DNA of 64,000 nucleotides. It comes from an uncultured Acidobacteriota bacterium (GTDB lineage: Bacteria; Acidobacteriota; Thermoanaerobaculia; Gp7-AA8). The notes beneath the pieces are model-generated. The model was not told the DNA's origin. It saw only the letters and a list, made by a program, of their open reading frames with translations, and made no database searches. Where the stretch lies: positions 768,001 through 832,000 of the forward strand of contig CAVUKB010000005.1 in assembly GCA_963741955.1 (NCBI GenBank). The letters are read 5' to 3'. Below are positions 1 through 64,000 of this stretch, piece after piece. A program made the position numbers and the translations under genes. Position 1 is the first letter of the stretch. Each line of letters starts with the position of its first letter.

Positions 1-1387
1 CGATCTCCCGCCTCAGATCGCGAGGCGAGTCGGACTTCCGGACGATTCCGTCGAGTACGTTCGTGTCGATCCGAGCTCTCTTCCGGCGGAAAAGAACGAG
101 CACGGCAGCGGTGACGATGACGAACAACGCCGCGATCGCGATCCACAGCCAGCGACGTCTCCGCGAGGGCGACGTCGTTCGGGGGGAAGGTGCTCGAGTA
201 TCGACCGCTGGAGCTCTGACAACCGGAACGTCGACGCTCCCCGGAGTACATCTGATGCGTTCGACCTTCCCCGTGGCTGGATCGAATCTGGTCAACGCGA
301 GCGGAGGGATCCGGAGCGGCCCACTCGTCGCGGGAAAGAGGAGATAGCGCCACCGCCGCTCCATCTCGATTCCCTGCGACGCAACCCGGCTTTTCGTTCC
401 TTGATCCTCGACCTGATGTTCGACATCGAACGAGGCGGGAAACGCCGGAGCAGCCAGCATGCGGAGATTCCCCTCGCCGCGAACCACGAGATCGAACGAC
501 ACGAGACCCTGATTCGAGACGCGTGGGGTGGAACAGCGCATCGACGCACTTCCGACCAGGTCCGCCGGTTGTGGAAGGTCGCGGACTTCGATCGTGAGCG
601 GCTTCGACTCGATTCTGTTGCGCTCACCGATTGAAAATCCCATCAGGTCGCCCGGCCCTCCTCCGGTCACCACGTCCGCGGTGATCGGCGGAATGGTCAG
701 CTCGCCGCTGTGCACCGGATAGAGCGTGGCCCTTCGTACGAGCACCCGGACTGCAGTTCCCGCATCCGTACTCACCGCGCGGGGCACCTCATCCGGGACA
801 GGGATCTCCTCGACCCAGAAGCCCTGGAGGTCGGGAGTGTCACTCAGATCTGCCGCGCGCATCGGGACGCCCGCCCAGATCCACCAGCTGATCTCGACCG
901 GCTGCCCGACGTACGCCGAGGTCCGGTCGCTGTGCGCGACGAGAAGGAGTGGTCTGCGGCCATGGAATGCGAGCTCGCGAAGTGCGCGGATCGGATCTCG
1001 CGCATCGATTCGAGGCGCGGGAACGACCGCCACCCGAACCGCGGGAAGAGTCGTCGAATGACCATCCTCCACCAGCCGGACCGGACCGACCACCGCATCT
1101 CCGGCTCCGATCGGGCGTGCGATGTACTGGAAAACGGTGGTATGCGAGAAACCTCCTGTCCCGAACTCCATCCGCGTGCTGCGCGACTCGCCTCCTTCCA
1201 TTCGGAGGTTCTTCAGAGGAACCTGGACGTGATCGAGGTCGGCATACGCTCCATCGAGAGAGACCGTGATGGTCACCGAGCCGTCGATCTCGACCTGTCG
1301 AGGAGTGACTGAGAGCTCGCTGGCCTGGGCAGCGGTGGCGATCAGCAGCGAAAGCAGCACGAGGAGGAATCTACCAGTCGACACCAC
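1..1387 (-). CDS. batD: BatD-family membrane-anchored protein (3' end runs off the window)
   Basis: Not in the ORF track. Hand translation from GTG 1387 gives a signal peptide (RFLLVLLSLLIATAAQA), a beta-rich body and a TM segment (WLWIAIAALFVIVTAAVLVLF). Both ends are in the same frame, and it follows batC in the operon. Confidence 0.75.
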   Translation of the reverse strand, partial: MVSTGRFLLVLLSLLIATAAQASELSVTPRQVEIDGSVTITVSLDGAYADLDHVQVPLKNLRMEGGESRSTRMEFGTGGFSHTTVFQYIARPIGAGDAVVGPVRLVEDGHSTTLPAVRVAVVPAPRIDARDPIRALRELAFHGRRPLLLVAHSDRTSAYVGQPVEISWWIWAGVPMRAADLSDTPDLQGFWVEEIPVPDEVPRAVSTDAGTAVRVLVRRATLYPVHSGELTIPPITADVVTGGGPGDLMGFSIGERNRIESKPLTIEVRDLPQPADLVGSASMRCSTPRVSNQGLVSFDLVVRGEGNLRMLAAPAFPASFDVEHQVEDQGTKSRVASQGIEMERRWRYLLFPATSGPLRIPPLALTRFDPATGKVERIRCTPGSVDVPVVRAPAVDTRAPSPRTTSPSRRRRWLWIAIAALFVIVTAAVLVLFRRKRARIDTNVLDGIVRKSDSPRDLRREI

Positions 1388-2036
1388 GGCTCTCCATCGA
1401 CTGTTTGTGCATCCGTTCGAGCTCCTGTTTCTCCTGCTGTTCGGCTGCACGGAGGAGGGCCATTGGATCGGCCTCGCCGGGCCGTTGAGTCTCGTGCGCT
1501 TCTGACGGCCCGTTCTGCGGATTCTCCCGTTGCTGATGACCTGACCCTTGCTTCGGATTCTGCTGGCCTTCCTTCTGCTTCTGCTGTTGCCGTTGCTGCT
1601 GCCGCTTTTTCTGTTCCTCTTTTCTCCGAAGCCGGGCGATTTCCAGATTCCGTTTTGCGGCCGGATTCCGGGGATCGGAGCGAAGCGCCTCTTCGTACTT
1701 CCGGATCGCCTCGTCCCACTTCTTCGAATCGAGGGCCGCGTTCCCCTGGTTGTAGAGCGAGCCGGTGCGAAGCTCGGGATCCTTCAGCGCCTTTCCGAGC
1801 AGCTCGCGCGCCCCGTCGAGATCTCCTGCCGCGGCCTTCGCCGTCCCGAGGTCGAATGCAGTGCGCGACGAGGGGCGGAGACGGTATGCCTCCTCGAACG
1901 CCTTCACCGCCTCGGCGTATCGCTTCTGGCCGTAAAGGGCGATACCCCGACGCGTCGCAGCGTCGGAGTTCGTCCCGTTCCACCACACCGGCGCGGCGAC
2001 CATCGAAAGAGCCAGAACGAGCGATACGAGCTTCAC
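1371..2036 (-). CDS. batC: BatC-like TPR protein
   Basis: Signal peptide, TPR repeats (YNQGNA..., AKRNLEIA), Q-rich tail; bat operon context. Confidence 0.8.
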   Translation of the reverse strand: MKLVSLVLALSMVAAPVWWNGTNSDAATRRGIALYGQKRYAEAVKAFEEAYRLRPSSRTAFDLGTAKAAAGDLDGARELLGKALKDPELRTGSLYNQGNAALDSKKWDEAIRKYEEALRSDPRNPAAKRNLEIARLRRKEEQKKRQQQRQQQKQKEGQQNPKQGSGHQQRENPQNGPSEAHETQRPGEADPMALLRAAEQQEKQELERMHKQSMESRGVDW

Positions 2037-3010
2037 TCGGCACCTCGATTCGCGAGCGACGCGAGACCGAAGAAGAGCATCGCCAGGCCAAGAGGGATCT
2101 GATAGCGCTCGACCGGGAGGCGCTCTTCCCGCGTCGTCTCCCTCGCCGACCGTCCCGAGACGTCACGCAGGAGTGCGTCGATCTCCGGACCTCGAAACGG
2201 ATTGAGAAAGCTCTTTCCGCGCGTCGCAGCGGCGAGTTTCGACATGAATGCTGCATCGGCACGCGTATGCACGATCTCCCCATCCACCTGCAGCGGACCG
2301 CTCGCGGTCGGAATCGTGGCGCCGGCTGCCGTGCCGATGGTCACGGTGAAGATCCGCGCATGTTCCTGGATGGCCTGCCGGATCGCTTCGTCTGCTTCGC
2401 TGCCTCCGCGCTGCTCGCCGTCGCTGATCAGCACGATGTCGCTGGTCACTCCTCCGGCATCTCGGAGGAGACGGAGTGCTCGATCGATTCCCGCCGGAAT
2501 GTTGGAGCCGGCACGCGAGAGCTCACCCGGACCGAGGGATCCGGCCAGGGTCGCCACGGCGTCGTGATCGTCCGTGAGCGGCGAGACGACTTCCGCGTTC
2601 CCTTCGAACACCACCAGCCCGACCTTACCGTCGAAGCGGTCGAGCAGTCGGCGGACGACGGCACGCGCCGCGTCGAGACGCGAGACGCCGACGTCGGCCG
2701 CGGTCATGCTCTGGGACGTGTCGAGGACGATTGCGAGGCTCGCCGCCGAGGAGGGTACCGGTTGAAGGGTGTAGCCGAGGCGTGGCTCTGCGAGAGCGAG
2801 GATGCCGCAGACGAGCGCGAAGGATGCGAGCCATGGACGGAGAACCCGGGCCGGATTCGCTTCGCCGCGGATGCGATCGGAGACGAATCGCTCGGCGAAT
2901 CTTCGCCGTCGACGCTCGTTCCATACCAGGAGCGCAGCGACCGGGACGATCGCGAGAAGCAGCCACGAGAGCTGCGGTTGGGCAAAGGTCAGGCCGGCAA
3001 CCGCATCCAT
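2033..3010 (-). CDS. batB: BatB-like VWA domain protein
   Basis: BatA-type N-terminus, MIDAS motif DTSQSM, ISDGE. Confidence 0.85.
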   Translation of the reverse strand: MDAVAGLTFAQPQLSWLLLAIVPVAALLVWNERRRRRFAERFVSDRIRGEANPARVLRPWLASFALVCGILALAEPRLGYTLQPVPSSAASLAIVLDTSQSMTAADVGVSRLDAARAVVRRLLDRFDGKVGLVVFEGNAEVVSPLTDDHDAVATLAGSLGPGELSRAGSNIPAGIDRALRLLRDAGGVTSDIVLISDGEQRGGSEADEAIRQAIQEHARIFTVTIGTAAGATIPTASGPLQVDGEIVHTRADAAFMSKLAAATRGKSFLNPFRGPEIDALLRDVSGRSARETTREERLPVERYQIPLGLAMLFFGLASLANRGAE

Positions 3011-3990
3011 ACCGTTTCTCCCAGGAAGATGGCGAGCGCGATCAGAGCGATCCCTCCTTCCAGTGGCCGATGAAAGAGCTCTTCGACGATCCTCCGTTTC
3101 GGCGCCGAGAGCGGACTCTTTTCCAGCTGGTCGATTCTCGCGAATACGAGGCGCAGAGCACGCGGATCGACGGCACGGAAATATTCGGCGCCGGTCATGG
3201 AGGCGATCTTCCGCAGCATCGACTCGTCGAGGTCAGCCCGGATGAACTGGTACTGCGTCTCGATCTGACCGGTGATCTGGTCCTGAACCTTGATCGGGAT
3301 GGGCACCCGTCCGGTGCTGCCGACGCCGATGGTGTAAATGCGTATGCCGAACTTCGACGCGAGCTCCGCTGCGGTCAACGGATCGATCGAGCCGGAGTTG
3401 TTCACTCCGTCGGTGACGAGGACGATCACTCTGCTCCGGGCTTTCGAGCTTCGCAACCGGTTCACCGCGACAGCGATCGCGTGACCGATTGCCGTGCCGT
3501 CGCCGTTCTCTCCGATGCTCGCTTTGGAGAGGATCTCCCGCGCGACGTTGCGGTCGAACGTGATCGGCACCCTGGTCACGGCACTCGAGCCGAACGTGAC
3601 CACGCCGATCCGATCCGCGGTGCGCCCGTCGATGAACCCGGCGATCAGCTCCTTCGCCACTGCGAAGCGGTTCCGCGGTCGGAAGTCCTCCGCCGCCATG
3701 CTCCCGGAAGAGTCGAGCGCCACCACCACGTCGATTCCGTAGCGCTCGTTCGAGACGACGGTCACCTGCTGCGGCCGCGCCAGTGCGACGGTGAGGAGAA
3801 TCCATCCGCTGATCTCGAGCACGAACGGCACCCACGCCGTACCGGTGACGATTCCGCGACGCGCCCCCGCCACCGTGAGCGAGGAGATGGGAAACGCGGC
3901 GAATCGCTCCTTCCGGTCACGCCAGCGCAATACCACGCGTGCGAGCGGGAGGAGGAGAAGAGCGAACGCCCAGGGTGCGGCCCAGGTCAT
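2989..3990 (-). CDS. batA: BatA-like VWA domain protein
   Basis: LARPQ, DSSGSM MIDAS, TDGVNNSG, IYTIGVG. Confidence 0.9.
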   Translation of the reverse strand: MTWAAPWAFALLLLPLARVVLRWRDRKERFAAFPISSLTVAGARRGIVTGTAWVPFVLEISGWILLTVALARPQQVTVVSNERYGIDVVVALDSSGSMAAEDFRPRNRFAVAKELIAGFIDGRTADRIGVVTFGSSAVTRVPITFDRNVAREILSKASIGENGDGTAIGHAIAVAVNRLRSSKARSRVIVLVTDGVNNSGSIDPLTAAELASKFGIRIYTIGVGSTGRVPIPIKVQDQITGQIETQYQFIRADLDESMLRKIASMTGAEYFRAVDPRALRLVFARIDQLEKSPLSAPKRRIVEELFHRPLEGGIALIALAIFLGETVWMRLPA

Positions 3991-4778
3991 GGGGTCACTT
4001 CCTCCTCACCCGGCGGAGGGATCCTCTGAGCCAGAGAGAGTGTGGCCGCAGCCAGCGACTCGAAATCGCGTTCGTGGCTTCCCCACGGCGAAAACTTCGC
4101 AAGGTCGCCGGAAGCGAGAATCCGTTGGACCTGCACCAGGGTCTGCATCTCGACTGCCGCCCGGCGCAACGCATCCACGGTCTCCCGGGTGGTCATCTCC
4201 AGACCTGACCCCGGCACCACCGCCGCGAGGTACTGACGGGCCGCGTCGGCGAGCGCGCCGATCTGCTCTTCACCCGGAGGAAGTGTGCGCGCTCTCTCCA
4301 CGTCCCGCTGCAGCCGGTCGTCCGGCGGAAGGGGCGGTTCGGCCGGCGCCGTCTCGCGCCGTCGAATCACTCCGAGCGCGAGCCATGCCACGATCGCCAG
4401 AAGCGCGGCGCTACCGACCGCAGCCCACAACTTCCATCGTCGAGGAAGCGACACCGGAGGGCTCATCGGTGCGGGGTGCAGATCGTCTTTCGGTTCGAGG
4501 ACCGACCGCACCGGGACGCGCGCCGCGCCGAAGTCTCTCCTGCTGCCATCCGGCATCACCAGCGATCCGCGTACGACGAGGTTGCCGGACTTGAACGTCC
4601 GCACCACCGCGCGGCGACCCGCGACCCGAACCACCTCATAGTCACTCGACCGCTCGAGCTGAAGTCCGCTCGTCCCGGCGGGAAACTCGATACTGATCGG
4701 GTCCCCCACCGTGGGATGGGCCGGCCCATAACGGAACGGCAGCGGCGACGCGGCAAGCAGCAGCAGCAACAGGATCAT
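3987..4778 (-). CDS. Membrane protein of MoxR/Bat operon
   Basis: Signal peptide, central TM, EMTTRE motif; overlaps both neighbours by 4 nt. Confidence 0.7.
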   Translation of the reverse strand: MILLLLLLAASPLPFRYGPAHPTVGDPISIEFPAGTSGLQLERSSDYEVVRVAGRRAVVRTFKSGNLVVRGSLVMPDGSRRDFGAARVPVRSVLEPKDDLHPAPMSPPVSLPRRWKLWAAVGSAALLAIVAWLALGVIRRRETAPAEPPLPPDDRLQRDVERARTLPPGEEQIGALADAARQYLAAVVPGSGLEMTTRETVDALRRAAVEMQTLVQVQRILASGDLAKFSPWGSHERDFESLAAATLSLAQRIPPPGEEEVTP

Positions 4779-5671
4779 CGTCGCCTCGGCGATCTTTCCC
4801 GGAAGAATCTCAGAAGGGACTTGTCGTAAGGGACTGCAGTCGAGAGTCCGAGCATGTCGATCCCACTCCGGCGGAAGCGATCCGTCAGCTGGCGCGAACG
4901 GAGGCGGGCGCTCGGGAAGACCCGGTTGGTCCGGAGGTCGACCCGCTGCAACCGTCCCGTCTCCGCATCGACGAGATCGACGATGCCGCGGGAAGGAAAG
5001 CGGCTCTCACGAGGGTCGCTGATGTCGATCGCGACCACGTCGTGCCGCTTGTTCAATCTTCGGAGAGGTGCTTCGAAGTCGATGTCGAGAAAGTCCGAGA
5101 GAAAGATCACCACTGAGCGCTTCACGGAAACATGCTCGACGTATTCGATCAGCTTTCCGAGGTCTGTGCTGCCACCGGGCGAGAGCGCGGACGCCACCGC
5201 CGTGCGGACGCAGATCTCCACGTGAGTTCGCCCACGCTTCGGTGGAAGGTAGTTCCTCACGCTCTCCGCGAACGAGACGAGTCCGACGCGGTCGCCATTC
5301 TGGAGCGCGGCGAACGCGAGCACCGCGGCGAGCTCCACTGCGAGATCGATCTTCCGCCGATCGAGAGATCCGAAGGACATCGAGCCGGAGACGTCGAGCG
5401 CCAGAAGGACCGAAAGGTCCCGCTCTTCGACGAACTGTTTCACATGCGGGATGCCGCTCCGCGCCGTCACATTCCAGTCGATGGTGCGGATGTCATCGCC
5501 CGGCTGGTATTCGCGGACCTGGGAAAATTCGATTCCGCTTCCGTGGAAGGCGGCGTGGTACTGTCCGGCGAATCCTCGTCGAAGGAGTCTGGCCGTGACG
5601 ACCTCGAGCTCGCGCACCCGTCGCAGAGGAACCGGATCGGGGCGGGGTCTTCGACGTCGGAACAATTTCAT
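4775..5671 (-). CDS. DUF58 domain protein
   Basis: GSGIEFSQVREYQPGDDIRTIDWNVTAR signature. Confidence 0.95.
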   Translation of the reverse strand: MKLFRRRRPRPDPVPLRRVRELEVVTARLLRRGFAGQYHAAFHGSGIEFSQVREYQPGDDIRTIDWNVTARSGIPHVKQFVEERDLSVLLALDVSGSMSFGSLDRRKIDLAVELAAVLAFAALQNGDRVGLVSFAESVRNYLPPKRGRTHVEICVRTAVASALSPGGSTDLGKLIEYVEHVSVKRSVVIFLSDFLDIDFEAPLRRLNKRHDVVAIDISDPRESRFPSRGIVDLVDAETGRLQRVDLRTNRVFPSARLRSRQLTDRFRRSGIDMLGLSTAVPYDKSLLRFFRERSPRRR

Positions 5672-5687
5672 TTTCGGGAATCGGAGA

Positions 5688-6683
5688 TCATGGAACCGGC
5701 ACTGCGTTGAGGATCTGGTCGATGATCCGGTCCTGGCTCACCTGCTCGGCTGCCGCCTCGTACGTCAGGATCAGACGGTGCCTCAGCACGTCGTGCGCCA
5801 CCGCTTTCACGTCTTCGGGCACCACGAACGCTCTTCCTCGAAGGAATGCTTCGCCCTTCCCGACGTGGGCGAACGCGAGCGTCGCGCGCGGAGACGCACC
5901 GTACGCGACATACGGCGCGAGTCCGGAGAGCCTGAACGCCGACGGATCGCGAGTCGCCCGCACCAGGTCGACGATGTAGCGCGAGATGCGCTCGTCCACG
6001 TGAACCCCGGAGACCAGCCCGGCGAGCTCTCGAATTTCGTCCAGCGACATCACCCGCTCGACCGCCGGCTCGGAGTGTCCGGGGTCGAGATACAGTGCGA
6101 GCATTCTGAGCTCGTCGTCGATGCCCGGATAGCCGACCAGGAGTTTCATCAGAAAACGGTCGACCTGGGCTTCGGGAAGCGAGTAGGTCCCTTCCTGTTC
6201 GATGGGGTTCTGCGTGGCGATGACCACGAACGGCTCGGGGAGAGAATACGACTCGTCTCCGATGGTGACCTGGCGCTCCTGCATCGCTTCGAGGAGCGCG
6301 CTCTGGACCTTCGCCGGGGCGCGGTTGATCTCGTCCGCGAGGACCAGATTCGCGAAGATCGGTCCCAGACGCGGAGAGAAGCTCCCTCCCGCCGGGTCGA
6401 AGATCAGCGTGCCGGTGATGTCCCCGGGAAGGAGATCCGGAGTGAACTGGATACGCTTGAACGAACCGTGGATCGCGGCGGAGAGCGTCTTCACCACCAG
6501 AGTCTTGGCCAGCCCGGGAAGTCCTTCGACCAGAACGTGTCCGTGGACGAGAAGAGCGATGATCAGACGGTCCACCACCTCCTGCTGGCCGACCACGGCA
6601 CGACCAACTTCACGCCGGAGCCGTTCGATCTTCTCGTGTCCTGCGGAGATCTTCTCCTGGATCGCACTCTCTTCGACGGTCAT
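5688..6683 (-). CDS. moxR: MoxR-family AAA+ ATPase
   Basis: GLPGLAKT, RIQFTPDLLP, DEINRAPAKVQSALLEAMQE; start chosen at ATG 6683 behind a GAGAGG RBS. Confidence 0.95.
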   Translation of the reverse strand: MTVEESAIQEKISAGHEKIERLRREVGRAVVGQQEVVDRLIIALLVHGHVLVEGLPGLAKTLVVKTLSAAIHGSFKRIQFTPDLLPGDITGTLIFDPAGGSFSPRLGPIFANLVLADEINRAPAKVQSALLEAMQERQVTIGDESYSLPEPFVVIATQNPIEQEGTYSLPEAQVDRFLMKLLVGYPGIDDELRMLALYLDPGHSEPAVERVMSLDEIRELAGLVSGVHVDERISRYIVDLVRATRDPSAFRLSGLAPYVAYGASPRATLAFAHVGKGEAFLRGRAFVVPEDVKAVAHDVLRHRLILTYEAAAEQVSQDRIIDQILNAVPVP

Positions 6684-6804
6684 TCCTCTCCTCGCACGTA
6701 TCGTTCTCTCCGGCCCGGGATGCTCCGGCCTCGGATTGCGGCGGGTCGCACCCTGCACGCCGCGTTCGCGGTGTTTCCGATCCCGGGCGAATCCCCGCGG
6801 CGGA

Positions 6805-7122
6805 TCAGCCGACCCAGGAATCGATCCGCTTGCGAAGCTCGCGTTCCGGAACCGCTCCGACCAGGCGGTCGACCGGCTGTCCCTGATGGAACAGGACGAA
6901 GGTCGGGACGCTCATCACGCCGTTCTTCGCTGCAATCCCCGGCTCCTTGTCGATGTCGACGGAGTAGACGTTGATCTTCGTACCGTATTCGTCCGCCAGC
7001 TTCCTGAGCACCGGGAGCATTGCCTTACACGGACCGCACCACTCCGCGCTGAAATCGAGCAGAACCGTTCCGCTCGAGACTTTTTCCTGGTATTCGTTCT
7101 CGCTCAACTCGTGCATCGTCAC
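6805..7122 (-). CDS. trxA: Thioredoxin
   Basis: WCGPC active site, SVPT. Confidence 0.95.
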   Translation of the reverse strand: MTMHELSENEYQEKVSSGTVLLDFSAEWCGPCKAMLPVLRKLADEYGTKINVYSVDIDKEPGIAAKNGVMSVPTFVLFHQGQPVDRLVGAVPERELRKRIDSWVG

Positions 7123-7261
7123 GTATCCTTTTCGACTGGTTTCGTACCCGGAGGTTTCGCGTCGGAGGAATTCCGACTACGCTCCTGCTGGCGTCGTCTG
7201 CAACTTTCCGCCCGGGCGAAGTGTTCCGAGCCACGTTACAGAACCGGAAATCGTGAATCAA

Positions 7262-8068
7262 GTGAATGAGCCAAAGCACCGTCCCAGAAAGAAGTGGGGG
7301 CAGAACTTTCTTCGGAACCAGGGAGCGGTCCGCAAGATCGTGGACGCGCTCGACGCTCCTCCGGACGAGCTCGTACTCGAGATCGGTCCGGGGGAAGGTG
7401 CCCTGACCCGCCGGCTGGCGGAGCTGCGCAATCCGCTTCGAGTGATCGAGATCGATCCCGATCTGGCAGCGAAGATCTCTGCCGAGCTGGGGGCGAGGAT
7501 CGACGTGGTCGAGGGAGACGCGACCACCGTCGATCTTCCGACCGTGCCGTTCACTGCGGTCGGCAACCTCCCCTACAACGTCGGAACGCCGATCCTGCGG
7601 CGCGTGGTCAGGTCGGAGGCACTCCGCCGCGCGGTCTTCATGCTCCAGAAGGAAGTCGCCGACAGGATCACGGCGGCGCCGGGTGAGGAGTCGTACGGAT
7701 TTCTCACCCTGGCCGTACGGATCTACGCCGACGCGAGACGGCTGATGATACTCGAGCCTTCGTCGTTTCACCCGCGGCCGAAGGTGCGAAGCGCGGTGGT
7801 GGTGATCGACCGTCTCGAGCGAAGGCTCGAAACTCCTCCCCAGGAGTTGGAAGGTCTGATCAGCACCTCGTTCCGGATGCCGCGGAAGAAGCTGCTGAAC
7901 AACCTGATCGGATACCGGGAACTCGACCGTACGAGAGCCGCTGCGGCAATCGAGCAGGCGGGACTCCCGCCCGACTGCCGCGCAGATCGAGTTTCACTCG
8001 ATCAGTTCGACCGGCTCGGTTCCGTCATCGCATCGTTCCGCGATGTTTCTCCCCTTCCGCGACCCTGA
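7262..8068 (+). CDS. rsmA: 16S rRNA dimethyladenosine transferase
   Basis: KKWGQNFL, EIGPGEGALT, GNLPYNV, MLQKEVADR. Confidence 0.95.
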   Translation: MNEPKHRPRKKWGQNFLRNQGAVRKIVDALDAPPDELVLEIGPGEGALTRRLAELRNPLRVIEIDPDLAAKISAELGARIDVVEGDATTVDLPTVPFTAVGNLPYNVGTPILRRVVRSEALRRAVFMLQKEVADRITAAPGEESYGFLTLAVRIYADARRLMILEPSSFHPRPKVRSAVVVIDRLERRLETPPQELEGLISTSFRMPRKKLLNNLIGYRELDRTRAAAAIEQAGLPPDCRADRVSLDQFDRLGSVIASFRDVSPLPRP

Positions 8069-9275
8069 TCGCGCCGGTCAGCGCAGCCTTGTCGTTGCCG
8101 TTGTCGAGCAACACGACTGTGGAACCGGTGGCGGTTCCCGGGTCGATCCGGTAGGTCGCCCACATGTAGTTCGTCGCGTACTGAAAATCGGAGATGCGGT
8201 GGAAGCCAGGGTTCGGGATCTCGATGGTGGTCATACCAGGAACCAGACCGTCCCCGCCGACGGCGATCATCACCGTCGACCCGGCCTTTGCGGAGGCCGC
8301 TGCCGCACGGAGATTGATATCGCTGCTTCCGGGCGCGAACACGCCGATCCATCTCGGATTGAGATCGGCCGGAGGGCCGGTGACGTCGATCCGGACGTCC
8401 TGAACCTGACCCCCCTTCGAGGGGAAGCTCCCGACGTCGACGAAGCGCGTGCGGAAGCTTTTCGAGCCGCACGTTCCCCATACGCCCGAGAGGTTGTCCG
8501 CGGCAACGGGACCGTCCAGCGGCTCGGCGTAAACGCGGTAGTTGCCCGGCGGGAGATTCGACAGGTCGAAATGACCATCGGGGCCGGTCAGCGTTGCGGC
8601 GACCGAACGGCCATCCGCGTCGAGCGCGACCACCTGCGCTCCGAAAACAGGAGCGCCGTCTCCGGTCACTTCACCGTGAAGCTGCTCGGCTTCGGCGGCC
8701 ATTGCCGCGTCGGGATAGACCGACCGAATGGCATAGAGGTCGTCACTGTCGAGCGGTGACGCGGCGTCGCGGGTGAGGTACGGAAACATCGCCGAGGAGA
8801 CGACTGCGGAGTGGTCGAGTCCCAGGAAGTGTCCGATCTCGTGCTGCACGACTGCATGCATGTCGTAGCCGGCGACTCCTTCTGGATCGATCTGGATGTC
8901 CGCTTCGGTGATCCGTCCGGAGTCGTCGAACCAGGTCGTGGTGAAGGCGATGAATCCGTTCCCGGCGAAGAGACCGTCTTCGAGTGAGACTGAATTGACG
9001 CCGTCTTTTCCGGCGCTCACGTCGGCAATGGTACCCGCCGCGAAACGAATCTCCGGTGATGCGTCGTGCCATGCGTTGAACGAATCGGTAATGGCTTGCG
9101 ACGAACCGTCGAAGCGAGTCACCAGATCCTGGCTGACTTCGTACTTCAGCGGGAACGCCGTCGTCGCCCAGGAGATCGCTTTCGGCGACCCGTTGATCAT
9201 GTAGGTCAGCCGGGTCGCCGCCTCCGCCGGCGCGGAGAGGAGGATGGCCAGAATGACGGTGGTCAGCGTCCTCAT
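8025..9275 (-). CDS. Secreted matrixin-like metzincin protease with carboxypeptidase-regulatory-like domain
   Basis: Signal peptide, HEIGHFLGLDH, Met-turn SAMFP. Confidence 0.85.
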   Translation of the reverse strand: MRTLTTVILAILLSAPAEAATRLTYMINGSPKAISWATTAFPLKYEVSQDLVTRFDGSSQAITDSFNAWHDASPEIRFAAGTIADVSAGKDGVNSVSLEDGLFAGNGFIAFTTTWFDDSGRITEADIQIDPEGVAGYDMHAVVQHEIGHFLGLDHSAVVSSAMFPYLTRDAASPLDSDDLYAIRSVYPDAAMAAEAEQLHGEVTGDGAPVFGAQVVALDADGRSVAATLTGPDGHFDLSNLPPGNYRVYAEPLDGPVAADNLSGVWGTCGSKSFRTRFVDVGSFPSKGGQVQDVRIDVTGPPADLNPRWIGVFAPGSSDINLRAAAASAKAGSTVMIAVGGDGLVPGMTTIEIPNPGFHRISDFQYATNYMWATYRIDPGTATGSTVVLLDNGNDKAALTGAIRVAEGEKHRGTMR

Positions 9276-9838
9276 CGCTGCACCTCCGGCGTGTTGCGGA
9301 TCTCGGAACGGATCGCGTGCTCGAATTCGCCGAGCGTGCGCGCCGGCTCGTCGGCGGCGGCCCGGATGGTGCCGGTCTGCCGGTCGAGCAGCATCAGATC
9401 CGAAGGTACGGGCCGGACCATCTCGTCGCCGCTCGCGCTCGACACGACTCGATAGGCTCCCTGGTCCTGGTAGAGGACCGTCTGACCCAATGCACTTCCG
9501 TGAAGAAACAGTACGTTACGCTCGCCCTCTCCGAAGCTCGGAACCCCTGAGGTGACCTGGTGGAGACCCCCGACCTCGCCGCCCGGCGTCACGACCGTGA
9601 CGACGGATGCGGGAAGGCCCTTGTAGACCTTCTCTACTCGGTAGGTTGACCAGGTAACAATCCAACGACCTGAAGGGTCGAATGCCGAATGCGTGCGGAT
9701 GCACGTGCCCAGTACGATCTGGTCGGCGACGGCGACTTTCTGCTGAAACGAAATCGCGCGCGCCGTAGCAGCAAACAAGCTCGAAGAGAGGGAGAGCGCC
9801 AGCGCGACCATCGTCGCGCAGACGAATCTCTTGGACAT
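9272..9838 (-). CDS. Secreted hypothetical protein coupled to the metalloprotease
   Basis: Signal peptide, ADQIVLG...PGGEVG motif, ATGA overlap with the protease gene. Confidence 0.7.
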   Translation of the reverse strand: MSKRFVCATMVALALSLSSSLFAATARAISFQQKVAVADQIVLGTCIRTHSAFDPSGRWIVTWSTYRVEKVYKGLPASVVTVVTPGGEVGGLHQVTSGVPSFGEGERNVLFLHGSALGQTVLYQDQGAYRVVSSASGDEMVRPVPSDLMLLDRQTGTIRAAADEPARTLGEFEHAIRSEIRNTPEVQR

Positions 9839-9927
9839 GGCGTCTCTCTCCCACGTTATCGGGACGCTGATGATCGAATGGGAATTTTGTTTGAATGGTC
9901 ATCGCGTCGCTCTCGATGAGTTATTTG

Positions 9928-9944
9928 AGCAACGGGGATGCCAA
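9928..9944 (-). promoter_or_regulatory. sigma54 (-24/-12) promoter
   Basis: TTGGCATCCCCGTTGCT matches TGGCAC-N5-TTGCW, about 90 bp upstream of the 9838 start. Confidence 0.65.
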
Positions 9945-10055
9945 GAAGAGGAGGGAGGCGGCCGGGGCGGGAGAGTTCGCTGAAACGTTCAGGTCTGACG
10001 GAGCCGAACGGTAACGAGCCGGCTGGATGGTATCCGGGCCGAGGAGCCTGGCTAG

Positions 10056-10214
10056 GAGTCTGCGCGATAGAAACGCCCGTAGCGAGAAAGCGGAGCAGCG
10101 CGGCCAAATTCGTTCAGATTTGAGGTGCGTGGTGGTGGCTACTCGCCGAAAATCCGGACGGATTTGGACCGCTGATCCGCTTTCGCAGTAGGACAGTTTC
10201 TACCGCGCAGACTC
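10056..10214. mobile_element. MITE-like element, family B (159 bp)
   Basis: TIR GAGTCTGCGCG(A/G)TAGAAAC; flanked by CTAG and CTGG; further copies at 14026, 17304 and 48835. Confidence 0.8.
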
Positions 10215-10218
10215 CTGG

Positions 10219-10394
10219 CCTGCATTTCTCACACCGTCTCGGCGCGAGGAGGCGGAGAGCGCCCTGGATGCAAGGCGCGCGCAGCTTCGGCGACGAAGGC
10301 ATAGTGGTGACTAAGTTGAGGAGCCGAAGCTCTGCGCAACGCAGCAGATAGGCCGCTATCCGTCTCCGCAGCAGCGACGGTGTGAGAAAGCGGG
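10219..10394. mobile_element. MITE-like element, family A (~176 bp)
   Basis: TIR CC(C/T)GCATTTCTCACACC; flanked by CTGG and CTAG; 4 near-full copies in the window. Confidence 0.85.
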
Positions 10395-10431
10395 CTAGTG
10401 GCCGGGGCTCCTCAACATCCACGACCCGCGA

Positions 10432-10809
10432 TCAGAGCTTGACCGCGACCAGGTCGATCTCGACCGGGGCGCCCATCGGGAGCTGAGCGACACCGACCGT
10501 GCTCCGCGCGGGCTTGTGATCTCCGAAATACTCCGCGTAGATTCCGTTGAGTTTCTGGAACTGACCGAGATCGGTGAGATAGACGGTCGCCTTGACCACG
10601 TCATCGAACGAAGCTCCGGCCGAATCGAGCACGGCCCGGAGATTCTCGAACACGCGCCGGACCAGAGATTCGAATTCACCCTCCACCAGCTTTCCGGTCG
10701 CCGGATCGATCGGGATCTGTCCGGATGTATAGATGGTGTTGCCACGACCGACGGCCTGCGAATAGGGTCCGATCGCGCGAGGCGCGTTTTCCGTTGCGAA
10801 ATATTGCAT
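10432..10809 (-). CDS. ridA: RidA/YjgF enamine deaminase
   Basis: APRAIGPYSQAV, SGQIPIDP, KPARSTV. Confidence 0.95.
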   Translation of the reverse strand: MQYFATENAPRAIGPYSQAVGRGNTIYTSGQIPIDPATGKLVEGEFESLVRRVFENLRAVLDSAGASFDDVVKATVYLTDLGQFQKLNGIYAEYFGDHKPARSTVGVAQLPMGAPVEIDLVAVKL

Positions 10810-10877
10810 GAGGAGTTCCCCTTTTGAACGATCTCGGGGGCGAGTATATCTCGCGTTCCGCCGGTTTTACCTTTCGA

Positions 10878-10883
10878 TATAAT
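10878..10883 (+). promoter_or_regulatory. Putative sigma70 -10 box
   Basis: TATAAT 30 bp upstream of ATG 10913 in a GC-rich genome. Confidence 0.4.
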
Positions 10884-10912
10884 CAGGTATTCTCTCGTCC
10901 ACAGGAACGCTT

Positions 10913-13192
10913 ATGGATCCCAACGTGACGTATCCCGGAAATCCAGCACTCGCGCCGGAAGTGAAGGACCGCGTTCTTTCCACTTTCAGACAGACCATCG
11001 ATCTCTTCCGTCGTGGAAGTCTCGATGACGTCCGCGCGGGTTGTCAGCTTCTGATGCAGATGGACCCGCTGTTCGTCCCGGCGAAGAAGCTCCTGCAGGC
11101 GACGAGAGACCCCGACTCGGTGAACATCGAAGAGCTCGCTGCGGCGGCCGTATCACCTGCGCTCGAGGCCGAACTTTCGGAAGCGGAGGATGCCCTCCTC
11201 TCCCGAGATTTTGCCCGCGCCCAGCGGATCGCCGCCGGGGTACTTCAGCGCGACCCCGGAAATGGTGGAGCGGCTCGTGTGGCGGAAGAAGCTCGCGAGA
11301 TGATGGAAGCCGAGCCGTTCGTGAAACAGTTCCTTTCGAACGCCCGGAATCATCTGGTGAATGGCGACAGCGGTGCGGCCCTCGCTGCGCTGGAGAAAGT
11401 GAAATCACTCGATCCGAGCCATCCCGAGATCGCAGAGATCGAGACCGAAGCCGCACAGGGGTCCAGCGGCCTCGGCGCAGACGACTTCTCGAATTCTTCG
11501 TTTGGCTTCGTGACGCCGACGTTCGGCGACGCTGCGGATCCCGTTCCTCCGACTCCGGGCCGGAGTGCCGGCGAAGGGGGTGGCGCAGCTGCCAGTGACG
11601 AGAAGGGATTCGGGTTCATTCCCGAAGCGCAGGCCGAGCATGCCGCGGAGATCGACGTCTCCGGATCGAGCGATTCGTTCGTGGTCGATTCCCAACCCGA
11701 TCCTACCGGCACGACCGGTGCGCCGGCCGCCGAGTTCGGATTCAGCTTCGAAGAAGACCATCAACCAGCAGCTCCCTCCGCGTCTTCCGTCGACGCAGCC
11801 GCGAATGGCTTTTCGTTCGAGGACGCCGCGCCGGAGGAACCTGCTGCCCCGAAGGCCCCGGCCGCACCGCTCGACATGATCGGTGAAGCGCACACGTTCG
11901 ATTTCACCATGGCCGCCGTCGAGACTTCGCCGGAAGACCAGGCGAAGATCCGAACCTATCTCGAGGAAGGAGACAAGGCCTTCGAGAAAGGCGAGCTCCT
12001 CGACGCGATCGACGTCTGGTCGAAGATCTTTCTGATCGACGTCACGAATGAAGACGCATCGGCCCGAATAGAGAAAGCGCGAGGACGCCGGCTCGAACAG
12101 GAGTCGAAGGTCGATGCGCTCCTGAGCGAAGGAATACGCGCGTTCGATGGCCACGACCCGAACGGAGCGAAACAGATCTTCCAGCAGGTGATCGATCTCG
12201 ATTCGACGAATCCGACTGCGCTCGATTACCTGGAAAAGATCCAGCAGTCGGGCGGAGCAATTCCGCCCGTCACCACGCCCCCCTCACCGGCGGCGTCGGA
12301 CGCGCTCTTCGCCGACATCAGGGCAGGAGAGGACGAGGCGATCGCGTCGGAGTTCGCTTCGGCTCCGCCGCCACCCCGTTCCGCGGCGAGGCAGCGTCCC
12401 AGCCCAGCCCCAGCTGCGCCGGGAGGGAAAAAGCTCCCGATGCCGCTTCTCGCGGGTGTGGGAGTCGTCATTCTCCTTCTCGCCGGCTGGTTCGGATATC
12501 AGAAATTCGCCACCCCCGGTGGAGATCCGACTGCAGCCCAGACGGAGTCGATGTTTGCAAAGGCCAGGACCATGGCCTCGCAAGGTGATTTCGACGGAGC
12601 AATACGGCTCCTCAGCGGCGTCGCCCCGGACAATGCGAACCACGACCGCGCCCTCGAAATGATCGCCGACTTCAAGAACAAGAAGGAAGCCGCGTCGAGC
12701 ACGATCGGAGGGCGACCTGCCGACCAGGTATTCCGCGAGCTCGTGGAGCAGGGAAAGACGGCCTACCGTTCGCGCGACTTCCTCGCTGCGAAGGAGGCTT
12801 TCGAGAAGGCGAATGCAATTCGGGCTCTCTCCGCGTCTGACCAGCAGTTGTTCCAGGACGCGAGCGGACGAGTCTCGAAGCTCGACAGTGCCAGGGCTCT
12901 TTTCAAGGAAGGGAACTATGAGGGGGCAATCCTCAATCTCGAGACGCTGAAGAAACAGGATCCGGACAATGCGACGATCGATCGCCTGATCACCGACGCG
13001 CATTACAACCTCGGTGTGAAAGCGCTGCAGGACGAGCGTCTCCCCGATGCGATCACCGAATTCGGAAGCGTCCTGGAGGCGAATCCGAACGACCAGACCG
13101 CACGCCGCAGTCGTGATCTTGCGACCCGCTACGACGGACAACCGCGAGACCTCCTCTACAAGATCTACGTGAAGTACCTGCCGATCCGCTGA
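10913..13192 (+). CDS. Bitopic multi-TPR protein with acidic low-complexity linker
   Basis: TPR-like helices on both sides of one TM (LLAGVGVVILLLAGWFGY); AGGA RBS. Confidence 0.75.
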   Translation: MDPNVTYPGNPALAPEVKDRVLSTFRQTIDLFRRGSLDDVRAGCQLLMQMDPLFVPAKKLLQATRDPDSVNIEELAAAAVSPALEAELSEAEDALLSRDFARAQRIAAGVLQRDPGNGGAARVAEEAREMMEAEPFVKQFLSNARNHLVNGDSGAALAALEKVKSLDPSHPEIAEIETEAAQGSSGLGADDFSNSSFGFVTPTFGDAADPVPPTPGRSAGEGGGAAASDEKGFGFIPEAQAEHAAEIDVSGSSDSFVVDSQPDPTGTTGAPAAEFGFSFEEDHQPAAPSASSVDAAANGFSFEDAAPEEPAAPKAPAAPLDMIGEAHTFDFTMAAVETSPEDQAKIRTYLEEGDKAFEKGELLDAIDVWSKIFLIDVTNEDASARIEKARGRRLEQESKVDALLSEGIRAFDGHDPNGAKQIFQQVIDLDSTNPTALDYLEKIQQSGGAIPPVTTPPSPAASDALFADIRAGEDEAIASEFASAPPPPRSAARQRPSPAPAAPGGKKLPMPLLAGVGVVILLLAGWFGYQKFATPGGDPTAAQTESMFAKARTMASQGDFDGAIRLLSGVAPDNANHDRALEMIADFKNKKEAASSTIGGRPADQVFRELVEQGKTAYRSRDFLAAKEAFEKANAIRALSASDQQLFQDASGRVSKLDSARALFKEGNYEGAILNLETLKKQDPDNATIDRLITDAHYNLGVKALQDERLPDAITEFGSVLEANPNDQTARRSRDLATRYDGQPRDLLYKIYVKYLPIR

Positions 13193-13198
13193 GGTGAG

Positions 13199-13729
13199 AT
13201 GACCCCGAATCGATCGACCCCCGAGGGAGGAGAGGTCCGTTTCGAAGAAATGGAGCTCACTCCCGGGCCCTCTCTTCCCGGAATCTCCACGGCGCCGGCC
13301 ACCACGACTCCTACCCGGATCGCATCCCGCTGGCGACGCCTCCTCGCCACCGCGACCGACCTCTCGCTGTTCCTCGCCCTCGCGCTGGCGATGACTCCAC
13401 TGATTCAGCAACGAGGTTCGATCGCTGCGACGTTCCGCGGTGAGGCGCTGGCGATCGCGGGAGTGGTCGGATTTCTTCTCGTCCTCTCCTACTACTACTT
13501 CGTCGGTGGATGGCTGGTGTGGGGAAAGACGGTCGGAGGAGCCATCTTTGATCTCGAGATCGAGCGGGACGAGGGAACGAAGCTCGACATCCGCGCCGCG
13601 AACTGGCGTTGGACGGGACTGATGCTCTCCCTTCTCACTGGCGGGATCGGATTCGCGGTCGGGATTCTCCCCGGTGGCCGCACCCTGGCGGACCGCCTCT
13701 CTCACTCGTGCCCTGTGCGGGCATTCTGA
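13199..13729 (+). CDS. RDD family membrane protein
   Basis: ASRWRRLLATATD, GKTVG, TLADRLS. Confidence 0.85.
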   Translation: MTPNRSTPEGGEVRFEEMELTPGPSLPGISTAPATTTPTRIASRWRRLLATATDLSLFLALALAMTPLIQQRGSIAATFRGEALAIAGVVGFLLVLSYYYFVGGWLVWGKTVGGAIFDLEIERDEGTKLDIRAANWRWTGLMLSLLTGGIGFAVGILPGGRTLADRLSHSCPVRAF

Positions 13730-13748
13730 GAGAGCGCACTCTTCGCGA

Positions 13749-13840
13749 CCTCGGGGTTCTCGCACTCTCTCCGCTGCGGAGGCGCCTCCTCCGGGACCGC
13801 TCTCCACATCCTCGCTGCGGAACGGTGCGAGAAGTCCGGG
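13749..13840. mobile_element. Degenerate family-A-like element
   Basis: Right end GGTGCGAGAAGTCCGGG with a degenerate left IR; joined to the next element by CCGG. Confidence 0.4.
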
Positions 13841-13844
13841 CCGG

Positions 13845-14021
13845 CCCGCATTTCTCACACCATCTCGTCGCGAGGAGGCGGAGAGTGGCCTGGATGCAAG
13901 GCGTGCCTCGCTTCGGCGACGAAGGCATAGTGGTGACTATGTCGAGTCGCCGGAGCGGGGCTCAACGCAGCAGACAGGCCGCTATCCGGCTCCGCAGCAG
14001 AGATGGTGTGAGAAATGCGGG
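13845..14021. mobile_element. MITE-like element, family A (177 bp)
   Basis: Perfect 22-bp TIR CCCGCATTTCTCACACCATCTC; flanked by CCGG and CCAG. Confidence 0.85.
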
Positions 14022-14025
14022 CCAG

Positions 14026-14094
14026 GAGTCTGCGCGGTAGAAACGTCCGTAGCGAGAAAGCGGAGCAGCAGGACAGTTTCTACGGCGCAGACTC
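14026..14094. mobile_element. MITE-like element, family B, internally deleted (69 bp)
   Basis: Both TIRs retained; about 90 bp missing relative to the 10056 copy. Confidence 0.75.
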
Positions 14095-14111
14095 CTCGTC
14101 TGCTCATTCCC

Positions 14112-14531
14112 TCAGAACCGCGGGAACCACTGGTACAGAAAGAAGTAGACCAGCACCCCGGTCACCGAGACGTAGCCCCAGATCGGGAGAGTCCAGCGGG
14201 CGAGCCGTCGGTGGAGGGCGAACCTTCCCTTCAAAGCGCGAAAGAGTGTGAATCCCACCAGCGGAACGATCGCAGCGGCGAGGATGGTGTGGGACGTGAG
14301 GATCGAGAAATAGAGGGGGCGGCTCCAGCCGCTTCCGGCGAACTTCGTCACGCCGGCCTGCGAGTGGTAGAGGAGATACGAAACCAGAAAAACGAGCGAA
14401 GTCGCGCAGGCGGCGAGCATCGCCGCGCGGTGGGCCCGGATCGCTCGTCGCCGGATCAGGACGAACCCGCCGACGAGTAACACGGCACTCAGGCCGTTGA
14501 GCGTTGCGTTGAGCGCAGGCCAGGTCTGCAT
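14112..14531 (-). CDS. DUF420 membrane protein
   Basis: PALNATLN, HRAAM, HRRLARWTLPIWGYVSVTG. Confidence 0.9.
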   Translation of the reverse strand: MQTWPALNATLNGLSAVLLVGGFVLIRRRAIRAHRAAMLAACATSLVFLVSYLLYHSQAGVTKFAGSGWSRPLYFSILTSHTILAAAIVPLVGFTLFRALKGRFALHRRLARWTLPIWGYVSVTGVLVYFFLYQWFPRF

Positions 14532-14535
14532 CGGT

Positions 14536-15162
14536 TCACTTCCCGGCGACCAGGCTGGCGATGTCACGGATCAGCTTCGCCTCCGAATCGTCGGACATGG
14601 AATCATAGTACCCGCGAATCTCTCCCTGTCGATCCGCGAGTACGAATCGCGTGCTGTGGACGATCGGTTGTCCTGCTCCCCCTCCCTGCACGGCGCCGAG
14701 CTTGAAGTCTTTCGAGGACGCGAGATGAATCGCCTCCCGGTCTCCGGTCAGGAACAGCCATCTCGGATCGTCCGCGTGCATGATCCGGGCGTACCGCGTG
14801 AGCACCTTCGGCGTGTCGTAGTCCGGGTCCACGGTGATCGAGACGAACCTGACGTCCGCGGATCCGACCTTCGAAGCGAGCCGCTTCATCGCATTGGTCA
14901 TGATCGGACAGGGACCCCCGCAACGGGTGAAGATGAAATCGTAGACCACGACGGAGCCGCGGAGATCGCGCAGATTCAAACTCTTCCCGTGCCGCGATAC
15001 GAGCGAGAGGTCCGGCACGGGGTAGAGCTGCGGGAGAGGCGGCTGTTGGCGGCAGGAGACCAGCAGCAGGGAAACGAGAACGGCGGAAACGAAAGTCAGT
15101 GCAATGGACTTGCTTTTCATCGGCTTCTTGGGCTTCCTGGGCTTCTTGCCGGAACCGGACAT
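14536..15162 (-). CDS. SCO family copper chaperone
   Basis: FTRCGGPCP (CxxxC), TVDPDYDT, IVHST; start placed behind a GGAG RBS. Confidence 0.9.
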   Translation of the reverse strand: MSGSGKKPRKPKKPMKSKSIALTFVSAVLVSLLLVSCRQQPPLPQLYPVPDLSLVSRHGKSLNLRDLRGSVVVYDFIFTRCGGPCPIMTNAMKRLASKVGSADVRFVSITVDPDYDTPKVLTRYARIMHADDPRWLFLTGDREAIHLASSKDFKLGAVQGGGAGQPIVHSTRFVLADRQGEIRGYYDSMSDDSEAKLIRDIASLVAGK

Positions 15163-15236
15163 CGCGCTCCGGCTCCAGTTCCTGGACGCGCAGGCGCTCG
15201 ATGATTCGGCGCCGCGGTGATCAATCAACGGATCAA

Positions 15237-16157
15237 TCAATGGATGCCGGCGCTGATCACGAGCATCGACATCACGACCACCAGATAGAGATTCGACACG
15301 CCGAACAGCATGCGTGCCGACCGGATACTTCGGGTACGAAGAAACGAAAGTGAAGCGAGCAGCAGCATCGCTCCGACGATGGCGGCACCGACCAGGTAGT
15401 CGAGCCCCGCCACTCGGGCGAGAGTCGGAAGAAGGCTTACCGGAAGGAGCGCGAGCGAGAAGACGAACGCCTGACGGCTGCTGAGCGTCCCGTCGCGATC
15501 GTTCACCGAGATGATCGCGAATCCAGCCCTCCCGTAGTCTTCGCGGTAAAGCCATGCGATGGCGAGAAAGTGCGGGAGCTGCCAGAGAAACATCAGACCG
15601 AACAGGATCCACGCGCCGAGATCCAGATGCCCCACGGCTCCGGCCCAGCCGATCATCGGAGGAATCGCACCCGGAACCGCGCCGATCACCGTGCAGAGAT
15701 CGGTCTTCTGCTTGAGCGGAGTGTAAATGAACAGATAGCTCGCCAGGGTTGCGAACGTCAGGATCGACGCCAGCGGGTTCACCACGAACCAGAGCCAGAC
15801 CACGCCGATCACCGAGATCGCGACCGAGAACCGCAGTGCCGCACGCTCGGTCATCCTGGAGCCCGGCAGAGGGCGTCTACGGGTCCGCTTCATCAGCGAA
15901 TCGAGATGCCTCTCCATGTACTGGTTCAGTGCGTTGGTGCCACCGGCCACCAGGGCCGTTCCGAAGAGAGTGGAAAGGAGGGTCAGGGCATCGAATCCAC
16001 CCGGGCTTGCGATGTAGAAACCGGCCGCAGTGGTGATCAGAATCATCACCACGATGCGCGCTTTCGTCAGTACGAGATAGGCGCCGATGGTCTCTTTCAA
16101 TCCGTTCCTGCTCCCCTCTGTCTCTCTCGGCTCAGGCAATGGCCTCTCCCCCTGCAA
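15237..16157 (-). CDS. ctaB: Protoheme IX farnesyltransferase (heme O synthase)
   Basis: NQYMERHLDSLMKRTRRRPLP, YTPLK, WQLPHF. Confidence 0.95.
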   Translation of the reverse strand: MQGERPLPEPRETEGSRNGLKETIGAYLVLTKARIVVMILITTAAGFYIASPGGFDALTLLSTLFGTALVAGGTNALNQYMERHLDSLMKRTRRRPLPGSRMTERAALRFSVAISVIGVVWLWFVVNPLASILTFATLASYLFIYTPLKQKTDLCTVIGAVPGAIPPMIGWAGAVGHLDLGAWILFGLMFLWQLPHFLAIAWLYREDYGRAGFAIISVNDRDGTLSSRQAFVFSLALLPVSLLPTLARVAGLDYLVGAAIVGAMLLLASLSFLRTRSIRSARMLFGVSNLYLVVVMSMLVISAGIH

Positions 16158-17082
16158 TCACCATCCCGCGCTCTCTCGCCCGGGCGCGCACCACGTGCGC
16201 TGAGAGGGCGAACACGACGGTCGTGGCAAATGTGAGTGCTCCGGTGACGACGTGGAAACTGGTGATGACCGGCTGTTTCGAGCTCCAGACCGTGACCGCT
16301 CCGAGTGAGATCTGGAGAGTCACCAGGACTATGAGGAACGCGTAGATACGCCCGACCCGCCGGTCCGCTCGTCTCAGAATCCATGGCCCCATCGCGTAGA
16401 TCACCAGACCCAGGAGCACGCCCCATGTCCGATGCGCGAAATTCACCGCGATTGCGGTGCTGGTGAAGTCCGGAACCAGGTGTCCGAAAGAGAGTGGGAA
16501 ATCAGGGATGGCCAGCCCTGCGCCGATATGGCGCATCACCGCGCCGATCAGAATCTGCACGTACACCGCGCCGACGAGGAGTTTCCCGATCCCGGCGAGA
16601 TCGAGCGACCCTTCGGCGACATCGCCAGAGAGCCGGAGGTAGAACCGTGAAGTGAAGAAGGCGATGCTGACATTGATCGAAAGAAAGATCTCGGCGAGCC
16701 CGGCGTGGGCGACCGAGATCGAAGGGGGAAGGAGGAACAGGACGGTCAGCCCTCCGAGGAGCCCCTGCGCGACGACCGCGCCTACCGCCGTCCATCCGAG
16801 AATCCGGACCACCCGCTTCGGCTCCCGCATCTGCAGCCACACGGCCTGGACCATGGTCAGAAAGCCGACGCTCGCCGCGATCATCCGATGACCGTGCTCG
16901 TAGAAGATCCCGCCCACCATCGGGGGGAAGACCATACCGAACGACAGCGGCCAGTCCGGGACGGAGAGTCCGGAAGCGGTACTCGTCACCATCGCGCCGG
17001 CGAAGACGAGAAAGAGCGTCGAGAACGCCGTCAGCTTGGTGTAGCGGCGAAGCCAGTCAGGAGTGGCGGGAATCATCGACAT
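16132..17082 (-). CDS. ctaA: Heme A synthase (COX15/CtaA)
   Basis: SGLSVPDWP, YEHGHR, NFAHR. Confidence 0.9.
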   Translation of the reverse strand: MSMIPATPDWLRRYTKLTAFSTLFLVFAGAMVTSTASGLSVPDWPLSFGMVFPPMVGGIFYEHGHRMIAASVGFLTMVQAVWLQMREPKRVVRILGWTAVGAVVAQGLLGGLTVLFLLPPSISVAHAGLAEIFLSINVSIAFFTSRFYLRLSGDVAEGSLDLAGIGKLLVGAVYVQILIGAVMRHIGAGLAIPDFPLSFGHLVPDFTSTAIAVNFAHRTWGVLLGLVIYAMGPWILRRADRRVGRIYAFLIVLVTLQISLGAVTVWSSKQPVITSFHVVTGALTFATTVVFALSAHVVRARARERGMVIAGGEAIA

Positions 17083-17303
17083 CAGTTGTAGATCTCGGCA
17101 GCCACAGATCGCATGCGGCCGGGGCGTTTCCCTGTCGCGAGCCTCTTCGCGCCAGGTTCGATCGGGGAGTCGTCTTGTCCTGCAAAGCTCCGGAGAGCGA
17201 TATACCCTTCATAGCCTGCCAAAATTCCCCGGCCGGCCGCGGCGCTTCCGTCACCGCGCCGGCGAGAGTGTCGAAAAGATTCGGATTCGTGCTGCGCTCC
17301 CGG

Positions 17304-17463
17304 GAGTCTGCGCGGTAGAAACTCTCCTGCTGCGAAGGCCGATCGGCGGTCCGGATCCGCCCGGATTTTCGGCGATTAGCCACCGCTACGAGCCTCGGGT
17401 TCCGAACGAATCCGGCCTCGCTGCTCCGCTTTCTCGCTACGGACGTTTCGACCCTGCAGACTC
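17304..17463. mobile_element. MITE-like element, family B (160 bp, inverted orientation)
   Basis: Reverse-complement homolog of 10056-10214; flanked by CCGG and CTGG. Confidence 0.8.
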
Positions 17464-17546
17464 CTGGGCCCGGCTTCTTGCAAGATCCGCACTCATCCCC
17501 CTTCCCGCTGCTTCGGATGAGTACGCGTGATTCCCTTCTGGACACT

Positions 17547-19010
17547 CTACGACCCCCCTTCGCCTGGTTTCATCGCGAAGACGACCCCGAGCGGGCCGGC
17601 CCTCTGAATCGGCTTGATCCTGAACTCACGCGCGAGAACGGCGAATTCGGGAGACTGTATCTCCCCCACCCATACGAAGGAGCCGAGAGATCTCAGAGCC
17701 TCACTCTCCTTGCGGAGATCCCTCGCCGGCTCGACGGCCCGCCACCCCGGATGGTGGGCCTGTGACGCCGGAAACGGGATCACCAACGGATCCCAGGTGC
17801 GATTCTCCAGCATCACCACCTCGAGGTAAACGAGCCCACTGGTGACGATCGGCACGCGAGCGGGAACGTTCTCCCGGACATACAGCGCAGCCGCTTCGTA
17901 GGGATCGGGTGGCGCCGAAGCCTGAGAGAGAATCATCGACGCACAGGCCAGCACCCCGACGGCGGTGGCGGTCCCGAAGAGCACGGCCCGACCCGGCCAT
18001 TTCCACTGAGCCACGCCTTCACCCATCCAGAGAACGAAGGGCACCGTCAGAACGGACTCGAATCGCATCGGGAAGTAGACCGGCTTTCCTGCGAGAGAGA
18101 AGCCGACCACGACCAGCGAGGGAAACAGCACCACCGCCGCGAAGCGCCGGCCGCGGGGACTCGCCAATCCCGCAGCGGCCATCAGCGCAACCACCAGGAT
18201 GGAGATCACACGCAGGACGACCGGCGCATCGAACAGAACGTAGGAGGGATATTTCGCGGCAAACCCGAGTTGTGTCGCGATCGATGCGGCAACCGCCGAT
18301 GGCGAGGCGGGAGCGCCGGCCGCCATCCACGCGATCGCCTCTCGTGGCTGAGACCACGCGAGCCAGAAACCGGGAATGTAGAGAATTCCGGCGGCCACTC
18401 CCGCCACGGCGCCACGCAGCGCCTCCCGCCAGCGGGCTTCCACGGCCGCCATGATCGCCGGCAACGGAAGAAAAAGAACTCCGTAATCGTGCGTCCATGC
18501 CGCGACGAGAAACGCGAGCATCGACAACCAGAGGAAACGCCCCCCGCCGTCGGTCAGCCATCGGTCCGCCGCCAGGACTCCCACTCCCACCAGGCTGAGG
18601 CAAAGTGCATACGCGCGTGCTTCGGTGGTGTAGTAGAAGTTCGCCGGGACGACGACCAGAAGCACTGCTGCGGCGAACCTCCATCTGCCGAGCCACTGGC
18701 CCCGGAGGATCACGAACAGTGGGACCATCCCGACCGCGATCGAGAATGCGCGGAGAGTCTGCACCGGCACTGCGGAAAGCGGAACGAGCAGGTGAGCGAT
18801 GAGATAGTAAAGGGGTGGCCCCGAATCCCGCATCAGCTGCGCGAAGAGCCGCGGGAGCGGCAGCAATGCAGCCCAGACCGTGAACTTCTCGTCGAAGAAC
18901 GGGCGGCGCGCCAGGGCGAACACTCCCCGCAGGAGGAGATCACTGGTGAGGACGGCGATGAAGATCGGGATCCGACGTCGGACGGGTTCGTCGACTGCCG
19001 GAACGTTCAC
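17547..19010 (-). CDS. GT-C fold membrane glycosyltransferase (GT39/PMT-like)
   Basis: FFDE, DSGPPLYY, EARAYA motifs; many TM segments. Confidence 0.75.
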   Translation of the reverse strand: MNVPAVDEPVRRRIPIFIAVLTSDLLLRGVFALARRPFFDEKFTVWAALLPLPRLFAQLMRDSGPPLYYLIAHLLVPLSAVPVQTLRAFSIAVGMVPLFVILRGQWLGRWRFAAAVLLVVVPANFYYTTEARAYALCLSLVGVGVLAADRWLTDGGGRFLWLSMLAFLVAAWTHDYGVLFLPLPAIMAAVEARWREALRGAVAGVAAGILYIPGFWLAWSQPREAIAWMAAGAPASPSAVAASIATQLGFAAKYPSYVLFDAPVVLRVISILVVALMAAAGLASPRGRRFAAVVLFPSLVVVGFSLAGKPVYFPMRFESVLTVPFVLWMGEGVAQWKWPGRAVLFGTATAVGVLACASMILSQASAPPDPYEAAALYVRENVPARVPIVTSGLVYLEVVMLENRTWDPLVIPFPASQAHHPGWRAVEPARDLRKESEALRSLGSFVWVGEIQSPEFAVLAREFRIKPIQRAGPLGVVFAMKPGEGGS

Positions 19011-19381
19011 GCAGTGAGGAGCTCCGTGATCGTCTTGATCAGGTGAGAAGACTGGATCGGCTTCGAGATATAGGCATTCGCGCCGAGCGCCAGTCCGCGC
19101 TCGCGATCCTCTTCCGCCCCTTCGGTGGTGATGATGATGATCGGGATCTCTTTCAGCTGTGCGTTCTGGCGCACCAGAGAGACGAGCTTCAGCCCGTCCA
19201 TCACCGGCATGTTGATGTCGGTCAGGATCAGATCGATGTTCTCGCCCGAGAGTTTCTTGAGCGCATCGACACCGTCGACCGCTTCAATGATGCGGGAGTT
19301 CTTGAATCTCTTCAAAGAGAAAGAGATCAACTGCCGCATGGTGGGCGAGTCTTCAACGACCAGAAAAGTGGCATTCTCCAT
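19007..19381 (-). CDS. cheY: CheY-like response regulator
   Basis: VEDS, TDINMPVMDG, KP. Confidence 0.9.
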   Translation of the reverse strand: MENATFLVVEDSPTMRQLISFSLKRFKNSRIIEAVDGVDALKKLSGENIDLILTDINMPVMDGLKLVSLVRQNAQLKEIPIIIITTEGAEEDRERGLALGANAYISKPIQSSHLIKTITELLTA

Positions 19382-19396
19382 CCGTCAGGCATCCGT

Positions 19397-20218
19397 TCAA
19401 TTGGTAGTCAGCAGATCGAGGAAGCTCTGGATCGTATTCAGCTTTCGCTCCGACTGCGAGTAAAGCTTCGAAGAGAAGATCGCGGTCGCCGCGTGGGCGG
19501 CGAGAAGCGAAAAGAGCTCGTAGTCGACCGCAGTGAAGGAATCCTTCTGCTGGAGCAGACTGTAGATGACGATCAGCCCGATCACGTGTTCCTTGATCTT
19601 GAGAGGAACGGCGGCGAGAGGGCGGTCGAGGGAGACGTCCCCTCCTTCGATGTCCTGGTTGACGTAATAGCTCTCTCCGGTCTTGGCGACTTCCCCGAGA
19701 ATGCCTTCGCCCAGGCGAATGGTCATCTCCCCGATTCCGCGAAGCTGCTCCGTCCCTTCTGCGGCGATCGCCTTCAGATCGTTCGATTTCTCGTCCAGCA
19801 GGAGGAGGGCGAAGCACTCCGCTCCGACCAGGTTGATGATGATCTCCTGGACGATCTGGATCACTTCCCTGAAATCGAGAGTCGAATGGAGCTGATAACT
19901 CGCGACGTAGAGATTCGCGAGATTGTTGTTCTGCTCTTCGATCTCGACGTAGCGGTGGGCGAAGTCCTTGTTCTCTTCCTCCACTCGCTCGAAGCGCTCC
20001 GTCAGGCGGCGGTTCTCTTCCATCACCTGCTGGAACTGATCGCGAAGGTGCTGCATCTCCTCGATCGTGGCGCTGGAGACCTCGTTCGAGCTCTCCAGCG
20101 AGGCGAGACGATACCGGAGCCGCTGGTTCTCCTTCAGGAGAGCCTCGGTGAATTCTTTCCCCTTGTTGAAGAGCTCGAGGAATTTTTCGGCTTTGCGGTT
20201 GACGTCGTCTGTGCTCAT
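19397..20218 (-). CDS. Coiled-coil + GAF domain protein without output domain
   Basis: N-terminal heptads; GEGILGEVAKTGE, AVPLK, FTAVDYELF. Confidence 0.8.
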   Translation of the reverse strand: MSTDDVNRKAEKFLELFNKGKEFTEALLKENQRLRYRLASLESSNEVSSATIEEMQHLRDQFQQVMEENRRLTERFERVEEENKDFAHRYVEIEEQNNNLANLYVASYQLHSTLDFREVIQIVQEIIINLVGAECFALLLLDEKSNDLKAIAAEGTEQLRGIGEMTIRLGEGILGEVAKTGESYYVNQDIEGGDVSLDRPLAAVPLKIKEHVIGLIVIYSLLQQKDSFTAVDYELFSLLAAHAATAIFSSKLYSQSERKLNTIQSFLDLLTTN

Positions 20219-20270
20219 GCGGACCCGTTGAATCTAACACAACTGCCGAGCTCTAAATAAGCAATTTCTT

Positions 20271-21311
20271 TCATCCCATGCAGATACGATGAATCGCTCC
20301 GGGGATCTCACCGACGGGAAGAACCTCCTCCACCGCGCCGGTACGGATCGCCTCTCCCGGCATCCCGAAGATGATCGCGGTCGATGCCGCCTCGGCGATG
20401 GTCCTTCCCCCGGCTTCGCGGATCCGACGGATCGAATCGGCTCCGTCATCGCCCATTCCGGTCAGGACGATCGCCAGAACCCGGTCGGCACAACTCTCCA
20501 CTGCGCTGGAAAAGAGCCGGTTCACCGACGGTGCATAGAGATCACTGACACTCTTTTCGGAGACGCGGATTCTCAGATCCTCACCACTCCTGACGATCTC
20601 GGTCTGAGATCCCCCCGGCGCGATGTAGACCCATCCCGTCACGAGCGGCTCGCCGTCTTCCGCCTCTTTGACCCGGTAGCTCGCGAGCCGGTTCATTCGC
20701 TCCGCGAACACCCGGGTGAACGTCTGCGGCATGTGCTGGGCGACGACGAACGGTACGGGGATGAGGGGCGTCTGCTGGAAGAGGCTCTGGAGTGCAGGAG
20801 GGCCCCCCGTGGAGGCGCCGATCACCACGAGATCGATGTTCTTGGCCCGGCCGCTGACCATCCGGTCCGACCTCGCCCGGGGAGGCTCTTCCTCGTGAAT
20901 CCGCTTCTGGACGTTCTCCAGCCGGATCTCCGCACATTGCCGGACTTTCGAGAGCAACTCCTCGCCGATCTCTTCGAGCCGCGGCGAGACGCGCCCTCCC
21001 GGCTTCGCGATGAAGTCGACGGCCCCCAGCTCCAGCGCCTTGAACACGCTCCGGTCACTCGCCCGCGACGAAACCGCGATGACCGGGCGAGGGAGGTTCG
21101 CCATCAGCCAGCGGAGAAACGCGAATCCGTCCATCACCGGCATCTCGAGATCGAGCGTGATCACGTCGGGGCGGTAACGGAGCACCTGCTTGATTCCATC
21201 CTCACCGTTGATCGCGGTCGCGACCACCTGAACCTCGCCGCTCGACTCCAGCATCTTGGCCAGAGTGACCCTGTTGTAGGCGGAATCATCGATGACGATG
21301 GCTTTGATCAT
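20271..21311 (-). CDS. cheB: Chemotaxis methylesterase
   Basis: REC domain (LDLEMP) plus GASTGG, QHM, TGMGDDG triad. Confidence 0.95.
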   Translation of the reverse strand: MIKAIVIDDSAYNRVTLAKMLESSGEVQVVATAINGEDGIKQVLRYRPDVITLDLEMPVMDGFAFLRWLMANLPRPVIAVSSRASDRSVFKALELGAVDFIAKPGGRVSPRLEEIGEELLSKVRQCAEIRLENVQKRIHEEEPPRARSDRMVSGRAKNIDLVVIGASTGGPPALQSLFQQTPLIPVPFVVAQHMPQTFTRVFAERMNRLASYRVKEAEDGEPLVTGWVYIAPGGSQTEIVRSGEDLRIRVSEKSVSDLYAPSVNRLFSSAVESCADRVLAIVLTGMGDDGADSIRRIREAGGRTIAEAASTAIIFGMPGEAIRTGAVEEVLPVGEIPGAIHRICMG

Positions 21312-21481
21312 TCGCAGTCGGGCCCGGGAGCTCCGCCGCTGCGAGGAACGGCAGCTGGTGCGGAGCAAGCCGGGCTCTCCGCGCTGAAGGATATGCAAAA
21401 ACCCCGAAGAATGGGAGAGCGATTACAGGTCGAACGCTGCACGGCGGCGCGGAAAGGAGGATCGGTTCGGTTTTCGGACCG

Positions 21482-22333
21482 TCAGCGCTGGTAGACCATG
21501 TCGTGCTTCAGATGCCGGAGCCGGAAATGCGTCGAGAGGGAGATCAGTGATTCGGAGTGGCCCAGGAGAAGGTAACCGCCGTCCCCCAGACGGTTGTAGA
21601 AGCTGCCGATCACGGCACGCTTGGAGCTCTCGTCGAAATAGATGATCACGTTCCGGCAGAAGATCACGTCCAGCTGACCGAGAAGGGCAACCCGGGATTC
21701 GTCGTACAGGTTCACCCGGCCGAACGAGACCCGATTGCGGATCGAGTCGCCGATTCGCCATGAGGAGTCGGGCTCGCGGGTGAAGTATCGCTCCCGGAGC
21801 TCGGGCGACGTTGCGCGAAATGCATTCTCTCGATAGATGCCTTTGCGCGCCTTTGCGAGGACGAGTTGATTGATGTCACTGGCGAAGATCTCGAACTGAG
21901 CGCGCTCGTAGTATCCCCTCTCGGCAAGGAGCATGGCGATGGTGTACGGCTCTTCACCCGAAGAACAGCCGGCCGACCAGATCCGGATCTTCCGGCTCCC
22001 CTTCTTTTCGATCAGCTCCGGAACGATCTCCTCGATGAAGGCCGAGAGCTGGGCGGGCTCGCGCATGAAATACGTCTCGTTCGTGGTGACCACGTCGAAG
22101 ATCCGGTCCATCTCCGAGTCGGATCTCGGGTCGTACTGCAGAAAGTAGAAGTACTTCTGGAAGGATTCGAAGTTCAGTTCGCGGGCGCGGGCGGAGAGGC
22201 GCTTCTGCAGAAGGTACTTGGAGCTGTCGGCGAACCAGAGACCGCTCTTGCTGTAGATCAGATCCCGCAGCATCCGGAAGACGTCGTCCGGAAGCTCGAG
22301 ATGATGATTCAGGGACAGGTTGAACGAGCTCAT
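21482..22333 (-). CDS. cheR: Chemotaxis methyltransferase
   Basis: TTNETYFMRE, WSAGCSSGEEPY, CRNVIIYF, LGHSESL. Confidence 0.95.
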   Translation of the reverse strand: MSSFNLSLNHHLELPDDVFRMLRDLIYSKSGLWFADSSKYLLQKRLSARARELNFESFQKYFYFLQYDPRSDSEMDRIFDVVTTNETYFMREPAQLSAFIEEIVPELIEKKGSRKIRIWSAGCSSGEEPYTIAMLLAERGYYERAQFEIFASDINQLVLAKARKGIYRENAFRATSPELRERYFTREPDSSWRIGDSIRNRVSFGRVNLYDESRVALLGQLDVIFCRNVIIYFDESSKRAVIGSFYNRLGDGGYLLLGHSESLISLSTHFRLRHLKHDMVYQR

Positions 22334-22394
22334 GGAACGGTTTCACCGATCTGAAGGATCATCGCCGTTTTCCGCCGAGTGCTCTGGCGGCACA

Positions 22395-24644
22395 TCACGA
22401 ACGCGACTCCCGCTGCGACTGGTCGGCGCCTCTCATCGCCTCGAGGATCGCCGCGATGACCGGCTCGCGCCGGTTGTCGGCTTCCCTCCAGGCCGCCTCG
22501 AGGAGCGAACGATAAATCTCCTTGTGCCGGACGAGCAGATCCGAGACGTCGTCCAGAATCGCCGGGTTGTCGAGTGACTGCAGGAGGAACGGGAACGATT
22601 CCGGCCTCCCGAGTTTGTCGATCGCCTCCACGGCAGAGTGCTGAACGTACGGATCGGGATCGTCGGCAAGAATGTGATGGACCTGATCGAGCACTCGCGT
22701 GTCGCCACGGTTGCCGAGGGCCACGACTGCAGCGGCGCGGAGACGCCAGTCCGGATGCTGGAGCGTCGCGGTCAGGCGCTCGAAGACTTCCTCGCCCGGG
22801 ATGCGCGCGAGTGCCTGGATCGCTGCTCGCCGGATCTCCGGATCTTCGATATCCGCGGCTTCGAGCAGAGCTGGCAGGACTTCTCGGAGCGCGGACTTCC
22901 CGAGCGCTTCGATTGCCGCGATCTTCACCGGAGCGAGATCCTCGCGCAGATGCTGAACGAGATGAGGGACAGCCGCCTGGTGGCGGTATTCGCCGAGTGC
23001 CTGCGCCGCGGCGGTCCTGATCCAGACGTCTCCGTCCTCGAGGGAGCTGAAGAGCGGATCGAGGCCCGTCTCGGGTCGGAGGTGGACGATCGCGTTGATT
23101 GCAGCGAGGCGCACTCCGGTCGACTCGTCGGCGAGGGAGAGGACCAGCTGGGCGGCAAAACGTTCTTCGCTGAATTTCCCCATCAGCGAGATCGCTTTCT
23201 GCCGGATCACCGGGTCCCCGTCCTTCGATGCGAGCAGTAGCTCGTCGTGGTAGCCCTCTCCCTGGATGTTCACGTAGATCGAGAGCGAGTTGAGCTTGAT
23301 GGGGATCGACGACGACGCGAGCAGTTTTCTGATTTTGACCAGAGTGTCGTTCTTGATCTCCGGGAACGCCGCTACGAGGGCGGAGATCGAGTTCACCGCT
23401 GCCTGTTGCGCTCCAACGTCCGCGTCGTCCAGCTCCGCGAGGAGGTAGTCGATCGAGGATGGATCGAGAATCTCACCCAGGGTCTCGATCGCGAGGCGCC
23501 GGATCATCGAGTTCGGATGGTCGAGGAACGAGAGAATGGTCGGAATCGATTCCGCCCCGGCGATCAGGTTCAGCACCCGGAGGAGGAGAGCCGTGACGTC
23601 GTCGTCTTCCGAATTCCTGAGCTTCTGGAGGACCGGGATCGTCGCGTCGCTCCCGTAGTCGATGAGTGCCTCCGCCGCAACTTCGGCCGTCTCCGGGTTC
23701 TCGATGAATTCGAGGAGAACGTCGAGAGCTTCGGCGTCACCCGACCATCCGAGCAGCTTGAGGATGAAGCTTCGTACCTCGCGCTTCGGGGTCGCCCGGA
23801 GATGGTCGATCAGCGGATGCATTTTGGACTTCGGGAATGCTTCCCGGAACCGCTTCTGGATCACTGCCCTTTCCGCGGCCTCCACGATGCGGGGCTTGTC
23901 CGCTTCGGCGATGCGGATCAATGCGCGAAGCGCGGTCAGGTTCAGCTTCTCTTCCTCGTTGATCACCTTCAGGAGGAAATTCACGGTTCCCACGTCGGCG
24001 ATTTTTCCCACCGATTCGAGTACCGGTTTGCGGAGCGACTTTTCGGCATAAAGGGGAAGAATGGACGGGAGGGCGGCCCGATCACCGATCTCGCCGAGCG
24101 CCTCGATCACGTGAAACTTCAGCCACAGGTCGTCCCGCCGGAGAGCACGCAGCAGATCCGGGAGGGAGCGGGGATCACGGTACTTGCCGATCGAGGTGAC
24201 CACCGAAGAGAGCACGTTGACGTCGGTCTCGGTGGCCAGTAGTTTGAGGAGCCGCTCGAGCGCCGCTTCGTTCCGCAGGTCTCCGAGCAGATTGACGAGC
24301 GAGAGCCGGACGTCGACATCGCCCTCCCGCTCCACTCTTGCCAGGACGTGAGGAAGAGCGTCGGCGCCGATGCGGATCAGCGCCTCCGTCGCGGAGTTTC
24401 GCTTCCCGGCATTCTCCGGATCGTGCAGTGCGTCGAGGAGTCCCTCGACCACTCTCGCGGAAGGTTCTCGAAGCAGTCCTTCGATGATGGTTTTCCGGAC
24501 GCGCCAGTCGCGGTCACCGAGCATCTCGAAGATCAGCGGAAGGTCCTCGGGCCCGATCTGTCGAGCGACCTGCTGAGCCGCTTTCTGGCGAAGGTCCGCG
24601 TCGCTGGATCTCGCCTGTTCCAGGAGCTTCTGATCGGTCGTCAT
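22395..24644 (-). CDS. HEAT repeat protein
   Basis: Many D-x-D-W-x-VR / A-x-x-ALG repeats over 749 aa. Confidence 0.9.
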   Translation of the reverse strand: MTTDQKLLEQARSSDADLRQKAAQQVARQIGPEDLPLIFEMLGDRDWRVRKTIIEGLLREPSARVVEGLLDALHDPENAGKRNSATEALIRIGADALPHVLARVEREGDVDVRLSLVNLLGDLRNEAALERLLKLLATETDVNVLSSVVTSIGKYRDPRSLPDLLRALRRDDLWLKFHVIEALGEIGDRAALPSILPLYAEKSLRKPVLESVGKIADVGTVNFLLKVINEEEKLNLTALRALIRIAEADKPRIVEAAERAVIQKRFREAFPKSKMHPLIDHLRATPKREVRSFILKLLGWSGDAEALDVLLEFIENPETAEVAAEALIDYGSDATIPVLQKLRNSEDDDVTALLLRVLNLIAGAESIPTILSFLDHPNSMIRRLAIETLGEILDPSSIDYLLAELDDADVGAQQAAVNSISALVAAFPEIKNDTLVKIRKLLASSSIPIKLNSLSIYVNIQGEGYHDELLLASKDGDPVIRQKAISLMGKFSEERFAAQLVLSLADESTGVRLAAINAIVHLRPETGLDPLFSSLEDGDVWIRTAAAQALGEYRHQAAVPHLVQHLREDLAPVKIAAIEALGKSALREVLPALLEAADIEDPEIRRAAIQALARIPGEEVFERLTATLQHPDWRLRAAAVVALGNRGDTRVLDQVHHILADDPDPYVQHSAVEAIDKLGRPESFPFLLQSLDNPAILDDVSDLLVRHKEIYRSLLEAAWREADNRREPVIAAILEAMRGADQSQRESRS

Positions 24645-25465
24645 GAGTGTTCGGTGCCGGTTCTCAGACGTTGGAGCTCCTCACGCTTCATCTGGACGAA
24701 CTGCTGAAGAGTCTCGGTGAAGATCTCCGTCGTCTGGCGGACGCGAAGAGGGACGCGGGATTCGTAGTACTGCCGTCCGTCGGCGATCTCGTCGCCGAGT
24801 ACGTCGAAAAAAGTTCCCTCCCGGATTCCTCGCTCCACCTTCTCGTTGTTGTAGATGATGATGTCGGAGAGGATCAGCCGGGCCAGCCTCCGCGCCTCGT
24901 CGATCTCGACCGGCTCGGGATGGAGCGCGGTGGTGGGACGCGCGTCGGGGAAAAGCTTCTCGATGATCCCGCGAAGCTCCCGCGCCGGGATCTGCTCCTC
25001 GATGTATTCGTCCGCTCCATAGAGGTTCGTCGGGTTGGCCCTGAACCGATTGGCCCTGAAAAGTGCGCCGATCAGCACCACCCGGGTCTGCGCGAGCCTG
25101 GGATCGGCTTTGATCTCCTCCGCGATCTCGACTCCGAGCTTCCCCTTCAGATAAACGTTCAGGATCACCAGCGCGGCGCTCCGCTCTCGAACGAATGCCA
25201 GTGCGGCGTCGCCGCTCTCGAAGAACTGCACCTTGAAATTCATCTGCGCGAGCTGATCACCGAGGAACTTTCGAAACTCCCGCGGTTCGTCGGCGATGAC
25301 CGCGATACGTTCCGACGATCCCGAAGCATCGGCGCCCGTCGCAGCGGAAGGTCGCAGCACCATCTGTTTCCCGCACGAAGGACATGCGAGACGGACGGGC
25401 GTAGCGAGAGGCAGTTTCACTGCCGCTCTGAAAATCGCGTTGCATTGCCGGCATTTCAGTTCCAT
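24641..25465 (-). CDS. Zinc-ribbon + atypical receiver domain protein
   Basis: CRQC...CPSC; REC fold with Asn (VILNV) at the phospho-Asp position. Confidence 0.75.
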   Translation of the reverse strand: MELKCRQCNAIFRAAVKLPLATPVRLACPSCGKQMVLRPSAATGADASGSSERIAVIADEPREFRKFLGDQLAQMNFKVQFFESGDAALAFVRERSAALVILNVYLKGKLGVEIAEEIKADPRLAQTRVVLIGALFRANRFRANPTNLYGADEYIEEQIPARELRGIIEKLFPDARPTTALHPEPVEIDEARRLARLILSDIIIYNNEKVERGIREGTFFDVLGDEIADGRQYYESRVPLRVRQTTEIFTETLQQFVQMKREELQRLRTGTEHS

Positions 25466-25477
25466 AGGCAGGTGATC

Positions 25478-26341
25478 CTAGAAAGTTAGCACTCGATCCA
25501 GATCGAGAAGTATCGACAGCCTGTCACCGGACTGAAATACCCCGTCGATGTATTCGCTCTGCTCGTTCGCGTTGACCACGGGATGTTTCTCGATCTGCGA
25601 CGGATCGATCTTGATCACCCGCGAGACCCGATCGACGGGGAAGCCGGCAGTTTCGCCTTTCGCCTCCACGACGATGATTCTCACATCGGGATGATCCAGC
25701 GAAGTAACGGGATGTCCGAGCGTCCGGCGTAGATCCAGAATTGTGACGATTGTACCCCTGAGGGAGATGATTCCCATGACGGTGTCCGAGGAATTCGGCA
25801 CCCGGGTCGGAGTGCGCGGCGTGATGATCTCGATGATCCGTTCGAGATCGACGGCGTAATGTTCTCCCGCGAGGTCGAAACTCAGAAGCTGCCGGAGATC
25901 CTCTCCTCCCTCCTCCTGCTGGACGGAGAGGAGCCGCACTTCCTCGACCCTCTGTCCCGCCCCGCGCTTGAACCGCTCCAGACGGGCACCTGCAGTCGCA
26001 GCCGGAAGCCCGCGTTTCGAAGCTGCGGGGGCCGAGGGGGCCTTCTCCTCCCGCACATCGTTCGGAGCCGATCTTGCGGGCTCCGTTTTCGCCAGCGGTC
26101 GCCCTCCCGAATCGTCTCCCGCTCCCGGAGCGTCATCCCCGCCCCCGCGGGCACTCTTCTTTTCGGTGCGCTCGGGCTTCGACTGCGGAGACGCCTTCCG
26201 GGGTTTCGAAGAACGGGGAGGTTTCTGCCGCCTCTCCGTTTCCTCGATCGATTCCGGAGTCTCTTCCCCGCCGTTCGCCTCCTGTGACAGGGCCGCCGCC
26301 TTCTCCTTCGCCTTCCTGCGAATCTTCACCAGATCAACCAT
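25478..26341 (-). CDS. cheW: CheW with long disordered N-terminal extension
   Basis: TRVPNS, GIISLRGTIVTILDL, GFPVDRV. Confidence 0.9.
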   Translation of the reverse strand: MVDLVKIRRKAKEKAAALSQEANGGEETPESIEETERRQKPPRSSKPRKASPQSKPERTEKKSARGGGDDAPGAGDDSGGRPLAKTEPARSAPNDVREEKAPSAPAASKRGLPAATAGARLERFKRGAGQRVEEVRLLSVQQEEGGEDLRQLLSFDLAGEHYAVDLERIIEIITPRTPTRVPNSSDTVMGIISLRGTIVTILDLRRTLGHPVTSLDHPDVRIIVVEAKGETAGFPVDRVSRVIKIDPSQIEKHPVVNANEQSEYIDGVFQSGDRLSILLDLDRVLTF

Positions 26342-26349
26342 GGTTCATC

Positions 26350-27153
26350 TCACCTGATCAGACGGTGTTCCCGCGCCGCCGCACGAACACGATCTGCCTC
26401 CACTGTCGAAGCGTCTTCCCCGAAAGCGTCGAGAAGTGCAGTCGTCGCGATCGTATTGATCAGCCGGGGAATTCCTCCGGTCGCCTCGTGAACCGCCGCC
26501 ACCGCCTCGGGAGTGAACGGATTCGACTCTCCCCCCGCTACACGGATCCGGTGGTCGATGTACTCACTGGTCTGCTCGGGAGTCAGGGGCCCGAGATTGT
26601 AGCGGAGTCCGATCCTCTGGCGCAGCGCGGCGTACGCCTTGTGGTCGAGCCGCGATTCGAGCTCCGGCTGTCCGAGGAGAACCAGAGCCAGAAGGTTCTG
26701 GTCGTCGAGCTGGAAATTGGTCAGGAGTCGGATCTCGTCGAACGTCGCCTTTTTCGGAATGAGCTGCGCCTCGTCGATGATCACCACCGGCTCACGCCCT
26801 TGTTCGTACAACTCGTACAGCGCAGTGTGAATCTGGTCCAGAAGATCGTTGCGGAAACGCTGCGGAACGAGACCCAGTCCCGAAGCGATGGTGCGAAGCA
26901 GCTGAGCAGGGGTCAGGACTGGATTGATGATCAGAACCACCGGATGCGATTCGCCGATCCGGTCGATCAATGCCCGGGAGATGGTCGTCTTTCCCGATCC
27001 CACGTCCCCGGAGAGGAGCGCGAAGTCCTTCTCGTCGACTGCGTACTCCAGCCTCGCGAGAGCTTCCCTGTGTTGTGGGCTCTCGTACAGGTAGGCCGGA
27101 TTCGGCGTTCTGCCGAACGGTGCCTCACGGAATCCGAAGAACTCGTGGTACAT
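26350..27153 (-). CDS. ExeA/GspA-type AAA ATPase
   Basis: MYHEFFGFREAPF, GDVGSGKTT, IIDEAQ, LLGQPEL, GGIPRLIN. Confidence 0.9.
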   Translation of the reverse strand: MYHEFFGFREAPFGRTPNPAYLYESPQHREALARLEYAVDEKDFALLSGDVGSGKTTISRALIDRIGESHPVVLIINPVLTPAQLLRTIASGLGLVPQRFRNDLLDQIHTALYELYEQGREPVVIIDEAQLIPKKATFDEIRLLTNFQLDDQNLLALVLLGQPELESRLDHKAYAALRQRIGLRYNLGPLTPEQTSEYIDHRIRVAGGESNPFTPEAVAAVHEATGGIPRLINTIATTALLDAFGEDASTVEADRVRAAAREHRLIR

Positions 27154-27157
27154 GGGC

Positions 27158-29179
27158 TCAGACCGCAGCGGCCCCCCTGCTCCGGACGGTGCGGGCCACA
27201 CTGCCGAAGTTGTCGATCAACGAACCGACGTCGACCACCAGAACGATCTCGTTCTCGCCGATCTCCGTCGCTCCCGCGACTCCCGGGATGGTCTTCAGCC
27301 TCTCGCCGATGGATTTGATCACGATCTCCTGCTGCCGTACGAGCGCGTCGACCAGCAGACCGACCAGCCGCTCGCCCGACCGGGTCACCACCACGAACCA
27401 TTTGCTGTCGGGAGTGTCCGTGCTGCGGCCGTCGTCGACTCCGAATGCGTCCGCGAGCCGGATCAGAGGGAGCGTGAAGTCGCGCAGATTGAATACTTCG
27501 CGCCTCTCGACCGTCCCGATCTCCCGCGCCCGTATCCTCAGCGACTCTTCCACGGAAGTGAGAGGAATGGCGAAGAGATCCTTTCCAACTCGCACCACGA
27601 GGGCCTGGAGAATGGCCAGGGTGATCGGGAGCATCACCCGGAACGTGGATCCCTTTCCCGGTTCGCTCAGCACGTCGATGGATCCCTTCAGGTCCTGGAT
27701 GTTCCGCCGAACCACGTCGAGACCGACACCGCGGCCGGAGATCTCGCTGACTGACGCCGCCGTCGAGAACCCGGGCGCGAAGATCAGCTCTGCGGCTCTC
27801 ATCTGGTCGAACGCATCGCCGGACCCGATCACGCCCTTCTTCGCCGCCGTCTTCCGGATCCGCTCGATGTCGATCCCGCGGCCGTCGTCGGAAACGTCGA
27901 TCACCACCGAGTTCCCCTTCTGATACGCCTGAAGAACGATGCTGCCCTTCGGTGGTTTTCCCGCCGCGATCCTCTCTTCGACCGGCTCGATCCCATGGTC
28001 GATCGCGTTCCGGATGATGTGCATCAGCGGATCAGTCAGCTGGTCGACCATCATCTTGTCGAGCTCCGTGTCTTCACCACGGAGGATCAGCTCGATCTCT
28101 TTCCCGAGCTCCCGCGCCACCTTCCGCACCGTGCGGGAAAGCTTCGAGTAGATCTGTCCCACCGGGACCATCCGGATCTCGATCACCGATTTCTGCAACT
28201 CGTTGAGCCGCCGGTCGAGATTGCGCGAGATCTTGTTCAGTTCCTGGATGCTGCTGCGTCCGCCGCGGGAATCGGAGGTCCGCGCGAGCGTTTCGAGATG
28301 AGCCTTCTCGATCAGAAGCTCGCCAACCACGTTCATCACGTGGTCGAGCTTCCGGATGTCGACCCGGACCGTGTTGGACATCGAACGAAGCGAAAGATCG
28401 TCCTCGACGGTACCCTCTCCTCCGGCGATGGACGGCTCCGTTTTCCGGAGAGAGCTGACCGTCGCCCGTTCGCCGACGAGATCTTCGACACTGGAACGAT
28501 TCAATTCCGTTCCGTACAACAGACGGAAGCCGATCCCTCCTCCTCCCGCCGTATCGACGGAGGGAAGCGTGGAGATCACCTCACCGTGGTCGTTCAGATC
28601 GCCACTGAGCTCCCGAAGACGCTCGTCGAAATCGGTCAGATCGAAGCTCGCTTCCACCGAGAGGACGTTCCGGCCGGAGCGGAGGTTCTCGAGAAGGCGA
28701 TGCTCTTCGTACTCGGTCAGCGACTTCCGCGTCTGGTCGTCGAGATCGATCTGCTCGAGCGGATCGTCATCGACGATCGGCTTCTGGTTCGTCACCAGCT
28801 GATGGATCCGGGTGGTGAGCTTCGGGAGATCGACCAGTGCCGCCAGTTGCGGATCGTAGATTCCGATCACCAGACGGTTGAGTGAATCAACCGCATCGTA
28901 AAGAAGATCGTAGAGCTCCCGGGAGATCTCCAGACGTCCCATCCGGAGCCGGTCGAGCATGTCCTCCAGATTGTGCGAAAGCTCGGAGATCTCCGCGAAG
29001 CCGAGCATCCCGGCCAGACCCTTGAGCGAATGAACGTTCCGGAAGATCTTGTTGATCAGCTCCGGGCGTACGCCCTTTCCCTGCGATTCGAACTCCGACA
29101 GATCTCGAGAGAGGGTATCCAGGAGCTCCTCTGCTTCCGAAGTGAACTCCTGCCTCGCACGATCGTCCTCTTTCGTCAT
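27158..29179 (-). CDS. cheA: Chemotaxis histidine kinase
   Basis: HPt FRNVHSLKG, HIIRNAIDHG, SDDGRG, SGRGVGLD, C-terminal CheW domain. Confidence 0.95.
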   Translation of the reverse strand: MTKEDDRARQEFTSEAEELLDTLSRDLSEFESQGKGVRPELINKIFRNVHSLKGLAGMLGFAEISELSHNLEDMLDRLRMGRLEISRELYDLLYDAVDSLNRLVIGIYDPQLAALVDLPKLTTRIHQLVTNQKPIVDDDPLEQIDLDDQTRKSLTEYEEHRLLENLRSGRNVLSVEASFDLTDFDERLRELSGDLNDHGEVISTLPSVDTAGGGGIGFRLLYGTELNRSSVEDLVGERATVSSLRKTEPSIAGGEGTVEDDLSLRSMSNTVRVDIRKLDHVMNVVGELLIEKAHLETLARTSDSRGGRSSIQELNKISRNLDRRLNELQKSVIEIRMVPVGQIYSKLSRTVRKVARELGKEIELILRGEDTELDKMMVDQLTDPLMHIIRNAIDHGIEPVEERIAAGKPPKGSIVLQAYQKGNSVVIDVSDDGRGIDIERIRKTAAKKGVIGSGDAFDQMRAAELIFAPGFSTAASVSEISGRGVGLDVVRRNIQDLKGSIDVLSEPGKGSTFRVMLPITLAILQALVVRVGKDLFAIPLTSVEESLRIRAREIGTVERREVFNLRDFTLPLIRLADAFGVDDGRSTDTPDSKWFVVVTRSGERLVGLLVDALVRQQEIVIKSIGERLKTIPGVAGATEIGENEIVLVVDVGSLIDNFGSVARTVRSRGAAAV

Positions 29180-29559
29180 CAGGAAGCCACCTTGAGGAGC
29201 TTTCGGAGTTTCTCCTGGAGCTCTTCCGGAGCGAAGGGCTTGACCAGGTACTGTTCCGCCCCGAGTGCCGCCGCCCGTTTGCGATCTTCGTCGCTGCTCT
29301 CGGTGGAGATCACCATGATCGGGATCGAACGGTAGACGGGATGATTCTTGAGGAAACTGACCAGCTCGAGGCCATTGATGTCCGGCATGTTGATGTCGGT
29401 CAGGATCGCGTCGAACTTGTGGTGAGGGAGCGTCTTGAGCGCCTCGAACCCACTCGAAGCCTCGACGATCTCGAGCTCGAACTCCTCGCTCTCCCCCTCG
29501 ATCATCGTCGTCAGATACGCTCTCATCGAAGGCGAGTCTTCTACCACCAATATCTTCAT
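29179..29559 (-). CDS. cheY: CheY-like response regulator
   Basis: VEDS, TDINMPDING, KPF. Confidence 0.9.
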   Translation of the reverse strand: MKILVVEDSPSMRAYLTTMIEGESEEFELEIVEASSGFEALKTLPHHKFDAILTDINMPDINGLELVSFLKNHPVYRSIPIMVISTESSDEDRKRAAALGAEQYLVKPFAPEELQEKLRKLLKVAS

Positions 29560-31550
29560 ACCCAGTCCCGACCGCTCATTTTCGAATTCGCGATCAACGC
29601 ATTCTCGAACGCATAGCCGGCCTGAGAGAGAAATATCTCCAGGCCGCTCAGCCCGTCCACCGGCGCATGATGCTCGCCATTGTCTCCGTAAAAGAGCCCG
29701 ATCACCCGCTCGCGGCTGACGATCGGCATCACGACCACTTCGGTCGGCTGGGCCGGACCGAGGCTCCGGATCAACCTCTCGTTCCCCGATGTCCGGCTGA
29801 TCTTCCCGCGATGAATGCTGCGAGTGGTCGCGACGTGGCTCAGTACGGACGGTTCCGCTCCGGAGATTCTAATCGCTCCAGCACGCTGATTCACGTCCTC
29901 GCCCGCGCCGGTGGCCCCGAAACCGCTCAAACCCTCGAATTCGCCCGGCGTGGCGACGAAAATCACCCCCCGGTCGACGTACTCGGCAGCGAGCCGGAGA
30001 ATCGTTGACGAAACCTGATCGAGATCGTTCGGATTCGAGAGCTCGTTGATCAACTGTTTCAGAAGCGAGAATCCCCTCTCGGTGCGCTCCTTCTCCGCCA
30101 TCTCGTAGAACTGCTTTCCCGGTTCCGCCTCGCCATCGACGCTCCTCGAAAAGTGCTCCCACTCCGAGAAAGCCCTCTCCGCGAACAGGACCAGCTCCTC
30201 GGCGAACATCGACAGCTCTTCCTCGAGTCTTCCGGGCTGCAACCGCGCCGGCGAGGGACGGGTCACGTACAGATCGGCGCCTTTCTTCAACAACTCGCTG
30301 CGCCGCCCCAGGTCGCCACTGCGGTCGATCACCACGACCGGCAGACGCCGGTTGCGCTTCTTGATCGTCTCCATCAGATTCAGCGCCGGATCATCCTCTG
30401 CCTCCACGTCGAGCTCGAGGAACGACACGAAGAACTGATTTTCGTGAAACAGCTCGAGCACCGTGCGGTGCACTTCTTCGGGATGACCGTACTGATGGAT
30501 CTGTACCCCGCGGCGGGTGAATGCACGCCGGGCCGCGACCCGGACCATCGGATCTCTTTCGAACAACACCACCGCTCTGGCGACATCACCAGCACCTTCC
30601 GGCGAAGCCACACGGAACAGGCTGCGCGAATCGGAAGGCGCCACCGGAGCTTCCTGCAGGACGTCGGGAACGGAAGGAATCGCCGCCGGCTCCCGCGGGA
30701 GCTCCGGTTCGTCCTCCGGCGCCGATTCGAGCGCTCCGCTCAGCTCCGAGCTGACCAGAGACTCGAGATCGGCCGGTGCGGGCTCCTCACCGGCAAGATC
30801 GAACGGCTCATTCTCCTCGGACGGCTCCAGATCGAACGGACCACGCTCGGCCGGCACGGCGCCTTCGGCTTCCGCCGGGCTCTGCGCGAGCGAAGCGAGA
30901 TCCTGCAGGGACAAGGCGGGCTGCGAAGGAGTGCCCCCCGGCGACTCCGGGTCCGGCGCAGCTTCGCGCCGTGACGGTGGCGGTGGGGCGGTGGGTTCCT
31001 TCGTCCCTCTCAGCAATGCCTTCCCCGCCTTCATGCTCTCTTCGAGACCGCGAAGGGGCTTGAGCTTCTCTCCTTCCGCGCCGCCGAGGATCCGTTGCGG
31101 CTCGATTCCTCCCTCGCGGAAGATCGCATCCGGGTCGTATTCGATGTCCGGAACACCGACCGAATCACTGAGAATGAAGTTGAATTCTCCTTCGCGGCTG
31201 TCGACCAGTGGCCGAACGACGGCCAGCACCCGCTGATGAATGATCTCGGCGAGTCGTTCTTCATCGAGGAGATGGAGCTCCAGTGCGGCACGACCGGTCG
31301 CCACGCCCGATTCCTCGGCCTGGCGGAGCATCGGGAGGGAGCTCGCCGGCACGAGCTCGTTCTGCTCGAGATACGTGAGGAGGCTCGGACTTTCGGGTGA
31401 GGAGGCATTGACGACGAGGCCGTGCCTGAACAGAACGGTGTATCTTCCCGCCGCATCGATGATCTCGAGAATCCCGGTCCGGCGACTGAGAAACACGATC
31501 TGAACGATGTCGGTCAGAGAAAGATCTTCCAGCCGTCCGAGGAGGCTCAA
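29556..31550 (-). CDS. DUF4388 (PATAN-like) + pseudo-receiver + GAF-like protein
   Basis: MSLLGRLEDLSLTDIVQIV...TGIL...EGEFNF; degenerate REC; C-terminal VVMPI..VIGLFYGDN. Confidence 0.8.
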   Translation of the reverse strand: MSLLGRLEDLSLTDIVQIVFLSRRTGILEIIDAAGRYTVLFRHGLVVNASSPESPSLLTYLEQNELVPASSLPMLRQAEESGVATGRAALELHLLDEERLAEIIHQRVLAVVRPLVDSREGEFNFILSDSVGVPDIEYDPDAIFREGGIEPQRILGGAEGEKLKPLRGLEESMKAGKALLRGTKEPTAPPPPSRREAAPDPESPGGTPSQPALSLQDLASLAQSPAEAEGAVPAERGPFDLEPSEENEPFDLAGEEPAPADLESLVSSELSGALESAPEDEPELPREPAAIPSVPDVLQEAPVAPSDSRSLFRVASPEGAGDVARAVVLFERDPMVRVAARRAFTRRGVQIHQYGHPEEVHRTVLELFHENQFFVSFLELDVEAEDDPALNLMETIKKRNRRLPVVVIDRSGDLGRRSELLKKGADLYVTRPSPARLQPGRLEEELSMFAEELVLFAERAFSEWEHFSRSVDGEAEPGKQFYEMAEKERTERGFSLLKQLINELSNPNDLDQVSSTILRLAAEYVDRGVIFVATPGEFEGLSGFGATGAGEDVNQRAGAIRISGAEPSVLSHVATTRSIHRGKISRTSGNERLIRSLGPAQPTEVVVMPIVSRERVIGLFYGDNGEHHAPVDGLSGLEIFLSQAGYAFENALIANSKMSGRDWV

Positions 31551-31641
31551 TCGGTTATCCTCTCGTCTCCAAAATCATACGACGTGACCTGCGATACGAC
31601 GACCTACGGCCTCCCGTTGCCGTCGGCGAAGTCGCGGGCGG

Positions 31642-32085
31642 TCAGCGGCGGCGTTCAGCAGCATCGTCTGATGCCTGCTGGAGATTGTAACGTTTCAGGA
31701 TGCCGTCGAGAATGCCGTTGATGAACTGAGACGATTTCTGAGTGCCGAACTTCTTCGCGATCTCGATCGCTTCGTCGATGATCACGAGTTTCGGCGTGTC
31801 CGGTTCGTTCATGAATTCGTAGACCGACATTCGGATGATGTTTCGATCGACGGTGGCCATCCGCGAGAGCCGCCAGTTGTCGGCCTGCCTGGTGATCATT
31901 CCGTCGATCTGCTCGAGGCTGGAGACGGTTCCTTCGAAGAGCTTCACCGCGAAATCGCGCGTGGAGGTGCGGGCCTTGTGCAGATCTTCGAACGTCGTGA
32001 CGATCACGGCGGGCTCGTTTCCCGACATGTCGTATTGAAAGAGCATCTGCAGAGCGAGCTCGCGAGATTTGCGCCGGGCACCCAT
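31642..32085 (-). CDS. nusB: Transcription antitermination factor
   Basis: RRKSRELALQMLF, DRNIIR, DEAIEIAKKFG, FINGILD. Confidence 0.97.
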   Translation of the reverse strand: MGARRKSRELALQMLFQYDMSGNEPAVIVTTFEDLHKARTSTRDFAVKLFEGTVSSLEQIDGMITRQADNWRLSRMATVDRNIIRMSVYEFMNEPDTPKLVIIDEAIEIAKKFGTQKSSQFINGILDGILKRYNLQQASDDAAERRR

Positions 32086-32145
32086 GGAAGCGGATCGATC
32101 CCCCAACTGAATTCTAACCCGGCACCGCGCCGGAACCGCCGCGGA

Positions 32146-32610
32146 TCACTGGATCGCGCGGAAGACGTTCGCCATCTGAATCGCGGCCAGGGCCGCTTCC
32201 CAACCTTTGTTGCTCCCCTTCCTGGCCCGCGCTCTCGCCTGGTCCATCGTGTCACAGGTGATCACTCCGAACGCAACAGGGATGCCGGATTGCGTGGAGA
32301 TCCGGCAGAGCTCGGAGGAGACCGCCGAAGAGATGAAGTCGAAATGAGGCGTGTCGCCGCGCACCAGAACCCCGATCGCAATCACTGCATCGACGCTTTT
32401 CGTCTCGATGATGCGCTGTGCCGTGGCCGGGAGCTCGAAGGCGCCGGGAACGCGGAAGGCTCGTACGGACTCGGAGCCGGCGCCGTGACGTTCGAGGCAG
32501 TCGAGTGCCCCTTCGAAGAGTTTCGTCGCGATCTCGTCATTGAAACGTGCGGCAATGACTGCAAAGCGCAGCCCTTCCGCATTGAGCTCTCCTTCGATTG
32601 GTTCTCGCAT
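32146..32610 (-). CDS. ribH: 6,7-dimethyl-8-ribityllumazine synthase
   Basis: ARFN, VPGAFELP, RGDTPHFD, NKGWEAA. Confidence 0.97.
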   Translation of the reverse strand: MREPIEGELNAEGLRFAVIAARFNDEIATKLFEGALDCLERHGAGSESVRAFRVPGAFELPATAQRIIETKSVDAVIAIGVLVRGDTPHFDFISSAVSSELCRISTQSGIPVAFGVITCDTMDQARARARKGSNKGWEAALAAIQMANVFRAIQ

Positions 32611-32631
32611 CTCGACCCTTCCGGCCGGCGC

Positions 32632-32637
32632 ATTATA
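32632..32637 (-). promoter_or_regulatory. Putative sigma70 -10 box for ribH-nusB(-che)
   Basis: TATAAT about 22 bp upstream of the ribH ATG. Confidence 0.4.
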
Positions 32638-32731
32638 GGGGATTTCTCCGCGAGTGCCGCATTTGTCGCCCGGATCCCGTCTCCAATGGCGAAACCGTGG
32701 CGGAATCAGGCTCCCGCTCGTGAAGGAACGC

Positions 32732-34561
32732 TCACTTCGCTGCAGCCTGAAGGATCGTCGGTTCGGTCTCGTCTCCCGCCCGATCGGCGAAGTAGGAGAC
32801 GATCCCCTCGTAGATCGCTTTCGCGACTCGCTGGCGGTACTTCCGCGTCTGCATCAGCCGCCGGTCCTCACGATTCCCGAGATTGCACGTCTCGAGCAGC
32901 ATGCGCGTCGGCACCAGGTTGTAGCGGATCACCGCCGGGACCCACTCTTTTCCCCTCCGGACGACGTTGTCCCTCACCGGCTGATACGGGTGGACCTTGA
33001 GGTCGTCCTTGCGGAACGCGCTCATGATCGACGAAGCGAGATCGGTAGAAAGTCCCTCCGCACGCAACGCGTCCTGTTCGGAATGGGTGACCGTCGGGTT
33101 CTCGCGAACCTCCGCGCGAGCGAGATAGACATCACCCTTCTTGGTGAAAGTCCCCTGCACGTATCGCTCACCCGGGATGTACGCCATCGCGCCTCGAAGT
33201 GAGGGATGGAGCGAGTCCGCGTGGATCGAGAGGAAGATCACCTTCTCGGGCTCCGTCGACTGGTCGAGCGCCCTGCGGAAGATCGAGTTCGCCAGATACC
33301 AGCGGAGATTCACTCCGACCACCGGATCGTCGAGTCCGTACCGGGGGGTGGTGAGCACCACGTGATCGGTGACCTTCGGCAACACGTCCCGCTCGGCGAT
33401 CTGACAGCCGGTACCGGAGCTCGTGGTCATCCATACCCTTGCGGCACTCTTCTTTTCGAGAAGCGTCTTGACGCGGCACGTGATGTCGTAGACGTAGATC
33501 GACTCCCAGACCCCGTCGTGCGCGGTCCCGACGTCGCGGCCGCCGTGTCCTGCGTCGAGAATGATCCGCACGCCCTGGAGATTCTTCGCCTCTACTTTCC
33601 GCGCCAGGCGTGCGCTCTCCTTCTTCGCCCGATCCCGCTCCAGACGCCGCGGGTCATCGCTCGGGCGGTACTCCGGCGTGAGCAGCTCCATCGGGATCTT
33701 CACTGCATATCCCACCGGGAGCTTCGAGACATCCTGAATCCCGTTGAACGCGACGATCTGGTCCACCACGTCGTAGACGTCCTTCGCGTAGACGCGGCCG
33801 GTGAAGCGGATGCCTACCGACGAGTAGAGCGCCTCTCCCCGTCTGAGCCGGTAGACCGCATAGGGCGAGTCACCGCTCCGATGGTACTCGAGCGAGATCG
33901 GCCCTCCGTCGCTCGTCGCTTCAGCCACCCCCGCGCTCTTCGTGTCCGAATCGGAGGAGCCTGACTGCGGATCGTCTTCCGCGAGCTGGGGACGGGATGG
34001 ATCCGCCGCCGGCATCAGGCCGAGAAACGGTTCGGAGAGGAGCCTCCGCGGAATCACGATCGCATCACCACGCCGGGTGGAAAGGCCTGCCATGTTGTTC
34101 GCAGAGCGGATCGCCGCGTAATTCGCCCCGTCCCCGGTGAACCACTCTGCGATTTTCCAGAGCGACTCCCCCTCCACGTCGGTTCCGGACACCACCTTGT
34201 GCACCCATCCGCGCGATCCCGCCCGGTCGGCCGGAAAGAGGGCAGCGATGGTCTGCTGTTGCAGTGAAGGCTTGAGGAGCGTCAACGGGACGCGGACCGG
34301 GATTCCCGCCAGGAGATTCGGACCCTCTCCGCTCTTCTCCGCAATGGCCTTCCACTGGTCGGCATCGCCGGTCAGACGGAGAGCGAGGCGCGTCCACGCA
34401 TCGCCGCGTTCGGGGGAGACGACGAGGCAGATGTCGAGATTCTCGTCGAGAACCGCGCTCCGGGTCGCATCGAGGGACGCACGGAGCTTGTCGGCGCCGG
34501 CAGCGGGAGCTGCGAGCGCGAGAATCAGAACCAGAGTTGCCAGCCACCTCTTACACACCAC
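32732..34561 (-). CDS. N-acetylmuramoyl-L-alanine amidase (Amidase_3) with LysM-like repeats
   Basis: Signal peptide, GESLWKIA, LDAGHGG, SIHAD, LLETCNL. Confidence 0.85.
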   Translation of the reverse strand: MVCKRWLATLVLILALAAPAAGADKLRASLDATRSAVLDENLDICLVVSPERGDAWTRLALRLTGDADQWKAIAEKSGEGPNLLAGIPVRVPLTLLKPSLQQQTIAALFPADRAGSRGWVHKVVSGTDVEGESLWKIAEWFTGDGANYAAIRSANNMAGLSTRRGDAIVIPRRLLSEPFLGLMPAADPSRPQLAEDDPQSGSSDSDTKSAGVAEATSDGGPISLEYHRSGDSPYAVYRLRRGEALYSSVGIRFTGRVYAKDVYDVVDQIVAFNGIQDVSKLPVGYAVKIPMELLTPEYRPSDDPRRLERDRAKKESARLARKVEAKNLQGVRIILDAGHGGRDVGTAHDGVWESIYVYDITCRVKTLLEKKSAARVWMTTSSGTGCQIAERDVLPKVTDHVVLTTPRYGLDDPVVGVNLRWYLANSIFRRALDQSTEPEKVIFLSIHADSLHPSLRGAMAYIPGERYVQGTFTKKGDVYLARAEVRENPTVTHSEQDALRAEGLSTDLASSIMSAFRKDDLKVHPYQPVRDNVVRRGKEWVPAVIRYNLVPTRMLLETCNLGNREDRRLMQTRKYRQRVAKAIYEGIVSYFADRAGDETEPTILQAAAK

Positions 34562-34878
34562 CCGACCCCCGGCAACGTGAGACAGTTTTCAGTTTGCACC
34601 GGCTGCCCGCCGGCGCCGGGCCGCCGATCATCAGGCGGCCAATTCAGCTCGATTCAGAATAATAACGCGTTTCGCGCTGGAAGTAACGCCGGGGCCGCAG
34701 GAGGAGGACGCCAAAGGCCGTTCCAGGACTCGCGCCCAGAGCGGATTCTCACGCCGTCCCGTCGTCGAGGGTGTGGAACGAGGCGCGCCTGGGAGTCACC
34801 AATCCCCTGCATCCGTTACGGGCACCGACAGCTCGCATGCTCTCGAATTGGCGCTTCCAGCGGTCCGCCGCGGGTCGC

Positions 34879-35109
34879 TCAGGAGCTGCGCGTCTTCTCC
34901 AGCTTATCGAGAATCTCTTTCTCGTCGGGAAAACGCCCTTCATCGTGCTTGGAAAAGATCTTATCGTTGCCGACCACGACGTTGAATACACCGCCACGTC
35001 CCTGGATCAGCTCCGGTTCGACCCCGAATTTCTTCTTGATCTCGGCCGCCAGACTGGAGGCTCTCGGAAGATAATTTCAAACTACGCAGTATTCGATCTG
35101 AATGTCCAA
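34879..35109 (-). CDS. Rdx/SelT-SelW-SelH family selenoprotein (76 aa, CxxU)
   Basis: Not in the ORF track. GGAGG RBS, TTG start, MDIQIEYCVV-UGA-NYLPRASSLAAEI...GRGGVFNV...IFSKHDEGRFPD; UGA at 35077-35079. Confidence 0.9.
35045..35061 (-). promoter_or_regulatory. Putative bacterial SECIS hairpin
   Basis: GCC-U-CCA-GUC-UGG-C-GGC stem-loop, apical G-U 23 nt after the UGA. Confidence 0.6.
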
Positions 35110-35149
35110 TCCAGCACCTCCAGGTGATATGTCCGGGCGTCCGGCCAGC

Positions 35150-35914
35150 TCACAACGTCCGGATGAGAATCGCGGTGACATTGTCGTATCCGCCGCGCTC
35201 GTTCGCCGTCGCCACCAGCGTGCGGCAGGCCTCTTCGACGTCCTCGCTCTCGGTGACGATGCGGAAGATGGACTCCTCGGGGACCATCCCCGTCAGGCCA
35301 TCCGAACAGAGCAGATACGAATCTCCGGCCTCACACGTGATCTCGCTCGCGTCCGGCACCACCGTCAGCGCGCCGCCGAGAGCCCTGGTGATGACGTTGC
35401 GAAGCGGATGCCTTTCGGCCTCCGTCTCGGTCATCATCCCCGCCTGCACCTGTTCGAAGACCCAGGAATGGTCGTTCGTGATCCGGCGCAGCTGGCCGCC
35501 GCGTACCAGATAGGCCCTCGAATCGCCGACATGCGCGACCGAGATCACGTCGCCTTCGATCAGCGACGCGACCACGGTGGTTCCCATTCCCCGCAGGCGC
35601 GAGTCTTTCCGCATCGCGTCGAGCACGCGGGTGTTGGCCATCTTCAGCGCTGCGGTGAGCCTGTTCGTCGAACGCTTGTAGTGCTCGTCGTAGGCGTGCG
35701 GCCACGTGCCGTCATCTTCCTCGGTGTGGTCGATGAACTCGGCGATGGTATCGACCGCGATCCGCGAAGCGATCTCTCCCGCCGCATGCCCACCCATTCC
35801 ATCTGCTACCAGATAGAGATTCGCCTCGGTATCGATCAGGAAAGCGTCTTCATTGTGCTGACGCTGCCGGCCGACATCCGTGAGACCGAACGCTTTGATC
35901 TGCATCCGTATCAT
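35150..35914 (-). CDS. PP2C-type Ser/Thr phosphatase (Stp1/PrpC)
   Basis: NED, VADGMGGH, GMGTT, HVGDSRAY, CSDGL, DNVT. Confidence 0.95.
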   Translation of the reverse strand: MIRMQIKAFGLTDVGRQRQHNEDAFLIDTEANLYLVADGMGGHAAGEIASRIAVDTIAEFIDHTEEDDGTWPHAYDEHYKRSTNRLTAALKMANTRVLDAMRKDSRLRGMGTTVVASLIEGDVISVAHVGDSRAYLVRGGQLRRITNDHSWVFEQVQAGMMTETEAERHPLRNVITRALGGALTVVPDASEITCEAGDSYLLCSDGLTGMVPEESIFRIVTESEDVEEACRTLVATANERGGYDNVTAILIRTL

Positions 35915-36573
35915 CCCTTTTTGAAAAGGGAGTCCAGCAACCCTTTTCCCGACTCTTTCGGCTCGCGACCCTGCCGCAGCTCCTGCAGTGCCGCCTGGAT
36001 CTCAGCGTTCTCTGCGTCCCATTTGAGAGCTTCTTCGAAGTACCGCTCCGCTTTGGCAACCAGACCCGCACGTTTGCACAGAAGCCCGGCATCCTTGAGG
36101 TAGACCGGGTTGTACGGCTCCTTCTGAACCGCGGATTCGATCGCCTGGACTGCCTGTCGCATCCGGGAGGGGATTTTCGCACATGCGAGGGCCAGGTAGT
36201 GATAAGCCTTTCCGTCGGCCGGATTGTGCTTGACCGCCATGTCGAAATTGTCGCAGGCGCTGGCGAAGTCGCCTTCCTTGTACGCCTTCACTCCGATTGC
36301 GACGTAGGCTCTCGCGACCTGAGCCGGATCGCTGGTGGTCGTGCGCGCTCCGGGGCCCTGGAGCTCCGAATCGTGCTGCTTGCGGCGGTTCGGGTTCGTC
36401 AGCACGTTGACCGCTTCGGTCAGCGTCTGGAAACGCCGCTCGGCTTCTTCTTTGTCCGGGCCCTTGTAACGGTCAGGGTGCTGTTCCCGGGCCAGACGCC
36501 GGAACTTCTCCCGGATCTCGGCCTCCGTCGCTGTCCGCTCCACTCCCAGAACTTCGTAGTAGTTGACTCTCAT
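35911..36573 (-). CDS. J-domain + TPR protein
   Basis: NYYEVLG, HPD motif, C-terminal TPRs. Confidence 0.9.
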   Translation of the reverse strand: MRVNYYEVLGVERTATEAEIREKFRRLAREQHPDRYKGPDKEEAERRFQTLTEAVNVLTNPNRRKQHDSELQGPGARTTTSDPAQVARAYVAIGVKAYKEGDFASACDNFDMAVKHNPADGKAYHYLALACAKIPSRMRQAVQAIESAVQKEPYNPVYLKDAGLLCKRAGLVAKAERYFEEALKWDAENAEIQAALQELRQGREPKESGKGLLDSLFKKG

Positions 36574-37668
36574 CTATTTCTGGCTTCGCGCGCCCCAGAG
36601 CTTTCGGGCCGAGGTCCGGACCGTCTCCGAGACGTTTCGATCTCCGCTCAGACTCTTCAGGTCCTTTAAGGTTAGCCGATTGATCAGAGGAAGGACAACA
36701 CCTATCGGCGTCTTGGGGTTCCGGACCAGGTTGATCATGATCGGATATTTCCGTACCCAGTCCCGATTCGCCGAGATGAGCCGGAGCACCTCGTCCTCCA
36801 CGCTCCTCATCGCTGCGAACGCCTCGATCTCCGATTCGGTCACTTTCGGGCTGCGAATCACCGCCGAGCAGACGAGCTTATTGTGCTCACGGACCAGGAT
36901 CGAACGCTCTGTACGGTCGCCCTTGAACGCGCACTGCACTTTCTCGGAAACATTCATGTTCAGAATGCGGACCCATACCGTTTCATCTTCGTCCGGAGGC
37001 GGCTCGAGGTCTCTGACCGGATTCTCCTCATCCTGTTCCGCGGCCAGGGCCAGCAGCTCGGCGAGCTCCTTCTCCTGCGCTGCGGTCAGTGCCTCCTCTT
37101 CCTCGAGCCTGACCCGTTCGGCCGCCGCCTTCTCTGCGGCCTCCCGCTTTTCGAAGAACTCCTCGCGCGCTTCTCCCACCCGCCGGCGCACATCTGCCGA
37201 GAGGTTCGGATTCCCGAGGAGTGCTTCGATGATCTCGGGAGCGCGGATGATCCGGGCCTGATTGATCACGACCACGTCCTGCAGGTGAGAATCGACCCGG
37301 CGAGCGAGCTCGATGATGGTCGCATCGCTGGTCGAACGGTTTCGGAGGATCGCCTCGAGGACGGTCGGGTCGTTCTGCACCGCGGCCAACCGGCCGAGCA
37401 GCTCCGGATCGGAGTCTTCGTTCCGCGCGAATGAAAGGACCACCCGCAGGGGAAGCTCGGCGAGCGTCTGCGCGGCGGTAGCCGCGATGTCCTTATCGCC
37501 GTAGCCGGAGAGATAGATCAGGACCGCAACCAGTTCTTCCTGCGGGAGAGGCAGAAATCCCTGCGAGGCGAAATGGATGAATTCCCGCGCCGCCTCCCCT
37601 TTCGCGATCTTCTCGATCAGGGATCGGGCGTCAAACTGTTCAGAGGGGGCTCCGCTCATCGGATCCAT
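36574..37668 (-). CDS. Conserved helical-repeat hypothetical protein
   Basis: 364-aa ORF abutting its neighbours; LRNRST/LGNPNL/LVRNPKTP repeats. Confidence 0.75.
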   Translation of the reverse strand: MDPMSGAPSEQFDARSLIEKIAKGEAAREFIHFASQGFLPLPQEELVAVLIYLSGYGDKDIAATAAQTLAELPLRVVLSFARNEDSDPELLGRLAAVQNDPTVLEAILRNRSTSDATIIELARRVDSHLQDVVVINQARIIRAPEIIEALLGNPNLSADVRRRVGEAREEFFEKREAAEKAAAERVRLEEEEALTAAQEKELAELLALAAEQDEENPVRDLEPPPDEDETVWVRILNMNVSEKVQCAFKGDRTERSILVREHNKLVCSAVIRSPKVTESEIEAFAAMRSVEDEVLRLISANRDWVRKYPIMINLVRNPKTPIGVVLPLINRLTLKDLKSLSGDRNVSETVRTSARKLWGARSQK

Positions 37669-38500
37669 TCTTCTGTTCGAGCCGCTGAAGCGTCTGCCGG
37701 TCGAACACTTTGTCTTTCAAAACCTGACCGCTTTCACCAAGAGACGGGAGGCGAACACCGTTCAGAGTCAGTTCGAGCCCCCCAGCATTCCCGATGGTCT
37801 CGAATCGGAAATCGCGCGAGGCCTCGAACTTCCGCTCTTCACCCTTCTTGAGGACGTCGCTGATCCGCCGTTCACCATCCGCGTCGAGCGTGATCCAGCT
37901 GTCTTCCACCGCCTTCACGACCAGTGTCAACGTTTTCTGCCGTGTGGCCGGCGCTACGGCCGTCGACGGCGTGACCGGCTGCCGCGCCACCTCGTGGGTC
38001 GAGGATCGACTCTCCGTCACCGGTGTTTTCGGCCGGGGCCCTTTCCCTTCTCCGCGTCCCGAGATGTACCACAGCCCCAACCCCAGAATCACCACCGCGA
38101 CGACCACGGCGATCGTCGTCCAGAGCCCGCGATTGGAAGGAGCGGACTGGGAGATCACTTTCCCGTGGGCGCCCGTTCCCCTGTGCGGACTCGGCGCTTC
38201 CGCTTCTTCCTTCTCCACTGCAGCTTCCGCGATCTCCGAGTACCGGTCGACCAGATCTTCCGGATCGAGCCCGAGGTAGCGAGCGTATTCGCGGATGAAT
38301 CCGCGAGTGAAGACCGGGGCCGGGAGGGTCTTCAGATTTCCTTTCTCGATCGCTTCGAGGAAACGGGTGCTGATCTTCGTGGCATCGGCGATCTCCTTCA
38401 ATCCGATCCCGCGGATCTCGCGTTGCTTGCGCAGTTCTTCCCCTAACGAGATGGGGGCGGAATCCTGTCGATCATCGATTTCATCCATCAGCTCAGGCAT
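37640..38500 (-). CDS. rodZ: RodZ-like HTH / DUF4115 membrane protein
   Basis: LGEELRKQRE...TKIS.RFLEAIE...GFIREYARYLGLD, TM, IGNAGGL. Confidence 0.85.
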   Translation of the reverse strand: MPELMDEIDDRQDSAPISLGEELRKQREIRGIGLKEIADATKISTRFLEAIEKGNLKTLPAPVFTRGFIREYARYLGLDPEDLVDRYSEIAEAAVEKEEAEAPSPHRGTGAHGKVISQSAPSNRGLWTTIAVVVAVVILGLGLWYISGRGEGKGPRPKTPVTESRSSTHEVARQPVTPSTAVAPATRQKTLTLVVKAVEDSWITLDADGERRISDVLKKGEERKFEASRDFRFETIGNAGGLELTLNGVRLPSLGESGQVLKDKVFDRQTLQRLEQKNGSDERSPL

Positions 38501-38526
38501 TCTACTCAATTTGACGTTTTGTTGAA

Positions 38527-39291
38527 TCAGAGCCCGGTCGCGCTCCGCTTCGCCGGATGGCTCTGCAGGTTCTCGATGCAGCGGCGCAGGTAGAGGGAGA
38601 GACGGCGGTCTCTCGAGAGATCCCGCAGGAGAGAGATCGGCATTCTCCGCAGCTGGGAGGCCGCCACCGCCTTCGGCGTGCGTGGGTTGAGAACCAGGGC
38701 ACGTCTGATCTCGTTTCGAGAGCTCCACTTCGCATTCTCGCCGATCATCGTCAGCTGATCGACGGAGGCTTTGCCTGAATTGATCAGGCGCACCAGATCG
38801 GCCTCCACCAGGCGCGGATTGATCAGCACCGAAGCGAAGATCCGGCGGTCTTGCTCGAACAGCAGAACGTTGAGAATGGTCTGGCTGCAGAGGCGGCCGA
38901 TGGAGATCTTCTCTCCCGACGTCATTTTCTGGAGCCGCACGAGCAGCTGTTCGTCCATCGCTCTCCGCACCATCGGAGGGATTCTCACGTCGATCGAGAG
39001 GCGCACCAGGTCCGACCAGTAGAGGTGCGGGACGAATCGAAGCGAATGCGGCGGCGGAGTATGGCGGTGCCGCACCAGCTGAAGCTGCACCGAATAGAAC
39101 GAGGTGAGCGCCCTCGCACCGGCGATCAACTCGCAGACCGCCCGGTTGGAGTACGGATTCCGCAGGACCGCGATCGCCTCGCTCTCGGTCAGCTTCGCGA
39201 TCCGGTCGCGCACGAGCTCTTCGAGCTCTTCCCGGCCCAGGCGCTGGATCGTCGTCAGCCCCGGCTCTTCGGCGTGGTCCCGGCGCTCCAT
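38527..39291 (-). CDS. Helical-repeat hypothetical protein, paralog of 36574-37668
   Basis: LRNPY, LINPRL, LVLNPRTP repeats. Confidence 0.7.
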   Translation of the reverse strand: MERRDHAEEPGLTTIQRLGREELEELVRDRIAKLTESEAIAVLRNPYSNRAVCELIAGARALTSFYSVQLQLVRHRHTPPPHSLRFVPHLYWSDLVRLSIDVRIPPMVRRAMDEQLLVRLQKMTSGEKISIGRLCSQTILNVLLFEQDRRIFASVLINPRLVEADLVRLINSGKASVDQLTMIGENAKWSSRNEIRRALVLNPRTPKAVAASQLRRMPISLLRDLSRDRRLSLYLRRCIENLQSHPAKRSATGL

Positions 39292-39359
39292 GAAGACAAT
39301 CAACGGAGTGATGCCGGAGTGTATTGCAGAAGAAGCATCTGAGATTGAGGGGTCTTTAA

Positions 39360-39382
39360 CCCGCATTTCTCACACCATCGCG
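39360..39382. mobile_element. Solo left end of a family A element
   Basis: TTAA followed by CCCGCATTTCTCACACCATC. Confidence 0.6.
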
Positions 39383-39533
39383 GCTCGCGGGGTCGGGGGT
39401 CGGGGAAGTGCACCGTCCATTGGATCGTACGACCCGAGCTCAGACCTCAGATCCGAGATCCCCCGTCCAACATCCGCCTTGCGACATGCCGCCTCTCATT
39501 TCCCCGACGCCCGACCCCCGATCCCCAACCCCT

Positions 39534-39703
39534 GGTCTTCGATCCTCGATCCTCGATGTCTTTCAGATCCACGATCCTCGATCCTCGATCCTCGATGTCT
39601 TTCAGATCCTCGATCCTCGATCCTCGATGTCTTTCAGATCTTCGATCCTCGATCCTCGATCCTCGATCCTCGATGTCTTTCAGATCTTCGATCCTCGATC
39701 CTC
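39534..39703. repeat. Two-tier tandem repeat: (GATCCTC)n punctuated by GATGTCTTTCA
   Basis: About 17 heptamers in blocks of 2,4,3,5,3 separated by four identical 11-mers. Confidence 0.95.
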
Positions 39704-39711
39704 AGATGCCT

Positions 39712-40581
39712 CTACTCCTGTCTCACCTGGGCGTGGCCGAGGACTGCCACCAGTGCGACCCCTCCGACGATGTTCCCTGCGAGTGTCGGCCCCGCGTAAT
39801 TCAGGAGATATTCGCTCCACGAGATCGCTCCGGATGCCAGCAGATACATCACCGAGACCGACCCTGCGATGATGTGGTTGAATCCCCCCAGTCCGACCAG
39901 ATACGTGATGATCACGATCACCCCGACCCGCGCGGTATCGGCATACGGGAGAAGCCACACCATCAGTGCGATCAGCCACCCGGCGAAGATCGCGCTCAGA
40001 AACGCGGTGCTGGGACGCAGGCTCAGCGCGGCGCGTGCGATCTCCACGAACGCGGTATTGACGTCAGGGTCGAACAGCTCCGTCCGGCTGAGGACGACGG
40101 CGAAGATCATCGCGCCGAGGAGATTCGCGAAGAGGACGATCGCCCAGAGCCTGGCCACTCCGGTCAGAGTGTTCAGCTTCCTTTCCTCGAGAAGCGGCAG
40201 GATGGCCGTGAGCGTTTTCTCCGTGAAGAGCTGCTGCCGTCCGAGAATCACGATCAGGAATCCAACGCTGTATCCGAGCTTGGTCAGCAGCGGCGTCCAC
40301 TCCGCATCCGGAAGATGGCTCTTCAGCAGCCCTTCCGCCACCAGCGAGAAGCCCATCGAAAGCCCCGCCGCGAACCCCGAATACGCGAGGGACGCCGAGG
40401 GACGCCGGAGCTCTTCCTCACCCTCGGAGAGAATCGCCGCGTGAACCACGTGAGCGCGAAGCGCCGTCCGCTTCCTCGCTTCCACTTTCTCGGAAGGATT
40501 GAGACTCTCGTTCGAGAGCCTCTCCTCCTTTTCTTCCGGCTCCGGCGCTTTCTCTTTCTTTTTCCGGCTTTGGGTCGCCAA
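39712..40581 (-). CDS. Formate/nitrite transporter family protein (YfdC-like)
   Basis: EGEEELRR, QLFTE, NLLGA, HIIAGS, GNIVGG. Confidence 0.9.
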   Translation of the reverse strand: MATQSRKKKEKAPEPEEKEERLSNESLNPSEKVEARKRTALRAHVVHAAILSEGEEELRRPSASLAYSGFAAGLSMGFSLVAEGLLKSHLPDAEWTPLLTKLGYSVGFLIVILGRQQLFTEKTLTAILPLLEERKLNTLTGVARLWAIVLFANLLGAMIFAVVLSRTELFDPDVNTAFVEIARAALSLRPSTAFLSAIFAGWLIALMVWLLPYADTARVGVIVIITYLVGLGGFNHIIAGSVSVMYLLASGAISWSEYLLNYAGPTLAGNIVGGVALVAVLGHAQVRQE

Positions 40582-40658
40582 CTCTCGTCCTCCGGGAATC
40601 CGCTGCGGAGAACGGCAGGGATCCCGGCGAGGTCAACGGCAAAGGCGATGCCATCCGG

Positions 40659-41693
40659 TCAATCGCGCCCCGCGGATGCACGGTCCGGAATGGAGTAGTA
40701 CGAGCGGTACCATTCGACGAAGCGCTCGATCCCGACTTCGATCGGGGTCTCCGGATGGAAGCCGACGTCGCGGGTCAGATCGTCCACGTCGGCCCATGTG
40801 GCCGGTACGTCGCCGGGCTGCATCGGAAGCATGTTGAGCTTCGCCGGAATGCCGAGTTTCTGCTCCAGAGTCCGGATGAACTTCGTCAGCTCCACCGGCT
40901 GATGATTCCCGATGTTGTAGATGCGGTACGGAGCGTTGCTGGTGCCGGGATCGGGAGCATCGCTCGTCCAGGCCGGATTCGGACCGGGAATGTGATCGAT
41001 GACCCGGACCACTCCCTCCACGATGTCGTCGACGTAGGTGAAGTCGCGCCGCATCTTTCCGTGATTGAAGACGTCGATCGGCCGACCCTCCAGGATCGCC
41101 TTGGTGAAGAGGAAGAGAGCCATGTCCGGTCGGCCCCACGGGCCGTACACGGTGAAGAAACGGAGCCCGGTCACCGGAAGCCGGTAGAGATGGCTGTAGG
41201 TGTGGGCCATCAGCTCGTTCGCCTTCTTGCTCGCGGCGTAAAGGCTCACCGGATGGTCGACGTTGTCGTGCACCGAGAACGGCATCTTCGTGTTGGCGCC
41301 GTAGACGGAGCTGGAAGAGGCGAACACCAGGTGCTTGACGTCGTTGTGCCGGCACCCCTCGAGGATGTTCATGAAGCCGACGAGGTTGCTCTCGACGTAG
41401 GCGTACGGATTCTGCAGCGAGTAGCGCACTCCCGCCTGAGCGGCGAGATTGACCACCACGTCGGGCCGCTCCTGCCGGAAAAGGGCGAGCATCCGCTCAC
41501 GGTCCGCAATCTCCAGACGCTGAAACGCGAATCCCGAACGTGCTTCCAGCCGGGAAAGCCTCGCTTCCTTCAGCGACGGATCGTAGTAGTCGTTCAGATT
41601 GTCGATTCCGACCACTTCGTCGCCCCGTTCGAGGAGGCGATTGACGAGGTGGAATCCGATGAATCCGGCGGCGCCGGTCACGAGAAGCTTCAT
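40659..41693 (-). CDS. NAD-dependent epimerase (UDP-glucuronate 4-epimerase type)
   Basis: [32 protein letters not shown]. Confidence 0.93.
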
Positions 41694-41820
41694 CCGAGTG
41701 CTCCTCTCCTTCTGCGGTGGGCTCTGTTGCGGCACGAAGAATACCTCAGCGAGGCGGCGGGCGAAACCCGCGGAACTCTCGATTCCGATTCGAGAGGCGA
41801 CCTGCGACTCGCCTTCTCAG

Positions 41821-42561
41821 TCAGTCAAGACCTGTCCCCGAGTGACTCCTTCCGGTCGCTCCAGCCGTTTCCGCGATCTGATGGGCGTCTCTGCGCCTGG
41901 TGAGAAGTGCGATGGTGGCGCCGAACAGAAAACCTCCGATGTGAGCCCACCACGCGACGTTCACCACCTGTTCGACTCCCGACGCCGCGTGAAGGGCGAA
42001 ATAACCGTTCAGGAACTGCAGCCCGAACCAGAGCGGGAGGAAAACCAGCGCCGGAATCTCAGCCAGAGCCCACGAGATCACCAGCGGGAAGAGAGTGACC
42101 ACCCGCGCGCGGGGAAAGAGAACCAGGAACGCGCCGAGCACCCCCGCGATGCTGCCCGACGCGCCGATCGATGGCACGGTCGAGCCGGGAAATGCAGCTG
42201 CGTGAGCGATGCTGCCGATCGCTCCGGCACAGACGAAGAAGAATCCATACGCCACGCCGCCGATCCGCTGCTCCACCTCGTCTCCAAAAACCCAGAGATA
42301 GATCATGTTGCCGAGCAGATGCACGAACCCGCCGTGAAGAAAGAGCGAAGTCCCGAGAGTCATCACCGCTTCCAGCCCGCTGTAGGCGAAGAGGTCCGGA
42401 TGGAAGAGACGCGCCGGGATGAACCCGAAGGTCTGGATCAGGAGGACCGATGCATGACCGTTGATCAACTCGAAGATGAACACTCCGACGTTGATCATGA
42501 TGATGGCGCGATTCACCCCCGCGGGGCGTTTCGTTCGCAGGTTGTTGCGCAGCGGAATCAT
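41821..42561 (-). CDS. Rhomboid intramembrane serine protease
   Basis: FLHGG..HLLGNM, GASG, AHIGG. Confidence 0.93.
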   Translation of the reverse strand: MIPLRNNLRTKRPAGVNRAIIMINVGVFIFELINGHASVLLIQTFGFIPARLFHPDLFAYSGLEAVMTLGTSLFLHGGFVHLLGNMIYLWVFGDEVEQRIGGVAYGFFFVCAGAIGSIAHAAAFPGSTVPSIGASGSIAGVLGAFLVLFPRARVVTLFPLVISWALAEIPALVFLPLWFGLQFLNGYFALHAASGVEQVVNVAWWAHIGGFLFGATIALLTRRRDAHQIAETAGATGRSHSGTGLD

Positions 42562-42643
42562 CCGCCTTCCGCTACCGCAACCTTCGCGCCAGGAGGGCGC
42601 CTCGAGAGTGGAGGCCTCCGCCCCCGAGATCCGAACTCCCGCC

Positions 42644-43768
42644 TCACCGCAGCGCGCTTGCGATCACCTCGACCACTTTTTCCAGCTCGTCGCTTCTCAG
42701 CTCCGAGAAGATCGGGAGAGCGAGTGATTCCTTCGCGGCGCGACGAGACTCGGGGAACGCTTCCGACGCTCCCGGAAGTGAGCGGAAGCACTCCTGGTCG
42801 GGAAGCGCCACCGGATAGTAGATGTCGAATCCGATCGCCTCCTGCCGCAGGGCGTCCATCACCTTCTGCCGGACCGCTTCTCCCTCCGGGAAACGCACCA
42901 CGAACTGGTTGTAGACGTGCCGGCGCCGCGGAAGCGTCTTCGGAAGGATGATCCGGCCCGCTCCCTTCGTCGCCGCGAAGAGCTGGTGATACCTCTCCGC
43001 GTTCTTCTGTCTCCCCATCGTCCACCCCTCGAGATGACGGAGCTTGACGTCGAGAATCGCCGCCTGGAGTGCGTCGATGCGGAAGTTGCCGCCGACGTAG
43101 CGGTGATAGTACTTCGGACGCATCCCGTGAACGCGGAAATCGACCAGCTTTTCGGCCAGTGCGCCGTCGGCCGTGGTCACCGCGCCGGCGTCACCGAACG
43201 CTCCCAGATTCTTCGAAGGGAAGAAGGAGAACGCACCGGCCAGCCCGAGCGATCCGGCACGACGCCCGTCGAACTCCGCTCCGACCGACTGGGCCGCGTC
43301 CTCGATCACCGGGATGTTCCGCTCGCGCGAGATGGCGCCGATCGCCTCCATGTCCGCGCACTGCCCGTACAGGTGCACCGGAATGATCGCCCGGGTGCGC
43401 GGCGTGATCTTCCGCGCGATCTCCTCCGGCCGGATGTTGAATCCTTCCGGCTCGATGTCCGCGAACACCGGAACTCCCCCCAGACGCGCAACCACGCCCG
43501 CAGTCGCGAAGAACGAATATGCCGGGATGATCACCTCGTCCCCGCTTTTCACCCCGAGCGCCATCAGTGCGATCAGGAGAGCGTCCGTCCCCGACGAGAC
43601 ACCGATCGAGTGCGGTGACTGGCAGTACGCCGCGAAGTCACGCTCGAACTCCTCCACCCGCTTTCCGAGGATGAACATCTGTGATTCGTAGACGTCCTCC
43701 GTCACCCGGAGTACTTCGTCGCGGATCGTTGCGTACTGTCGTTTGAGATCGAGAAGCGGGATGGCCAT
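42644..43768 (-). CDS. DegT/DnrJ/EryC1/StrS aminotransferase
   Basis: SSGTDAL, PVHLYGQ, EDAAQ, SFFPSKNLG. Confidence 0.95.
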   Translation of the reverse strand: MAIPLLDLKRQYATIRDEVLRVTEDVYESQMFILGKRVEEFERDFAAYCQSPHSIGVSSGTDALLIALMALGVKSGDEVIIPAYSFFATAGVVARLGGVPVFADIEPEGFNIRPEEIARKITPRTRAIIPVHLYGQCADMEAIGAISRERNIPVIEDAAQSVGAEFDGRRAGSLGLAGAFSFFPSKNLGAFGDAGAVTTADGALAEKLVDFRVHGMRPKYYHRYVGGNFRIDALQAAILDVKLRHLEGWTMGRQKNAERYHQLFAATKGAGRIILPKTLPRRRHVYNQFVVRFPEGEAVRQKVMDALRQEAIGFDIYYPVALPDQECFRSLPGASEAFPESRRAAKESLALPIFSELRSDELEKVVEVIASALR

Positions 43769-44194
43769 CGGTTTCTGTTCCTTCCGTCCGGTTTTCGGCC
43801 CGGAAGAATATCCCGTGTCGCGGCGGTTTGCTACGGCCATTCAGATTGTTTGCAGGAACGAACCTTCCACTGGTGAACGACGTCCGGTGATCCGCCGCCT
43901 CGCCGTGGACGAAGTCCCGCCCCGTTCCGTATATCTCATCGGAACGCCCCACAGGGGCGACCGAAGTTCCCTCCTCGCCGCCTCCTCCGGCAGAACGCAT
44001 CCCTTTTTTGTCTACCATTCTTACCGTCCATTTACGTTATGCGAACATCGCATAAAAACTTGGACGTATTTTCTCGGTGCGCCGTATCAACGGGCAGATC
44101 GCGACGGACACCGGACAACGACCGGCAAGAGCTTCCGCGGAGCACGACACGGCCGCACCGGACGACGCGAAGATCGAACGAGGAGAACACCATC

Positions 44195-45268
44195 ATGTTG
44201 AAGAAACTCATCACTCTCGCCCTCTGTTTCGCAACCGCCAGCGCATTCGCTGCGACCGCGACGTACACCCTTCCGGCCGCGGGAACCGGCGCCGGCGCCG
44301 CGGGAAGCGACTGGCACACGGAGCTGATCCTTCACAACGCAGGCAATCAACCGCTCCAGGCCACGCTCACCTGGCACGACCAGAACGGCCCGGGAGGCGT
44401 GTTCACCACCACCATCGACCCGCGTGCGACTCAGTCGTTCGCCGACGTCGTGGCGACGCAGCTCGGAGTCACCAGCGGCACCGGCGCGATCACCGTCGAG
44501 ACCGACGCGGTCTTCGCGCAGAAGCTCGCGATCTCCGCACGCATCTTCAACCGCACCAGCGGCGGCGATCTCGGACAGGACGTCCCGGCCCTCGATTCGG
44601 GTGCCGCACTGACGAAAGGTGACACCGGCATCATCACCGGTCCCACCGACATCGCCGCATCGCGATTCAACTTCGGGATCTATGCAGCCGACGCCTCCAC
44701 CGTGGAATGGACGCTCCTGCGGAAAGACGGCACCGAGGCCGCCAGCGTGACGAAGGACTACGAGGCGGGCACACAGATCCAGTACAACGGCGGAGTGGAG
44801 ACTCTTCTCGATGCCACCGCCGAGAACGACGACGTGATCCATGCGAACGTTCAGAGTGGACGGCTCTTCCTCTACGGCAGCGTCGTCGACCAGATGAGCG
44901 GCGATCCCACCTGGGTCGGAGCCGGCCGGACCCGCGAGAATCTTCCGGTGCAGTTCCTCGGCGTCGACGTCAACCACGACGGGATCATCGACGCGACGGA
45001 TGCGAACGGCGACGGAGTCCTCGATCAGCCGGTCGACGTCTACACCGCGTTCTTCCCGAACTTCCTGCGTGTCCTGGTCGCGGATCCCGAAGGACAACCG
45101 GTAACCCTCAGCATCGTCTCCCCCACCCAGGACATCCGGATCGTGGAAGACAACCTGGTGCAGTGGTATCCGGGATCGATCCTGAAAGGAACCTCCGGAA
45201 AGCTCGTGATCGCGGCGAACGACGGCACCGACACCGTGAACCTCACCATCCCGGTCAACTTCAAGTAA
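44195..45268 (+). CDS. Secreted hypothetical protein with DxDxDG-type Ca-binding loops
   Basis: GAGGAG RBS, signal peptide, GAAGSDWHTELILHN, DVNHDG/DANGDG. Confidence 0.75.
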   Translation: MLKKLITLALCFATASAFAATATYTLPAAGTGAGAAGSDWHTELILHNAGNQPLQATLTWHDQNGPGGVFTTTIDPRATQSFADVVATQLGVTSGTGAITVETDAVFAQKLAISARIFNRTSGGDLGQDVPALDSGAALTKGDTGIITGPTDIAASRFNFGIYAADASTVEWTLLRKDGTEAASVTKDYEAGTQIQYNGGVETLLDATAENDDVIHANVQSGRLFLYGSVVDQMSGDPTWVGAGRTRENLPVQFLGVDVNHDGIIDATDANGDGVLDQPVDVYTAFFPNFLRVLVADPEGQPVTLSIVSPTQDIRIVEDNLVQWYPGSILKGTSGKLVIAANDGTDTVNLTIPVNFK

Positions 45269-45285
45269 CCGGGAGCTTCCTCCCG

Positions 45286-45319
45286 TCGAAAAAGGCGGCC
45301 TTCGGGCCGTCTTTTTCGA
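45286..45319. terminator. Bidirectional intrinsic terminator
   Basis: AAAAAGGCGGCC-TTCG-GGCCGTCTTTTT between convergent genes. Confidence 0.85.
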
Positions 45320-45361
45320 TCTGGCGCTCACTGCGCGCCGGCCGGCGGAGCGGGGTCGCCG

Positions 45362-46597
45362 TTACTCGAAACTGACCCTCACGAAGCGCCTCTTCCCGAC
45401 CTTGAAGAAATAGCGCTTCCCCGCACTCGCGTCGAGAGTCGCCTTTTCGTCCGCGACCTTCTCCTCGTCGACCTGCACTCCGCCCTGCACCAGAAGCCGG
45501 CGCGCTTCCTTTCCGCTCGGCGCCGCCCCCACTGCCGTGAGAATCTTCGAAACGAGCATCGGAGTCTCCGACGCGGGGAGCTGCTTCTCCTCCACGTCGG
45601 TGGGAGCCTGCCGTTCACTGAAGACTTTCCGGAACTCCGCTTCCGCGGACGCCGCCGCATCGGCGTCGTGGAACTCGGTGATGATCATCCGCGCGAGCTC
45701 GCGCTTCGCCTCCATCGGGTGGAGACTTCCTGCTGAGACGTCCGCTTTCCGCTGCTCGATCTCGGCCGGGAGGAGATCGGTGCAGAGGAGGAAGTACTTC
45801 CACATCAGATCGTCCGAGATCGACATGACCTTCCCGAAAATCGATCCCGGATCCTCGTCGATCCCGATGTAGTTGCCGAGAGACTTCGACATCTTGTCGC
45901 GGCCATCGAGCCCCTCCAGCAGAGGCATGGTCATCACGACCTGCGGCGGCAGACCGTACTCGCGCATCAGGTCGCGGCCGACCAGGAGATTGAAGAGCTG
46001 GTCCGTCCCTCCGAGCTCGACGCTCGCCTCGAGCGCCACGGAGTCGTAACCCTGGGCCAGAGGATAGAGAAGCTCGTGCACCGCGATCGGCTGGTGCGTT
46101 TCGAACCGTTTGCGAAAGTCGTCACGCTCGAGGACCCTCGCCACGGTGTATTTCGCCGCGAGGCGGACCATCCCTTCCGATCCGAGCTTCCCGAGCCACT
46201 CGGAGTTGAAGCGCACTTCGGTCGTTTCGCGGTCGAGGATCTTGAAGATCTGTCTCCGGTACGTCTCCGCATTCCGTTCGATCTCTTCCCGGGAGAGTGC
46301 GGGCCGGGTGGCTTTCTTTCCGCTCGGATCACCGATCATCCCGGTGAAGTCGCCGATCAGGAAGATCACCCTGTGCCCCAGCTGCTGGAAGTGCTTCATC
46401 TTCCGGATCACGACGGTGTGCCCGAGGTGGATGTCGGGCGCGGTCGGATCGAATCCGACTTTCACCGTGAGCGGCTTACCCAACTTCTGCGCCTCGCGCA
46501 GTTTGGAGCGGAGGTCGTCCCGCTCGATCAGGTCGACGCTCCCCTTCGCGAGGTAGTCGAGTTGCTCGTCGATCGAAAGCTGTTTCTGCTGTGTCAT
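45362..46597 (-). CDS. tyrS: Tyrosine--tRNA ligase
   Basis: [24 protein letters not shown]-terminal S4 domain. Confidence 0.97.
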
Positions 46598-46748
46598 GCC
46601 GTGGAGACTCCAGGAAGATCAGGCGATTCGAAGAACGCGAAGTGTACCGCAAAATCCTGCGCGGAAAACCGCCTGCTTCTCTCGATGATACCGGCGTTTC
46701 GCTCACCTCCACGACGAGAGCGTGCGAGCCACGGCGAGGCGGGTCTCG

Positions 46749-46925
46749 CCCGCATTTCTCACACCATCTCGTCGCGAGGAGGCGGAGAGTGGCCTGGATG
46801 CAAGGCGCGCCCCGCTTCGGCGACGAAGGCATAGTGGTGACTATGTTGAGGAGCCGAAGCCGGGCGCAACGCAACAGACAGGCCGCTATCCGGCTCCGCA
46901 GCAGAGATGGCGTGAGAAATGCGGG
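46749..46925. mobile_element. MITE-like element, family A (177 bp)
   Basis: TIRs present; flanked by CTCG and TTAG. Confidence 0.85.
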
Positions 46926-46929
46926 TTAG

Positions 46930-47153
46930 GGCCAATGGCCCGAACTTAAGCAAGATCCGCGTGTCAGCCGAGAGTCGGCGCGAGCTTGCTGGGCAGCGAA
47001 GGATCCCCTCTCCGAGGGGCGCCACGGCTCCCGCCGTGGCCGCGCAGATCGCCTTCAGAACGCTACGAGACGACACCTGCGGCAGATGCGCAGCAACTCC
47101 GCGCATCGGCTCTGTGAACAGCCACAGTGCCCCTTAAGTTCGGGCCATTGGGG
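46930..47153. mobile_element. MITE-like element, family C (224 bp)
   Basis: TIR CCAATGGCCCGAACTTAAG; flanked by TTAG and TTAA; second copy at 56935. Confidence 0.85.
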
Positions 47154-47177
47154 TTAAGGCCGGAACTCCGGGAAAGC

Positions 47178-47984
47178 TCAGTCGAGCAGATTCGCTTCGA
47201 AGAGTTCGTACTCGCGAACCGGCCGCTCCACCGCGTCACTCCATCGCCAGAGCTGGAAGACGTACAGATCCCAGTGGAGGAGGAACACCTCCCGGGTCAT
47301 CGCCACGCGGCTGTTGAATCCGTCGCTGAACCCGCGCTTGTGCTCCTTGATCACGTGACCCAGCCCGCGAATGACGGTGTTCTTCTGCCGGTTTCCCTCG
47401 CGCGCGCAGAAGAAGTTCAGCGCCGTCTCGATCTTGAAGCGGTCCTGGTAGCGAAGAGGAACGGACGCGAAAACGTCGCGACGCATCACCCGGATCCCGG
47501 AGAGGACCGGCCCGAAGTGGAGCTGCAGGTGAAGGAAGTCGCGAACCGGACCGCGATGGCGCACCCCGACGTTCATGTCGCACTCGCGTCGGATCACCGG
47601 ACCGACCAGCGATTCGATATGGTCCTCGGTGACGTTGAGCATGTCGCCGTCGACGAAGAACAGCACATCGTGAATCGCGTGCTCGACACCGAGGCGCATC
47701 GCGCACCCCTTGCCGTGGTTCTCACGCAGGGCGATCGTGCGGACTTCGAGCTCGCGGGCGATCTCGACCGTCGCGTCGGTCGAGCCGTCGCTCACCACGA
47801 TGATCTCGTCGATCAGCGGGCTTCGCTTGAGCGCGTTGATGACGTTCGCGATCGTCTGCTCTTCGTTATAGGCGGCAATAATGGCGGAAACTCGCAACCG
47901 ATTCCTTTCCTCGCCCGCTCGCGAATCGCGGTAGCCGGGCGCATTGTATCCAAAAAGGTAGAGCTGTCCCAACAGGAACCACAC
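47178..47984 (-). CDS. Glycosyltransferase family 2
   Basis: IIAAYNEE, VSDGSTD, NHGKG, DGD. Confidence 0.9.
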   Translation of the reverse strand: MWFLLGQLYLFGYNAPGYRDSRAGEERNRLRVSAIIAAYNEEQTIANVINALKRSPLIDEIIVVSDGSTDATVEIARELEVRTIALRENHGKGCAMRLGVEHAIHDVLFFVDGDMLNVTEDHIESLVGPVIRRECDMNVGVRHRGPVRDFLHLQLHFGPVLSGIRVMRRDVFASVPLRYQDRFKIETALNFFCAREGNRQKNTVIRGLGHVIKEHKRGFSDGFNSRVAMTREVFLLHWDLYVFQLWRWSDAVERPVREYELFEANLLD

Positions 47985-48117
47985 TCGTCTTCCATGGGGT
48001 TCTCATCGAAACGGAAACGCGAGTTCTGCGGCAGAGCCCGATGACGACGAGAAGCGCGGCTGCGTGAACATCCCGCTTCGTCGTCACCGGGGCGTGCCGG
48101 AACAGTCGCGCGAAGCC

Positions 48118-48600
48118 TCAGCCCCCGATCCGTGAGACCGTGAAAGGAAACGCGAGCTGGCCGACGGGAGTGTTGTAGTACGCGTTCCCGCGCAGCTCGT
48201 ATCGCGCATTCCCCCCCTGCACCCACGTCGAGAGCTGCCGGAAGATCGACTGGACATCCGAATAGGCGACTCTCGTCCGCAGCGGAACGTCGCCGGTGCC
48301 GTTCGCCGGAATCCGGATCCCCTGATTCGCGATTCCGGTCGCCACGTGCGAATCGTTCACCAGAAGATCGAAATCGATCCGGTCGAGGTTGAGTCCGATC
48401 GAGTTCGGGTTCTGCACCGCGAGATCGATGTTGAAGTCGATGGACGATGCGGAGAGCGGAATGGCGACGTTCACGTTCGGCCGGATGCTCCGCACGCTGT
48501 ATTCGGGATTCTGGATGACCGGAGCGAGCGAGCTGCACGCTGCGAGTCCCAGCAGAAGAGCCGCTCCGCCAATGGCGGTCGCGATGAGTCTCGGTTTCAT
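48118..48600 (-). CDS. LEA type 2 (WHy) family lipoprotein
   Basis: Lipobox LAAC, VQNPN motif. Confidence 0.85.
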   Translation of the reverse strand: MKPRLIATAIGGAALLLGLAACSSLAPVIQNPEYSVRSIRPNVNVAIPLSASSIDFNIDLAVQNPNSIGLNLDRIDFDLLVNDSHVATGIANQGIRIPANGTGDVPLRTRVAYSDVQSIFRQLSTWVQGGNARYELRGNAYYNTPVGQLAFPFTVSRIGG

Positions 48601-48834
48601 GTCGTCGGGTTGTGCAAGCGGCTCACCATGCGGAACGCAGCGTCGAAACTGCGACGGAAGTCGCATTAACTCTCATCACATGAAGTAGTTAGGTAGGTGC
48701 CTGACGCCGCAGACGGGCCGCGATCGCGCTCCGCAGCAGAAGTCCCGTAATCCGGGCTGGACACGTTGTCCTCTCCAGAGTGTCCTCGCCCGAGTGAACG
48801 CTCGGGCGGATGCTCGATCCCTTCTTCTGCCAAG

Positions 48835-48863
48835 CGCTACGGACGTTTCTACCGCGCAGACCC
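48835..48863. mobile_element. Solo end of a family B element
   Basis: CGCTACGGACGTTTCTACCGCGCAGACCC joined to a family A copy through CCAG(G). Confidence 0.65.
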
Positions 48864-48868
48864 CCAGG

Positions 48869-49039
48869 CCCGCATTTCTCGCACCGTCTCGTCGCGAGGA
48901 GGCGGAGAGTGGCTTGGATGCAAGGCGCGCGCAGCTTCGGCGACGAAGGCATAGCGGTGACTATGTCGAGGAGCCGAAGCTGTGCGCAACGCAGCAGACA
49001 GATCCTTCTCCGCAGCGGAGACGATGCGAGAAATGCGGG
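48869..49039. mobile_element. MITE-like element, family A (171 bp)
   Basis: TIRs present; right end abuts the TAG stop of the neighbouring gene. Confidence 0.85.
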
Positions 49040-49426
49040 CTACCCTGAGATGTCCCTCGTCACCGTGATCTGGTCCGCGACCCATTTTCCGCTGCTGTTG
49101 CTTCCGGTCACCGAGATCTGATCGCCCCTCTCCAGATCCGTCGGCGAGTACGTCTTCCCTTGATACACCACGGTCGTGTTCGAGTCCCAGTAGATCGAAG
49201 AACCCGGCTGTGCGTTTCTGAGATTGTTCACCGTCGACACGTCGAGGTCGATCCTCTGCGCGGTCGGATTCACCGCCGTCACCGTCCCCTGAATCGTCGA
49301 CTGGTTCTGCGGCCCCGTGCTCCCGAGAATCGTCCCCAGATCGCCGAGGCTCCCGAGCGAGCTGCATCCCGCAGTCAGCAGAACGAAGAGAAAGCCCGCC
49401 GCGAGAATCGAAAATCTTTGCCTCAT
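49040..49426 (-). CDS. Small lipoprotein (DUF5666/OB-fold-like)
   Basis: Lipobox TAGC, DLERGDQISVTG...ADQI; GGAGG RBS. Confidence 0.7.
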   Translation of the reverse strand: MRQRFSILAAGFLFVLLTAGCSSLGSLGDLGTILGSTGPQNQSTIQGTVTAVNPTAQRIDLDVSTVNNLRNAQPGSSIYWDSNTTVVYQGKTYSPTDLERGDQISVTGSNSSGKWVADQITVTRDISG

Positions 49427-49464
49427 CTGTTGCCTCCGGAGAGAATGAGAGCAAGGATCACGCC

Positions 49465-50691
49465 TTGGAACGACGTCGAGACCTCTGGCTTCCTCTCCCG
49501 CTCTTCGCCATCCTCTTCTACTTCTCGGAGGGCCTCCCCTTCGGAGTGGTCAACGAGCTCTTTCCGCTCTACCTCCGCGAGAAAGGCGTTTCGCTCCACG
49601 ACATCGGCCTCCTGAGCATCCCCGCACTCGCCTGGACCTTGAAGTTCTTCTGGTCTCCTCTCGTCGACCGGTACGGCAGCTACCGACGCTGGATCGCCGG
49701 CGCGCTCGGCGGGATCACGATCTCGATCGCGTTCTTCGCCCTGACCGGCAGCACGTCGGGCGCGTTCTTCTGGAGCGCGGTCACCCTCCTGGCGGTCGGA
49801 TCCGCCACTCAGGACATCGCGGTCGATGCGTACACCATCCGCGCCACTCCGCGGAAGGATCTCGGCTGGGTCAACTCGATCCGCATCACCGCGTACCGCG
49901 TCGCGATCATCGCGGCGGGCGGCGGGATGGCAGCGCTGGCGAGCTTCACCAGTTGGAGGACGAGCTTCCGGGTGGCAGCGATGGTCGCCGCCGCGATCCT
50001 CTTCTGCACGCTCACTCTCGTCCCTCCGGACCGCGGGGAAGCGTCCCAGCGCTCTCTCGTCCGCGGCCTCGCCGATTGGCTCACCCGTCCCAACGCCGCC
50101 ATCCTCCTCGCTCTCGTTCTTCTCTTCCGGATCGGAGACTCCGCGCTCGCGCCGATGATCAAACCGTTCTGGGTGGACCGCGGATACTCCGCCGCCGAGA
50201 TCGGAACGGTCACCACGGTGATCGGAGTGACGTTCACCATCCTCGGCGGGATCGCAGGGGGATGGGTCGTGACGCGGATCGGGATCTACCGCAGCCTTCT
50301 CTGGCTCGGTATCGTCCAGATGCTCTCGAACGGTGGATACGCTCTGGTCGCGATGACCGGCGCCGGACGCATTCCGATCTACTCCGCTGCGATCGTGGAG
50401 AACTTCACCGGCGGGCTGGGGATCGCCGCGTTCCTCGCGTTCCTCATGGCGATCTGCGACCGGCGTTACGCGGCCACCGAGTACGCGCTGCTCAGCGCCC
50501 TCTTCGGTCTCACCCGTTCGATCGCCGGCGCCATCAGCGGATACTCCGCCGAGGCGCTCGGGTACGCCGATTACTTCTGGCTGACGGTGCTGCTCGGAGC
50601 GGTGCCGCTCCTGCTTCTGCCGGTAGCGAGGCGTGCGATCGAGCTCGCGACGGCCGATACGGGGACGGACGCATTCGTCGAGGTGGAGTGA
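49465..50691 (+). CDS. ampG: AmpG-like MFS permease
   Basis: LYFSEGLP, KFFWSPLVD, SATQDIAVDAY, ATEYALLS. Confidence 0.85.
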   Translation: MERRRDLWLPLPLFAILFYFSEGLPFGVVNELFPLYLREKGVSLHDIGLLSIPALAWTLKFFWSPLVDRYGSYRRWIAGALGGITISIAFFALTGSTSGAFFWSAVTLLAVGSATQDIAVDAYTIRATPRKDLGWVNSIRITAYRVAIIAAGGGMAALASFTSWRTSFRVAAMVAAAILFCTLTLVPPDRGEASQRSLVRGLADWLTRPNAAILLALVLLFRIGDSALAPMIKPFWVDRGYSAAEIGTVTTVIGVTFTILGGIAGGWVVTRIGIYRSLLWLGIVQMLSNGGYALVAMTGAGRIPIYSAAIVENFTGGLGIAAFLAFLMAICDRRYAATEYALLSALFGLTRSIAGAISGYSAEALGYADYFWLTVLLGAVPLLLLPVARRAIELATADTGTDAFVEVE

Positions 50692-50706
50692 GTGCGCGCA
50701 GGACGC

Positions 50707-53211
50707 TCAGCGTGAATCCGGTGCGCGCGATCCCCGCAACATCGCGCTCAGCGCCTGCAGATGCCGGTGGAACTCGACCTCTCTCTCCCGTCCGCGTTTC
50801 TCGAGAAGCTCGCGGTCCGTTTCGGACGTGGTCGCGAATCCATCCTGCAGAGGCGAGATCGCGCGGAGAAGCATCCGGAAGTTCGCGTACCAGGAGAGGT
50901 CGCGGTCGATCAGGCGTCCGCTCTCGTACTCCACCGCCGGGAGATCGTCGACGTGCGGCGGAACTCCCCTGGTGATGCGTGCGACGTCGGCCGGATCGAG
51001 AAGGAGACACGCCGCCGCGTCCGCGGGATCATCGATCCCGATCTGCGAGAGCTCCGCACGGACCGCCGGAGTGAAGTGCGCCTTCAGGCGGTCGAACGGA
51101 ATCGGGCCTTTCTCCATTCGGCCGATCACGATCGTGAACGCGTTCGGTACGTTCGGGACGTACCAGACCGTGGTGTTCGGGAAGACTTCGCGGAAGGCTT
51201 CCAGGATCATGAGGTAATTTCGCGAAGTCAGCGAGTACGTAGGGAGCCACATCGAGATCACGCCGTCGGGATTCAGCCGCGCGCGACAGAGCTCGAAATA
51301 GTCTTTGGTATAGAGGGAGCCGTTCCCCGCATACCGCGGGTGGATGGAGTCGGAAAGGATCACGTCGAACTTCTCCGGGGTGGCCATGATGAAGTTCCGC
51401 CCGTCGTTGATCTCCACCTTCACGCGGGGATCACGGAGCACGCCGTGATTCACCTGCTGCAGGCGCTTCCCGGAGACGTCGAGCACCTCGGGTGAGATCT
51501 CCACGATCCGGATCTGTTCGACCGGATGCCGCGAGACCGCCCATGCCGTCCCTCCGCTCCCGAAGCCGATGTGAACCACCTTCTTCGCGTTCGGATGGAT
51601 CATCAGAGGGAGATGCCCCTGGAGCATCTGCGTACCGATCAGGTCCGGCGCGGTGCCGGCCACGTTCACTCCATTCAGCTCGAGCGAGAGGCTCTTCGGC
51701 CCGAGGCGGCGGAGGGTCACGGTCGCGGAAACGTCCTCACGGAAGACCAGTACCGGGGCCTTCGAGTCGGCGAACATCCCTGCGGAGAGAAGAACCTCGC
51801 CGGGGCGCATCACGGCGAACGACGCGGTGACCACTGCGATCGAGAGTGCTGCGACGGCGATCGGGATCGCGCGACGGGAGGAGCGCAGGCCGAACCAGAG
51901 GCCGACGGCTGCGTTGATCAGCGCCATCAGGAGAAGCCCGTTCTGGGAGCCGATCGCCCGGATCAGGACGAAACCCGCCATCAGCGATCCGAGAATGCTT
52001 CCGATGGTGTTGAAAAGATAGACCCGCCCGACCGCCGCCCCCTCCCCTTCACCGGCACGCGCACCGTAGAGCCGGACCACCAGTGGAAACGTGGCCCCCA
52101 TCAGGGCGGTCGGGATGAGGAGAGCCGAAAGAACGCTCCCGAGAAATGCGAAGAGAGCGTGACCCGGACTCGCCGATCCGGCCAACCCCGCGAACCAGAC
52201 CAGAACGTCGGCGAAGCGGGTGAAGTAGAAGAGCTGAAGCGCGAGAGCGATCGCGAGAGCCGTCTCCAGGAGAGCGAGCGCGCGTACCACGTCGATCCGT
52301 TCGATCCAGATCCGGATCAACGCGCTTCCGATCGCGAGGCCGACGAGGAAAGTGAAGAGCATCAGCGCGAACGCGTACACGCTGCTCCCGAGGTGCAGCA
52401 CGAGAATCCGGGTCCAGAAGACCTCGTCCGCAATCGATGTGAATCCCATCAGGAGGGTCGCGACGAGGATCGGCAGTGTCCCTGCGCGGAACGACTCCAC
52501 CGCAGCCACCGGAGTCTCCTCCCGCACCGGCATTTCCTTCCGCAGCCACGCCACCAGCAGCGCGGAAAGCGCGAGAGCGAAGTTCAGGAGGACTGCGATG
52601 GCGATCGTGCGCACCAGGCCCACGGTCGGGATGAGGAAGAATCCGGAGATCGCCACGCCCGCGGTCGCGCCGAACGTGTTGACGGCGTAGAGCGCAGCGA
52701 CGGCGCGGCCGGTTCCCGCTTCGCCGCCGCTGAACCAGCGCACCAGGAGCGGAAGAGTTCCGCCCATCAGGATCGTCGGCGGCAGGAGAAAGAGCGCCGC
52801 GAGACCCGCACGCGCGACCGCGAGCAGCGTCGGATCGGTGGTCAGCATCCGGAACGCGGCGATGTACGCATCGTCGAGGAGGTGGAACGCGTTCGGCGAA
52901 TACGCGCCGATCGCCCCGATCACCCCCTCCAGTACTGCGTACGCGATGAGAGGACGGGAGAGTCGGAAGCGGTCGCCGAAGAGATATCCGCCGACTCCGA
53001 GCCCGGCGAGGAAGATCGCGACGAGCGTGGCCGCCGCATAGACGGTGTTTCCGAACACCAGTCCCAGATACTTCAGCCAGACGACCTGGTAGATCAGTGA
53101 GCTGATCCCGGAGACGAAGAAGACGGCCAGGACCGCGGCTCTCGCGAAGCCGGCAGGAATGCCGTCGCTCGCGAGCATCTTCGCGCGCGGAATGGGAATG
53201 CCCTCACTCAT
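50707..53211 (-). CDS. Membrane-fused spermidine-synthase-like methyltransferase
   Basis: SLIYQVVW / MGGTLP TM repeats; IGFGSGGT, DGRNF, FDVILSD. Confidence 0.85.
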   Translation of the reverse strand: MSEGIPIPRAKMLASDGIPAGFARAAVLAVFFVSGISSLIYQVVWLKYLGLVFGNTVYAAATLVAIFLAGLGVGGYLFGDRFRLSRPLIAYAVLEGVIGAIGAYSPNAFHLLDDAYIAAFRMLTTDPTLLAVARAGLAALFLLPPTILMGGTLPLLVRWFSGGEAGTGRAVAALYAVNTFGATAGVAISGFFLIPTVGLVRTIAIAVLLNFALALSALLVAWLRKEMPVREETPVAAVESFRAGTLPILVATLLMGFTSIADEVFWTRILVLHLGSSVYAFALMLFTFLVGLAIGSALIRIWIERIDVVRALALLETALAIALALQLFYFTRFADVLVWFAGLAGSASPGHALFAFLGSVLSALLIPTALMGATFPLVVRLYGARAGEGEGAAVGRVYLFNTIGSILGSLMAGFVLIRAIGSQNGLLLMALINAAVGLWFGLRSSRRAIPIAVAALSIAVVTASFAVMRPGEVLLSAGMFADSKAPVLVFREDVSATVTLRRLGPKSLSLELNGVNVAGTAPDLIGTQMLQGHLPLMIHPNAKKVVHIGFGSGGTAWAVSRHPVEQIRIVEISPEVLDVSGKRLQQVNHGVLRDPRVKVEINDGRNFIMATPEKFDVILSDSIHPRYAGNGSLYTKDYFELCRARLNPDGVISMWLPTYSLTSRNYLMILEAFREVFPNTTVWYVPNVPNAFTIVIGRMEKGPIPFDRLKAHFTPAVRAELSQIGIDDPADAAACLLLDPADVARITRGVPPHVDDLPAVEYESGRLIDRDLSWYANFRMLLRAISPLQDGFATTSETDRELLEKRGREREVEFHRHLQALSAMLRGSRAPDSR

Positions 53212-53311
53212 CGAACTCGGATCCGGAACTGCTGAACGGTGAACAGCGGGACGAACGAGGGGTATTTCGAAGCTACTGTCAAACGCCCCTACAGGGCGGC
53301 CCCCGGCCGCC

Positions 53312-53560
53312 AAATCCTCGATGCCTTTCAGATCCTCGATCCTCGATCCTCGATGCCTTTCAGATCCTCGATCCTCGATCCGCGATGCCTTTCCGCAACC
53401 CCAGGACTGCGTCCTGGGCTATTGTCAAACGCCCCTACGGGGCTGCCCCGAACCCCCAATCCGCGCTGTCTTTCAGATCCTCGATCATCGATCGTCGATC
53501 CTCGATGTCTTTCAGATCCTCGATCCGCGATGCCTTTCAGATAATCGATGCTCGATGCTC
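53312..53560. repeat. Second two-tier GATCCTC / GATGYCTTTCA repeat, interrupted by a REP-like unit
   Basis: Same grammar as 39534-39703, more degenerate. Confidence 0.9.
53397..53444. repeat. REP-like double hairpin
   Basis: CCCAGGAC-TGC-GTCCTGGG plus GCCCC-TAC-GGGGC; partial second copy at 53272-53297. Confidence 0.6.
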
Positions 53561-53577
53561 TCGTGTATCGTTTCGTC

Positions 53578-54288
53578 GTGAAGAACCGCTTCCACGTTCC
53601 CGAGCTCCCGCCTCCGGGCGAGAGCGTCGAGCTGACCGGCGACGAATTCCATCACGCCGTGCGCGTTCACCGCTCGCGTGAGGGAGAAGAGGTCGAGCTC
53701 TTCGACGGGCGCGGCGGCTGCGCGGAAGGCGTCATCCGCGAGGTCGGCAAATCATCCGCGCGGGTGGAGATCCTCGCGCCGCTCGGAATATCGCGCGAGA
53801 GCGCGCTCGAGCTGACCCTCGCCATGGCGCTGATCCAGATGGAGCGATTCGAGCTCGTGCTCCAGAAAGCGACGGAGCTCGGGGTACGGCGGATCATTCC
53901 CATGACCACGGAGCGGACCGAGATCCGCGCCGGGCGTGCCGCGGGGCGTCATGGCCGGTGGGAGAAGATCGTGATGGAGGCGGTCAAGCAGTGCGGACGC
54001 AGCATGGTCCCCGCCGTCGAGGAGATCACGTCGTTCGACGCGGTGCTCGCGCTCGCCATCCCGAAAGTCCTCTTCGAGTCCGACCTCCCTCCCGGAGTGC
54101 TCGGGGTCTCGAGCGGCGAGCTCGCAGCGATGGTCGGACCGGAGGGAGGATGGTCCCCGGACGAGCTTCAGCGGGCGCTCGACCGCGGCTGCATCCCCCG
54201 CTCTCTCGGACCGCGGCGGCTGCGCGCGGAGACGGCTGCGATCGCGGGCCTCTCCCTCCTCCAATCCTCTCTCGGCGACCTCGGTTGA
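53578..54288 (+). CDS. rsmE: 16S rRNA m3U1498 methyltransferase
   Basis: HAVRVHR, QKATELGV, EAVKQCGR, VGPEGGW, LRAETA. Confidence 0.95.
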   Translation: MKNRFHVPELPPPGESVELTGDEFHHAVRVHRSREGEEVELFDGRGGCAEGVIREVGKSSARVEILAPLGISRESALELTLAMALIQMERFELVLQKATELGVRRIIPMTTERTEIRAGRAAGRHGRWEKIVMEAVKQCGRSMVPAVEEITSFDAVLALAIPKVLFESDLPPGVLGVSSGELAAMVGPEGGWSPDELQRALDRGCIPRSLGPRRLRAETAAIAGLSLLQSSLGDLG

Positions 54289-54403
54289 TCCGATCCGCGT
54301 TTCCTGTGGTACCTTGATTGGTCGCCGCGGGTGTGCGCGGCCGGCGACTTCCCTCTCAGAAGTGATACATTACCGCCCGAGTTTTCAGTTGGAGGATCTC
54401 CGC

Positions 54404-55690
54404 TTGCCGCAGGACAGCTTGACCATCACCGACAACCGCACCGGAAAAACCTACCAGGTTCCGATCAGCGACGGCACCATCCGCGCTCTCGATCTGCGAC
54501 AGATCAAAGTCGTGGAGGACGAGTTCGGGATGATGACCTACGACCCCGCCTTCATGAACACTGCGTCCTGCAAGAGCGCGATCACGTTCATCGACGGGGA
54601 CAAGGGAATCCTCGAGTACCGCGGCTATCCGATCGAGCAGCTCGCCGAGTACAGCACGTTTCTCGAGACGGCGTACCTTCTCCTCTACGGCCGGCTGCCG
54701 AGCCAGGCCGAGCTCGACGACTGGACTCTGAACATCACCCACCACACCATCATTCACGAGAACATCAAGAAATTCATCGACGGCTTCCGTTACGACGCGC
54801 ATCCGATGGGGATGCTCATCTCCACCGTCGGCGCGCTCAGCACGTTCTACCCCGAGGCGAAGAACATCCACGACGCATCGGTGCGCGAGCGTCAGATCTA
54901 CCGGCTGATCGCGAAAATGCCGACCCTCGCAGCGTTCGCGTACCGGCACATTCTCGGGATGCCGTTCGCGTATCCGGACAACGACCTCTCCTACACCGGC
55001 AACTTCCTGAACATGATGTACAAGATGACGGAAGTGCGGTACAGACCCGACCCCGTCCTGGAACGCGCGCTGGACGTCCTTTTCATTCTCCACGCCGATC
55101 ACGAGCAGAACTGCTCGACCAGCGCGATGCGCAGCGTCGGCAGCTCGCACGTCGATCCGTATTCGGCGGTGGCCGCGGCGTCTGCCGCGCTCTACGGACC
55201 GCTGCACGGCGGAGCGAACGAAGCCGTCCTCCGGATGCTGACGGAGATCGGGTCGATCAGCAACATCCCCGGATTCATCAAGCGGGTCAAGGCGGGCGAA
55301 GTCCGCCTGATGGGATTCGGTCATCGGGTCTACAAAAACTACGACCCGCGCGCGAAGATCATCAAGCGCACCGCCTACGAAGTGTTCGACGTGACCGGGA
55401 AGAGCCCTCTTCTCGACATCGCGCTCGAGCTCGAGCGGATCGCGCTGGAAGACGACTACTTCGTCTCCCGCAAGCTCTACCCCAACGTCGACTTCTACTC
55501 GGGACTGATCTACCAGTCGATGCACTTCCCGACCAGCCTCTTCCCGGTCCTCTTCGCCATCCCGCGCGTGGCCGGCTGGCTGGCACAGTGGTCGGAGATG
55601 CTCCAGGATCCGGATCAGAAGATCGCGCGGCCGCGGCAGATCTACGTCGGCTCGCGGAACCTCGACTATGTGGGGATAGGAAGCCGGTAA
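54404..55690 (+). CDS. gltA: Citrate synthase
   Basis: ILHADHEQNCS, GPLHGGAN, GFGHRVY, PNVDFYSG; TTG start behind GGAGG. Confidence 0.97.
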   Translation: MPQDSLTITDNRTGKTYQVPISDGTIRALDLRQIKVVEDEFGMMTYDPAFMNTASCKSAITFIDGDKGILEYRGYPIEQLAEYSTFLETAYLLLYGRLPSQAELDDWTLNITHHTIIHENIKKFIDGFRYDAHPMGMLISTVGALSTFYPEAKNIHDASVRERQIYRLIAKMPTLAAFAYRHILGMPFAYPDNDLSYTGNFLNMMYKMTEVRYRPDPVLERALDVLFILHADHEQNCSTSAMRSVGSSHVDPYSAVAAASAALYGPLHGGANEAVLRMLTEIGSISNIPGFIKRVKAGEVRLMGFGHRVYKNYDPRAKIIKRTAYEVFDVTGKSPLLDIALELERIALEDDYFVSRKLYPNVDFYSGLIYQSMHFPTSLFPVLFAIPRVAGWLAQWSEMLQDPDQKIARPRQIYVGSRNLDYVGIGSR

Positions 55691-55694
55691 AGGC

Positions 55695-56177
55695 GTGGTG
55701 GACGAAGCGACGGTCGAATCCGTCCTGCAGGAGATCAACCAGCTCGACGAGGCGTCGGGAAACAGAATCGTAGAAGAGCTCGGCCAGAAGCAGCCGGACC
55801 TTTTCGCATTCGTGATCGCATTCTCAGAGCGCTTCTCCCCTGACGCTTCCGGTCTCGCCATCTATCTCTTCATCGCGATCTACCGGATGTTCGAGAAGAC
55901 GCACGGCTCGATCCGCAGGATCCGCCCCGGCCGGATCGAGCGCGGCTACGACCAGACGACGAAAGCCATCCGCTCCCTCGAACAGACCGCCGAGAGCTTC
56001 CTCGACTCGCCTGCCACGACCCTCGGCGGCGACGAGCCTTGGGTGACGAAGTACGTCCTCGACGCAATCTTCGAGGACGCCGATCCGGATCACGAGATTC
56101 CGGAAGACGATCAGGGACGGATGTTCCTCCTTCTCCACACCGTGATCGATCTCCTTCACGACCCGAAGAAAGAGTGA
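55695..56177 (+). CDS. Hypothetical protein
   Basis: 160-aa ORF directly after gltA with coding-like composition. Confidence 0.65.
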   Translation: MVDEATVESVLQEINQLDEASGNRIVEELGQKQPDLFAFVIAFSERFSPDASGLAIYLFIAIYRMFEKTHGSIRRIRPGRIERGYDQTTKAIRSLEQTAESFLDSPATTLGGDEPWVTKYVLDAIFEDADPDHEIPEDDQGRMFLLLHTVIDLLHDPKKE

Positions 56178-56375
56178 ACGCCGACTCGATGTCATGAGTG
56201 CGGACTGCGGGAGATCTCGCGACTGCGAATCTCAGCGGCTGAAAGGAGATCGTTCAGTGGGGTAGCCGCGGCGCCTCGACACTCCGTCCACAGCCTTCTG
56301 CATGCAGGCCTCTGTGCAGAATAATATTCTCTGTAACAAGCTTTCTACAGAACAATATGCGCCTAAATGGCGACA

Positions 56376-56834
56376 TTACCGAATGATCTTCGGCGCTTCC
56401 CAGCCGTACCGCAAATCGATCGTCTGCTCTTTGCGCGGGCCGGCGATGGACCAGCTGAGTGCGACCGAATCCTCCCGCAGCTCGAGCCGCGCCGAGTACG
56501 AATCGTCGCCGCACCGATGCGGGTCGACCGAGTTCCAGAGGGATTCCGATTCGGGAGCGAAGTCGACGAGATGAACCGGGCGGTCCGGACCGAGGCGCAG
56601 ATGCTCCAGCCGAACGCCGCGCGACGATGTCAGGGACCAGCGGTAGACGTTCCGGAATCCCACCCCGGTCAGCCACTTCCCCTCCTCGAGGAACACGACT
56701 GCCTCGGCGGACGGCGACTCGACCGTGACCGATCCCGAACCCTCGCCGCTCCAGCCGGACACTCCGGTCGCGCGGGCCGAGACGCGAAGCTCCCCGACCC
56801 TGCGAAGCCGTTCGAGAATCTCTGACGAATCCAT
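56376..56834 (-). CDS. DUF6314-like protein
   Basis: NVYRW, HLRLG, PHRCGDDSY, WSIAGPRK. Confidence 0.7.
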   Translation of the reverse strand: MDSSEILERLRRVGELRVSARATGVSGWSGEGSGSVTVESPSAEAVVFLEEGKWLTGVGFRNVYRWSLTSSRGVRLEHLRLGPDRPVHLVDFAPESESLWNSVDPHRCGDDSYSARLELREDSVALSWSIAGPRKEQTIDLRYGWEAPKIIR

Positions 56835-56934
56835 CCTGCGCTTCATCGTCGCCGATCCGTCGCGACTCCGCAACGGACGTCTCGACGCTCCTTCGACTCG
56901 AGGAACGGCGAGATGAATTGCCCGGCGCCGGGTT

Positions 56935-57158
56935 ACCCAATGGCCCGAACTTAAGCAAGATCCGAGTCTCAGCCGGGAGTCGGCGCGAGCTTGCTGGGCA
57001 GCGAAGGATCCCCTCTCCGAGGGGCGCCACGGCTCCCGCCGTGGCCGCGCAGATCGCCTTCAGAACGCAACGAGACGACACTTGCGGCAGATGCGCAGTA
57101 ACTCCGCGCATCGGCTCTGTGAACACCCACAGTGCCCCTCAAGTTCGGGCCACTGGAT
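56935..57158. mobile_element. MITE-like element, family C (224 bp)
   Basis: Near-identical to 46930-47153; abuts the TAG stop of the neighbouring gene. Confidence 0.85.
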
Positions 57159-57377
57159 CTACGCTCGCTTCGGGATCACGAGCAGGAGGGCGCCCGCGGC
57201 GATCGAGCCGATGCCCGCCCACAGCGGGATGTTCACCGTACGCTTTTCCTGCATGGAGAAAGTGACGGGCCCCATCCTGGCCTCGTGTGTCGAGCGCGTG
57301 TAGGTGAACCCGCCGTACACGAGCGCGGCGATGCCGGCCACGATCAGTACGATCGCGAGAATCTTCAGTCCGCTCAA
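57159..57377 (-). CDS. Small two-TM membrane protein
   Basis: TTG start behind GGAGG; LAIVLIVAGIAALVYGGFTY...IPLWAG. Confidence 0.75.
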   Translation of the reverse strand: MSGLKILAIVLIVAGIAALVYGGFTYTRSTHEARMGPVTFSMQEKRTVNIPLWAGIGSIAAGALLLVIPKRA

Positions 57378-57631
57378 GAGAACCTCCTTCGTGAGGAGAG
57401 GGCACGTACGATCAGGAGGAGCACCACGGCGCCGATGAATGCGACGATCAATGCGCCGATCAAGCCGCCTCCGAGGCTCACCCCGCTGAAGGAGAACAGC
57501 CATCCGCCGAGGAAAGCGCCGATGATGCCCACGACGATGTCACCGAGGAGGCCGAAGCCGCTGCCTTTCATGAACTGACCGGCCAACCAGCCGGCGATCG
57601 CACCGATGATTACGAACCATAAGAATGCCAT
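57374..57631 (-). CDS. GlsB/YeaQ/YmgE stress-response membrane protein
   Basis: IIGAIAGWLAG...GDIVVGIIGAFLGG. Confidence 0.9.
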   Translation of the reverse strand: MAFLWFVIIGAIAGWLAGQFMKGSGFGLLGDIVVGIIGAFLGGWLFSFSGVSLGGGLIGALIVAFIGAVVLLLIVRALSSRRRFS

Positions 57632-58057
57632 GGAATCCTTCTTTCTCTTGTCAGGACAGCGCGGAAAGTCACTTGTCGCCGGACTGCATCGCACCACCGA
57701 TGCAGCGTTTCGAGCCGAGCTGCACCGCGATGGCCGCTCTTGTCGTACTGGTGAATCCACGGATGAGAACCCGGCGGCGGGCGTCTGGCAGGGCCGCCGG
57801 TTTTCGATGGAGAGAACGCTCCCCGTCACGTGAGGCTGCAAGAGGCTCGCCAACAGGCTCGGCGGCATGTCGCCATGTGCTCGATCGCACACCGTGCGAT
57901 CGCTCTCCAGGGCTCGCTGCCGTTTCGACGAAAGAACGCTGTTCGCGCCGCCCGGAGCGTCGACCGGCGACGGCGGCACCGTGACGGGCGCGGCGACATT
58001 GCACGCACCCCGCAACGCGCGTAGGATCGGCGAATCTCCGACAGACGAGGTGCAGGA

Positions 58058-59176
58058 ATGGGTCAGAGCCCGCAGGTGTCCCGACGCATGTTCGCCCGCC
58101 TTCTGGGCGCAGGAGCGGCGCTGGCCGCTGTGCCGTTCGACCTGAGATCCGGAACAGAGCCCGCGGCAGTTCCGGAAGTGGGTCCGCTGCGCCTCTCCTA
58201 CAACGAGAACCATTACGGGCTGTCGCCGTCGGCCCGAGCCGCGCTGGCCTCGCTCTCCGACTCGGCCTGGATGTACCCGGACGAGCACGAGGAGGCGCTG
58301 CGGGTCGATCTCGCGCGAGCGAACGGCGTGAAGGCGGAGTGGATCCTTCTCGGCAACGGCTCCTCAGAAGTCCTGCAGCTGGCCGCGCTGGCCGCACTCT
58401 CCCCTTCTCGAAGTGTCGTGATGGCCAACCCTACCTTCGAGCTCATGGCGATGCATGCCGCGGCCGTCGGCGCGAAGATCGTGAAGGTGCCCCTCACCAC
58501 CGACTGGGCCCACGATCTCCCCACAATGGTGAAGGCATCGCCGGGCGCGGGGATCCTCTACATCTGCAACCCGAACAATCCGACGGCGTCGATCACACCG
58601 AAGGAAGTGATCCGTCAGGCGATCGTCGACCTTTCCCCTTCCACGATGATCATCGTGGACGAGGCCTACGCTCACTATGCCTCGAACGCATTCGAATCGA
58701 TGATTCCTCTCGTTCAGAAGCACGAGAACCTGATCGTCCTTCGTACGTTTTCCAAGATCTACGGGATGGCCGGACTGCGCTGCGGATTTGCGGTGGCCCA
58801 GCCGTCCACCATCGCCCGCCTTCAGAAGCGGCAGGCGGCGAACGACATGAATCTCGCTGCGCTCCTTGCGGCGAGGGCGAGTCTGAAAGACGACCAGTAC
58901 ATTGTCGAATCACGGCGGAGAAACGCGTCCGTGCGAGCCGCGACGACGAAGAAGCTGACCGAGATGGGATTCCGGACCATCCCGTCCGAGGCCAACTTCT
59001 TCATGGTCGACCTCGGCCGTGACCTGCGGCCGGTGCGGGCTGCCATGCGCGATCGAGGCATCCTCGTCGGACGCCCCTTTTCGCCGATGATCCACTACCT
59101 GCGGGTCACGATCGGCACCGAGCCTCAGATGCGGCGCTTCCTCGAAGCGCTCGGGGAGATCACGGGAAAGGCCTGA
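58058..59176 (+). CDS. HisC-like class I/II aminotransferase with Tat signal
   Basis: SRRMF, LSYNEN, CNPNNPT, DEAY, RTFSKIYGMAGLRCG. Confidence 0.85.
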   Translation: MGQSPQVSRRMFARLLGAGAALAAVPFDLRSGTEPAAVPEVGPLRLSYNENHYGLSPSARAALASLSDSAWMYPDEHEEALRVDLARANGVKAEWILLGNGSSEVLQLAALAALSPSRSVVMANPTFELMAMHAAAVGAKIVKVPLTTDWAHDLPTMVKASPGAGILYICNPNNPTASITPKEVIRQAIVDLSPSTMIIVDEAYAHYASNAFESMIPLVQKHENLIVLRTFSKIYGMAGLRCGFAVAQPSTIARLQKRQAANDMNLAALLAARASLKDDQYIVESRRRNASVRAATTKKLTEMGFRTIPSEANFFMVDLGRDLRPVRAAMRDRGILVGRPFSPMIHYLRVTIGTEPQMRRFLEALGEITGKA

Positions 59177-59242
59177 GGGTGTCCCTCATCGGCCGTCGGT
59201 CGAACATTCGAAAATCCGGGCGGATTTGGACCGGCTTCGCCA

Positions 59243-59313
59243 GCCAAACGCCGCGCTTCAGCGGTGTTGGCGAGCGCAGCGAATCAACGTCCGCTGCAAG
59301 CGCGGCGTTAGGC
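59243..59313 (-). other. attC site 1 (71 bp)
   Basis: GCCTAAC...GTTTGGC imperfect palindrome; contains the TAA stop of the cassette gene. Confidence 0.9.
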
Positions 59314-59931
59314 GTCTTGGTTCCGACGGCGGAAGACGACGTAGGCAATGGTCGTCGCTGAGATGAAGGGGATTGCGAACACACCACCCACGAGGAGTCC
59401 CGTTGCAAGAGCAAGAAGCAGTCCCGCGGCTGGCGCAGCAAAAGCAAGCAGGTCGTCGTGCCCATTGCGTCGAAGAGAGAAGTAGATTGCAGTGAGGATG
59501 ATGAGATCACCGATGCCGACGATCGGGCGGAGCTGGCCGCCAAGAATGAAGGAGACGCTGAGGTATTGGAGCAAGTCGCTCGTGCCGGCATGGAAAGCGT
59601 GAGTGAGCTTTGCCGTGGTGCCAACTTGAGTTGAGACGATGTCTACGATCGAGGCAGCGACGGAGAAGGATACGAGTCCTGGAAGATTGCCAACCAAGGT
59701 GCCGAGAAGCGAGCCGACAGCGGCGGCGACGACCAGGATCGACACATTGGCGACCAGCGCGATGTCCGGCCGAAACACGAGGATGGCGACGTAACCGCCG
59801 AGGACGGGAACAGAGATGGCGGCGGTCTGTGGCCAGGGGAGGCGGCAGGTGAATGCCGTTGCCGCGAAAAGCAGCGCGGCGCTCGCGACGCAGACGGTGG
59901 TTGAGGTCACGACTGCAGCATCGGTGGACAA
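59308..59931 (-). CDS. Cassette: polytopic membrane protein with GxGD motif
   Basis: Fills the interval between two attC sites; IVDIV and VGIGDL motifs. Confidence 0.65.
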   Translation of the reverse strand: MSTDAAVVTSTTVCVASAALLFAATAFTCRLPWPQTAAISVPVLGGYVAILVFRPDIALVANVSILVVAAAVGSLLGTLVGNLPGLVSFSVAASIVDIVSTQVGTTAKLTHAFHAGTSDLLQYLSVSFILGGQLRPIVGIGDLIILTAIYFSLRRNGHDDLLAFAAPAAGLLLALATGLLVGGVFAIPFISATTIAYVVFRRRNQDA

Positions 59932-59934
59932 GAC

Positions 59935-59992
59935 GCGTCACGGCTCAGCATCAGCGGCGCACAGTGCCGTCCGCTGCATGCTGTTGTTAGGC
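59935..59992 (-). other. attC site 2 (58 bp, mutated R' box)
   Basis: GCCTAACAACAGCATGCAGCGG...CCGCTGATGCTGAGCC-GTGACGC. Confidence 0.8.
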
Positions 59993-60012
59993 GTCACTGT
60001 GCTCTCCATGTG

Positions 60013-60080
60013 TGGAGTTGACCCGTTTTCGTGGACTCCCTCCCCAATGTTCAGGTGTCCACGAAAACGGGTCAACTCCA
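60013..60080. mobile_element. 68-bp IS3-family-like mini-element
   Basis: Perfect 24-bp IR TGGAGTTGACCCGTTTTCGTGGAC, TG...CA ends, 20-bp spacer. Confidence 0.75.
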
Positions 60081-60109
60081 GTCTGCACAAGCGAAGTCGA
60101 TCTCCGGCT

Positions 60110-60283
60110 TGGGTATCCGAGCCCGACGCGAACCGACCAGTACTTTCCGACCCTCTTGAAGTGAAGTGACGGATGCCTCGGGTTTGCGCGCAAAAGCTCG
60201 GAATTGCTTCGAGCGAGCTGTTGGATTTCGACGGGAAGCTGCTCGAAATAGTCCCAGAACTCGGGCGAGGTGTGGTGATTCAA
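60110..60283 (-). pseudogene. Truncated RelE/ParE-like toxin
   Basis: FWDYFEQLP...NPRHPSLHFKRV...WSVRVGLGY, then loses similarity and reads into the IS end. Confidence 0.75.
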
Positions 60284-60480
60284 ATAGGACGACTCTTGCC
60301 GGCGCGATGATCAGCAAGCGCCTGATTCATGAGCCGGTCGAGCTTGCCGGTTTCTGAATCCTGCTCGATCTGCCGGTCCCACTCTTCCCAGTCCTGCTCC
60401 AACAGCCAGTCCCTGAGCTCCATAAACTCCTCAGGGGTAAGGCTTTGGATCTGCTGCTCAATTTGTTCGACTCTGGTCAT
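60280..60480 (-). CDS. Putative antitoxin (addiction-module-type)
   Basis: 66 aa, WEEWDRQIEQD..GKLD; ATGA overlap with the toxin. Confidence 0.75.
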   Translation of the reverse strand: MTRVEQIEQQIQSLTPEEFMELRDWLLEQDWEEWDRQIEQDSETGKLDRLMNQALADHRAGKSRPI

Positions 60481-60520
60481 ACCTTCACCAAAACAATCCT
60501 ACCGGATTCGAGCTTCCGCC

Positions 60521-60626
60521 GCCCGTCGGCCCGCGGTTCACCGGCGTGGACCGCGCTGGGATCACGCGGGCTCTTCGAGAACCAGTAAAGCAGCGGTTCG
60601 CGTCCGGTGCAACCGCTCAGATGGGC
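60521..60626 (-). other. attC site 3 (106 bp, both R boxes mutated)
   Basis: GCCCATC...GCGGTTGCACCGG...CCGGTGAACCGC...GACGGGC. Confidence 0.7.
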
Positions 60627-60630
60627 GACT

Positions 60631-60846
60631 CTACGCGTAGCGCAGACGCCGACCTTTGGCCTCAGGAATGGAATCACCGTGCTCGCGAGCGGTCTCCAGC
60701 CAAAGCGTGATCGCGCCCTGCGCGTTGGTCAGAGCGTCCGAGTGAGAAGAGCCATGAGCCATGCAGCCAGGAAGTTCCGGGACATCGGCGATGAATGCCT
60801 GATCTTCGTCGCTCCAGAAAATGATGATTTCGTACCGGTTTGTCAT
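60631..60846 (-). CDS. hicB: HicB family antitoxin
   Basis: YEIIIFWSDEDQAFIADVPELPGCMAHG...IPEAKG. Confidence 0.93.
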   Translation of the reverse strand: MTNRYEIIIFWSDEDQAFIADVPELPGCMAHGSSHSDALTNAQGAITLWLETAREHGDSIPEAKGRRLRYA

Positions 60847-61102
60847 TGGTCATGTCCCGCCAGGTTGTACTTCAAGATCACTGCCCGGACCTGTTTGACT
60901 TGATAGGGTTTCGCATTTCGCCCATCACGCTGCAGGTTGATCCGTTCCTCGACACCTGACTTCCCGAACAGATGATGGCTGGCTATTGTTCTCTCGTCGA
61001 ATCCCAGCGAGAGAAGGAGTCCGCGAAGGTCGTCGAAGTCGACGTTCGCGTCAGCGCGACCAACCGGAGGACGTCCGCAACCAACTTGTCGCGTCTCGTC
61101 AC
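60843..61102 (-). pseudogene. hicA: Frameshifted HicA family toxin
   Basis: GTG 61102 gives MTRRDKLVADVLR, out of frame with GRADANVDF...SHHLF...AKPYQVKQV (260 nt in total). Confidence 0.75.
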
Positions 61103-61140
61103 GAAGCGAGGTTACCACGCGGTCGCCTTCTCGCCGAGTC

Positions 61141-61210
61141 GCCCAACGGCCCGCGCTCATCGGCGGGCCGAGCGACGCGAGGCCCGTCCGCGTACAGCGC
61201 GTTGTTAGGC
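61141..61210 (-). other. attC site 4 (70 bp)
   Basis: GCCTAAC...GTTGGGC. Confidence 0.9.
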
Positions 61211-61229
61211 GACATGACCCATCTCCGTG

Positions 61230-61787
61230 TCAGGGCGCGCGCCGGTAGTGCATTGCGACCGCGCCGTTGCGGAGCGGCTTCGACGAGATCAACTCGAGCC
61301 GTCGCGTGCTGAGCAGCCCGCTCGCGTACAGGGTCGGGCCGTGGCCGGCGATCATGGGATGAACGAGCAACTTGTACTCGTCGATCAGATCCAGCCGGTC
61401 CAGCTCGGTCGCGAGCTTGCCGCTACCTAAGAGTACGCCGTCCGGGGTCGCGTCCTTGAGCTTTTGTACGCCCGTGCGCAGGTCGCCGGCGACGTGGTGG
61501 CTATTGGTCCACGGGAAGTCCTTTCGCGTCGAGGACACCACGTACTTCGGCTTGGCCTCCAGCTTGACCGCCCACTCGCGCATCGACGGCGGCGCCTCCT
61601 CGTCGCCGCGAGCGACCGCTGGCCAGTATCTCTCCATCATCTCGTAGGTGACGCGGCCCCACAGCATCGCCCCGCTCTCGTCCATGAGGCGGGTGAAGAA
61701 GGCGCGTGTCTCGTCGTCGGCGATTCCTTCCTGGTGGTCGACGCAGCCGTCCAGGGTGATGTTGATGCTGAAGGTCAAGAGTCCCAT
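61230..61787 (-). CDS. Cassette: RibD C-terminal / dihydrofolate reductase family protein
   Basis: ITLDG, GRVTYEMM, KPKYVVSST, LIDEY, GHGPTL; GGAGG RBS. Confidence 0.9.
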   Translation of the reverse strand: MGLLTFSINITLDGCVDHQEGIADDETRAFFTRLMDESGAMLWGRVTYEMMERYWPAVARGDEEAPPSMREWAVKLEAKPKYVVSSTRKDFPWTNSHHVAGDLRTGVQKLKDATPDGVLLGSGKLATELDRLDLIDEYKLLVHPMIAGHGPTLYASGLLSTRRLELISSKPLRNGAVAMHYRRAP

Positions 61788-61875
61788 GGTGTCCTCCGGT
61801 CCAGATACGCGACGAACCGCTCGTCGTCTGGCCCCAAGGGCACGAGCCCAATTCGCGAGGTACTCACTCTGTGTC

Positions 61876-61977
61876 GCCTAACGTTCAAAGCTCACCGGCT
61901 TCGAGCCGCACGCGACATCCTAGCATCGGCGACGCCGCAACGCGCGGCTCGAAGTCCGGTGCAGCGACAAGTTAGGC
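61876..61977 (-). other. attC site 5 (102 bp)
   Basis: GCCTAAC...GTTAGGC; TTCGAGCCGC arms. Confidence 0.92.
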
Positions 61978-62460
61978 CACGCCTCCTGGGAGTTCCGTCT
62001 CGGAGGATCCGGCGAGCGCAATCGAAACGGCGGGAAAGGTGTCGCTGGGTTTGAGCTTCGTGGCATTCCACTGAACGTACCTGGCCGCTGCGATGGTGAC
62101 GTGGTCAGGTGCGAGCGTCGCGTCGCGCGGTTGGGCCACCTTAAGGTGCATGGAGAAGCCGTCGGACGCGGTAAAGAAGAGATGAATGCCGAAGCTGATG
62201 ACGTTGACCGACGAGAGGATGAGCGTGGTTCCTGGAGTGTCGGGCGGCGGCGCACCCCACAGCCGAACCTCCACAACGTGATTTCGGAAGCGACCGAGAG
62301 TTCGGGTAAGCGGTAGCCGGGAGGTCGCGAGGCTTGTCGCGAGGAAAAGCAGAGGCAGCGGTGCAAGGACGAAGAAAATCGTTTGCTCCGTCACCAAGCC
62401 GAGCGCCACGGCGGATGCGCCGAGCAGGGAGAAGAGGATGCGAGCAGGTAGTGGACGCAT
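61972..62460 (-). CDS. Cassette: hypothetical membrane protein
   Basis: Two N-terminal TM segments; stop codon inside the attC R'' box. Confidence 0.65.
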   Translation of the reverse strand: MRPLPARILFSLLGASAVALGLVTEQTIFFVLAPLPLLFLATSLATSRLPLTRTLGRFRNHVVEVRLWGAPPPDTPGTTLILSSVNVISFGIHLFFTASDGFSMHLKVAQPRDATLAPDHVTIAAARYVQWNATKLKPSDTFPAVSIALAGSSETELPGGVA

Positions 62461-62488
62461 AGAGGATGCCGCACGAGTCTCCGGCGTG

Positions 62489-62592
62489 GCCTAACGCCAG
62501 CGCTGAGCCGCTTCAACGCGCACGCGCCGCATAAACACGATATCAGAACCTGGTGTTGCGCGTTGAAGGCGGCTCGAGCGCGATTGTTAGCC
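62489..62592 (-). other. attC site 6 (104 bp)
   Basis: GGCTAAC...GTTAGGC; CTTCAACGCGCA arms. Confidence 0.92.
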
Positions 62593-62934
62593 GGCGGCGA
62601 GCAACGCCTCTACAACCCGTCGGCTCTCTGGGGAGACCGCGAGCAGGCCCGTACGGATGTCTTGGCGAGTCAGCTCGAGGAGGCGCCGCTCCTCGGCCGT
62701 GAGCGACGAATACCGTATTCCGATGATACGCAGGTCGGCCTCCACGGTGCGAGATGCAACCGGTGCCGCGCTCGGTGCCACCTTCGCTACATCTCGAGCG
62801 ACCGCGATATCTCTGGCCAAGGTTGCGAAGTTCCGTTCACGAACACTGGATCTTTCGAGAACGATGCCCGTGCCGAGCGAGCACGCGACTCCGATGAGCA
62901 GACCTACGAGAAGACTTCCTCTGGAAATTTGCAT
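62587..62934 (-). CDS. Cassette: hypothetical exported or membrane protein
   Basis: AAAGGA RBS, N-terminal hydrophobic segment; stop codon inside attC. Confidence 0.6.
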   Translation of the reverse strand: MQISRGSLLVGLLIGVACSLGTGIVLERSSVRERNFATLARDIAVARDVAKVAPSAAPVASRTVEADLRIIGIRYSSLTAEERRLLELTRQDIRTGLLAVSPESRRVVEALLAAG

Positions 62935-63029
62935 TTGCGATCCTTTGCGGATTCGATGGCTTCTCTCCTGCGACGAAGGGCGGAGAAGAAGGTTTCGGCA
63001 AGGAGGCCAGAAGCGGTCGATCACCCGCC

Positions 63030-63104
63030 GGCTAACGGCTGGCGTTCTGCCGCGGGGTCCCGAGCGTAGCGAGGGCCCCGTCGGTCAGCAACGCTGATTT
63101 AGCC
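63030..63104 (-). other. attC site 7 (75 bp)
   Basis: GGCTAAA...GTTAGCC imperfect palindrome. Confidence 0.85.
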
Positions 63105-64000
63105 GGCCGATCCTCCGCCTGTGTGCGTTGGACCATCGTCAACGAGGGCACCCACGGCAAGCAGCCACGATGGCAGCGGAACCGAGCAGCCGTGCATGTG
63201 CTGAAAGATCCGCTTCAGTGTTCGAAAGGTCGCCTTCACGCCCTTCTCGAGTTCATCGTGATCCAGATCGTAGACAATGGCAAGTTTGTCTCTGCCGCCA
63301 TACTTCTCGGGAACGGACCACGGCGAGGGATGCATCAGCGCATCCCGAATGTGCTTGGTCTGCATGATCGCCTGGACATCCGCGTCCTGCTCGTCCCATA
63401 GCTCGATACCCGTCAAGATCCGCGGGATTCTGACGAGGCGATCCCGGAATGTTGGGCCTGCATCCTCGACGGTCCTCCGATCCTTTGATGAAAGTTGGCT
63501 CACGCGTTCGCTCTCGAGCTTCTGCAATCTCCACGCGAGCGCGGCGAGGTGTGCTTCCACCAGCGATGAACACGCGACGATGCCCCAGCGACATACGGCG
63601 GCTTGGCGCCGCGCGACGTCTTGACTTTGGACCCAGTCCTTCTTCAGCGTGGGGTCGAACGCACCAGAGAAACGTGCCAATGCTTGGCTGAGCTCGCGCG
63701 CTTCGGCTGTGGCCATCACGATGTCGTTGGCGAAGTGCCATTCGGGATACTGATATCTCAGGCCAAGTAGAGTGATACTGATCGTCGCGTGAAAGGGTCT
63801 TTCTTGGTCTCGCCCCTTGCTCGTTTCTCGGCGGACGGGGGCAAATCGCGCTTCAAAGTCGGACATCGGCATGCGCAAACCAAGAGGGATTCCTGACTTG
63901 ATCTCCTGAAACAGGGCTTCGAAGACCCCTTCCGTTGCGCCAGCAAAGAAGAAGCGACTGAAGCCGACGACCAGTTTTCTCACCCGTTGCTTTGCCGTCG
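63099..64000 (-). CDS. Cassette: hypothetical protein with HEPN-like R-x4-H motif (5' end may lie outside the window)
   Basis: SLVEAHL and IRDALMHP; frame stays open to the window edge; stop codon inside attC. Confidence 0.65.
   Translation of the reverse strand, partial: TAKQRVRKLVVGFSRFFFAGATEGVFEALFQEIKSGIPLGLRMPMSDFEARFAPVRRETSKGRDQERPFHATISITLLGLRYQYPEWHFANDIVMATAEARELSQALARFSGAFDPTLKKDWVQSQDVARRQAAVCRWGIVACSSLVEAHLAALAWRLQKLESERVSQLSSKDRRTVEDAGPTFRDRLVRIPRILTGIELWDEQDADVQAIMQTKHIRDALMHPSPWSVPEKYGGRDKLAIVYDLDHDELEKGVKATFRTLKRIFQHMHGCSVPLPSWLLAVGALVDDGPTHTGGGSAG

Follow-up and report, generated by a model that had tools for sequence, protein, structure and literature searches.

A row of attC sites in an Acidobacteriota genome as the integrase-distal end of a sedentary-type chromosomal integron

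Positions 59243–64000 of the window, by which is meant the whole stretch of 64,000 nt of contig C5 that was analysed, carry a row of minus-strand genes, each followed by an imperfect palindrome. Is this an integron cassette array, does it belong to an integrase of its own, and may its cassettes still move? The results given below make it very probable that these positions form the end, farthest from the integrase, of a complete chromosomal integron of the sedentary type that spans about 26 kb (C5:827243–853398; window position 59243 is C5:827243) in an Acidobacteriota genome.

Fifteen sites of the same array, all of them outside the window, served to construct a covariance model, R1, which is accordingly no independent standard. 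Run over the whole window with filters off, it detected seven sites on the + strand, i.e. the folding or bottom strand, at E 4e-6 to 3e-16: site 1, the last of the array, at 59243–59313 (71 nt, 48.6 bits), the short site 2 at 59935–59992 (58 nt, 31.0 bits), site 3 at 60521–60626 (106 nt, 65.0 bits), site 4 at 61141–61210 (70 nt, 38.9 bits), site 5 at 61876–61977 (102 nt, 54.3 bits), site 6 at 62489–62592 (104 nt, 67.9 bits) and site 7 at 63030–63104 (75 nt, 37.5 bits). The best match in the remaining ~59 kb of the window, on both strands, reached 18.5 bits (E 0.012). The seven palindromes of 58–106 nt listed from 59243 onwards in the initial annotation were thus recovered, each behind a minus-strand ORF as had been claimed. 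The stop codon TAA lies inside the R'' box in five of the seven (at 59308, 59987, 61972, 62587 and 63099), and the two remaining cassette stops are 5 and 20 nt from the site. Rfam had no matching family over 58500–64000, where three chance microRNA matches (E 1.6–8) were seen. Candidates from regular-expression and fold scans at 836860–836999, 841158, 834200–834306 and 846163–846288, together with nested 58-nt stems, were false, and the covariance model replaced these scans. The early scans also overlooked degenerate sites.

The + strand of each attC is predicted to form a hairpin that comprises an R box of 7 bp, an unpaired spacer and two bulged bases. In MFE folds, two single-base bulges are present on the 3' arm in 27 of the 31 sites of the array described below, 23–25 and 16–18 nt from the end and mostly T and C/G (T and C at 23 and 16 nt in site 5). 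In the RNAalifold consensus of the 15 model sites, 17 of the 25 pairs show compensatory changes. Every one of the 31 scores far lower on the opposite strand with the covariance model. The palindromes are attC sites: their R and L boxes pair, the spacer is unpaired, the bulges lie on the bottom strand and the cores are of the AAC/GTT type. The chance that they are other intergenic palindromes, such as REP/REPIN-like repeats or terminators, is negligible: a non-attC hairpin is indeed present in cassette 2, but the sites occur once per cassette in a single orientation, their AAC/GTT cores are conserved, their bulges are confined to one arm, their stems are maintained by compensatory change and not by sequence identity, across the genome they cluster at the integrase, and the same model finds sites beside intI in 30 of 80 unrelated loci.

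The covariance model placed 31 attC sites in a single array at C5:827243–851042, all on the + strand; the seven sites of the window are the distal, last seven of its ~31 cassettes. From the window the array runs unbroken to 1.2 kb before an intI gene on the same contig (C5:852226–853398, equivalent to window positions 84226–85398). This gene, on the minus strand and ~20 kb to the right of the window, is an intact ORF of 390 aa, with a TIGR02249 match of 466 bits (cut-off 265) at C5:852424–853368. Residues 12–323 align to the IntI4 structure 2A3V (E 8e-92), continuously through the IntI-specific segment, and the RHR-H-Y catalytic motifs are retained. The protein is therefore an IntI-type tyrosine recombinase that has the additional domain specific to IntI; it scores 372.6 bits with the integron integrase equivalog NF011946 (PRK15417), for which the cut-off is 435, and is thus an IntI outside that equivalog. 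The initial annotation had expected intI beyond 64000, which was borne out, or else a CALIN, an attC cluster without its own integrase. The window by itself contains no integrase, and two integrase-less attC clusters do exist elsewhere in the genome (C1:390421–394263 and C5:486028–492170). However, sites continue at cassette spacing to C5:851042 and intI follows on the same contig; because the array is continuous to within 1.2 kb of intI it is not a CALIN, a reading to which we give very little chance. At E ≤ 1e-4 a scan of the rest of the genome found only two small site clusters and two single sites. A Xer-like recombinase (C5:488031–488879) was considered as driver of the second integrase-less cluster; it adjoins an IS91-family transposase (367.8 bits) and is therefore more simply part of an inserted IS.

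The integron consists of one intact intI and 31 cassettes, all on the minus strand and each with a terminal attC. With 31 sites it lies above the limit of more than 19 attC sites for sedentary chromosomal integrons, for which presence in all genomes of a species is the alternative criterion in PMC4889954. Since intI is read on the minus strand and the cassette ORFs lie on the same strand at lower coordinates, the array is 3' of intI; integrase and cassettes are co-directional, an arrangement known as 'inverted integrase'. From 140 kb to its end, C5 is C-rich on the + strand, although the GC skew is weak (about −0.02). On the usual leading-strand G excess, this would place the attC bottom strands on the leading-strand template, the arrangement given for 25 of 30 sedentary integrons in PMC5371416.

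Judged by how the first cassette matches its own end (6 of 7 in the box), the candidate attI junction is C5:852199|852200, ~26 nt past the stop codon of intI. The segment preceding it is common to this genome and one relative, G030. One promoter-like site (TTCTCA-17-TACAAT, 9/12, where 0.8 are expected by chance) occurs 14 nt before the junction and is kept in G030, not in a second relative, G032. The manner of cassette transcription and the present-day activity of this IntI are inferred. The IntIs of this genome, G030 and G032, which belong to three families of one order, carry a C-terminal tail of 67 residues that is absent from the other 35 IntIs compared. Its linker is variable, but its 12 terminal residues, YWxKxVRFLxF(R/H), are conserved under synonymous substitution and end 16–26 nt ahead of the candidate attI crossover. 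A search with the tail alone found only itself.

On its far side the array is bounded by a chromosomal gene for a class I/II aminotransferase (58058–59176, + strand, 372 aa; PF00155, 163.4 bits), with a GC3 of 0.81 as against 0.68–0.78 for most cassette ORFs; to the left of this gene R1 had no attC match within the window. Cassette 1 contains an ORF of 207 aa without a family (59308–59931, minus strand, as are all cassette ORFs that follow), and the 5 nt outside the box of site 2 still pair with the R'' flank of cassette 1 itself. Cassette 2 holds a two-gene pair. The toxin-like partner (59987–60283, 98 aa), for which profile searches gave no family, shares 61% identity along 54 aa with an ORF of 85 aa from a cassette of a relative (locus L113); the remainder of the 85-aa ORF is without counterpart and the C-terminal parts differ. 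The antitoxin-like partner (60280–60480, 66 aa) has 45% identity over 66 aa with the ORF of 66 aa that lies upstream of the toxin-like one in L113. The 3' terminus of the toxin-like ORF in cassette 2 is overlain by a perfect long hairpin at 60010–60085, which folds as DNA with −34 kcal/mol (z −8.95, equalled by none of 200 shuffles) and has one other copy in the genome, at C5:1032460–1032512. In cassette 3, a HicB-like antitoxin (60631–60846, 71 aa; PF15919, 44.7 bits, cut-off 27) has its start overlapped by 4 nt by an upstream ORF without a family (60843–61118, 91 aa from GTG), putatively a HicA toxin as judged by its position. Cassette 4 encodes a RibD C-terminal (dihydrofolate-reductase-like) domain (61230–61787, 185 aa; PF01872, 58.1 bits), with a 46% paralogue at C5:496221–496751, and cassette 5 a 162-aa product of no family (61972–62460). 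Cassette 6 (62495–63035, 541 bp) has an ORF of 145 aa at 62587–63024. Cassette 7 starts at 63036, fills the window to 64000 and reaches window-equivalent 64198; its ORF (63099–64172, 357 aa) contains an invariant RDALMH, which may be a HEPN-type Rx4H motif. The protein had no match in Pfam at E ≤ 10, NCBIfam, PADLOC or PHROGs, its 11 protein clusters are all unnamed, as are the clusters found for it in the Atlas, and solved structures searched by profile yielded only weak matches to unrelated proteins (E ≥ 0.009).

Excision and reinsertion of cassettes is established integron biology. IntI would cleave inside the AAC core, and cassettes would be excised as circles and reinserted at attI, so that the first bases of a linear cassette are expected to be the final six of its own R' box. 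Complementarity of the cassettes to their own ends has a mean of 10.13/12, against 8.00/12 for the sites as placed in the array; none of 10000 random pairings attained the own-end mean, in box and flank alike. The four own-end matches quoted at the outset are present, being 12/12 for cassettes 5 and 6 and 11/12 for cassette 4 and for cassette 3, the latter with R'' GAT for GTT. Taken together, the sites, their fold, the own-end pairing and the integrase establish the integron cassette architecture that had been stated. As a general statement, the claim of 'diverse donors' finds no support. The sites share a fold with a mean column identity of ~61% at lengths from 58 to 130 nt; the seven in the window fit a single model, made from the remainder of the array, with which the arrays of relatives reach up to 89.6 bits. 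This fit suggests a single attC family, typical of the lineage and variable in length.

Cassettes 6 and 14 (C5:837734–838274) are identical at 539 of 541 positions, and the identity begins and ends at the cassette borders plus two conserved core bases on each side. With only 2 of 541 positions different, the duplication is recent. Cassette 7 was found at 97–98% identity in compost, manure and sheep-gut contigs of three other studies (X2, X7, X20) with other neighbours, the differing letters being 22/973 in X2, 19/959 in X7, and 15/551 and 4/421 in X20. These contigs diverge from cassette 7 at the attC left box, where they have other RYYYAA boxes (CCCCTAA, TGCCTAA) or another neighbour. Cassette 7 alone has direct evidence of presence in other arrays. 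The stretch was matched by 22 metagenome runs, 19 of them with ~6–7% of words; three of the 19 (X2, X7 and X20) were examined, the others being no evidence of habitat, and parts of the stretch without cover in the three are no evidence of absence. A joint in X7 (58316>63010) was discounted, one side having only 21 letters, as were two in X2 (61213>61670 and 61409>61692), which come from fragmentary 90–93% contigs of cassette 4 homologues.

An array that was built by an integron integrase and no longer recombines, its sites persisting only as terminator-like hairpins, has to be considered against this. The initial annotation had described all ends as of the RYYYAAC...GTTRRRY type, which is right for four of the seven sites (GCCAAAC and GTTAGGC in site 1). 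Site 2 has CAC for AAC in its left core, both cores of site 3 are non-canonical (GTC and GAT), and the R'' core of site 7 is TTT for GTT. Three of seven window sites are thus mutated as against one of the other 24 (p ~0.03, hypergeometric, calculated by hand and post hoc). Sites 2, 3 and 7 probably no longer recombine, which leaves the far end of the array partly frozen. The truncated match of the toxin-like ORF in cassette 2 also fits a relic, and no cassette circle, excision joint or transcript was seen, the only run with the locus, probably the source sample, consisting of contigs. However, intI is a full open frame with its catalytic motifs kept, 27 of the 31 sites have canonical cores on both sides, the cassette 6 copies speak for a recent event, and cassette 7 is only 2–3% off its copies in other arrays. 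A relic is therefore unlikely for the integron as a whole. Alongside the preferred sedentary-type integron we put forward, as a doubtful proposal, that in a small sub-clade made up of the IntIs of this genome, G030 and G032 the integrase has gained the tail, which may be a new accessory module by which, in co-directional integrons, IntI is tied to a host factor or to the site that belongs to it, and that at least one cassette, the family-less cassette 7, may be exchanged among soil, compost, manure and gut communities.

Integrases of the TIGR02249 type score above the cut-off in 18 of 41 related genomes, a count that takes in this genome and the unpublished G035. The co-directional layout was seen in seven of the eight relatives' loci with site matches. 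In an IntI tree of 38 rows, this IntI and all 19 co-directional IntIs fall inside one group of 21 rows (SH-aLRT 83), and the layout labels need 3 changes on the tree versus 13 in shuffles. No genome of the same genus was among the 40 relatives compared; the flanking genes had no match in 20 relatives' loci, and the closest metagenome relative of a flanking gene is 52% identical. That such arrays are little characterised in the lineage holds for the class, as no paper on integrons in Thermoanaerobaculia was found when judged by title. It does not hold for the phylum, whose integrons are listed (PMC8618304) and have an Acidobacteria-specific attC model in Ghaly et al. 2021 (PMC8352920).

Both acidobacterial integrons and inverted IntIs have been described before, and the element is an ordinary gene-capture element of known type; the understanding of integrons is unchanged by it. 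What it adds is a complete and well-resolved integron of 31 cassettes, defined at both ends, from a soil lineage that has been little studied. One exact duplication and one cassette in common with other habitats are evidence, within the array, that cassettes have moved, and its IntI, candidate attI and attC sites form a specific set of the inverted type, open to laboratory recombination assay.

Comparison with known systems gives the following. As in other inverted-integrase chromosomal integrons, intI is read toward the array; the IntI described here, with those of G030 and G032, differs from them by its 67-residue C-terminal tail. The array resembles the Acidobacteria integrons behind the model of Ghaly et al. 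2021 (PMC8352920), which are chromosomal attC arrays of the same phylum; the C-terminal part of RpoB in this genome has 74% identity with that of two Acidobacteriota MAGs. Of the two bulged bases, the one closer to the R box is C in most sites here, in contrast to the conserved G given for mobile-integron sites in PMC5371416. With the Vibrio cholerae integron (IntI4/VchIntIA, 2A3V) it shares an intact IntI, aligned over 312 residues, a long array of more than 19 sites with mostly unknown small genes and toxin-antitoxin cassettes, and bottom strands on what would be the leading-strand template. It differs from that integron in the opposite orientation of intI, in having 31 cassettes and not hundreds, and in attC sites whose variation in sequence and length means that they are not near-identical repeats.

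The array was examined in a genome of 5.44 Mb (16 contigs, 99.1% complete), in which the window covers C5:768001-832000 on the + strand, and the test of the array's attC sites was made non-circular by examining the array beyond the window before any site in the window was scored. With simple pattern and fold scans, similar palindromes were found to run continuously from the window up to intI. Fifteen of these sites, all outside the window, were aligned and made into a covariance model, R1. RNAalifold folds them into a consensus of 25 base pairs, of which 17 show compensatory changes. It is built from a terminal helix of 7 bp, an unpaired spacer and three 6-bp helices, with two single bulged bases of the 3' arm between helices; this is the published attC fold. 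The initial annotation had described seven imperfect palindromes, each directly behind a minus-strand ORF, which was borne out by reading the sequence and the ORFs. When the entire window was scanned with R1 (filters off), exactly these seven sites were picked, all on the + strand. Numbered from the integrase-distal end, they are site 1 at window 59243-59313 (48.6 bits), site 2 at 59935-59992 (31.0 bits), site 3 at 60521-60626 (65.0 bits), site 4 at 61141-61210 (38.9 bits), site 5 at 61876-61977 (54.3 bits), site 6 at 62489-62592 (67.9 bits) and site 7 at 63030-63104 (37.5 bits). The top score in the rest of the window was 18.5 bits, and no matching family for the palindromes was found in Rfam. 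The initial observation is confirmed, and its reading as integron cassette architecture is supported; the array takes up the final 4.8 kb of the window.

An intI gene beyond window position 64000 had been offered as one of two alternatives, the other being a CALIN, and it was indeed found on the same contig (C5). When the genome was searched throughout with the NCBIfam integron-integrase model TIGR02249, a single match exceeded the cut-off of 265 bits; it scores 466 bits and lies at C5:852424-853368, minus strand, 20.4 kb to the right of the window end. The ORF (C5:852226-853398) encodes 390 residues. Residues 12-323 align to Vibrio cholerae IntI4, whose structure is solved (2A3V, E 8e-92), and the alignment passes through the segment corresponding to the integron-specific domain. 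At the conserved positions (R, K, HxxR, H and Y) nothing is lost, and there is no sign of a pseudogene.

Scanning C5:826001-860000 with R1, filters off, gave 31 attC sites on the + strand, from C5:827243 to 851042. The minus-strand score of each is 30-60 bits below its + strand score, as expected for a palindrome with bulges confined to one arm. In minimum-energy DNA folds of 27 of the 31 sites, both bulges lie at 23-25 nt (mostly T) and 16-18 nt (C or G) from the + strand 3' end. The folding (bottom) strand is therefore the + strand, and the cassettes are read from the minus strand, in the direction of decreasing coordinates. This agrees with the ORFs, the longest being on the minus strand in 30 of 31 cassettes (the exception is cassette 29). 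On the left the array begins at window 59243, 67 nt past a gene for a class I/II aminotransferase (PF00155, 163 bits), and on the right it ends 1.2 kb before intI, which has genes for a SWIM-domain protein and an SNF2 helicase on its far side. Because intI and the cassettes share a strand and the array is 3' of intI, the layout is of the 'inverted integrase' type, given in PMC13323075 as one of two known integron layouts. Taken together, these features make the element a complete chromosomal integron of the inverted, sedentary type; sedentary chromosomal integrons are defined in PMC4889954 by more than 19 attC sites.

In a linear array, the six bases past the cut belong to the next cassette. 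Therefore, the R'' box of a cassette is expected to pair better with the first bases of that cassette than with the neighbouring box. Over 12 nt (7 of the box and 5 of the flank), own-end matches averaged 10.13 in 30 cassettes, compared with 8.00 for the 31 sites as arrayed, and the own-end value was reached by none of 10000 random pairings, for box and flank alike. The scores of window cassettes 1 to 7 were 10, 6, 11, 11, 12, 12 and 9, and the four own-end matches quoted in the initial annotation were correct. Cassette 6 (window 62495-63035) is identical to cassette 14 (C5:837734-838274) at 539 of 541 bases, and this identity is bounded by the predicted crossover points to within the two conserved core bases per side.

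The entire stretch is contained in a soil metagenome run, X1, which is probably the source sample and therefore is not independent support. The short-read contigs of X1 are broken at six places in the array (window 59905-63037), five of them within attC sites; two breaks are explained by the cassette 6/14 duplication, and the others could reflect common site sequence or population variants. Three runs were then compared, each from a different further study: X2 from compost, X7 from manure and X20 from sheep gut. In every one of them a contig extends over cassette 7 from the end of the window to 63028 or 63042, with differing letters at 22/973 (X2), 19/959 (X7), and 15/551 and 4/421 (X20). In all three the preceding AACGGCT is retained, beyond which they diverge from our sequence and from one another: to the left of the cassette X7 reads ...CCCCTAAC and X20 reads ...TGCCTAAC, while X2 retains CCGGCTAAC and differs before that. 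Thus, cassette 7 adjoins different neighbours, and the break lies at the recombination core. Like the cassette 6/14 duplication, this is evidence of cassette movement.

The integrase-distal end of the array shows signs of decay. Four of the 31 sites have non-canonical cores, three of them in the window: site 2 (CAC instead of AAC), site 3 (GTC and GAT) and site 7 (TTT instead of GTT); the fourth is site 26. The proportions of 3/7 and 1/24 give a hypergeometric p of about 0.03, calculated by hand for a comparison picked after seeing the data. The toxin-like ORF of cassette 2 matches a relative's cassette ORF over just 54 of 85 residues. Over its 3' end lies a perfect hairpin of 74 nt (window 60010-60085; arms of about 24-26 bp, -34 kcal/mol, z -8.95), whose 53-nt core recurs once more, 100% identical, 204 kb off at C5:1032460-1032512. 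As an attC site this hairpin was ruled out, scoring 11.8 bits with R1.

Following the cassette chain, the first cassette is expected to start like the reverse complement of the site 31 R'' flank. From the sequence, we infer as the best candidate an attI junction, ...GCCCCTAA|C, at C5:852199|852200, 26 nt past the intI stop, which matches the site 31 box at 6/7. In a related genome (G030), whose IntI is 66% identical over all 390 residues, an equivalent arrangement is found with an own-box match of 7/7, and the 45 nt preceding the junction, CTACAATCGCT included, are largely identical in both genomes. The single promoter-like site in 2.9 kb, TTCTCA-17-TACAAT, lies on the minus strand 14 nt ahead of the junction (0.8 expected by chance). 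It is retained in G030 and not in another relative, G032, and as a putative promoter it is a lead only.

Our IntI, that of G030 and one from G032 (contig C13) form a starred three-row clade in a tree of 38 IntIs, and in these three the catalytic domain is followed by a tail of exactly 67 residues, which the 35 others lack. Sequence comparison located the tail at C5:852226-852426 (IntI residues 324-390) and, in stretches of relatives' DNA, at L103:9275-9475 and L105 about 10430-10630. Its middle is variable and its last 12 residues are conserved, YWxKxVRFLxF(R/H), the ends being YWSKLVRFLNFR, YWTNFVRFLTFR or YWTKIVRFLGFH, between which there are synonymous differences. When the tail sequence was searched by itself, it matched only itself.

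No Pfam family at E <= 0.01 was found for 27 of 38 cassette ORFs, while eight have a family above the cut-off: HicB-like antitoxin and RibD_C in the window, and elsewhere DUF4386, DUF6650, DUF6064, a ParA-like AAA_31 ATPase, a DNA methylase and YggL. Cassette 17 (C5:839364-841850, 2.5 kb) encodes a type II DNA methyltransferase (155.9 bits in PADLOC) and, behind it, a 336-aa ORF that matches no family, and the two may be a restriction-modification pair in cassette form; cassette 13 gave weak HNH matches in PADLOC. In 20 loci of relatives, clear relatives (45-61% identity) were found for three of 36 cassette proteins, namely both proteins of the cassette 2 pair (relatives in L113) and one of cassette 9 (relative in L104); the cassette 4 RibD_C protein has a weak 30% match in L011.

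Two further attC clusters lie outside the window. The one at C5:486028-492170 is without IntI and has five R1 matches of 23-65 bits, every one on the minus strand. Inside it, an Xer-like recombinase of 282 aa, which scores 181 bits with TIGR02249 (below the cut-off) and has no IntI-specific segment, adjoins an IS91-family transposase (367.8 bits); this cluster is probably a CALIN with an inserted IS. The other, at C1:390421-394263, has six R1 matches on the + strand (19-69 bits), with no integrase found nearby, and carries a DUF4386 paralogue of cassette 8 (37% identity).

R1 was also applied to 80 loci around IntI relatives (47-65% identity) and to 14 stretches of greater length whose intI genes come from the window's own family, order and class. 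Matches were obtained in 30 of the former (11 co-directional, 18 divergent and one, L059, mixed) and in eight of the latter (seven co-directional, one divergent). In the quick maximum-likelihood tree of the 38 IntIs of clear orientation, from which L059 and loci without R1 matches were left out, all 19 co-directional IntIs fall inside one 21-row group (SH-aLRT 83, not starred), and the orientation label changes three times against a shuffle mean of 13. These counts and the tree indicate that the co-directional layout is typical of the lineage. The layout itself is already known, inverted IntIs being described in PMC8352920 as a sub-clade within the soil/freshwater clade. In L104 (G032:C1:4400-13300), from a relative of the same order, R1 has 18 matches beside intI within 8.4 kb, which are 100-102 nt long and score 62-87 bits; this array is far more uniform than ours. 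Of 41 related genomes, our own included, 18 have an IntI above the cut-off, as do nine of 24 of the same family; this tally includes the unpublished G035, and our genome is the sole member of its genus in it. The C-terminal 705 residues of RpoB are 74% identical to two Acidobacteriota MAGs, 66-78% (as two pieces) to a Blastocatellia MAG, 64% to an Eisenbacteria MAG and 54% to a Gemmatimonadaceae MAG. Acidobacteriota integrons are on record (PMC8618304), and an Acidobacteria-specific attC model exists (PMC8352920); judged by title, no literature found on integrons and Thermoanaerobaculia together is devoted to such integrons.

The + strand of C5 has a negative GC skew from about 140 kb to the contig end. 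The leading strand is usually G-rich. If this holds here, the + strand, which carries the attC bottom strands, would be the leading-strand template. Passages of PMC5371416 report that attC bottom strands are found on the template of the leading strand for 25 of 30 sedentary chromosomal integrons, and that orientation limits excision. In the inferred placement of its bottom strands on this template, our array is like the sedentary integrons described there.
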